From IMG/VR virus record IMGVR_UViG_3300034357_000077, positions 1 to 33,627 of that record: a stretch of DNA of 33,627 nt; one strand, given 5' to 3'. The notes under the pieces are model-generated. The model saw only the letters and a program-made list of their open reading frames with translations, was not told the origin of the DNA and searched no databases. Position numbers and translations under genes: made by a program. How positions within the stretch are numbered: position 1 is the stretch's first letter; the number at the start of each line of letters is the position of its first letter. This stretch comes from a virus (Duplodnaviria; Caudoviricetes). This document shows positions 1 through 33,627 of this stretch, in pieces.

Positions 1-338
1 TGCAACACTACCTTTAGCAGATGGAACAAACGCTGGGTTGTTTACACCAGCCGAAAAAACAAAATTAAGTGGAATACAAGCTGGAGCAGAAGTAAACGTA
101 AATCCAGATTGGAACGCTACATCTGGAGATGCATTTATACAAAACAAACCTACTATACCAACTGCCGTAACTCAAACAAGCCAATTAACAAATAACGGAG
201 CAGACGGAGTTAATCCTTTTATTACTGCATTAGATATACCAACTACTGGACAAGCATCAACTTTAGTTCGAGAGGTTAAAAATATGACTGGTGCTACTTT
301 AACTAAAGGAACAGTAGTTTATATTAGTGGTGCAAATG
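1..338. repeat. Contig-end overlap, left copy (equivalent to 33290-33627)
   Basis: Colinear with 33290-33627. Exact over 212-338 (127 bp), with about 18 mismatches in 1-211. Confidence 0.95.
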
Positions 339-943
339 GAAACAAACCATTAGTTTCAAAAGCATTAGCTACAACAGATGCTTTAAGTTCAAGAACATTT
401 GGATTATTGCAATCTAATATTTCAAACAATGGTTTAGGAAATTGCGTTATTATTGGTGATTTAAGTGGATTAGATACATCAGCATTTACAGAAGGTGCTC
501 AATTATATTTAAGTGGAGTTACTGCTGGTACATATACTGCAACAAAAATACTAGCACCAACGCATTTAGTTTATGTAGGTAAGGTTACAAGGTCTCATCC
601 AACATTAGGACAAATTGAAGTAGGAATACAAAATGGTTATGAATTAGAAGAAATACACGATGTATCTTTGTTAAGCGTAGCAGATAAACAATTATTGTCG
701 TATGATAGTGCAACATCACTTTGGAAAAATAAAAATCTAAACCAAATAGTTTCAGAAAGAAGAAACGCTAATAATACATCAAATAACAATATTAACTATT
801 GTGGAACGGCTCCAAATGGAAGCGCAGAAAGTTCGGCAGTATGGACAATAAAAAGATTAACAATAACTGCAAGTGGTTCAATTACTATTACAACTGCCAC
901 AAACGTAGCTTGGACAAATAGACAATCAGCAACATATAATTAA
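1..943 (+). CDS. 3' part of a virion fibre/decoration-type structural protein; the gene starts at 33105 and crosses the circular junction (about 375 aa)
   Basis: The frame of the 38..943 ORF is open back to base 2 and matches the frame of the ORF from ATG 33105 through the end overlap. Thr/Asn/Gly-rich, with GIQAGAEVNVNPDWNATSGDAFIQNKP and VKNMTGATLTKGTVVYISG motifs typical of phage fibre proteins. Confidence 0.6.
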   Translation, partial: ATLPLADGTNAGLFTPAEKTKLSGIQAGAEVNVNPDWNATSGDAFIQNKPTIPTAVTQTSQLTNNGADGVNPFITALDIPTTGQASTLVREVKNMTGATLTKGTVVYISGANGNKPLVSKALATTDALSSRTFGLLQSNISNNGLGNCVIIGDLSGLDTSAFTEGAQLYLSGVTAGTYTATKILAPTHLVYVGKVTRSHPTLGQIEVGIQNGYELEEIHDVSLLSVADKQLLSYDSATSLWKNKNLNQIVSERRNANNTSNNNINYCGTAPNGSAESSAVWTIKRLTITASGSITITTATNVAWTNRQSATYN

Positions 944-954
944 AAAATAAAACT

Positions 955-1245
955 ATGCCAATTACAAGTACAAACCCAATCGAAGTAGACGGAATTATTT
1001 ATCCATATTTTATGGTAAATTTAGCAATATCGCCATTAGTTAAAACAACTGATATAGGTGCAAGTGTTGCTATGAGATTAACACCTTACAGAGTTTTAGA
1101 GGATGGAAGTTCAGTAAGTTTACCAGACCATTCAATTCCTATTACTTATATGGATGTTTTCGATAGCGAAGATGCAGATGCTATAGATACAGCAAATACA
1201 ATTATGGGTGCTTTGCAAACATTTATTAACGATAAAAATCTATAA
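955..1245 (+). CDS. Small hypothetical virion-associated or fibre-assembly protein
   Basis: 96-aa ORF tightly packed between two fibre-like genes, with an A-rich leader. Confidence 0.5.
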   Translation: MPITSTNPIEVDGIIYPYFMVNLAISPLVKTTDIGASVAMRLTPYRVLEDGSSVSLPDHSIPITYMDVFDSEDADAIDTANTIMGALQTFINDKNL

Positions 1246-1247
1246 TT

Positions 1248-2516
1248 ATGGCTTTTAGATATGCAGTAGCAAGTGGTAACTGGAATAATACAGCTACTTG
1301 GGATGGCGGTACTTTGCCAACCGCATCAGACGATGTATTTTCAAATGGATTTACAGTTACTATAAATAGCACTTTCACAGTATTATCGATTAGAAATACA
1401 TTAAATGCAGCAGCACCTACTATTTTAGCTGGCGGTCAATTTATTTTTGCAAACAATGGTAATTTAACGTGTACTTCTTCACAAGCTATTTATGTAGGCT
1501 CAACAACACCAACGCTTGAAATGAATTTAACAAGTGGAAATACTGGTATATTTAATGGAAGTGTTGCTACAATAACTGCAATAGCGAATTATCATTGTAT
1601 AAAATTGTCAAGTTCTGGAACTTTAAATTTAAACGGAAATTATAGTGTTGACGGTGTTTTAACTTCTGTAAATAGATATATTATACAACATACGTCAACT
1701 GGAACTTTAAATATAGTTGGAGATTTATCTATTTCTTCTACATCGGGGTCGGGATTTGTAAATACTTTAAATATAACAAATACGGGAACTACAAATATTA
1801 CGGGAAATGTAACTAGTGGAACGGGACTAACTATAAATATTGTTACAATACAAACAAGCGGTTCTGGAGCAATTAATATTACGGGAAATGTAAGCACTAC
1901 TGGTTTTCCAGCAATAACAATGGGTGCAAGTAATGCTTTAACAATAATCGGAAATGTTACTAATACATCAGCACAACCCGCTATATTTAATCAAACATTA
2001 CCCGCAACAATTTCAGTTACTGGAATAATTACTGCAAGCGTATCAGCACCATCAATATACGCATCTTTTGCGCTTACAACTGGTTATTCTTCTGGTGCTT
2101 TTGTAAAAGTATCGGGGAACGTAGTAAACTCAACTAATAATATGGCAATTGTAGCACCAAGGGTAACAATAGATAGTGCTACATCTAGTTGGTTATTTCA
2201 AATAAGTACTGGCGGTAACAGAACACTTTATGCTTCTGGAGTAGCATTAGGAAACCCAATTGCTGAAAACGTAAGATTTGGAACAGTTTATGGAACATCT
2301 GGAGAACTTACTGGAGCATTAAGAGTACCAAGTGCTTCAAATGTATTAAGCGGTGTTTTAGTAGACAATACAACTGGAACGCTATTAATGACTCCAGCGC
2401 AATTTTGGAATTATTTAATTGCAAGTGGTTTTACTGCCGATAGTATTGGCGACAGATTGCAAAACGTTTCAACAGTTGCGACAACTGGGGGACAAATAGC
2501 TTCCTATAATATTTAA
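1248..2516 (+). CDS. Beta-solenoid-like fibre/adhesin structural protein
   Basis: 422 aa, very G/T/N/S-rich. Repeated SSGTLNLNGN / STGTLNIVGD / NTGTTNITGN / GSGAINITGN units and an N-terminal ASGNWNNTATWDGG motif. Confidence 0.6.
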   Translation: MAFRYAVASGNWNNTATWDGGTLPTASDDVFSNGFTVTINSTFTVLSIRNTLNAAAPTILAGGQFIFANNGNLTCTSSQAIYVGSTTPTLEMNLTSGNTGIFNGSVATITAIANYHCIKLSSSGTLNLNGNYSVDGVLTSVNRYIIQHTSTGTLNIVGDLSISSTSGSGFVNTLNITNTGTTNITGNVTSGTGLTINIVTIQTSGSGAINITGNVSTTGFPAITMGASNALTIIGNVTNTSAQPAIFNQTLPATISVTGIITASVSAPSIYASFALTTGYSSGAFVKVSGNVVNSTNNMAIVAPRVTIDSATSSWLFQISTGGNRTLYASGVALGNPIAENVRFGTVYGTSGELTGALRVPSASNVLSGVLVDNTTGTLLMTPAQFWNYLIASGFTADSIGDRLQNVSTVATTGGQIASYNI

Positions 2517-2535
2517 AAAAAATACACATCAAAAT

Positions 2536-2562
2536 GCAAAATAATTAACTAAAAACGTTATA
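2536..2562 (+). promoter_or_regulatory. Putative phage late promoter (CAAA...CGTTATA), copy 1
   Basis: gcaaaataattaactaaaaacgttata lies just upstream of ATG 2568. The motif recurs at 6452, 18278, 24615 and 32236. Confidence 0.65.
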
Positions 2563-2567
2563 TAAAT

Positions 2568-3020
2568 ATGAACACAGAAGCAAGAGTTTTAGCCACGCTA
2601 AACAAATTTAAAGAGGTACAAGCATCAAAACAAAATTTGGGTGCTGACAAAAACTATGTTAAAAATAAAGTTGAATTAGGTCTTGTAGATGAATTAGAAT
2701 ATTCATTAGCAGATTTGAATGCATTTTTATCGGAACAACAATCAGTATTGAATAGTTTTGATTCAGAAGTAGCAAAAGCAACTTCTATAATAGATAATTT
2801 AATGAGAGATATTCAATTTAAAGTTACTGATAGTAATACATTAGCAAGTGGAAGAGCAGATATGAATAAATTATCAGACATAGCAAATCAATTAGGAGTA
2901 CCAGTAACTGATCTTTATCCAGATTTTGATGAATATACTGCGCGTATGCAAGAAATTGATGCAAATAGTGAATTATTAGATGAAAAAGCAAATATGTTAG
3001 ACAATCTTGGATTACTTTAA
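2568..3020 (+). CDS. Hypothetical alpha-helical protein (possibly internal head protein)
   Basis: 150-aa ORF with a KVELGLVDEL motif, following the late-promoter motif. Confidence 0.5.
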   Translation: MNTEARVLATLNKFKEVQASKQNLGADKNYVKNKVELGLVDELEYSLADLNAFLSEQQSVLNSFDSEVAKATSIIDNLMRDIQFKVTDSNTLASGRADMNKLSDIANQLGVPVTDLYPDFDEYTARMQEIDANSELLDEKANMLDNLGLL

Positions 3021-3035
3021 TAAATAAATAAAAAA

Positions 3036-3578
3036 ATGAAAAACACAGAAATTTTAAGAAGAGTAAACGCTTTACTAAACAGAAACGTAAGATTAGAACA
3101 AGCAACATTGGATAACGGAACAGTTATCGAGTTCGATAGTTTATCTGCTGGTTCACCTATTTTCGCAATCAATGGAGAAAACAAAGATCCGTTAGAAGTA
3201 GGAACTTATACATTGGCAGATGGTACAATTATCGAGGTAGCTGAAATTGGTGCTATTGCAGAAGTAAAAATGCCAGAAGCAGAAACAGAAGAAGTAGAAG
3301 CTGGTTACGACAAGAAAAAAGAAAAAATGGAAGAGATGCCAGCTACTATTGAAGAAATAGTAACAGCAGTAGTAGATGCTATACAGCCAACCTTAGATGA
3401 GATGCAATTAAAAATCGATGCTTTAGGCGGTGCTACAACTGAAATGAAAGCTACTCTTTCAACTGAAAAAGCTAGAAAACCTTTAACACACAAACCAGCT
3501 CAAAAAGTAGAATTAAAATCAAATTCACTTGATCCACAATCTATAATTTTTGCAAAATTAGCAAACCTAAATAACTAA
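3036..3578 (+). CDS. Capsid scaffolding protein (putative)
   Basis: Acidic protein with PLEVGTYTLADG and a coiled-coil C-terminus, upstream of the major capsid gene. Confidence 0.6.
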   Translation: MKNTEILRRVNALLNRNVRLEQATLDNGTVIEFDSLSAGSPIFAINGENKDPLEVGTYTLADGTIIEVAEIGAIAEVKMPEAETEEVEAGYDKKKEKMEEMPATIEEIVTAVVDAIQPTLDEMQLKIDALGGATTEMKATLSTEKARKPLTHKPAQKVELKSNSLDPQSIIFAKLANLNN

Positions 3579-3581
3579 CAA

Positions 3582-3962
3582 ATGGCTTTAACAGTACTTG
3601 GAGTAAACAATAAATTGTCGCCAGATATAGTGCCAAAAACTCATACTTTGCCAGAATATGTTCAAGTTCCTTCAGCGTGGGATTATAGATATGACCTTGT
3701 AATACCAATGAATGTAAGTTCGGGAGGTGCTAACGTAAACCAAACTATGATATTAATTAATGAATTTTTAATAGCTCAAGTTGGAACTATTGTATCTGCG
3801 GATTTTGATACGGACAATGATACAGTAACGGCTTGGGGAGATTGGACAGATATTAGTACAAGACACACACCAACTAATAACGACACATCAATGCAATATC
3901 TATTGAGTGCAACAGTTAATCAATATCTACTATCAGCAACAATTTATGTAAATTCAAGATAA
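3582..3962 (+). CDS. Putative capsid decoration protein, paralog of 3975-4352
   Basis: 126 aa between scaffold and MCP. N- and C-terminal patterns resemble the next ORF. Confidence 0.45.
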   Translation: MALTVLGVNNKLSPDIVPKTHTLPEYVQVPSAWDYRYDLVIPMNVSSGGANVNQTMILINEFLIAQVGTIVSADFDTDNDTVTAWGDWTDISTRHTPTNNDTSMQYLLSATVNQYLLSATIYVNSR

Positions 3963-3974
3963 AAAAAATAAAAA

Positions 3975-4352
3975 ATGGCAATAGTAAATAACGGAACTTT
4001 AAACGGACTACCAGCAGAAAAACTGCCAATTGGTTATACATTACCTACTGCGACTTTAATACCAGATTTTCATTACATAAAAAGTCACGTAATTTCTTTA
4101 CCAGTTAGTAGTACGGCATCATCAACGGCAGTAGCGACAATGGGGGCAATTGTAAGTGGCGTAACTACGGCAGTAACAGCACTTTTAACCGCAGAACTTT
4201 TGACAAGCGCAACTATTACTGGATATACAGTAATAAATAGTTTGACAACTACTTTTGCGCCATCAAACAACAACACAACACAAGGGTTTCTAAATAAAAA
4301 TTCAGCGTTAAATTATTTAGTTCGAGTAACAATTTATATAAAAGCAATCTAA
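3975..4352 (+). CDS. Putative capsid decoration protein, paralog of 3582-3962
   Basis: 125 aa, Thr/Ala-rich. Shares xTLP, (Y/H)Y, PxNNxT and TIY(V/I) patterns with the preceding ORF. Confidence 0.45.
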   Translation: MAIVNNGTLNGLPAEKLPIGYTLPTATLIPDFHYIKSHVISLPVSSTASSTAVATMGAIVSGVTTAVTALLTAELLTSATITGYTVINSLTTTFAPSNNNTTQGFLNKNSALNYLVRVTIYIKAI

Positions 4353-4376
4353 AAAAAACAATAAAAAAATAAAATT

Positions 4377-4808
4377 ATGCCAACAACAATTTCAATTTCA
4401 AATCAAGTATTACGTGAGAGAGCAAAAACAATAACTCCAGTCGTATCAACAACATTATCAGAAGCAGAGTCTTTTCAAGAAGTAAATGTAGGAACTGATG
4501 CTTTAGTTTTAACATTGCCAAAAATTACTGCTGAAAATTTAGGTTTAACCTATACTTTCAGAAATACTGGTGCAGATGCTAACAACATTATTACAATTTC
4601 ACCAAACGCATTGGATGCTTTTATCGGGGGTTTTCCTTTCGTAACTGGCTCAACTGCATCTATGAATAGAGCAAGTGGAACAGTAAACAAAGATTTCATC
4701 AATACCAAAGCAACATCTAAAAAAGGCGATTGGGTTACAATTAAAGCAGTATCATTAACAAATTGGTACATCCAAGGCGGTCAAGGTGTATGGGCATCAG
4801 AAGCATAA
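4377..4808 (+). CDS. Putative head decoration/head fibre protein
   Basis: LTLP...GLTYTF...ITISPN...KKGDWVTI...WYIQGGQGVWA pattern, immediately upstream of the MCP. Confidence 0.5.
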   Translation: MPTTISISNQVLRERAKTITPVVSTTLSEAESFQEVNVGTDALVLTLPKITAENLGLTYTFRNTGADANNIITISPNALDAFIGGFPFVTGSTASMNRASGTVNKDFINTKATSKKGDWVTIKAVSLTNWYIQGGQGVWASEA

Positions 4809-4835
4809 TCAATAACGAGAAAAAAATAAAATAAA

Positions 4836-5783
4836 ATGAGAAATTTAAGAAACACAAAATTAAGTACAGTAAACACGATTAACACGACTTACGCTGGGGA
4901 GTTCGCTGGTAATTATATTGCAGCTGCAATTTTATCTGCAAACACTATTGCAAATAATGGAGTAACAGTAAGACCAAATATTAAGTTTAAAGAAGTAGTT
5001 AAGACTTTAACTTCAACTAATATTATTCAAGATGCAACTTGTGATTTTGATGATAGCGGAGTAGTAACACTATCAGAGAAAGTATTAACAGTACAAGAAA
5101 AACAAGTCAACTTACAACTTTGTAAAACACCATTTCAATCTGATTGGGATGCAGTACAAATGGGTTATAGCGCATTTGATGTAATGCCATCTTCATTTTC
5201 TGATTTCTTTATCGGAAAAATTTTAAAAGACGTTGCATTAAACACTGAAAACTTTTTATGGAATGCTACAAACGGATTTCCTAAATTGTTAGTTGACGAT
5301 GGCGCAATTAAAGAAACTTCTGTTGCTATTGATAGTACAAACGTATTAGACAAAATGAAAGCAGTAGTAGCTAAATTGCCACAAGCATTATATGGTCGTG
5401 AAGATTTGAGATTATTTGTATCTCAAAAAGTAGCTAAAGCATATATCTCGGCTTTAGGAGGATTTGGAGCATCTGGTTTAGGTTCAAATGGTTTTGCAAA
5501 TCAAGGAACAACTTGGTACACAAACGGAACTGCACTTACTTTTGAAGGAATTCAAATCTTTGTTGCAAACGGATTAAATGCAGTTGATAGTGGAAACTCT
5601 ATGGTATTAACAACTATTGAAAACCTTTACTTCGGAACTGGTTTAATGGATGACTATAACCTAGTAAAAACCATTGATATGCAAGACATTGACGGATCGA
5701 AAAATGTTCGATTTATAATGAGATGGACGCAAGGTCTTCAAGTAGGATTTGGTGCTGATTCAGTAGTATTCTCATCATTGTAA
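4836..5783 (+). CDS. Major capsid protein
   Basis: 315 aa with TTYAGEFAGNYIAAAILS, QVNLQLCK and NLYFGTGL...DGSKNVRFIMR motifs that I recognise from Bacteroidetes-phage MCPs. Followed by a strong terminator. Confidence 0.8.
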   Translation: MRNLRNTKLSTVNTINTTYAGEFAGNYIAAAILSANTIANNGVTVRPNIKFKEVVKTLTSTNIIQDATCDFDDSGVVTLSEKVLTVQEKQVNLQLCKTPFQSDWDAVQMGYSAFDVMPSSFSDFFIGKILKDVALNTENFLWNATNGFPKLLVDDGAIKETSVAIDSTNVLDKMKAVVAKLPQALYGREDLRLFVSQKVAKAYISALGGFGASGLGSNGFANQGTTWYTNGTALTFEGIQIFVANGLNAVDSGNSMVLTTIENLYFGTGLMDDYNLVKTIDMQDIDGSKNVRFIMRWTQGLQVGFGADSVVFSSL

Positions 5784-5786
5784 TTT

Positions 5787-5809
5787 AAAGGGGCAGAAAT
5801 GCCCTTTTT
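5787..5809 (+). terminator. Intrinsic terminator after the MCP gene
   Basis: aaaggggca-gaaa-tgcccttttt hairpin followed by a T tract. Confidence 0.8.
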
Positions 5810-5836
5810 ATTAATTAACTTTTAAAAAATATATAT

Positions 5837-6376
5837 ATGGCTTGTACATTAACAACTGGTCGTAAATTAGCTTGTAAAGATGCCGTTGGAGGTATCAAGG
5901 CGGTTTATTTGGCAGAGTACGGAACTCTAGGAACTGCAACAATAGGAGCAACTGGATATGTAACTGCATTTTCTTTAACAAATTATACTTTGTATGAATA
6001 CGATGTAAAGAGTGCATCGGGTTTAGAGCAGACAATTAATTCAAGTGATGATAACGGAACTACATTTTACGAGCAAGTATTGACATTAGTATTGAATAAA
6101 CTTGATCCTTTGACACAAGTAGAATTACACAAAGTAATAGCAAACAGACCACACGTTTTCATACAAGATAATAATGGGAATTATTTAGCAGTAGGAATGA
6201 CTAGAGGTACGACTACAACTGGTACAATATCAAGTGGAATAGCTTTAGGCGATTTAAATGGATATACATTGACAATAACGGCACAAGAGCCATTAATGGC
6301 ACAATTTGTAACTGCATCGTTAGTAACTAGTAAAATAGCTGGTGGTTCAACACCAACTCAAATTACACCAATATAG
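5837..6376 (+). CDS. Major tail tube protein (putative)
   Basis: MACTLTTGR..CKDAVGGIKAVY, NGTTFYEQVL and GDLNGYTLT motifs; 179 aa. Confidence 0.65.
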   Translation: MACTLTTGRKLACKDAVGGIKAVYLAEYGTLGTATIGATGYVTAFSLTNYTLYEYDVKSASGLEQTINSSDDNGTTFYEQVLTLVLNKLDPLTQVELHKVIANRPHVFIQDNNGNYLAVGMTRGTTTTGTISSGIALGDLNGYTLTITAQEPLMAQFVTASLVTSKIAGGSTPTQITPI

Positions 6377-6421
6377 GGATATATTGACAAATGGGATTGA
6401 GGAATTACTCGGTCGGAAAAT

Positions 6422-6449
6422 ACACTCAATCTATTGGGTGTTTTTTTTT
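6422..6449 (+). terminator. Intrinsic terminator
   Basis: acactcaat-ct-attgggtgt followed by a T run. Confidence 0.75.
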
Positions 6450-6451
6450 AT

Positions 6452-6477
6452 GCAAAATTTAAAATTATTACGTTATA
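6452..6477 (+). promoter_or_regulatory. Putative phage late promoter, copy 2
   Basis: gcaaaatttaaaattattacgttata immediately after a terminator and just before ATG 6483. Confidence 0.65.
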
Positions 6478-6482
6478 CTAAT

Positions 6483-6839
6483 ATGACAATACTTACGACA
6501 TCTGCATCGCAAACATTTCCAATAATTCCAATTAACCAAATTGACCAAAGTGGAAATACTATTACTTTAGAGTTTACAAATGAAACAACAAAAGTAATAA
6601 CTACTAGAGTTGTAACTACTAGAGTATCTATAAATGACATTTATTACATAACAAATAATAATTTGTCTTTTTTACAAGAAAATACCTTTTACGTTTTAAA
6701 AGCTTATTTTACTGGGAGTGGAGTAGTTATATACAGAGATAGAGTATTTTGCACAAATCAAGCACAAGGAAGTTATTCGATTAATAATGGTCAATATCTT
6801 GTACCAACTATAGATAATAATAGTTACATAACAATATGA
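6483..6839 (+). CDS. Hypothetical virion (head completion) protein; start revised from 6342 to 6483
   Basis: The upstream part of the listed ORF spans a terminator and promoter. ATG 6483 gives MTILTTS...IYRDRVFCTNQ...YSINNGQY. Confidence 0.55.
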   Translation: MTILTTSASQTFPIIPINQIDQSGNTITLEFTNETTKVITTRVVTTRVSINDIYYITNNNLSFLQENTFYVLKAYFTGSGVVIYRDRVFCTNQAQGSYSINNGQYLVPTIDNNSYITI

Positions 6840-8593
6840 AAGAAAAAAAAGAACAACCAAAGAAGTCGCCACTTGGATTTGTACAACTATCGACTTATAC
6901 TAGTCCAAAAATAGTTGAAGTAAAAAATCAAGAATGGATTGCTTATGGCGAAGACAATGATTATTTTGGTTATTTGCAAGATAGGATAAACGGAAGTCCG
7001 ACAAATAATGCAATTGTAAATGGTATCAGTCAAATGATATTTGGTAAAGGAATTGATAGTACAGATGCTTTATTGAAACCAGAAGACTATGCGCAAGCGA
7101 TGTTATTACTTGATAACGATACAGTTGAAAGACTATGCTACGATTTAAAAGCTATGGGTAATTGTGCGGTTCAAGTTGTATATTCACTTGATCGTACACG
7201 AATTGTAGAATGCAATCATTTTCCAGTTGAAACTTTGCGAAGTGGAAAATGTAATGAAGATGGCGATGTAGAATTTTATTACTACGCAGAAGATTGGACT
7301 GAAATAAATACTCGTAAATTACCATTGGCAATTCCAGCCTTTGGCACAAGTCAAGAGAGTGAAGAAATTTTATTTATAAAACCATACAAAACTGGTTTCT
7401 ATTATTATTCTCCAGTAGATTATCAAGGGGGTTTACAATATTGTGAACTTGAAGAAGAGATTTCAAATTACCATTTAAACAACGTAATGAATGGAATGGC
7501 ACCAAGTATGTTAATCAATTTCAATAACGGCACACCTACTGAAGATGAGCAAAAACAAATAGAAAGAGACATACAAGCCAAATTTAGTGGAACTTCAAAC
7601 GCTGGGAGATTTATCATTTCTTTTAATGATAACAATACGCTTTCTTCATCTATCGAGCCAGTTCAGTTAAGTGATGCACATAATCAATATCAATTCCTTT
7701 CAGATGAAAGTATGCGTAAAATTATGGTTGCACATAGAGTAATTAGCCCTATGCTTTTAGGTATTAAAGACAATACTGGCTTTGGAAACAATGCAGATGA
7801 ATTAAAGACCGCATCTATTTTAATGGACAATACAGTTATCAGACCATTTCAAAACTTACTAATCAAATATTTTGATGAAATACTTGCTTTTAATGGAATT
7901 TCATTAAAACTTTATTTTAAGACTTTACAGCCATTAAATTTTGAGCAGCCTATAAATTCTCCAATACCGAATAATGATGCCTTAAATCCATCTCAAAATG
8001 CCCTTAAAAAGGACGTGCCGACTTTAGACACAGAGTTAGGAAAGCAAATATTATCAAATCTAAAGGGAGAAACAAAAAAAGATAACTGGATGTTGATTGA
8101 TATTCGACCATCAAACGAAAATGACAAGCAATTAAATTCACAGTTAAAAAAATTAAGTTTAGCAAGTGTTATTCCAAGTAGTGCAAATGAAGAAAGTGAA
8201 CAAGATAATTTACTTTTTAAAATAAGATATGAGTATGTAGGCGACAAAAATCCAGAACGTGAATTTTGTCAAAAAATGATGTCTGCTGGTTTACTTTACA
8301 GATATGAAGACCTTGACAAAGATGCTAATTACAATGCTGGTTTTGGAATAAATGGTGCAAGTAACTATAATTTATTTTTATATAAGGGAGGGGTTAATTG
8401 CAAACATTGGTGGATGCGTAAAGTCTTTATGCAGATTAATGACCAAGAGATTTCAGTTAATGAAGCAAGACGAATTATAAAAGAAATTTTACCTAACTTA
8501 AGAGGAGAATTTGAATTTCCAACTAATCCAATTGAAGTAGCACAAATAGCAAGTGAGTATAACGATTTTTGGAGATATAACGAAGGAATATAG
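6836..8593 (+). CDS. Portal protein with a C-terminal extension
   Basis: WIAYGEDNDY, SPTNNAIVNG, NGMAPSMLINFNNG, FSGTSNAGRF, AHRVISPMLLGI and IRPFQ portal motifs, plus about 200 extra C-terminal residues. Confidence 0.8.
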   Translation: MKEKKEQPKKSPLGFVQLSTYTSPKIVEVKNQEWIAYGEDNDYFGYLQDRINGSPTNNAIVNGISQMIFGKGIDSTDALLKPEDYAQAMLLLDNDTVERLCYDLKAMGNCAVQVVYSLDRTRIVECNHFPVETLRSGKCNEDGDVEFYYYAEDWTEINTRKLPLAIPAFGTSQESEEILFIKPYKTGFYYYSPVDYQGGLQYCELEEEISNYHLNNVMNGMAPSMLINFNNGTPTEDEQKQIERDIQAKFSGTSNAGRFIISFNDNNTLSSSIEPVQLSDAHNQYQFLSDESMRKIMVAHRVISPMLLGIKDNTGFGNNADELKTASILMDNTVIRPFQNLLIKYFDEILAFNGISLKLYFKTLQPLNFEQPINSPIPNNDALNPSQNALKKDVPTLDTELGKQILSNLKGETKKDNWMLIDIRPSNENDKQLNSQLKKLSLASVIPSSANEESEQDNLLFKIRYEYVGDKNPEREFCQKMMSAGLLYRYEDLDKDANYNAGFGINGASNYNLFLYKGGVNCKHWWMRKVFMQINDQEISVNEARRIIKEILPNLRGEFEFPTNPIEVAQIASEYNDFWRYNEGI

Positions 8594-8595
8594 AT

Positions 8596-9099
8596 ATGGC
8601 AACAACATTATTCATAACACCAAAAGACTTAAAGTCAAATACCATATTGAACGGAAATGTGGACACTGATATTTTTATTAATTTTATCAAGATTGCACAA
8701 CAGATGCACGTTCAAAATTATCTAGGTACTCAACTTTACAATGCTATTACTACTAAAATAACTACTGCAACTTTGACTGGAGATTATTTAGATTTAGTAA
8801 CAGATTATATACAGCCAATGTTAATTCATTATGCAATGGTAGATTATTTACCTTTTGCAAATTATCAAATTAGAAACGGAGGAGTGTTCAAACATCGGAC
8901 TGAAAATTCAGAAAGTACAACCAAAGATGAATTAGATTTATTGGTTCAAAAACACAGAACATTTGCAGATTTTTACACTAAAAGATTTGTAGATTATATG
9001 GGAATTTATGCATCAAGTTTATTCCCAGAGTACTGGCAAAATAGAAATGATGATATGTATCCAGACAGAAATCCTAGTTCAGTTAGCTGGGTGCTATAA
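8596..9099 (+). CDS. Head-tail connector/adaptor protein (putative)
   Basis: NGNVDTD...IKIAQQMHVQNYLGT.LY pattern, directly after the portal gene. Confidence 0.6.
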   Translation: MATTLFITPKDLKSNTILNGNVDTDIFINFIKIAQQMHVQNYLGTQLYNAITTKITTATLTGDYLDLVTDYIQPMLIHYAMVDYLPFANYQIRNGGVFKHRTENSESTTKDELDLLVQKHRTFADFYTKRFVDYMGIYASSLFPEYWQNRNDDMYPDRNPSSVSWVL

Positions 9100-9100
9100 G

Positions 9101-9205
9101 TAATTTAACGCCATTTTTAGGCATTTTAAGGAACTTTCTACAGTTTCTATATTAGTTGTTAATAATTGAGAGAACGTTAAAAATCCTATTGTGATGATAG
9201 ATAGA
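9101..9205 (+). repeat. Dispersed two-box intergenic element, copy A
   Basis: gcattttaaggaact at 9121 and ttaaaaatcctat at 9177. Homologous to 21469-21537 and 32146-32215. Confidence 0.75.
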
Positions 9206-9339
9206 GAGAGCAAAAAATGTAAAATCAAAAATGATGATTTTCAACATAAAAATGAAAAATTGAACATAAAAAAGACATATAAAATAAAAAACTCCAATAT
9301 TAAAAAAATGATGGAATACTTAAAAATTGAAGAATCAAA

Positions 9340-9504
9340 ATGACACAAGAAAACATAAAAGTAATTGCAGTAAACGGAACAATTTTTGGACTGTCATTTA
9401 CAAGTATAGAACACACAATGAAACTTATACTTTTGGCTATGTCGATTTTATATACCGGAATAATGATTTATAAACTATTAACTAAAAAAGATGCAAATAA
9501 GTAA
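9340..9504 (+). CDS. Holin (putative), absent from the ORF track
   Basis: 54 aa, MTQENIKVIAVNGTIFGLSFTSIEHTMKLILLAMSILYTGIMIYKLLTKKDANK. Hydrophobic helix with a basic tail, overlapping the endolysin start. Confidence 0.65.
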   Translation: MTQENIKVIAVNGTIFGLSFTSIEHTMKLILLAMSILYTGIMIYKLLTKKDANK

Positions 9505-9958
9505 ACACCTTACATTTGAAGAATGCACGCATTCTGAAACTGCTGACAAATTAGGAATTATAAACAACAATCCAAATTTAGATGCGATAGAAAATATGAA
9601 ACTATTGGCTGAAAAAGTATTCGAGCCGATGAGAGAACATTTTAAGAAACCAATTTACATTTCCAGTATGTACAGAGGAATACCTTTAAATGTAGCAATA
9701 GGCGGTTCAAAAACAAGTCAGCATACTGGTGGCGAAGCTATGGATATTGATATGGGTGACAAAGGCAAGCCTAGTAACTTTGAAATATTCCAATACATAA
9801 AAAAGAATTTAGAATTCGACCAATTAATTTGGGAGTTTGGAAGTGACAAAAATCCAAGCTGGGTACACGTTTCATACTCTAAACATAAAAACAGAAGACA
9901 AGTTTTAAAAGCAAGAAAAAACCAATTAAACAAAACAGTATATGAAAATTTTAAATAA
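9491..9958 (+). CDS. Endolysin, peptidase M15A family
   Basis: SSMYR...N.AIGG...SQHTGGEAMD and WVHVSY zinc-peptidase motifs; FDQLIWE. Confidence 0.85.
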   Translation: MQISKHLTFEECTHSETADKLGIINNNPNLDAIENMKLLAEKVFEPMREHFKKPIYISSMYRGIPLNVAIGGSKTSQHTGGEAMDIDMGDKGKPSNFEIFQYIKKNLEFDQLIWEFGSDKNPSWVHVSYSKHKNRRQVLKARKNQLNKTVYENFK

Positions 9959-10139
9959 AATAAAAATGAAAGATTTAGAAAAAATACCAGACCCGATTAA
10001 AAACTTATTAGATGGAGCAGCACAAGAATATGCAACTTCAACTGCAACTACTAACGCTGGTTTCATACTTCGCTTTATTTGTAAATTTATTAAACCAAGT
10101 ACAATTATTAAAATGTTCTCGCACAAATTAAGCAAATAA
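9942..10139 (+). CDS. Small hypothetical protein in the lysis cassette (start may be 9966)
   Basis: ORF follows the endolysin; amphipathic C-terminus. Confidence 0.4.
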   Translation: MKILNKIKMKDLEKIPDPIKNLLDGAAQEYATSTATTNAGFILRFICKFIKPSTIIKMFSHKLSK

Positions 10140-10289
10140 AACAACTGTAACGTAAAATGTGAGTTATTTTAAACCACTTTTAAAGAACTTTTATACAAAA
10201 ATGATGTTATCTTACCTTTATGCAATTAATCGTTCATTAGAGGTAAGATTTCTTTTTTTGGTTAAAATTTTATTTATGAACTAAATGGT

Positions 10290-10336
10290 ATAAATAATAA
10301 TATAATATATAATAATATATATATATATATAATAAC
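10290..10336. repeat. (TA)n / TAA low-complexity AT tract
   Basis: taaataataatataatatataataatatatatatatatataataa at the boundary between late and early modules. Confidence 0.7.
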
Positions 10337-10357
10337 TCTTTTAAAACTATTTTATAT

Positions 10358-10786
10358 ATGGCTTTTAATCCACAACCTAAAACAAAAAAAGTAAAAAAAC
10401 CAAGTAGATCTTCATTGGTTAAAAAACTTGATACAGAATTTAGCATATATGTTAGAAAGCGATTTGCTGTTGGGGGGAAAGCAAGTTGTTTTACTTGTGA
10501 TAAAGTAGACGATTGGAATAAATTACAATGTGGACATTTTCAAAGTAGAAGACATTATGCAACACGCTGGGATGAAAATAATTGTCAAGTACAATGCGTG
10601 GGTTGTAACGTGATGAGATATGGAGAGCAGTATAAGTTCGGAATTCATTTAGACCAGATATACGGAAATGGTGTTGCAGTTAGTTTATTAAACAAAGCAA
10701 GAAGTGAATTTAAGATTAAAGATTTTGAATTAATTGATTTAATAGAGTATTATAAAAACAAGAATAAATTATTAGATTTTAAGTAA
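10358..10786 (+). CDS. ninG: NinG/Rap-like recombination endonuclease
   Basis: LD..FS.YVR, CFTC, QCGHF.SR....TRWDE.NC..QC..CN. Confidence 0.8.
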   Translation: MAFNPQPKTKKVKKPSRSSLVKKLDTEFSIYVRKRFAVGGKASCFTCDKVDDWNKLQCGHFQSRRHYATRWDENNCQVQCVGCNVMRYGEQYKFGIHLDQIYGNGVAVSLLNKARSEFKIKDFELIDLIEYYKNKNKLLDFK

Positions 10787-10801
10787 AAATATCTATATTT
10801 G
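10772..10801 (+). promoter_or_regulatory. Bacteroidetes sigma-A-like promoter (-7 box TATATTTG)
   Basis: TAnnTTTG at 10794-10801; the upstream -33 box is imperfect (TTAG). Confidence 0.45.
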
Positions 10802-10865
10802 CGAGACTTATGTTCGATATTTGCGGTACTCGGTCATAATTTTGTTTTAGTGAACAAAGAAAATT

Positions 10866-10898
10866 CGCCTATGTTTTAGACATATGGCGTTTTTTTTT
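10866..10898 (+). terminator. Intrinsic terminator
   Basis: cgcctatgt...acatatggcg hairpin followed by a long T run. Confidence 0.75.
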
Positions 10899-10950
10899 GC
10901 GTTTTTTTTGGTAAAATGTTTTTTTTATTAAAAAATTGTTTGTTTGTTTG

Positions 10951-11162
10951 CTTCGGATTTGATTGACGTATTTCAAATCTGGAGGTGTTGACATTCCGAG
11001 AATTGTCAGTCAAGAACAGACTCTAAAAATCGAACTGCGAACAACAGTCAGTCGAGAGACCAAGTGTTCCACGAGGCCAAATAGGTAGTATGTGCGAGAC
11101 AGAGCGATTAAAAGCGTTATTTGTCGGTTATCAGTATGTGAATATTGGACTAGGAAGAAAAC
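10951..11162 (+). ncRNA. Candidate structured ncRNA or leader upstream of the hammerhead
   Basis: GC-richer non-coding stretch with several hairpins: 10951-10984 (12 bp with GU pairs), tgacattc/gaattgtca, gtc-GAGA-gac and cagtat-GTGA-atattg (GNRA loops). Confidence 0.45.
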
Positions 11163-11212
11163 GTGTATATGGATGTATAGCCATACTGATGAGTCACAGA
11201 ATGACGAAACAC
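11163..11212 (+). ncRNA. Hammerhead ribozyme, type III
   Basis: GTGT-A|TATGG-atgtatag-CCATA-CTGATGA-GTCA-cagaa-TGAC-GAA-ACAC. All core nucleotides and stems I, II and III are present; predicted cleavage is after GUA at 11167. Confidence 0.9.
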
Positions 11213-11226
11213 TAAAACTTAAAATT

Positions 11227-11523
11227 ATGACACAGATTGAGATTGAAAAATTGTTTGTTGATAAATTCAACAAGTTTACGGAGCCACAACAGAGAGTTAT
11301 TAAGTATTTGCTTGAAGGTGCTAAACTAACTACAGTTAATAAACACTATGCAAGTGGTGGCGATTATATGTGGATATTACACGAAGGTGGAAATCCTTGT
11401 TATGCTGGTTCGGTTTATAAAGCATTTTGGGGAATAGGTTATACTATTAAAAAACTTACCGGAGTGGAAGTTAAGATGGGAGAATTTTATTATGTAGATA
11501 CAAACTTTAGAGTAACTTATTAA
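11227..11523 (+). CDS. Hypothetical early protein; start revised from 11092 to 11227
   Basis: ATG 11227 follows an A-rich leader. The upstream in-frame part overlaps the ribozyme. Confidence 0.6.
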   Translation: MTQIEIEKLFVDKFNKFTEPQQRVIKYLLEGAKLTTVNKHYASGGDYMWILHEGGNPCYAGSVYKAFWGIGYTIKKLTGVEVKMGEFYYVDTNFRVTY

Positions 11524-11541
11524 TCACTAAAAATAAAAATT

Positions 11542-11793
11542 ATGAACTACAAAAAATTAATGGAATACAATCCAACGGAATATGACAGAATGATAAATTC
11601 AAAAGGTCAAGAAATTGTATTTTACGAGCATCCTTTGAGGGGAGATGAATTTCCAGTTATAATAGTATGCCACGAATTAGAATTAGCAGACTACACAGAT
11701 TTTATGGAAACAACAGATATGATGGAAGACCATAAAGAATATGAACCATCATTCGTAAATGGAAAATTGTATATTGGCGAATATGAATATTAA
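11542..11793 (+). CDS. Hypothetical early protein (acidic)
   Basis: 83-aa ORF preceded by the AATCACTAAAA leader motif. Confidence 0.55.
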   Translation: MNYKKLMEYNPTEYDRMINSKGQEIVFYEHPLRGDEFPVIIVCHELELADYTDFMETTDMMEDHKEYEPSFVNGKLYIGEYEY

Positions 11794-11803
11794 TTATAAA
11801 ACT

Positions 11804-11890
11804 ATGAAAACATTTTTAAGCAAACAGAAGTATCAAGTTTACGCAATAGGATTTATTGCATTATATTTTTTAACTAGATTTTTTTATTAA
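11804..11890 (+). CDS. Small membrane peptide (28 aa), absent from the ORF track
   Basis: MKTFLSKQKYQVYAIGFIALYFLTRFFY fills the gap exactly; single hydrophobic helix. Confidence 0.45.
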   Translation: MKTFLSKQKYQVYAIGFIALYFLTRFFY

Positions 11891-11914
11891 TCACTAATCA
11901 CTAAAACAAAAAAA

Positions 11915-12151
11915 ATGAAAACATTAAACAATCAATTAGGAAGTCTTATCAGTATTGGACTAGATTTAACTTTATTTTGGAACATAAGTATCAGCCAGTA
12001 TGATATATCATTACTTGGTAAGTATAGTAAAAATACAGAAAAACATTTATTACGTAAAGGGTTTATAAAGTGTGATATACTTTATGCCGACAATGATAAC
12101 TTTGTAGAGTTTAAAAATGATATTTGTAGAATTGCTTTAACTAAAGACTAA
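11915..12151 (+). CDS. Hypothetical early protein
   Basis: 78-aa ORF preceded by the AATCACTAAAACAAA motif. Confidence 0.5.
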   Translation: MKTLNNQLGSLISIGLDLTLFWNISISQYDISLLGKYSKNTEKHLLRKGFIKCDILYADNDNFVEFKNDICRIALTKD

Positions 12152-12564
12152 TGAAAAAATTTGAATTAAAAACATTACAGACAGACTTTCCTAACGTAAA
12201 AATTAATAATAGTACAGATGCAGTTTCTGTCATTAGAAACTTTTATGGAGACGATATAGAGCAATATGAAAGTTGTTTTATATTGCTTTTAAACAACGCT
12301 AATAGAACAGTAGGATATGCTAAAATTAGCCAAGGAGGTGTAACTGGAACAGTAGTCGATGTAAGATTGATTGCAAAGTATGCAATAGATAGTTTGGCAA
12401 CTGGGGTTATTATGGCGCATAATCATCCCAGCGGAAATCTAAATCAAAGTGAAGCAGATAGTAATATTACTAAAAAAGTAAGTAATGCATTAAAATTATT
12501 TGATATAACTTTAATCGATAGTCTAATACTAACTAAAGACGATTGGAAAGTAATAGATTATTAA
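12151..12564 (+). CDS. radC: RadC-like JAB/MPN domain protein
   Basis: E.....LLLN..N, ISQGG...TVVDVR.I, AHNHPSG...SEAD...T......LK...I.LID. Confidence 0.85.
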   Translation: MKKFELKTLQTDFPNVKINNSTDAVSVIRNFYGDDIEQYESCFILLLNNANRTVGYAKISQGGVTGTVVDVRLIAKYAIDSLATGVIMAHNHPSGNLNQSEADSNITKKVSNALKLFDITLIDSLILTKDDWKVIDY

Positions 12565-12565
12565 T

Positions 12566-12727
12566 ATGAGATTTGAAGACTACAAAATGATTTACGAGCA
12601 GATGGTTGCAGTATTTCGAAGAGACAAAGAATTAACACATATAGAGGTTATATTTAAAATACAACCAGTAAAAACAGAAATTAAAACAGCACGTATAACA
12701 GTAACAACATTTAAAGATGAGCAATAA
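12566..12727 (+). CDS. Hypothetical protein (53 aa), absent from the ORF track
   Basis: MRFEDYKMIYEQMVAVFRRDKELTHIEVIFKIQPVK... fills the gap and overlaps the next start. Confidence 0.5.
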   Translation: MRFEDYKMIYEQMVAVFRRDKELTHIEVIFKIQPVKTEIKTARITVTTFKDEQ

Positions 12728-12929
12728 AGGTAGCATAAATTACAGAGGATTTGATTTTGATTTTGAGTATAATTATTATGCTGGTACTCCAGCGACTTAT
12801 GATCATCCCGGAGATTACGAAGAATGGGAAATTTATAATATAACACTCAATGGCATAGACGCATCTGATTTGTTATGCAGAAACATAGAAGATTTTGAGC
12901 AAGAAGTAATTAACAATTTAAGAGATTAA
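12717..12929 (+). CDS. Hypothetical acidic early protein
   Basis: 70 aa with a GTPATYDHPG motif. Confidence 0.55.
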   Translation: MSNKGSINYRGFDFDFEYNYYAGTPATYDHPGDYEEWEIYNITLNGIDASDLLCRNIEDFEQEVINNLRD

Positions 12930-12930
12930 T

Positions 12931-13200
12931 ATGGAAAGCGATTGTTGTGGAGCATCCGAGTGGATGGAAGATACTGGTATTTGCGGTTCGTGTAAAGAGC
13001 ACGCTGATTGGAATGATGAAGAAGATATAACAGATACACGCTGGGTTCTGTTAGAAGAGGGAACAGTTTATATGGTACTGCTTACAAAAGATGAAGCAGA
13101 AGTACAAAAACAAATTATGCAAAATAAATTCCCACATTTATCATATACTTTATTTTATGATGAATATTATGAGTACACAGAAATTATTAACGAAAACTAA
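12931..13200 (+). CDS. Hypothetical protein with an N-terminal zinc ribbon (SDCCGA...ICGSCKEH)
   Basis: CC...CxxC.EH motif. Confidence 0.55.
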   Translation: MESDCCGASEWMEDTGICGSCKEHADWNDEEDITDTRWVLLEEGTVYMVLLTKDEAEVQKQIMQNKFPHLSYTLFYDEYYEYTEIINEN

Positions 13201-13205
13201 AACAA

Positions 13206-13403
13206 ATGAAAAGTCACGAAAATTGGAGTACAAAAGAACTGATTAATTTTTTAAGTCAGTCTAACGAAGCGTTACGTATTGAAAACGCAAGACTAATGGA
13301 TGAAGTCGAAAGACTATCAAACAGCATCGAGGTTCACGATGCAATTATAATGAGCCAAGAATACAATCAAGCAAATTATTATTATTCACTAAAAACAAAT
13401 TAA
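13206..13403 (+). CDS. Hypothetical coiled-coil protein
   Basis: 65-aa ORF, tightly packed with its neighbours. Confidence 0.5.
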   Translation: MKSHENWSTKELINFLSQSNEALRIENARLMDEVERLSNSIEVHDAIIMSQEYNQANYYYSLKTN

Positions 13404-13404
13404 A

Positions 13405-13995
13405 ATGGGAAAAACAATTATGGCTGTTAATGACACACCGTCAATGACATTAGGGCAAAAATTATCAATTATTCAATTCGAGTTTAAGGCAAAAAAAGGT
13501 TCGTATAACAAGTTTGGTAATTATTATTATCGTAGTGCAGAGAGCATATTAGAAGCATTAAAACCTTTTAATGAAAAGTACCGAGTATACTTCACTATTA
13601 ATGAAACTTTAATCAATGCAAATCCGCCTATTATGGCATCTGTAGCAACTATATGGGATGCAGAGAGTTCAGCAAGTATAGATTGCCAATCTATTGTAGG
13701 AGTTGATTTAGAACAGAAAGGTATGGCAACTGCACAAAGATATGGTTCTAGTTCCAGTTATGGTAAAAAGTACGCTTTAGGGAACCTTTTATTAATCGAT
13801 GACACAAGTGATGCAGATGCAACTAATCGTCACGAGAAGGAGCCGATAATGGCCAAAGAGAAGCCGTATTTAGAAATAGGAACAGAAGCATATAACAAAG
13901 CACTAGATTATTTAGCTGGAGGAGGAGATATAAACTTAATAGAGCAAAAATATAAATTAACGGACGACGTAAAAAAACAACTTTATAATAAATAA
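13405..13995 (+). CDS. erf: ERF-family single-strand annealing protein
   Basis: K...NKFGNY.YRSAE.ILEALKP and AQ..GS.SSYGKKYAL..L.LIDD..DAD signatures. Confidence 0.85.
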   Translation: MGKTIMAVNDTPSMTLGQKLSIIQFEFKAKKGSYNKFGNYYYRSAESILEALKPFNEKYRVYFTINETLINANPPIMASVATIWDAESSASIDCQSIVGVDLEQKGMATAQRYGSSSSYGKKYALGNLLLIDDTSDADATNRHEKEPIMAKEKPYLEIGTEAYNKALDYLAGGGDINLIEQKYKLTDDVKKQLYNK

Positions 13996-13997
13996 TT

Positions 13998-14357
13998 ATG
14001 GAATTACAAGGAGAGATTATAGTTATCGGTGCTACCGAAACATTTGGAGCCAAAGGATTTAAAAAACGACAGCTGGTTTTAAAAACCGATAGTCAATATC
14101 CACAATCAATTCCGATTGATTTTACGCAAGATAAATGTGGAGTGTTAGATAATTACGAGGTAGGACAGTTTGTTACCGTATCAATTAACGTGCAAGGTTC
14201 CGAGTGGCAAGGTAAGTACTACGTAAACTTACAAGCGTGGAAGATAACTACTGGAGAGAGAGAGAAGTCGTCAGAAACATTTATGCCAGACAGACAAAAC
14301 ATCAATAATATGATGCAAAATGCAGAAGAGTTACAAGAGGACGATTTACCTTTCTAA
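13998..14357 (+). CDS. DUF3127-type single-stranded DNA-binding protein
   Basis: GFKKR.LV...QYPQ.I..F.QDK, EWQGKYY.NL.AWKI and an acidic DDLPF tail. Confidence 0.8.
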   Translation: MELQGEIIVIGATETFGAKGFKKRQLVLKTDSQYPQSIPIDFTQDKCGVLDNYEVGQFVTVSINVQGSEWQGKYYVNLQAWKITTGEREKSSETFMPDRQNINNMMQNAEELQEDDLPF

Positions 14358-14366
14358 ATTTAATAT

Positions 14367-14395
14367 GGCTGGGGGGAGACTTCCAGCCTTTTTTT
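14367..14395 (+). terminator. Intrinsic terminator
   Basis: ggctggggg-gaga-cttccagcc followed by a T run. Confidence 0.8.
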
Positions 14396-14413
14396 AATCA
14401 CTAAAAACAAAAT

Positions 14414-15325
14414 ATGTTAATAGACTATAAACAACAATTAGACATTATTCGAAATATTAGAAGTGGAAAACTTAAAGAGGGTTTGAAACTTGACATTCCA
14501 GAATTAGACGAGTACATAAGATATAAAACTTCAAACTTCAATATCGTGTTGGGACACGCAAATGTAGGTAAGACAACTTCTATTCTATACTTGATGCTTT
14601 GTTATTCAGTAAAGCATTCTTTAAAGTGGCTGGTCTGTAGTACAGAGAACGATAGTTATTCCTTAATTAGAAAGTTAGTAGAGTTCCTAGATGAAACACC
14701 GATAAACTTAATTTCAGAGAGTAATTTTAAAGAGCATACAGATTTTATCAACAAGCATTTTAAGTTTGTAGATAATTCTGTTATGTATGATTATCATCAA
14801 GCATTGATAATGTTCAAGCAAGTTAAAAAAGATTTTAATTATAACGGAATATTACTTGATCCTTATAATGCATTGGTTAAGGATAACGAGCAGATGAAAA
14901 ATTTAGGAGGACACGAGTACGATTATCAAGCTTGTACCGAGATGAGAATGTATTGCAAGGAAAACAAGGTATCACTATGGTTAAACACTCACGCAAACAC
15001 AAACGCATTGAGACAAGTTTATAGGAACGATCATCAGTTTGCTGGGCATCCATTACCGCCAATGGCAAGTGATGTAGAGGGAGGAGGAAAATTTGTTAAT
15101 AGAGCAGATGATTTTATTGTAATACATAGACTAACTTTACATCCACAGCTTTATACCACTACGATGATACACATTAGAAAAGTTAAAGAGATTGAAACTG
15201 GAGGTAGACCGACGAGTATGGAAAATCCGATAGAGATTGTAGCGTTACAAAACAATGTTGGGTTCGCTATTAATGGCAAGTCTATTTTGAGAACTATTAA
15301 AGAAAGCCAACTCAATTTCTTATGA
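14414..15325 (+). CDS. DnaB/SF4-like replicative helicase
   Basis: Walker A GHANVGKT, S.EN, Walker B ILLDPYN, H, and EGGGKF.NRADD. Confidence 0.75.
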   Translation: MLIDYKQQLDIIRNIRSGKLKEGLKLDIPELDEYIRYKTSNFNIVLGHANVGKTTSILYLMLCYSVKHSLKWLVCSTENDSYSLIRKLVEFLDETPINLISESNFKEHTDFINKHFKFVDNSVMYDYHQALIMFKQVKKDFNYNGILLDPYNALVKDNEQMKNLGGHEYDYQACTEMRMYCKENKVSLWLNTHANTNALRQVYRNDHQFAGHPLPPMASDVEGGGKFVNRADDFIVIHRLTLHPQLYTTTMIHIRKVKEIETGGRPTSMENPIEIVALQNNVGFAINGKSILRTIKESQLNFL

Positions 15326-15858
15326 GAAATATACTTGATATTCTATCTGAAAAACACGTTATGTGGGTTCGGTATGTAAAGTCTTTTGGATGTCAAGAAG
15401 ATATTGCAGAAGATTTTGTACAAGAAATGTATATCAAGTTGTATGATTATAATAGTAGAAAAGAAAATGATTTGATGTATAATGAAAGTGAAATTAATTA
15501 CTACTTCGTGTATGTAACTTTAAAAAATATGTATAATGACAGTATTAGAAAATCAAACAAAATAATAGAAGTAGAAATAGCAGAACACGATTTCATAGAC
15601 GATGAAGATTATTGTGAAGATGAGTTTAATCTAAAAAATGAAAAGGTTATTTGCTGGCTTCAGTTTATTGATAATCAGATTGCGGTTAATAAAGGTTATA
15701 CAGAAGAGAAAGCACAGTTGTATTACATCAAATCATTATTTCAATATGTATTAGTAGAAAAACAAAATGTAACAGAATTAAGTAAGAAGCTAAAGATTTC
15801 ATATTGGAGTATTAGAAACACAATTAACATAATTAAAAGACAAATTAAAAATGAATAA
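15322..15858 (+). CDS. Phage sigma-70/ECF-like transcription factor
   Basis: Region-2 AEDFVQEMYIKL and a C-terminal HTH (TELSKKLKISYWSIRNTI). Confidence 0.7.
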   Translation: MRNILDILSEKHVMWVRYVKSFGCQEDIAEDFVQEMYIKLYDYNSRKENDLMYNESEINYYFVYVTLKNMYNDSIRKSNKIIEVEIAEHDFIDDEDYCEDEFNLKNEKVICWLQFIDNQIAVNKGYTEEKAQLYYIKSLFQYVLVEKQNVTELSKKLKISYWSIRNTINIIKRQIKNE

Positions 15859-16027
15859 TATGACAGCAGAAGAAAGGGCAGATTTACTATTAAATAAATA
15901 TCCATTTGATTACGTAAAGGAAGTAGTAAACGGAATTATAACAACCAGCAGAGAAAAAAACGAGACAGAAGTCTGCAACTACTGGAATGAGATAGCACTA
16001 GAAATAAAAAAAATAAAAAACTTATGA
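15851..16027 (+). CDS. Hypothetical protein (58 aa), absent from the ORF track; related to 16024-16257
   Basis: MNNMTAEERADLLLNKY...YWNEIALEIKKIKNL, overlapping both neighbours. Confidence 0.55.
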   Translation: MNNMTAEERADLLLNKYPFDYVKEVVNGIITTSREKNETEVCNYWNEIALEIKKIKNL

Positions 16028-16257
16028 CACCAAAAGAAAAAGCAAAAGAATTAGTACGTGAATTTAAAAAATATGCATATTATCCAAACACAGAAGATGA
16101 TGAAATATTTGTAAATGAACTTAAAACAAACGCTAAACAATGTGCATTAATAGCAGTTGATGAATTAATAGAATTTGCTTATAATTATACTGACTATAAT
16201 GAAAAATCAACAAAAGAATATTTAGAAAAAGTAAAGAAAGAAATAGAGAATTTATGA
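16024..16257 (+). CDS. Hypothetical phage protein (MTPKEKA...AKQCALIAVDE...VKKEIENL type)
   Basis: 77-aa ORF with a pattern common in Bacteroidetes phages. Confidence 0.6.
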   Translation: MTPKEKAKELVREFKKYAYYPNTEDDEIFVNELKTNAKQCALIAVDELIEFAYNYTDYNEKSTKEYLEKVKKEIENL

Positions 16258-16388
16258 GACTAGGAGATAAACTAGAATGGTTATTTAGAGTAACTGGAGT
16301 TCAATGGGTAGTAAAAAAAATATATCCTAATTGTAATTGCGATAAAAGAAGAGACAAGTTAAATGAATTTAAAATCAACAGAAAATGA
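16254..16388 (+). CDS. Hypothetical Cys-containing protein (44 aa), absent from the ORF track
   Basis: MRLGDKLEWLFRVTGVQWVVKKIYPNCNCDKRRDKLN, with ATGA overlaps on both sides. Confidence 0.55.
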   Translation: MRLGDKLEWLFRVTGVQWVVKKIYPNCNCDKRRDKLNEFKINRK

Positions 16389-16582
16389 ATACAGAAGATT
16401 TTATATGGTGGGCAGAGTTCCGTGAGGTTAAAAGACCATATCTTGAAAACGATGAGTACAAAATGATATGTGAAATTTATGCAAGAGTAAATAATATACC
16501 AGTTCATTATCCTTGCAAGTGCAGTCCGACAGTAATACAAAGTTATATTGATTTCTTAAATTTAGAATACGAAAAACTATGA
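16385..16582 (+). CDS. Hypothetical protein (PCKC motif)
   Basis: 65-aa ORF with coupled overlaps. Confidence 0.5.
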   Translation: MNTEDFIWWAEFREVKRPYLENDEYKMICEIYARVNNIPVHYPCKCSPTVIQSYIDFLNLEYEKL

Positions 16583-16773
16583 AAATAAAAATAGAATGCG
16601 AAATTGAAGTGGATGAAAATAGTTGGTGTAGTCATTTAGACAAAGAAGAGTTTGAGTGGTTCAAATCTTTATTAGATGATAAAAGTAATGAGCCTATGGT
16701 AATACTTTGGAGTAACGAAGTAGGAGATGAAATTGGACAAACTTCTAATTTTAAATATGAAATTTATGAGTAA
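16579..16773 (+). CDS. Hypothetical acidic protein
   Basis: 64-aa ORF with coupled overlaps. Confidence 0.5.
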   Translation: MKIKIECEIEVDENSWCSHLDKEEFEWFKSLLDDKSNEPMVILWSNEVGDEIGQTSNFKYEIYE

Positions 16774-17176
16774 CGAAACATCACATCACAAATGGGAGCA
16801 AGGTATTATCCACGTATTAAATTTAGATGGCTGGGATTTAACTTGGACTGGGGGTGCTATGGAGCATTACGATGCTAAAGGTAAAACACCGAAAGGATTT
16901 GAATGCGTTGTAGAGTTTAAATTACGTCACGCATATTATCCGACTAAAGTATTAGAAAAGTTTAAATACGATAAGCTTATGGAAGAAAATTGTATGAGGT
17001 TTTATTATGTATTCGATAGCAGAGGAAATTACCTTTATCATTTAGATAGTTTAATTTTACCTACTCCAGTTATGATTAATTGTCAAGTTAATTATAAGTT
17101 TGGAAATAATCATCTAATAGACAAACCTTGTTATATGATTTCAGAAAGTCAAGCCAGTATAATAAATAAGTATTAA
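16766..17176 (+). CDS. PD-(D/E)xK nuclease-like protein (start probably 16766)
   Basis: YDA.G......VEFKLR...Y....LEK.KYDKL pattern. Confidence 0.55.
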   Translation: MSNETSHHKWEQGIIHVLNLDGWDLTWTGGAMEHYDAKGKTPKGFECVVEFKLRHAYYPTKVLEKFKYDKLMEENCMRFYYVFDSRGNYLYHLDSLILPTPVMINCQVNYKFGNNHLIDKPCYMISESQASIINKY

Positions 17177-17179
17177 AAA

Positions 17180-17209
17180 TTTGTTATTAAAAAAAATATA
17201 TTACCTTTG
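17180..17209 (+). promoter_or_regulatory. Bacteroidetes sigma-A promoter (TTTG ... TACCTTTG)
   Basis: TTTG at 17180-17183 and TAnnTTTG at 17202-17209, upstream of ATG 17235. Confidence 0.65.
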
Positions 17210-17234
17210 AAAAATAATCACTAAAAACAAAATT

Positions 17235-17453
17235 ATGAAAAACAGAAAACAAATGTACATTAATGAAACAGAATGTTTAAGCCAGTCTAATGGAGAACTT
17301 TATTTAGAAGGGGAATTCGGTTCGCTGGTTTGGAATTGTGAAACTCTATTCACAGATTTGCCACATATTATTAGATTAGTATATGAAGCCAGAGCAGAAA
17401 CAGATAAGCGTATCAAAGAACAGATTGAAGAAATCACAAGACTTATATCCTAA
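17235..17453 (+). CDS. Hypothetical protein
   Basis: 72-aa ORF after a promoter and the AATCACTAAAAACAAA leader. Confidence 0.55.
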   Translation: MKNRKQMYINETECLSQSNGELYLEGEFGSLVWNCETLFTDLPHIIRLVYEARAETDKRIKEQIEEITRLIS

Positions 17454-18163
17454 TGATAGTTTTAGTAGATGCTGATAGTTTAATTTGGAGTAGTTGCTAT
17501 CGTAAAAGAGAGACACCAGAGGACGAAATGTATCACACACTTGATGATGCTAAATTAAAGTTCGATGAAGTATTTATGTCAATCATAAATAAAATAGAAG
17601 ATGTATACGAAATAGATAAGGTTATGACTTTTGCTGGTGCCAAAGGTAACTTTAGAAAACAGATTTCAAAAACCTATAAAGCAAATCGTAAAGATAGCGA
17701 CAGACCACCATTGCTAAATGAACTGCAAAAGTATGTAAAAGAAGCATACGATGCTATTGCTGGAGAAGGAGTTGAAACAGACGATGTAGTAGCAACCTAT
17801 TGGAAAACTTTAACTACTACATTTGGAAGAGACGAGGTTCTAATAGTATCAATCGATAAAGACTACAAACAATTTCCTTGTTTGATTTACGACTACCATT
17901 ATAAGAAACAATGCTTTTATAATATATCAGAAGCAGAAGCAAAGTATAACTTTTGGACACAGATGATTGCTGGGGATAGTGCAGACAATGTAAACTATTG
18001 CAAAGGTTATGGGGAAGCATATTGCAGAAAGGCATTTAAAGACTGTTTAAGCACCTTTTCATATCTTAAGGTAACTTTTAGTCTATTCAAAAAGATATAT
18101 CGAAATAAGGCACGAGAGAAGTTTTTAGAGTGTTATCAATTATTAAAATTAAAAACAGAATGA
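17453..18163 (+). CDS. 5'-3' exonuclease (T5 D15/T7 gp6/FEN-like)
   Basis: LVDADS, NFRK...YKANRK, E.DDV, SIDKD..Q and GDSADN..Y..G.G motifs. Confidence 0.85.
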   Translation: MIVLVDADSLIWSSCYRKRETPEDEMYHTLDDAKLKFDEVFMSIINKIEDVYEIDKVMTFAGAKGNFRKQISKTYKANRKDSDRPPLLNELQKYVKEAYDAIAGEGVETDDVVATYWKTLTTTFGRDEVLIVSIDKDYKQFPCLIYDYHYKKQCFYNISEAEAKYNFWTQMIAGDSADNVNYCKGYGEAYCRKAFKDCLSTFSYLKVTFSLFKKIYRNKAREKFLECYQLLKLKTE

Positions 18164-18534
18164 CAAAAGAAGAAAGTATTGCAGATGAAATAAATAATTC
18201 ATTAGGTTTGAATTTATATGAAAATTCAAGAAGATTAAATTTAGTAGATGCTCGATCTCTTTATTGCTATATACTACACAAAGAATTAAATTATACGTTA
18301 TACCAAGTAAGAGATACCTTAAGACTAAAAGGTAAAAAGTTTAATCATTGTAGCGTATATCAATCCGCAAAAATATTTGACGAGGTTATAACTAGGAGAG
18401 ATGATATAAGACATTTGCTAAACAAAATTATGAATAGGTCAGCTATTAAATCTGTTTTACTCGATAAGATAAACAAAATAGATAGCGAAGAGCATTTACA
18501 TCAAATTAACGATTGCATAAATAATTCAATATGA
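18160..18534 (+). CDS. DNA-binding protein resembling the DnaA C-terminal (domain IV) HTH
   Basis: R....VDAR....Y.L......TL........NHCSV pattern; start revised to 18160. Confidence 0.55.
   Translation: MTKEESIADEINNSLGLNLYENSRRLNLVDARSLYCYILHKELNYTLYQVRDTLRLKGKKFNHCSVYQSAKIFDEVITRRDDIRHLLNKIMNRSAIKSVLLDKINKIDSEEHLHQINDCINNSI
18278..18302 (+). promoter_or_regulatory. Putative phage late promoter, copy 3 (intragenic, upstream of the modification/packaging cluster)
   Basis: acaaagaattaaattatacgttata has the same boxes and spacing as the four intergenic copies. Confidence 0.5.
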
Positions 18535-19139
18535 AAGAAATAATTAATTTAAAAGCATTTCCAATTAAGGATATAAAACCAAATCCTTTAAATCCACGTT
18601 TCATTAGAGACAAAAAGTTTGAAGATTTAAAGAGAAGCATTCAAGATTTACCACAGATGCTTTCATTGAGAGAAATTGTAGTAGATGAAGATTGCATAGT
18701 GCTGGGCGGTAATATGAGATTGAAAGCTTTAAAAGAATTGAAGTTCAAAATTACTGATGTCGTTATGTGGAAAGGACTTACGGCAGAAGAAAAAAAAGAA
18801 TTTATAATCAAAGACAATGCTAACTACGGAAACTGGGATTGGGATATACTCGCAAATTCTTTTGATGAAGCAGACTTAAAAAGATTTGGTTTAAACGTAT
18901 GGCAACCACAAGAAGCGGTTGAGGAATATAATGATTATGAATTTCAAAATTATGATGAGGAAGAAGATTTAGAAGAGGTCAACAGTGAGTTGTATAAAAA
19001 GAAACCAGTAATAGTTGTAGAATTTAATATACTTGACTATCCAGTTGCATTTGATTTAATCAAAACGCTTACAGAAAGGGGAGCAGACATTGGAGCATTA
19101 TTAATCGAAAAACTTATATCAGAAGATGGAAACATTTAA
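18531..19139 (+). CDS. ParB/Srx N-terminal domain protein 1
   Basis: IKPNPLNPR, REIVVDED..VLGGNMRLKA, IIKDN..YG.WD. Confidence 0.8.
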   Translation: MKEIINLKAFPIKDIKPNPLNPRFIRDKKFEDLKRSIQDLPQMLSLREIVVDEDCIVLGGNMRLKALKELKFKITDVVMWKGLTAEEKKEFIIKDNANYGNWDWDILANSFDEADLKRFGLNVWQPQEAVEEYNDYEFQNYDEEEDLEEVNSELYKKKPVIVVEFNILDYPVAFDLIKTLTERGADIGALLIEKLISEDGNI

Positions 19140-19695
19140 AATAGAAATTGGTAAATTAAAAAATACCGAATACAATCCTAGAGTTATTGATACATTCAAG
19201 TATGAAAGTTTAAAGAAGTCTTTGATTGATATGCCATATATGTTGATAGTTAGACCATTAATCGTAGATGAAGATTTCAATATTCTGGCTGGTAATATGC
19301 GTTACCGAGCGTGTATGGATTTACAATACAAAGAAGTATTTGTAAAACAGATATTAGATTTAACTGATAATCAAAAAAAGGAATTGATGGTTAAAGATAA
19401 TATTTCTTATGGAGAATGGGATGAACAAATTTTAGGAGATAACTTTGATACTACGCTGGTAAATGATTGGCTAGGTAAAGAGATTATAGATTATTCCGCT
19501 TTGCTTTACGAGGACGTATCTGATGAGATTGATGCTTTGCACGACAATATTAAAAAAGCAATTCATATAAAAATTAATGGAGACTTTGAAAAAGCACAAG
19601 AATTAGAGAAGCGTTTTAAGGAACGAAAAATATACATAGGACAGTTACTTATAGATAAACTAAAAGAAGTTAAGAAAGCGTATGAAACGAATTGA
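19126..19695 (+). CDS. ParB/Srx N-terminal domain protein 2
   Basis: YNPR, RPLIVDED..ILAGNMRYRA, VKDN.SYGEWD; paralog of the previous gene. Confidence 0.8.
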   Translation: METFKIEIGKLKNTEYNPRVIDTFKYESLKKSLIDMPYMLIVRPLIVDEDFNILAGNMRYRACMDLQYKEVFVKQILDLTDNQKKELMVKDNISYGEWDEQILGDNFDTTLVNDWLGKEIIDYSALLYEDVSDEIDALHDNIKKAIHIKINGDFEKAQELEKRFKERKIYIGQLLIDKLKEVKKAYETN

Positions 19696-20464
19696 TTTAC
19701 AGCAAGTTGAACACAATAGAAAGATTGGAGATATATGTGAATACATTGAGCCTAACCTAACAGAAGATAGTTTATTCTATTCCGATGGGGAGTTGATAGG
19801 GTTTTATATCCGAGACATATCGAAGTATAGCAAAAAACTTTCAGACTTGATTGCTATTGCAAATAAAGAATTATTATCCGATGCAGTTCCAAAACAAATG
19901 ATGAAGCGTAGTAGTGGTATAAGAGATAAAGCAAAGGATGTTAGTCAATTCTCAACTATACTTGGAGCCATAGCACCTAAACCACATATGGGAAGAAACT
20001 ACGCAAGTATTAGTTCCGTTCACTATCATAAGAGTGCAAAGACATTTGTAAAAGCAATGTTACTGGCTTCAGAAGAAAGTGCTAAACTAATTCAAGAGAT
20101 AGCACCTAAAATTTATGAAGAGCAGTTAGAGCAAATGAGTAAAGTAAAAGACCAATGGAAGTTCGGTAAGTTGTTTACAAGTTCTATTTCAAACTATAAT
20201 ATATCTGCTGGGTTTCATATTGATAACGCAAACATAAAAGGATGTTGCAATGTGATAATTTGTAAGAGACAAAACAGTAAAGGAGGATGCACAACAATTC
20301 CAGACTATGGAACAACAGTTGATAGTTGTGATAATAGTATGCTGGTTTATCCAGCTTGGAGAAACGTACACGCTGTAACACCAATTATCCCTTTGTCAGA
20401 TGATGGTTATAGAAACACATTAGTGTTTTATCCTTTAAAAGCATTCCTAAATGAAAACGTTTAA
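19682..20464 (+). CDS. TET/JBP-family 2OG-Fe(II) dioxygenase
   Basis: FTSSISNYN..AGFHIDNAN (HxD), GG.T..P, HAVTPI (distal His) and RNTLVFY (2OG-binding Arg). Confidence 0.8.
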   Translation: MKRIDLQQVEHNRKIGDICEYIEPNLTEDSLFYSDGELIGFYIRDISKYSKKLSDLIAIANKELLSDAVPKQMMKRSSGIRDKAKDVSQFSTILGAIAPKPHMGRNYASISSVHYHKSAKTFVKAMLLASEESAKLIQEIAPKIYEEQLEQMSKVKDQWKFGKLFTSSISNYNISAGFHIDNANIKGCCNVIICKRQNSKGGCTTIPDYGTTVDSCDNSMLVYPAWRNVHAVTPIIPLSDDGYRNTLVFYPLKAFLNENV

Positions 20465-21449
20465 TGCATTATCATTCGACAGAAGTAAGAGCCGATGGGA
20501 AGAACATTTATATGATCTTACTCCAGTTGAAAAAATAGGAGACATATATTTTAAAAGAGAAGATAAATTCGCACCACTTGGATTTGGTTCTATAAACGGA
20601 AGTAAATTAAGACAATGTATTTGGCTGGTTCACGAGTGGGTTCGTACTAAAAATATTAGAGGAGTTGTAAGTGGAAGCGTAATAGGTTCGCCACAACATC
20701 CATTCATATCTTCAATCTGTAAACACTATAATATTGGATGTCTGATAGTTACGGGTTCAAAAAATTATCAGTCACATAAAAATATGCAGTTAGCAGAAGA
20801 AAATGGAGCGCAATTCTATGTTACTAACATTGGTTATGCAAAAGCATTACAAAGTAAATCATTCAAGTTAGCAAAGTTATTACCTAACCACGAGGTACTG
20901 GAGACAAACATTACAGTTGATGAAAGAATTAATAGTCCGGAAAGAGTAGAAGCATTTCACAAAGTAGGAAGTTATCAAGCAAACAATATTCCAGACCACA
21001 TAGAAACTTTAATAATACCTTGCGGAAGTTGTAATTCAGTTACTTCTATTCTGTATGGTATTGCTTTAAAGAAGCCAAAATCATTGAAGCGTATCTTACT
21101 TATGGGAATTGGAAACAACGGAAGTTATCATTTAGATTACATTCCACGTAGGTTAAAAATAATTAGCGGAGTGCTGGGTATAGATTTGAATAGTAAGTTT
21201 GATTATACATTTTTGAAAGACAGAAACAAAAACGGCATAGAGGTTTTACATCACAATTTAAATGGTTCGGGTTTCTGTACTTACGAATGTTGGATGCCAT
21301 TTTCATATAGCGGAATAGAATTACATCCGAGATATGAAGGTAAGGTATTTAATTATATGAAGTCAAAGCCAGACGATTTTGAAAAGTATATGAACGCAAA
21401 GACATTATTTTGGGTTGTAGGTAATGAGCCTACGTTTATTCCAACATAG
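20451..21449 (+). CDS. PLP-dependent enzyme (fold type II, ACC deaminase/D-cysteine desulfhydrase-like), probable DNA-base amino-acid decarboxylase
   Basis: LTPVE...FKRED......INGSKLRQ (PLP lysine), IPCGSCNS glycine loop, LHPRYEGK and LFWVVG. Confidence 0.75.
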   Translation: MKTFNALSFDRSKSRWEEHLYDLTPVEKIGDIYFKREDKFAPLGFGSINGSKLRQCIWLVHEWVRTKNIRGVVSGSVIGSPQHPFISSICKHYNIGCLIVTGSKNYQSHKNMQLAEENGAQFYVTNIGYAKALQSKSFKLAKLLPNHEVLETNITVDERINSPERVEAFHKVGSYQANNIPDHIETLIIPCGSCNSVTSILYGIALKKPKSLKRILLMGIGNNGSYHLDYIPRRLKIISGVLGIDLNSKFDYTFLKDRNKNGIEVLHHNLNGSGFCTYECWMPFSYSGIELHPRYEGKVFNYMKSKPDDFEKYMNAKTLFWVVGNEPTFIPT

Positions 21450-21468
21450 TCACGAGAGGTAAAATAAA

Positions 21469-21550
21469 GCATTTTAAAGGACTTTTATATTCTGATAGGT
21501 ATTTTGTTATAAACTTTTAGAGCATTAAAAATCCTATCGATAAGATAGAT
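21469..21550 (+). repeat. Dispersed two-box intergenic element, copy B
   Basis: gcattttaaaggact at 21469 and ttaaaaatcctatcg at 21525. Confidence 0.75.
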
Positions 21551-21563
21551 AAGAAGACACATT

Positions 21564-22661
21564 ATGATTGGAAGATATTGCGATATAAATAAAGAAACTG
21601 AAGAGAAAGAATTACAATACGGATTAGATTTCAGACTACCTAAATACAGACGAGAAGTGTTTTTAAGGTTTTATGAGTTCCATTTAAAAAACAAAGGTCA
21701 CGCTGGGGCGGTGTATTATGCATTTCCGTTTATCTTTGAAAAGTTACAAATGTCGAGAGAACAAAAACTATGGTTCGCTTACATTAACGGATGTACTCAA
21801 AATGTAATTACTACATATCTTATTTTCGAGCAGATACCAAACTTGAAAGAAATAGATATGCCAAAGTTCAGTAAATGGTTCCGAACAAATTATGACAAAC
21901 TTGGCTGGGATACAGACAGAAGATATGTAAAGAATGTATTTGAAACTTGCATAGAGAATTACATACACGTTTTAAACGGAAGGACACAAGAACAATTTTT
22001 TACAATGAGAGATGAGCCAGAGCATAAATTTACAAACTTCAATTCACTTTGGAATACAGTAATAAACAACTTTCATACCTTTGGTAGATTGGCAACCTTT
22101 AGTTATCTCGAGTTCCTTAAAATTGCTGGGTTGAATATCGATTGCGATAGTTTATTTTTAGATGACATTGGAGGTTCCAAATCACATAGGAATGGATTGT
22201 GCAAAGTGCTGGGGCGAGATGATATGGATTGGTATAAGACTGACTATACATATTCTAAAGAGCAGTTAGATTGGTTAAAAGAAGAGGGAAGAATACTTTT
22301 AGAAGAAGCAAGACAAAGATTTCCACACGAGGATTTATCATACTTCACATTAGAGACTACGCTTTGTTGTTACAAGTCTTGGCACAGACCAAACAGAAGA
22401 TACCCAAATGTATATAACGATATGTTTTACGATAGGATAAAATATGCAGAGAGCAAATGGAAAAAAAAGTTACCGATATTTTGGGAAGCAAGAAAAAAGT
22501 ATCTTCCAAAAGAATTAAGATTAGAAGATAATAAAGCAGACTTCGGAGTTCATAAGACAAAACAAAATCATTACAGATTAACTGGCCAAGTAATAATGAT
22601 GAACAACGATTGGGAATGCTTTGATAATAATTATAATGATTACGTAAAAAACAGACAATGA
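21564..22661 (+). CDS. Amino-acid:DNA transferase (aGPT-Pplase family)
   Basis: DTDRRY.K, FGRLATFSYLE (HhH-glycosylase-like), SHRNGL and LETTLC.YK motifs; flanked by a PLP enzyme and a kinase. Confidence 0.75.
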   Translation: MIGRYCDINKETEEKELQYGLDFRLPKYRREVFLRFYEFHLKNKGHAGAVYYAFPFIFEKLQMSREQKLWFAYINGCTQNVITTYLIFEQIPNLKEIDMPKFSKWFRTNYDKLGWDTDRRYVKNVFETCIENYIHVLNGRTQEQFFTMRDEPEHKFTNFNSLWNTVINNFHTFGRLATFSYLEFLKIAGLNIDCDSLFLDDIGGSKSHRNGLCKVLGRDDMDWYKTDYTYSKEQLDWLKEEGRILLEEARQRFPHEDLSYFTLETTLCCYKSWHRPNRRYPNVYNDMFYDRIKYAESKWKKKLPIFWEARKKYLPKELRLEDNKADFGVHKTKQNHYRLTGQVIMMNNDWECFDNNYNDYVKNRQ

Positions 22662-23128
22662 CAATACTACTAATAGGAATGTGTGGAAGCGGTAAGACGT
22701 GGGTAATGGAACAATTAATTCAATACTATGTGTTATCACATAAAAGAAAAGCCGGAAAGATATATTACCATACAGACAATAGAATAGTTGTGCTGGGTAA
22801 ATACGATGGTTCAATGTATCAAGGTTCCGATAAGTTATCAATGTCTGTTATGACTGATGTTGATGCGTTTCTATCTTGGAACAAAACTAACATAGTAATA
22901 GCAGAGGGTGATAGATTTACAAATGGAAAGTTTATCGGCAAAGCAAATCCAATAGTAATAAAGATTACAGATGATGGAGTAGTAGGTAGATTGAAAAGAA
23001 ATAGCAGTCAGTCTGAGCGACATTTAAAATCAATGTACACACGAGTAAATAATATTAAAGCAGACAAAGAAGTTATCAATTCAATAGAAGCATTACAATT
23101 AATTAAAAATATTATAGATGGCAAATAG
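22658..23128 (+). CDS. P-loop nucleotide kinase, probable 5-hydroxymethyluracil-DNA kinase
   Basis: GMCGSGKT, LGKY....QGSD.LSMSV and EGDRF motifs; context within the modification cluster. Confidence 0.75.
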   Translation: MTILLIGMCGSGKTWVMEQLIQYYVLSHKRKAGKIYYHTDNRIVVLGKYDGSMYQGSDKLSMSVMTDVDAFLSWNKTNIVIAEGDRFTNGKFIGKANPIVIKITDDGVVGRLKRNSSQSERHLKSMYTRVNNIKADKEVINSIEALQLIKNIIDGK

Positions 23129-23453
23129 TGACATATTAAAAAAGGGAATGGTTGAAGCATTAGAGAAGACTTTAGGAATAGTATCATCGGCTTGTAAAAT
23201 GGTAGGCATAGCACGTTGGACACATTACCGCTGGTTAGAAGAAGATGCAGACTATAAGAAGCAATGTATGGACATAGACAATATGACTTTAGACTTTGCA
23301 GAAAGTCAATTACATAAGCAAATTGCTGAGGGTAATACATCTGCTACCATATTCTTTTTAAAGACTAAAGGTAAAAAACGTGGCTACATTGAAAGAGTTG
23401 AAATGGATAATGGAGAAGATAATAATTCATTCCGAGTAGAAGTAGTTGAATGA
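23118..23453 (+). CDS. terS: Terminase small subunit (HTH)
   Basis: EALEKTLGIVSSAC...GI.R.THYRW and DFAES.L......GN..ATIFFLKTKGKKRGY; directly upstream of terL. Confidence 0.75.
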   Translation: MANSDILKKGMVEALEKTLGIVSSACKMVGIARWTHYRWLEEDADYKKQCMDIDNMTLDFAESQLHKQIAEGNTSATIFFLKTKGKKRGYIERVEMDNGEDNNSFRVEVVE

Positions 23454-24607
23454 AAGATATAAAAACAAATATTGTCTGGAAGCACTTATCCAATTCAGAT
23501 AAAAGAATTATCATTGAGCAAGGCGGTACTCGTAGTGGTAAGACTTACAATATTCTGATGTGGATAATATTTTCATATTGCGCAAAAAACAAAGGAAAGA
23601 TAATTACTATATGCCGGAAGACATATCCAGCATTACGTGCAACTGCTATGAGAGATTTCTTTGAGATACTAAAAGAGAATGAATTATACAATGAAAGTTC
23701 ACATAACAAATCTTCAAGTGAATTTCAGTTTAAAGGAAATACAATAGAATTTATATCGTTAGACAAGCCGACAAAGATTAGAGGACGTAAAAGAGATTTG
23801 CTTTACATCAACGAGGCCAATGAGATTACATTTGAAGATTGGCAACAGTTAATTTTTAGGACCACTGGGCGTATTATTTTGGACTACAATCCTTCAGATG
23901 AGTTCCACTTCATCTACGATAAAATTAAGCCAAGAGAGGACGCAGATTTCTTTATTACTACCTACAAGAATAATAAGTTTTTATCACCAGATATTATAGC
24001 AGAGATAGAAAGACTGAAAGACATAGACGATAACTATTGGAAAGTATATGGGTTAGGAGAAGTAGGTACAAGTAAATCAATTATCTTTAGAATACAAGAC
24101 TGTTCTGAGGTTCCAGATACTGCAACATTCCTTTCATACGGAATGGATTTTGGGTTTACCAATGATCCGACTACGTTAGTTGGAATATGGAAACAAGGAG
24201 ACGATTTATACCTTAAAGAATTCTTATTTAAGACTGGTTTAACTAACAGAGATATTGACGCATATTTAAAACAGCTGGGGGTAGAACGTAAAGAAATATA
24301 TGCAGATAGTGCTGAGCCTAAATCAATAGAAGAATTATATCGTATGGGTTGGAATATTAAACCAGCAACCAAAGGTCAAGGCAGTATTAATATTGGAATT
24401 GATATGATGAAACGATACAGATTAAACATTACAAGAGACAGTTTGAATATGATTAAAGAGTTTAAGAATTACAAATGGGCAGAAGATAAAAACGGAGTGG
24501 TTCTTAATACTCCAGTTGATATGTTCAATCACACAATCGATGCAGTTCGTTATGGCTTGTACGATAAGTTAGCAAGGCCAAACTATGGAAAGTATGCAAT
24601 AAGATAA
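23450..24607 (+). CDS. terL: Terminase large subunit (PBSX-like)
   Basis: QGGTRSGKT, INEANE, DYNPS, GMDFGFTNDPT, ADSAEP and NHTIDAVRY. Confidence 0.92.
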   Translation: MKDIKTNIVWKHLSNSDKRIIIEQGGTRSGKTYNILMWIIFSYCAKNKGKIITICRKTYPALRATAMRDFFEILKENELYNESSHNKSSSEFQFKGNTIEFISLDKPTKIRGRKRDLLYINEANEITFEDWQQLIFRTTGRIILDYNPSDEFHFIYDKIKPREDADFFITTYKNNKFLSPDIIAEIERLKDIDDNYWKVYGLGEVGTSKSIIFRIQDCSEVPDTATFLSYGMDFGFTNDPTTLVGIWKQGDDLYLKEFLFKTGLTNRDIDAYLKQLGVERKEIYADSAEPKSIEELYRMGWNIKPATKGQGSINIGIDMMKRYRLNITRDSLNMIKEFKNYKWAEDKNGVVLNTPVDMFNHTIDAVRYGLYDKLARPNYGKYAIR

Positions 24608-24614
24608 ATTTCAC

Positions 24615-24639
24615 ACAAATAAATAATAAATACGTTATA
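24615..24639 (+). promoter_or_regulatory. Putative phage late promoter, copy 4
   Basis: acaaataaataataaatacgttata upstream of ATG 24655. Confidence 0.65.
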
Positions 24640-24654
24640 TATAAAAGCAAACTA

Positions 24655-25302
24655 ATGAAACTATCAGTACCTACATCGTTAAAAGATATTACATTGTCAA
24701 AATACCTAGAGTATCTGAAAGCGATTAAAGAAGCTGAAAAGCATCCAGACCCAAACTATTTAGAAATAAAAAAGATAGAGATATTTTGCAACCTTACTCA
24801 CATAGAAGTTTTGAATATAGAGTATTCTTTCATCAGTTCAATTAGTGAAAGGATAGATGAAATTATAAAGCAACAGCCAGAACTTGTAATGAAATTTAAA
24901 GTTGGGGATATTACATTTGGCTGGTTACCTAAACTTGATGATATGAAATATGCGGAGTTCCTAGATTTAAACACAAACATATCTGATTGGGAAACTATAA
25001 TACATTCAATGGGAGTTCTCTATAGACCAATAACAAAAGAGTTTAAAGGCAAATATTTAGTTGAAGAATACAAAGGCGATACTTACCACGATGCTCTAAA
25101 ACAAATGCCAATGGATGCCGTAGTGGGTGCGATGGTTTTTTTTTGGAATTTAGGTCTGGATTGCACGACTTATATTCTGAGGTATTTGGAACAGAAGAGT
25201 ACGATGAGTTTTCAGAAGCAACTCAATTTAGTAGAAACTGGGGTTGGTATGCAACAATCGATGAACTCGCTGGCGGAGACATTACAAAGTATGAAGCAGT
25301 AG
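24655..25302 (+). CDS. Tail assembly chaperone (0-frame product, putative)
   Basis: VPTSL.DITL..Y, FGWLP.LDD....EF.DL and LYRP motifs; contains a T9 slippery run. Confidence 0.55.
   Translation: MKLSVPTSLKDITLSKYLEYLKAIKEAEKHPDPNYLEIKKIEIFCNLTHIEVLNIEYSFISSISERIDEIIKQQPELVMKFKVGDITFGWLPKLDDMKYAEFLDLNTNISDWETIIHSMGVLYRPITKEFKGKYLVEEYKGDTYHDALKQMPMDAVVGAMVFFWNLGLDCTTYILRYLEQKSTMSFQKQLNLVETGVGMQQSMNSLAETLQSMKQ
25136..25144 (+). other. -1 ribosomal frameshift slippery site (T TTT TTT)
   Basis: GTT TTT TTT TGG in the 0 frame. The -1 frame is open from here to 25406. Confidence 0.65.
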
Positions 25303-25406
25303 AAAATTTACCAATGCATAAATGTTTATATAATTTATGTTATAAGATTTCCAAAAACAAAAAAGAACGAAACGAACTAAAAAGAATACAAAAAAATGGC
25401 AGATAA
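25143..25406 (+). CDS. Frameshift extension of the tail chaperone (gpGT-like), probably not independently initiated
   Basis: The ORF begins at the slippery run, encodes WGWY...ELAGGDITKYEAV..LP...CL, and overlaps the next start (25396). Confidence 0.6.
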   Translation: MEFRSGLHDLYSEVFGTEEYDEFSEATQFSRNWGWYATIDELAGGDITKYEAVENLPMHKCLYNLCYKISKNKKERNELKRIQKNGR

Positions 25407-25872
25407 TTTAAGAGGGGTAGAAGCAATTTATAGAATTATTGATGCCTTAAAAACAGAACTTATAAGCAATCCTTTTTGCAATAAGGTTACAGTAGGTACT
25501 CTAACAGAAGTTGATCTAGCAAAGATGACTATATTTCCTTTGGCGCATATTGTACTTGACACAGTTACGCATAATGAAAACACATTATCATTTTCTGTTA
25601 CTCTTTTTAATTTAGATATTGTAGATATATCAAAAGACTTACCAGCAGATGATATATACGGAAATGACAACCTTGTCTATATTTGGACAAATCAACTTTA
25701 TGTAGTCAATAGATTAGTTGCTAGGATAAAACAAAGTACAATTTACAATGACGGCTGGGAGTTGGAAAACATACCGAGTTCTGAATTCATAAATAAAGAA
25801 ATGGAGAATATGTTAGCTGGGTTTCAAACTACCATAGTTATAACAGTTCCAAACGATATAAGCGTATGTTAA
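25396..25872 (+). CDS. Tail terminator/completion protein (putative)
   Basis: VT.G....VDL.K.TIFPLAH and ENMLAG motifs; tail module context. Confidence 0.55.
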   Translation: MADNLRGVEAIYRIIDALKTELISNPFCNKVTVGTLTEVDLAKMTIFPLAHIVLDTVTHNENTLSFSVTLFNLDIVDISKDLPADDIYGNDNLVYIWTNQLYVVNRLVARIKQSTIYNDGWELENIPSSEFINKEMENMLAGFQTTIVITVPNDISVC

Positions 25873-26411
25873 AACTTAATAACTTAAAAGGCGCACTGAC
25901 TAACTTTGGAGACAAAGTAGTAGCAGATGCAAAAGTAAATTTACAAGCATCGGGTAAAGTAGATACTGGACAACTTTCAAATAGTATAGTTTCTACCGGA
26001 GCAATATTTTATAAACGAAGTATTGAACTAGGAATAAGTTTATCGTATTATGGAGCATTTGTTGAAAAAGGGGTTCGGGGTGCTGGCGGTGTTAGGATGA
26101 CAACCAGTACTTTTAAAAGAACAAATAACAAAGGTAAGATGTGGAAGCAAAACGGAGGGGATAGTCCTTACAGCTTTAAAGAGGGAATAAAACCCAGCGT
26201 TAAGCATTTTGTTGACTGGAGTAATAAACGTGGTTTAAATCCATTCGCAGTACGTGAAAGCGTGTATAGACAAGGTTTTGCACCAACACCTTTTTTATCA
26301 GATGCAGTTAAAAAAAATATAGCACTAATGCCAACACAATTACAAGATGCATTTGCACTTGATGTTAAAGCAACAGTGGATTTCATAATCAAATCAAATC
26401 TGAAAAAATAA
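25866..26411 (+). CDS. Tail completion protein (HK97 gp10-like)
   Basis: DTGQLSNSI, YGAFVEKGV and G..PTPFL motifs. Confidence 0.6.
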   Translation: MLKLNNLKGALTNFGDKVVADAKVNLQASGKVDTGQLSNSIVSTGAIFYKRSIELGISLSYYGAFVEKGVRGAGGVRMTTSTFKRTNNKGKMWKQNGGDSPYSFKEGIKPSVKHFVDWSNKRGLNPFAVRESVYRQGFAPTPFLSDAVKKNIALMPTQLQDAFALDVKATVDFIIKSNLKK

Positions 26412-26412
26412 T

Positions 26413-27486
26413 ATGTCAATTCAAGTAATATTAGCAAGAAGTCCTTACCAAGTTATTATAAACGAGGCAAACCAAATAAGAACAAAGGTTGAATTAAGAC
26501 TTTGGAATAAAGGAGGTTCAAGACCAACACTACCAACTTATATAATGAGTGAAGGAATTGCATCCGTAACACAAAGAGAAACCAACTATAATATATCGCC
26601 ATTTATTTTGGAGTTTATAGATAAGTATAAATTGCAATACAATCCAAGCAACTCAAGTATAGCTAATAATAAAGAATGGTGTATAGGAGAATATAAGACT
26701 TTTTATGAAAGAGATGATTTAGATATGACTTTAATTAATACATATTCTTTTTGTGCGGTAAATGGATTTTCAACAGTAGAACAAGGATTGAATTATTATC
26801 CAGCACAAGAAAAAGATTATTTATTACTAGCTAATCCAAATATAAAAGTTTCTTGGAATACTACTATACCATATTATAATTTTATTGTCAGAGATGTAGA
26901 TACAGATTATACTGCAAAATGGTATGATAAATCAGATACACTTTTAAAAACAAATACATTTTATACTGGAGTAGATGAATTTTTTAATTATTCTATTCCT
27001 TTAGTATTTGGTGCTAGTACTTATGTAATTATAGGTAGTGAAAAAGACGGAACAATTTACAAAATTGAAACAGAGGAAATATGTGAGCCTAAATATCCAG
27101 TTCAAACAATGTGGTTTGTAAATAAGTTTGGAGGCTGGAATCAATTTACATTTTTTAAAGCAAGTTACAATTCTATAAATGTAAAAAATAGCGATTACTC
27201 TTTAATGCAAAAGGATGTTAATTATGACTATCGTAGAGGGCAAACAAAGCCATTTAATATAAACGGGAACGGAAGTATAAAAGTAAATTCTGGTTGGGTT
27301 ACAGAAGACTATTTTGAGTGGATACAAGATATGATGTTATCAGATACAATATTATATACTAATGATGAAATACCAGTTACAATTAAGACTACTAGTATGG
27401 ATAAGAAAACATACTTAACTGATAAAAATATAAACTATACTTTGGAGTTTGACTTTGCAAATAAACTAATAAACAATATTGTATAA
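26413..27486 (+). CDS. Tail/baseplate structural protein
   Basis: ARSPY N-terminus; CEPKY....FVNKFG, NSGWV.E and NYTLEF motifs. Confidence 0.55.
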   Translation: MSIQVILARSPYQVIINEANQIRTKVELRLWNKGGSRPTLPTYIMSEGIASVTQRETNYNISPFILEFIDKYKLQYNPSNSSIANNKEWCIGEYKTFYERDDLDMTLINTYSFCAVNGFSTVEQGLNYYPAQEKDYLLLANPNIKVSWNTTIPYYNFIVRDVDTDYTAKWYDKSDTLLKTNTFYTGVDEFFNYSIPLVFGASTYVIIGSEKDGTIYKIETEEICEPKYPVQTMWFVNKFGGWNQFTFFKASYNSINVKNSDYSLMQKDVNYDYRRGQTKPFNINGNGSIKVNSGWVTEDYFEWIQDMMLSDTILYTNDEIPVTIKTTSMDKKTYLTDKNINYTLEFDFANKLINNIV

Positions 27487-30104
27487 TGAAATTAAGTGTA
27501 GAAGTTTATATTAAGAAAAATACTTTGGTAATTGCTGGCAAAACTACTGCAAATAATTCATCGCCATTTTTAGGAATGAGTACTAATTTGACAATGACTG
27601 CAAATCAATATGTAGGTCATTATGTTAAAATTACGTCTGGAGATAGCACTGGATTGATAGCTTGGATAACTGGTAACGATGCAACTAAAATAGATTTAGA
27701 AACTGGAATTCCAGTAGCAAATGGAGATGACTTTGAAATATACCGAAGCGATTACCAAAGACTAGATTTATTTAAAGATGAAAAAATTAGCATTACTTCA
27801 CAAATTGGTAATGCAAATGATATAGGTAAATTATATACAGACTATACACAATCTTTTACTATTCCAGCATCAAAGAATAACAACCAAATCTTATCGCATT
27901 GGTACGAAAGTTCAGTCGACAATGGATTTGACCATAGGATGAGATACGATGCTTATATCGAAGTTAATACGCATAGATTTAAAGATGGAACTATTCAGTT
28001 AGAGAAAGCAGACAAAAAGAACGGATTTATAGAAAGCTATACAATTACGTTTTATGGTAATTTGGTGCAATTAAAAGATATAATAAAAGATGACAAATTA
28101 AATAGTGCGGACTATTCTATTTATAATCATAGTTACAATAGTGCTACAATTAGGTCAAGAATTCAAGATGATTTCAATTACATTATAAAATATCCAATAA
28201 TAGGAAATGAAAAAAAATATACCTATCAAGATGGCTCTGCAACAGATATAACAACATCGGCTGGAGCAATAAAATGGAATGAATTATTTCCAGCAATTCC
28301 ATTACAAAATATATTTTTAAGAATACAACTAAAATACGGAATAACATTTACTGGTAGTTTTTTTAATTTAGACCAATGGAAAAAATTGCATTTATATTTA
28401 AAACCAAGTTTGAAAATGGAATATTTATCCGAGCCACAAACTTTAAATTTTACTTCTATTGTAACTACTTCTCCAAATGTAGCATTTCCAGAGTTTAATT
28501 TAACAACTGATACATTAACAACAAATTGGAATTTTTTAACCTCTATACAAGATTTTTATCAATATTATCAAATAAAAATATTAATTACTCCAGACGTATC
28601 TTCGCAGTCAATTATTTACGTTTTATATACCTATAAAGATGGAATTTTATTATCAAGCATTACACAAACTGGAACAAAAACGATAGACATAGAAAGAGTT
28701 ATAAGACAACAAGACCCAACTGCAAATCATAGATATACTTTTAAAATAGCGACTAGATTTGGAACATTTACATATACTGCATCTTTATTATATACTCGTG
28801 CAAAATATGATTTATCACATACTGGTACTGGTACAAGTTGGGTATATACATATTCAAGAGCAAATACAAGTTCAGCTACTGCACTAGCATTTATAAATAT
28901 AGGCAGTTACATACCAGATATGAAAATTATAGATTTCATTACTGGAATTATAAAGGCATTCAATTTAATGATTATTCCAAAGCCAAATAATACTTATGAA
29001 TTTTTACCGCTTGAAATGTATTATAATGCTGGTAAGATTTTGGATATAACGGAATACACGTATGAAAATGAAATGAGCATAAATAAGCCAAAGTTATACA
29101 AAAGTATAAACTTTACTTACGAGGAAAGTAATAACATTTTAAATCAAGCTTACAAAGGTTTATATAATCAAAACTATGGTGACTTAATTTACAATTCAAA
29201 TAGGATTACTGAAAATTCTACTTACGATATTAAACTGCCATTTGAGAATGTTTTATTTGAAGTTCCAACGCAAGGAACAAAATTTCAAACTGCAACTTTA
29301 ATTGATAAAGACCAAAAACCATACATACCAAAACCTATGCTTATTTATTGTAATGGAGTATTGCCAGCACTATTAACTGGTTCAAATCAAATTTATATTA
29401 CTCAAATTACTGGTTCGCCAATACAAATGGAAGATTATCAAAGATTTTCAAATGAATATGATAGTTTGCCAAATGACCCTAATCGTTCTGGGTTAATGAC
29501 TATGAATTTTGGAAATGAACAATCAAGTTGGTTAAATGAATTAGCACCGCAAGGATTGTATTACAGACACTATAAAAACTTTGTAGATAATCTATATAAC
29601 ATAAAAACTAGATTAATAAAAGTAAAAGCATTACTTCCACCAAGTTTATTAGGAAGTACTGTTACAAATGGTGCTGGAATACCTTTAGGCATTGCGTTAA
29701 ATGATAGGTTAGTTATTCGCAATAAAAGATATTTAATTAATTCATTTACTACTGATTTAACAACTGGAGAAACAGATTTAGAACTATTAACAGATTATAG
29801 AGGAGTAGATGCAGCAAGTTCAGTAGGTTATAGATTTGGAAGTTTTGAAACTATTGATACAGATAACAAAGAATTGAGCATAGACGTAGAAATATACTTA
29901 AATGACTATGATTATTTTGAAGTAAAAGGAAAAAGTAGTTTTATTACTTGTACGCTATCTGGCAATAATAAAAATGACATATTATTACCAGTTACAATAA
30001 CACAAAACACAACTGGAGTTGATAGAAGTGGAACAATACAATTAGTATATTATAGAGGTACAACGCAAAAAGATGAATATATAATCGTAACACAAACTGC
30101 ATAA
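27486..30104 (+). CDS. Large tail tip/hub protein
   Basis: RLDLFKDE.ISIT...DI.K.YTDYTQSFTIPAS..NN and IPDMKIIDF..G..K.FNL motifs; 872 aa. Confidence 0.6.
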   Translation: MKLSVEVYIKKNTLVIAGKTTANNSSPFLGMSTNLTMTANQYVGHYVKITSGDSTGLIAWITGNDATKIDLETGIPVANGDDFEIYRSDYQRLDLFKDEKISITSQIGNANDIGKLYTDYTQSFTIPASKNNNQILSHWYESSVDNGFDHRMRYDAYIEVNTHRFKDGTIQLEKADKKNGFIESYTITFYGNLVQLKDIIKDDKLNSADYSIYNHSYNSATIRSRIQDDFNYIIKYPIIGNEKKYTYQDGSATDITTSAGAIKWNELFPAIPLQNIFLRIQLKYGITFTGSFFNLDQWKKLHLYLKPSLKMEYLSEPQTLNFTSIVTTSPNVAFPEFNLTTDTLTTNWNFLTSIQDFYQYYQIKILITPDVSSQSIIYVLYTYKDGILLSSITQTGTKTIDIERVIRQQDPTANHRYTFKIATRFGTFTYTASLLYTRAKYDLSHTGTGTSWVYTYSRANTSSATALAFINIGSYIPDMKIIDFITGIIKAFNLMIIPKPNNTYEFLPLEMYYNAGKILDITEYTYENEMSINKPKLYKSINFTYEESNNILNQAYKGLYNQNYGDLIYNSNRITENSTYDIKLPFENVLFEVPTQGTKFQTATLIDKDQKPYIPKPMLIYCNGVLPALLTGSNQIYITQITGSPIQMEDYQRFSNEYDSLPNDPNRSGLMTMNFGNEQSSWLNELAPQGLYYRHYKNFVDNLYNIKTRLIKVKALLPPSLLGSTVTNGAGIPLGIALNDRLVIRNKRYLINSFTTDLTTGETDLELLTDYRGVDAASSVGYRFGSFETIDTDNKELSIDVEIYLNDYDYFEVKGKSSFITCTLSGNNKNDILLPVTITQNTTGVDRSGTIQLVYYRGTTQKDEYIIVTQTA

Positions 30105-30250
30105 TGATAAAAGAAATTTTTGATTGTTTAAAATTAGATTTTGAACACAATAGCGAATTAATAGCAATCGCGAAAGGTAAGTATAAACTTCCAGAAACAT
30201 TCAAAGAAGCCGTAAAACCATTAAAAAATAAAAAATGGCACAAGAAGTAG
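30104..30250 (+). CDS. Hypothetical protein (48 aa), absent from the ORF track
   Basis: MIKEIFDCLK...IAIAKGKYKLPETFKEA, overlapping both neighbours. Confidence 0.55.
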   Translation: MIKEIFDCLKLDFEHNSELIAIAKGKYKLPETFKEAVKPLKNKKWHKK

Positions 30251-32124
30251 AAGTAAAGGTAAAAGTCCAGACTGGCGAAGCCACATCGAATATTGATAAG
30301 CTAGGAGAAAGTTTTAATAAGCTTGATAGTAACGTAAAAAAGACACAAGAAAAAACAACCGATTACGGAAAGCAAATCATAAATAATAGTCAACTTACAT
30401 CAAAGTTAAGTCAAGCTACTGGCGGTCTTTCTGATGCCTTTGTAGGAGCAGTTAAAGGAATAGATTTGACAAATCTTTCACTTAAAGGTTTGAAAGGTGC
30501 AATTATGTCAACTGGAGTTGGACTTCTAGTTATAGCATTGGGCGAATTGATTACGATACTGGCTGATTTTTTTAGTTCTGAAAAGAAAAGTGAGCAAGCT
30601 TTAAATTCTATGACTAGAGCATTGGACGATCAAGCCGAAGCATTTGATAGAGTTTCAAGTAGTGCGCAATTTGCAAATGAAATTAATATGAAGTATGCAA
30701 AGGCAAATGGAGCATCAAAAGAAGAACTTAAAAAGACTAACGATGCATATTTAGCATCTGAAAAAAAACGTATAGATGAAGAATTAAAATTGCTAGAAAT
30801 GGAAAATTTAGCAGTACTTCAAAATGACAAATTAAATGAAGAAGATAGAGCAAAAGCTTTGCAAGACGTTGATGCAAATATTAAAAAGTTACAAGGGTTA
30901 AAAGTAAAAAATGTTAGAGATACCATAAGTGCAGATGCGGACTTTTACTCACAACAAAAGGAAGCTGAAAAACAAGCATCAGACAAAGCAAACGAAAAAA
31001 AGAAAGCTGATGGGGAGAAAGCAAAACAAGAACGTCAGCAACAACTTGATGCGTTAAAAAACCTAGAAAAAAAGTATGCAGATGAAATAGAAAATCTAAA
31101 AGATAAGACAGAGCAAGACAAACTTAATAGGCAAAAAGAACGTGCCATAGAGGAACTGGATGCTATAAAATTATCTGCAAAAGAGAAAGCCAAAGCTAGG
31201 GAATTAATCGAAGCTGATTTTAGACAAAAGCAATTAGATTTAGATAAGTCACACGCTGACAAAGTACTTGCGTTACAAAAGAAATTAGAAGATGACAAAG
31301 CTTCTTTGACTGCTACAACTGACGAGCAAAAGTTAATGTTAAGTCAAGAGAAAGCGATGAAGCAACTAGAAGTAGATTTAGCAAATATAAATGCTACAGA
31401 AACTGAAAAGGAAAATGCTAGAAGGTTGTTAAAAGAAAGTTTTGATTTGCAAAACAAAGAAGCAAAATTGCAAAAAGATGAAGCTGATAGGAGTGAAGAA
31501 ATTGCAATGCTTGAACTTAAACTAGAAGATGAGAACGTTTCTTTTGAAGATAAAAAACAACTTATATTAGATAGGGAAGCTTTATTGTTACAAGACAAAA
31601 ACCTTACCGAAAGTGAAAAATTAAGAATTGAAAAAGAAAGTGCTGATGCATCTAAAAAAATAGATGAAGAACAGTACAATGCAAAAATGGCATTACTTGC
31701 ATCAACTTCACAAGCATTATCTACTGCCAGTGATATTGTAGGCAAAGAAACTGGAGCGGGTAAAACCTTAGCAATAGCTTCGGCATTAATGAACACTTAT
31801 CAAGGTATATCAGCTGGGGTTAAATTAGGATATCCACAAGCAATTCCAGCCGTTGCTATGGCTTCGCTTACTGGTTTCGCAGCAGTAAAAAACATTATGT
31901 CAGTAAAAGTTCCAAAAGGTGGAGGTGGCGGTAGTGGAAATGCAATATCAGCTGGCACACCATCGGCACCAAGCTTTAATGTAGTAGGTAGAAGTGGCGC
32001 AAATCAAATAGCTGAAAGCATTGGTAAAAATACACAACCAGTAAAAGCGTATGTCGTTGGTGGAGATGTAACAACACAACAAGGTTTGAATAGAAATATA
32101 GTTCAAAACGCTACTCTAGGATAG
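30235..32124 (+). CDS. Tape measure protein (putative)
   Basis: 629 aa with LKGAIMSTGVGLLVIALG, a long K/E coiled coil and a C-terminal PVKAYVV..DVT..Q. Confidence 0.7.
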   Translation: MAQEVEVKVKVQTGEATSNIDKLGESFNKLDSNVKKTQEKTTDYGKQIINNSQLTSKLSQATGGLSDAFVGAVKGIDLTNLSLKGLKGAIMSTGVGLLVIALGELITILADFFSSEKKSEQALNSMTRALDDQAEAFDRVSSSAQFANEINMKYAKANGASKEELKKTNDAYLASEKKRIDEELKLLEMENLAVLQNDKLNEEDRAKALQDVDANIKKLQGLKVKNVRDTISADADFYSQQKEAEKQASDKANEKKKADGEKAKQERQQQLDALKNLEKKYADEIENLKDKTEQDKLNRQKERAIEELDAIKLSAKEKAKARELIEADFRQKQLDLDKSHADKVLALQKKLEDDKASLTATTDEQKLMLSQEKAMKQLEVDLANINATETEKENARRLLKESFDLQNKEAKLQKDEADRSEEIAMLELKLEDENVSFEDKKQLILDREALLLQDKNLTESEKLRIEKESADASKKIDEEQYNAKMALLASTSQALSTASDIVGKETGAGKTLAIASALMNTYQGISAGVKLGYPQAIPAVAMASLTGFAAVKNIMSVKVPKGGGGGSGNAISAGTPSAPSFNVVGRSGANQIAESIGKNTQPVKAYVVGGDVTTQQGLNRNIVQNATLG

Positions 32125-32230
32125 GTAATTTAAGCCACTTTTTAGGCATTTTAAAGGACTATCTATGTCGTTGTAATAGTTTTGTTATAAAATTGAAATG
32201 CGTTAAAAATCCTATCGCAATGAGAGTTAA
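32125..32230 (+). repeat. Dispersed two-box intergenic element, copy C
   Basis: taatttaagccactttttaggcattttaaaggact (box at 32146) and cgttaaaaatcctatcg (box at 32203). Confidence 0.75.
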
Positions 32231-32235
32231 GAAAT

Positions 32236-32261
32236 ACAAAAATAAAAATTTATACGTTATA
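32236..32261 (+). promoter_or_regulatory. Putative phage late promoter, copy 5
   Basis: acaaaaataaaaatttatacgttata upstream of ATG 32267. Confidence 0.65.
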
Positions 32262-32266
32262 CAAAT

Positions 32267-32881
32267 ATGAAAGTAATTGAGTTAATAATTGACGAGACAA
32301 TGGAATTAAGTGGTATAGATGCAATTTCGATTGTAGAAAGCCCAGCCATTGAAGAAAACTGGGTAGCATTAAAAAGTCAACCAAAAGAAGTTCGCTTTGC
32401 AGAAGTTAGCAAAGAAAAAAAAATAATTATGGGTGCATTGCTGGTGCCAGATAAACAAATTTACCGAAACGATGAAGATGGGGAGTATATGATTTGGTTC
32501 AGTAAAGACACAATCCGGAAATGTATGGAAATGTTTTTTAAAAATGGAAATCAATCCAACGCTACCTTCGAACATATGGAACGGATCGCTGGTTTGACTA
32601 TGGTAGAAAGCTGGATTGTAGAAGATGCGGAAATGGACAAGTCAAAACTATATGATTTAAATGTGCCAGTAGGAACGTGGATGGGAAGCATCAAGGTTGA
32701 CAACGAATTAATATGGAATGAGTTTATTAAAACTGGAGTTGTAAAAGGATTTTCAATCGAAGGTTACTTTGCAGATAAAATCAAACCATCGCTAGCTAAT
32801 TTTAAGGACGTAGACGATGAAATATTAGCTGGGTTAGAGTTGTTATCCATTAAACAAATAATCGATGAATATAAGTCGTAA
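32267..32881 (+). CDS. Prohead serine protease (XkdF-like)
   Basis: AISIVESPAIE, G..LVPDK.IYR, EH, ESWIVED, GTW and KGFSIEG.F motifs. Confidence 0.8.
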   Translation: MKVIELIIDETMELSGIDAISIVESPAIEENWVALKSQPKEVRFAEVSKEKKIIMGALLVPDKQIYRNDEDGEYMIWFSKDTIRKCMEMFFKNGNQSNATFEHMERIAGLTMVESWIVEDAEMDKSKLYDLNVPVGTWMGSIKVDNELIWNEFIKTGVVKGFSIEGYFADKIKPSLANFKDVDDEILAGLELLSIKQIIDEYKS

Positions 32882-33104
32882 AAGCAACGGATTTAGAACA
32901 CCAAGTCGTACAAGTCCGAAAGGAGGTAGTCGAGGTTGTATATGCGATGATAATACTTACCATAAAGATTGTTGCGATGGTTCAATGATGGCACAAGGAA
33001 TAGGTAGGATAAACAAAATAAAAGAATTTGTATTGTTAGAAAATGATTTTTACCTTTTACAAGAAAATGGATATAAAATCGAAACTCAAAAATTAATAAA
33101 TTAA
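32865..33104 (+). CDS. Small Cys-rich hypothetical protein
   Basis: SPKGGSRGCIC...TY...CCDGS..AQGIG, with an LLENDFYLLQENG tail. Confidence 0.55.
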   Translation: MNISRKSNGFRTPSRTSPKGGSRGCICDDNTYHKDCCDGSMMAQGIGRINKIKEFVLLENDFYLLQENGYKIETQKLIN

Positions 33105-33627
33105 ATGGATAAGAAAATAAGTCAATTAGATTTAGTTACAGTAGTAGACCAAAACGATGTATTGCCTATTGTTAATGGCGGAGTAACTAAAAAAATAAAA
33201 GTATCTCAATTAACAAGTAGCGGTACAACTGATTTGACATATACTGCAAGTCCGACAAATGGAATAGTAAATTCTAGTACTGGTACAGATGCAACTTTAC
33301 CTTTAGCCGATAGCACAAACGCTGGTTTATTTACTCCAGCTGAAAAAACAAAATTAAGTGGAATACAAGCTGGAGCAGAAGTAAACGTAAATCCAGATTG
33401 GAACGCTACATCTGGAGATGCATTTATACAAAACAAACCTACTATTCCAAGTGCAGTAACACAAACAAGCCAGTTAACTAATAACGGAGCAGACGGAACA
33501 AATCCTTTTATTACTGCATTAGATATACCAACTACTGGACAAGCATCAACTTTAGTTCGAGAGGTTAAAAATATGACTGGTGCTACTTTAACTAAAGGAA
33601 CAGTAGTTTATATTAGTGGTGCAAATG
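33105..33627 (+). CDS. 5' part of the fibre-type structural protein, continuing at 339-943 after circularisation
   Basis: ATG 33105 gives MDKKISQL...D.LPIVNGGVTKKI; open to the end of the window. Confidence 0.7.
   Translation, partial: MDKKISQLDLVTVVDQNDVLPIVNGGVTKKIKVSQLTSSGTTDLTYTASPTNGIVNSSTGTDATLPLADSTNAGLFTPAEKTKLSGIQAGAEVNVNPDWNATSGDAFIQNKPTIPSAVTQTSQLTNNGADGTNPFITALDIPTTGQASTLVREVKNMTGATLTKGTVVYISGAN
33290..33627. repeat. Contig-end overlap, right copy
   Basis: Matches 1-338; the last 127 bp are identical to 212-338. Confidence 0.95.

Follow-up and report, generated by a model that had tools for sequence, protein, structure and literature searches.

Hammerhead ribozymes that precede the first gene of an early viral transcript have a direct precedent in HHphage. 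In the haloviruses HF1/HF2 (Perreault 2011) this ribozyme is located 13 nt before the first ORF of the early transcript, and the 5′ end of the RNA maps within 3 nt of the cut; for HHphage and for clustered prophage hammerheads, which share the 13–14 nt spacing and the early polycistronic transcript with the locus described below, a role in mRNA processing has been proposed (PMC3088659). The engineered RiboJ likewise places a hammerhead and a hairpin just before the ribosome site and removes the upstream sequence (PMC7536230), and self-cleavage in the 5′ UTR of fungal and plant RNA viruses has been tied to translation (PMC13725137). Phages P1/P7 produce C4, an antisense RNA that represses nearby phage genes (PMC8198154). 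The purpose of phage self-cleaving ribozymes is regarded as an open question (PMC6765202).

Here we analysed a hammerhead and its surroundings in a 33,627-nt stretch of viral DNA (IMG/VR record IMGVR_UViG_3300034357_000077; hereafter the window). The ribozyme itself is ordinary. However, HHphage has a variant core and belongs to an archaeal virus (PMC3088659), whereas the window combines a canonical core and a likely Bacteroidota host with a leader built of modules and with a small-RNA target that overlaps the ribozyme. RiboJ treats the upstream RNA as waste (PMC7536230), whereas in the window this RNA is conserved, and the RNA virus ribozymes are mostly type I and act in eukaryotic cap-independent initiation (PMC13725137), whereas the window is from a DNA phage. 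The modular, optional leader is undescribed; a literature search confined mostly to freely available main texts found no paper describing the leader or the small RNA. An earlier note on this DNA, which had found the ribozyme, overlooked the structured upstream RNA, the optional cassette formed by leader and ribozyme, and the overlap between the last strand of the ribozyme and the small-RNA target.

The window is a near-complete phage genome, the ends of which overlap by 338 nt with 94.7% identity. A PHROG search identified portal, terminase, endolysin, NinG, ERF, SSB and primase/helicase genes; a tRNA search of the window found no tRNA, and none of its 54 ORFs matched an integrase or repressor. 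Among cultured phages, the gene in the capsid position matched only Nonlabens phages P12024S/L (26%), and the window phage is likely a Flavobacteria phage. Its A-rich start regions, together with boxes of the type TANNTTTG, a promoter consensus taken from F. johnsoniae (PMC6847099), would be compatible with a Bacteroidota host. The NinG-family gene (10358–10786, + strand; PHROG 5034, PF05766) at the end of the upstream block was used as an anchor for finding relatives. Elsewhere, 19682–22661 contains a probable DNA base-modification cluster with a Tet/JBP-like oxygenase (below cut-off), a weak PLP-enzyme match and an amino acid:DNA transferase (PF18724); the PHROG label of the first gene of this cluster differs.

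All elements of a type III hammerhead are present on the + strand at 11163–11212, at the positions assigned to them in the earlier note. Stem III (GTGT 11163-66/ACAC 11209-12) is open, stem I (TATGG 11168-72/CCATA 11181-85, with an 8-nt loop) and stem II (GTCA 11193-96/TGAC 11202-05, with loop CAGAA) are closed, and the core segments CTGATGA (11186-92) and GAAA (11206-09) surround the three-way junction. Compensatory changes in stems I–III, affecting 7 of 13 pairs in 13 aligned sequences, support this topology. The triplet at 11165-67 is GTA (GUA), an NUH triplet with a U16.1–A15.1 pair; the type III identity is borne out, and the predicted cut between A11167 and T11168 fits the intact motif. 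Self-cleavage of this kind yields an mRNA with a 5′-OH and an upstream RNA with a 2′,3′-cyclic phosphate (PMC6765202), and the predicted products in the window would follow from this known chemistry.

Searching both strands of the window turned up no second type III match, and no other hammerhead core of any type is present in it. None of 1000 Markov-resampled windows contained an equally good match, and 2 of 1000 contained a looser one; the isolated segment folds as a hammerhead, with an energy that is by itself unremarkable (z −0.02). The Rfam covariance-model check proposed in the earlier note was run and gave a full-model match to Hammerhead_3 (RF00008, clan CL00010; 33.9 bits, E 1.2e-4), with which the window sequence shares its full length, core and three stems. 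The window ribozyme does not reach the curated gathering score of 48.5 bits, and its loop II is a 5-nt CAGAW. A scan at the gathering threshold therefore returned no match for the ribozyme and a standard Rfam scan overlooks it, which limits the Rfam label and not the ribozyme class. On the sequence evidence, 11163–11212 is confirmed as a real, complete type III hammerhead motif of a known kind.

The core combined with loop II CAGAW was used as a pattern to define the ribozyme subclass, and it gave 100 viral and 10 metagenome loci. These represent 93 distinct contexts, with 89 type III ribozymes that have a full stem II, 2 type I ribozymes and 2 non-ribozymes; after stricter de-duplication 81 contexts remained, and 78 of them were parsed as type III (L147, among the 78, reads better as type I). 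Stem II is fully Watson–Crick in 77 of the 78, with 18 different 5′ strands, and the cleavage triplets are GTA in 45, GTC in 31 and GTT in 2 (the parser demanded GT). Loops I and II, whose tertiary contact is needed for fast cleavage at low Mg2+, are both present in the window; loop I holds TGT in 22 of the 78 members, and loop II was preset by the search pattern. The host phages span 24–69% GC. Cellular genomes, searched with a pattern that was slightly less strict, yielded 42 matches, 30 without stem II, 5 with stem II only and 7 of type III, and the subclass thus appears virus-enriched (89/93 type III in viral and metagenome contexts vs 7/42 in cellular genomes). Because the 10 relatives that matched RF00008 among 20 loci were all below the gathering cut-off, the subclass is under-annotated. 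Among cultured phages, 68 records of elemo Flavobacterium phages match it; in the one inspected, the ribozyme precedes a small gene and leader modules of a second type are located upstream. In an elemo phage (L298, 2560–2810) the leader is preceded by a second −7 box and by a stretch that is richer in GC and looks non-coding, over annotated hypothetical ORFs of the opposite strand; L150 has stretches of the same kind. Two type III copies each were seen in L217 and L338, and the larger phages L144, L141, L157, L165, L177 and L189 have extra hammerhead-like matches, mostly type I and all under Rfam cut-offs, downstream among small early genes.

The 3′ end of the window ribozyme (11212) is 14 nt upstream of ATG 11227, and the element does stand at the head of the early block. 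The earlier note had dismissed the N-terminal extension of the downstream ORF as false, and we agree: the 143-aa reading from GTG 11092 was rejected, with in-frame stops within the same 135 nt in 6/6 homologues and an open frame only in the window. The first early gene (11227–11523, + strand, 98 aa) has no PHROG match, no Pfam match above cut-off and Atlas matches of 0.78 or less; its homologues are 73–89% identical, and the gene occupying this slot varies among relatives. Within its translation start region (11210–11229, + strand) a tag, CACTAAAA, begins inside stem III, and adenines are found at −3, −6, −12 and −13, which boost initiation in F. johnsoniae (PMC6847099). Further downstream are an unlisted 28-codon ORF with a hydrophobic stretch (11804–11890; similar short ORFs occur in L075, L081, L221 and L236) and an early RadC-like JAB domain protein (12151–12564; PF04002, E 1.5e-31). 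JAB proteins can counter ubiquitin-like defence.

A candidate early promoter (10920–10950, + strand) aligns with canonical boxes in relatives. Its −7 position reads TTTGTTTG (10943-50) without the A of TANNTTTG, and since A-11 is nearly invariant in F. johnsoniae promoters (PMC6847099), the start site and the promoter strength are uncertain. A second early-type promoter (17175–17237), with a canonical −7 box at 17202 directly before the tagged start 17235, has neither leader nor ribozyme and is an internal control. Three intergenic stretches (9096–9218, 21469–21555 and 32121–32243) are ~75% alike and are possibly late promoters or leaders.

Between the candidate promoter and the predicted cut is a structured leader RNA of ~213 nt (10955–11167, + strand; start placed 4–5 nt after the −7 box), the predicted 5′ cleavage product, which has 41% GC compared with 32% for the window. 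Its 5′ modules (10951–11037), derived from single-sequence folds of 7 homologues, comprise a hairpin (10951-84), a bulged hairpin (10989–11008), a small hairpin (11009-21) and, at 11017-37, an internal-loop element similar to modules found in the second leader type; paired changes in L075 and L079 were read by eye. The adjoining H-type pseudoknot (11034–11069; stem 11034-37/11045-48, loop 11039-43 pairing with 11065-69) has 4 of 5 pairs changed on both sides and 100% of cells paired in 13 sequences. Three hairpins follow (11070–11147), at 11070-94 (AAATA loop, and an internal loop that we take to resemble a bulged-G motif), 11095–11126 and 11132-47, and 13 of the 21 pairs in this region (helices 3–7) are compensatory.

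Over the 3′ part of the leader and the ribozyme together, 96.9% of cells were paired in the 13 aligned sequences and compensatory changes affected 24 of 43 pairs, a count reached by 0/500 shuffles and compared with 1–5 pairs in slid controls, where the tested structure was drawn from the same 13 sequences and the shuffles ignore kinship. The number of further pair types in this alignment was not above that of shuffles (108/500). Compensatory changes affect 8 of 15 pairs in the second leader type (11 sequences), and leader modules reappear, as read by eye, in differing combinations in small and large phages. The covariation indicates that the leader is a conserved, modular structure under structural selection. 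Its modules are absent from Rfam 15: matches in the window at E up to 10 were weak and unrelated (best E 2.3) with none of note in the leader, the elemo region reached E 0.8 at best, and the leaders of 20 loci had no match at E up to 1. Readings of the leader as a second ribozyme, as preQ1-like or as guanidine-III-like found no Rfam support and were rejected.

We favour, with moderate confidence, a model in which the ribozyme is a separator, parting the ~213-nt folded leader RNA from a 5′-OH, hairpin-capped early mRNA. According to this model, host RNA polymerase would start near 10955, the leader would fold into a string of small modules, a structure supported by covariation, and the ribozyme, judging by its intact core and conserved stems, would fold and cut co-transcriptionally after 11167. 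The mRNA would then begin with a 5′-OH base paired in stem I, making it a poor substrate for 5′-monophosphate-dependent decay, and loss of the 4-bp stem III would leave the start region open. The least supported steps are that the leader, ending in a cyclic phosphate, would survive as an RNA in its own right and would act independently, most likely by protein binding. A small RNA (see below) may subsequently bind over the start region thus freed and dampen the translation of early genes, as complementarity and covariation suggest. RNase J degrades the glmS cleavage product. The passage on degradation of this product in PMC6765202 speaks only of cellular RNases. In the present case a 5′-OH end is more likely protective than destabilizing, because searches for RNase J in 41 genomes from the phylum of a Bacteroidetes-labelled MAG, and in B. 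thetaiotaomicron at E 1e-20, found none, and because RNase E, orthologues of which occur in Bacteroidetes, mostly requires a 5′ monophosphate (PMC10989914). Against the separator model weigh the non-canonical −7 box, the predicted anti-core fold and the dispensability of the cassette (both described below), and the hammerheads of other phages (L129, L181 and L188, and extra type I-like matches), which lie between genes without a comparable leader.

The ribozyme could instead serve the mRNA alone, as RiboJ does, by providing a uniform, stable 5′-OH end and an open start, with the leader being a by-product or an aid to transcription before the cut. The latter role we liken to that of put RNA (HK022). 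We consider this fairly unlikely, although it would account for the fixed distance to the ATG across unrelated phages: 71 of the 78 subclass members are located 10–26 nt upstream of an ATG, compared with 6.7% of random positions, which are mostly coding and overstate the contrast. It would also fit the negative outcome of the RNase J searches and the occurrence, in larger phages, of several hammerheads lying between small genes that follow one another (also PMC3088659). RiboJ moreover normalizes 5′ UTRs, and uncleaved mRNA has been modelled as decaying faster (PMC7536230). Against it stand the structural selection on the leader and the arrangement of the loci. Among 65 low-GC loci a −7 box was found within 400 nt in 46 and was not located in 19; in 45 of the 46 the box is at least 107 nt upstream of the ribozyme, and none of the 46 shows a bare promoter–ribozyme–gene arrangement (the closest canonical box in the window and in two close relatives is that of the small-RNA region). 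Furthermore, L078 has the same first gene starting 36–41 nt after the box, with no cassette.

Leader and ribozyme were also found to be coupled when two leader modules were used as queries blind to the ribozyme. These yielded 17 and 10 loci, and an intact ribozyme follows at 13/17 and 8/10 of them, respectively; the remainder are 2 decayed ribozymes and 4 matches outside the leader context, and 2 contigs were new.

Upstream of the candidate promoter is a candidate small RNA gene (10794–10899, + strand; RNA about 10806–10899), with a canonical −7 box (10794–10801), a terminator hairpin (10866-89) followed by a T run, and a seed (10833-52). The seed pairs over 20 bp, with a 2-nt bulge, with 11210-31, thereby spanning the 3′ strand of stem III, the start region and the AUG. 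The tag CACTAAAA occurs in 7 copies on the + strand, 6 of them ahead of early ATGs, and its sole complement lies in the seed. When 53 window starts were ranked by pairing with the seed, 11227 came first and all six tagged starts were in the top 8, as were the untagged starts 23450 and 4377. For 26 of 27 phages (L238, for which no start was picked, was dropped) own seed–start pairs beat permuted pairs (0/20000), in a matrix where the first start was mis-picked for the window and L182, lowering the signal. The own-pair signal of the 18 tagged phages alone is weak (p 0.03), and 14 of these 18 have a seed T run equal to the A run of their tag; in 8 distant phages with other tags, the own start ranks first of 26 in 6, second in one and 16th in one. 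These results point to a candidate small RNA antisense to the tag of six early starts, with seed and tags that appear to covary across relatives. Because it is also present in 7 relatives without the ribozyme, the small RNA is a separate element sharing the address. As a putative phage-made antisense RNA with its own promoter and terminator and complementarity to phage mRNA leaders, it resembles C4; unlike C4 (PMC8198154), its apparent targets are about six start regions that share a tag, and 10794–10899 has no Rfam match to the C4 family sequence or structure. We rejected, on inspection by eye, the idea that the seed belongs to a leftward mini-ORF, the ORF length not being conserved and promoter and terminator pointing rightwards.

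Another possible reading is a regulated switch, in which the cut is controlled by the leader (through a helix at 11128-38, or a ligand or protein on a module) or by the small RNA invading stem III. The strand 11128–11138 (+) can pair over 11 bp with 11181-91, comprising the 3′ strand of stem I and the core, as a possible inactive fold, and equilibrium folding buries the core in this helix, 7.2 kcal/mol better than the ribozyme fold. Of 13 type A leaders, 5 are likewise predicted to have the core paired throughout, and the seed covers 11210-12 of stem III with a co-fold gain of about 17 kcal/mol. However, 24 homologues have an anti-core helix of only 4–9 bp, and this helix shows no adjustment to changes in the ribozyme, including those in stem I; the hairpin 11132-47, which competes with it, is 100% paired and emerges earlier during transcription; and the small RNA persists in the seven ribozyme-less relatives. 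Because the same folding model disfavours the covarying fold in 13/13 homologues, by 7–26 kcal/mol, it is a poor guide here. We regard a switch as improbable.

The cassette is patchily distributed. At 21 junctions of this clade it is intact in 12, decayed in 2 and empty in 7, and 13 protein-found relatives include 4 intact and 2 decayed copies and 7 without leader and ribozyme; most of the 80 relative loci end short of the early junction, and 14 were inspected. At least 7 different first genes lie downstream of the 12 intact ribozymes. Because 7 of the 13 protein-found relatives are without it, the cassette is dispensable, and because in two relatives the leader survives beside a decayed ribozyme, the cut is not always needed (in L079 and L080, at about 4820–4900, the leader is intact and the start tag is duplicated just downstream). 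After the promoter, L220 and L222 keep only the last ribozyme bases and L236 only the first leader bases, scars that look deletion-like. Taken together with the module searches, the comparisons indicate that leader and ribozyme form an optional cassette and travel together.

Such a pattern might reflect a nearly neutral or selfish RNA cassette spreading by recombination, with a ribozyme that merely makes it harmless to the downstream gene. The endolysin tree requires 7 cassette changes and rejects a single clade (p-AU 1.7e-7), modules are common to much larger phages, and the deletion-like scars also fit. Nevertheless, we judge this quite improbable: compensatory changes across divergent phages require selection, neither a mobility gene nor a flanking repeat was apparent in the window, and a second marker gene, with 4 changes, does not reject a single clade (p-AU 0.43). 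Finally, the window copy might be inactive or barely transcribed and decaying like those of L079 and L080, a reading that we consider very improbable. Its −7 box is non-canonical, its anti-core helix is the longest of 25 leaders and decayed ribozymes exist in this leader type; yet its core is intact at every position, the five closest copies differ in loop I, N7, the outer pair of stem III or, in compensatory fashion, a pair of stem II, and the same box variant occurs in the cassette-less L236.

Only tentatively do we extend the separator model to a broader one, in which Bacteroidota phages may build a mix-and-match RNA effector from small folded modules behind an early promoter, have it matured by the hammerhead and release it within the first minutes of infection to bind host proteins involved in defence or RNA handling. 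The last strand of the ribozyme would also be the tag by which a small RNA finds early genes and later turns them off, so that the timing circuit would consist of RNA alone. The locus offers natural controls, since the same or equivalent genes are preceded in some phages by an intact cassette and in others by a decayed one or by none, and a cultured model is available in the elemo Flavobacterium phages, which have the same ribozyme subclass and, in the one inspected, related leader modules.
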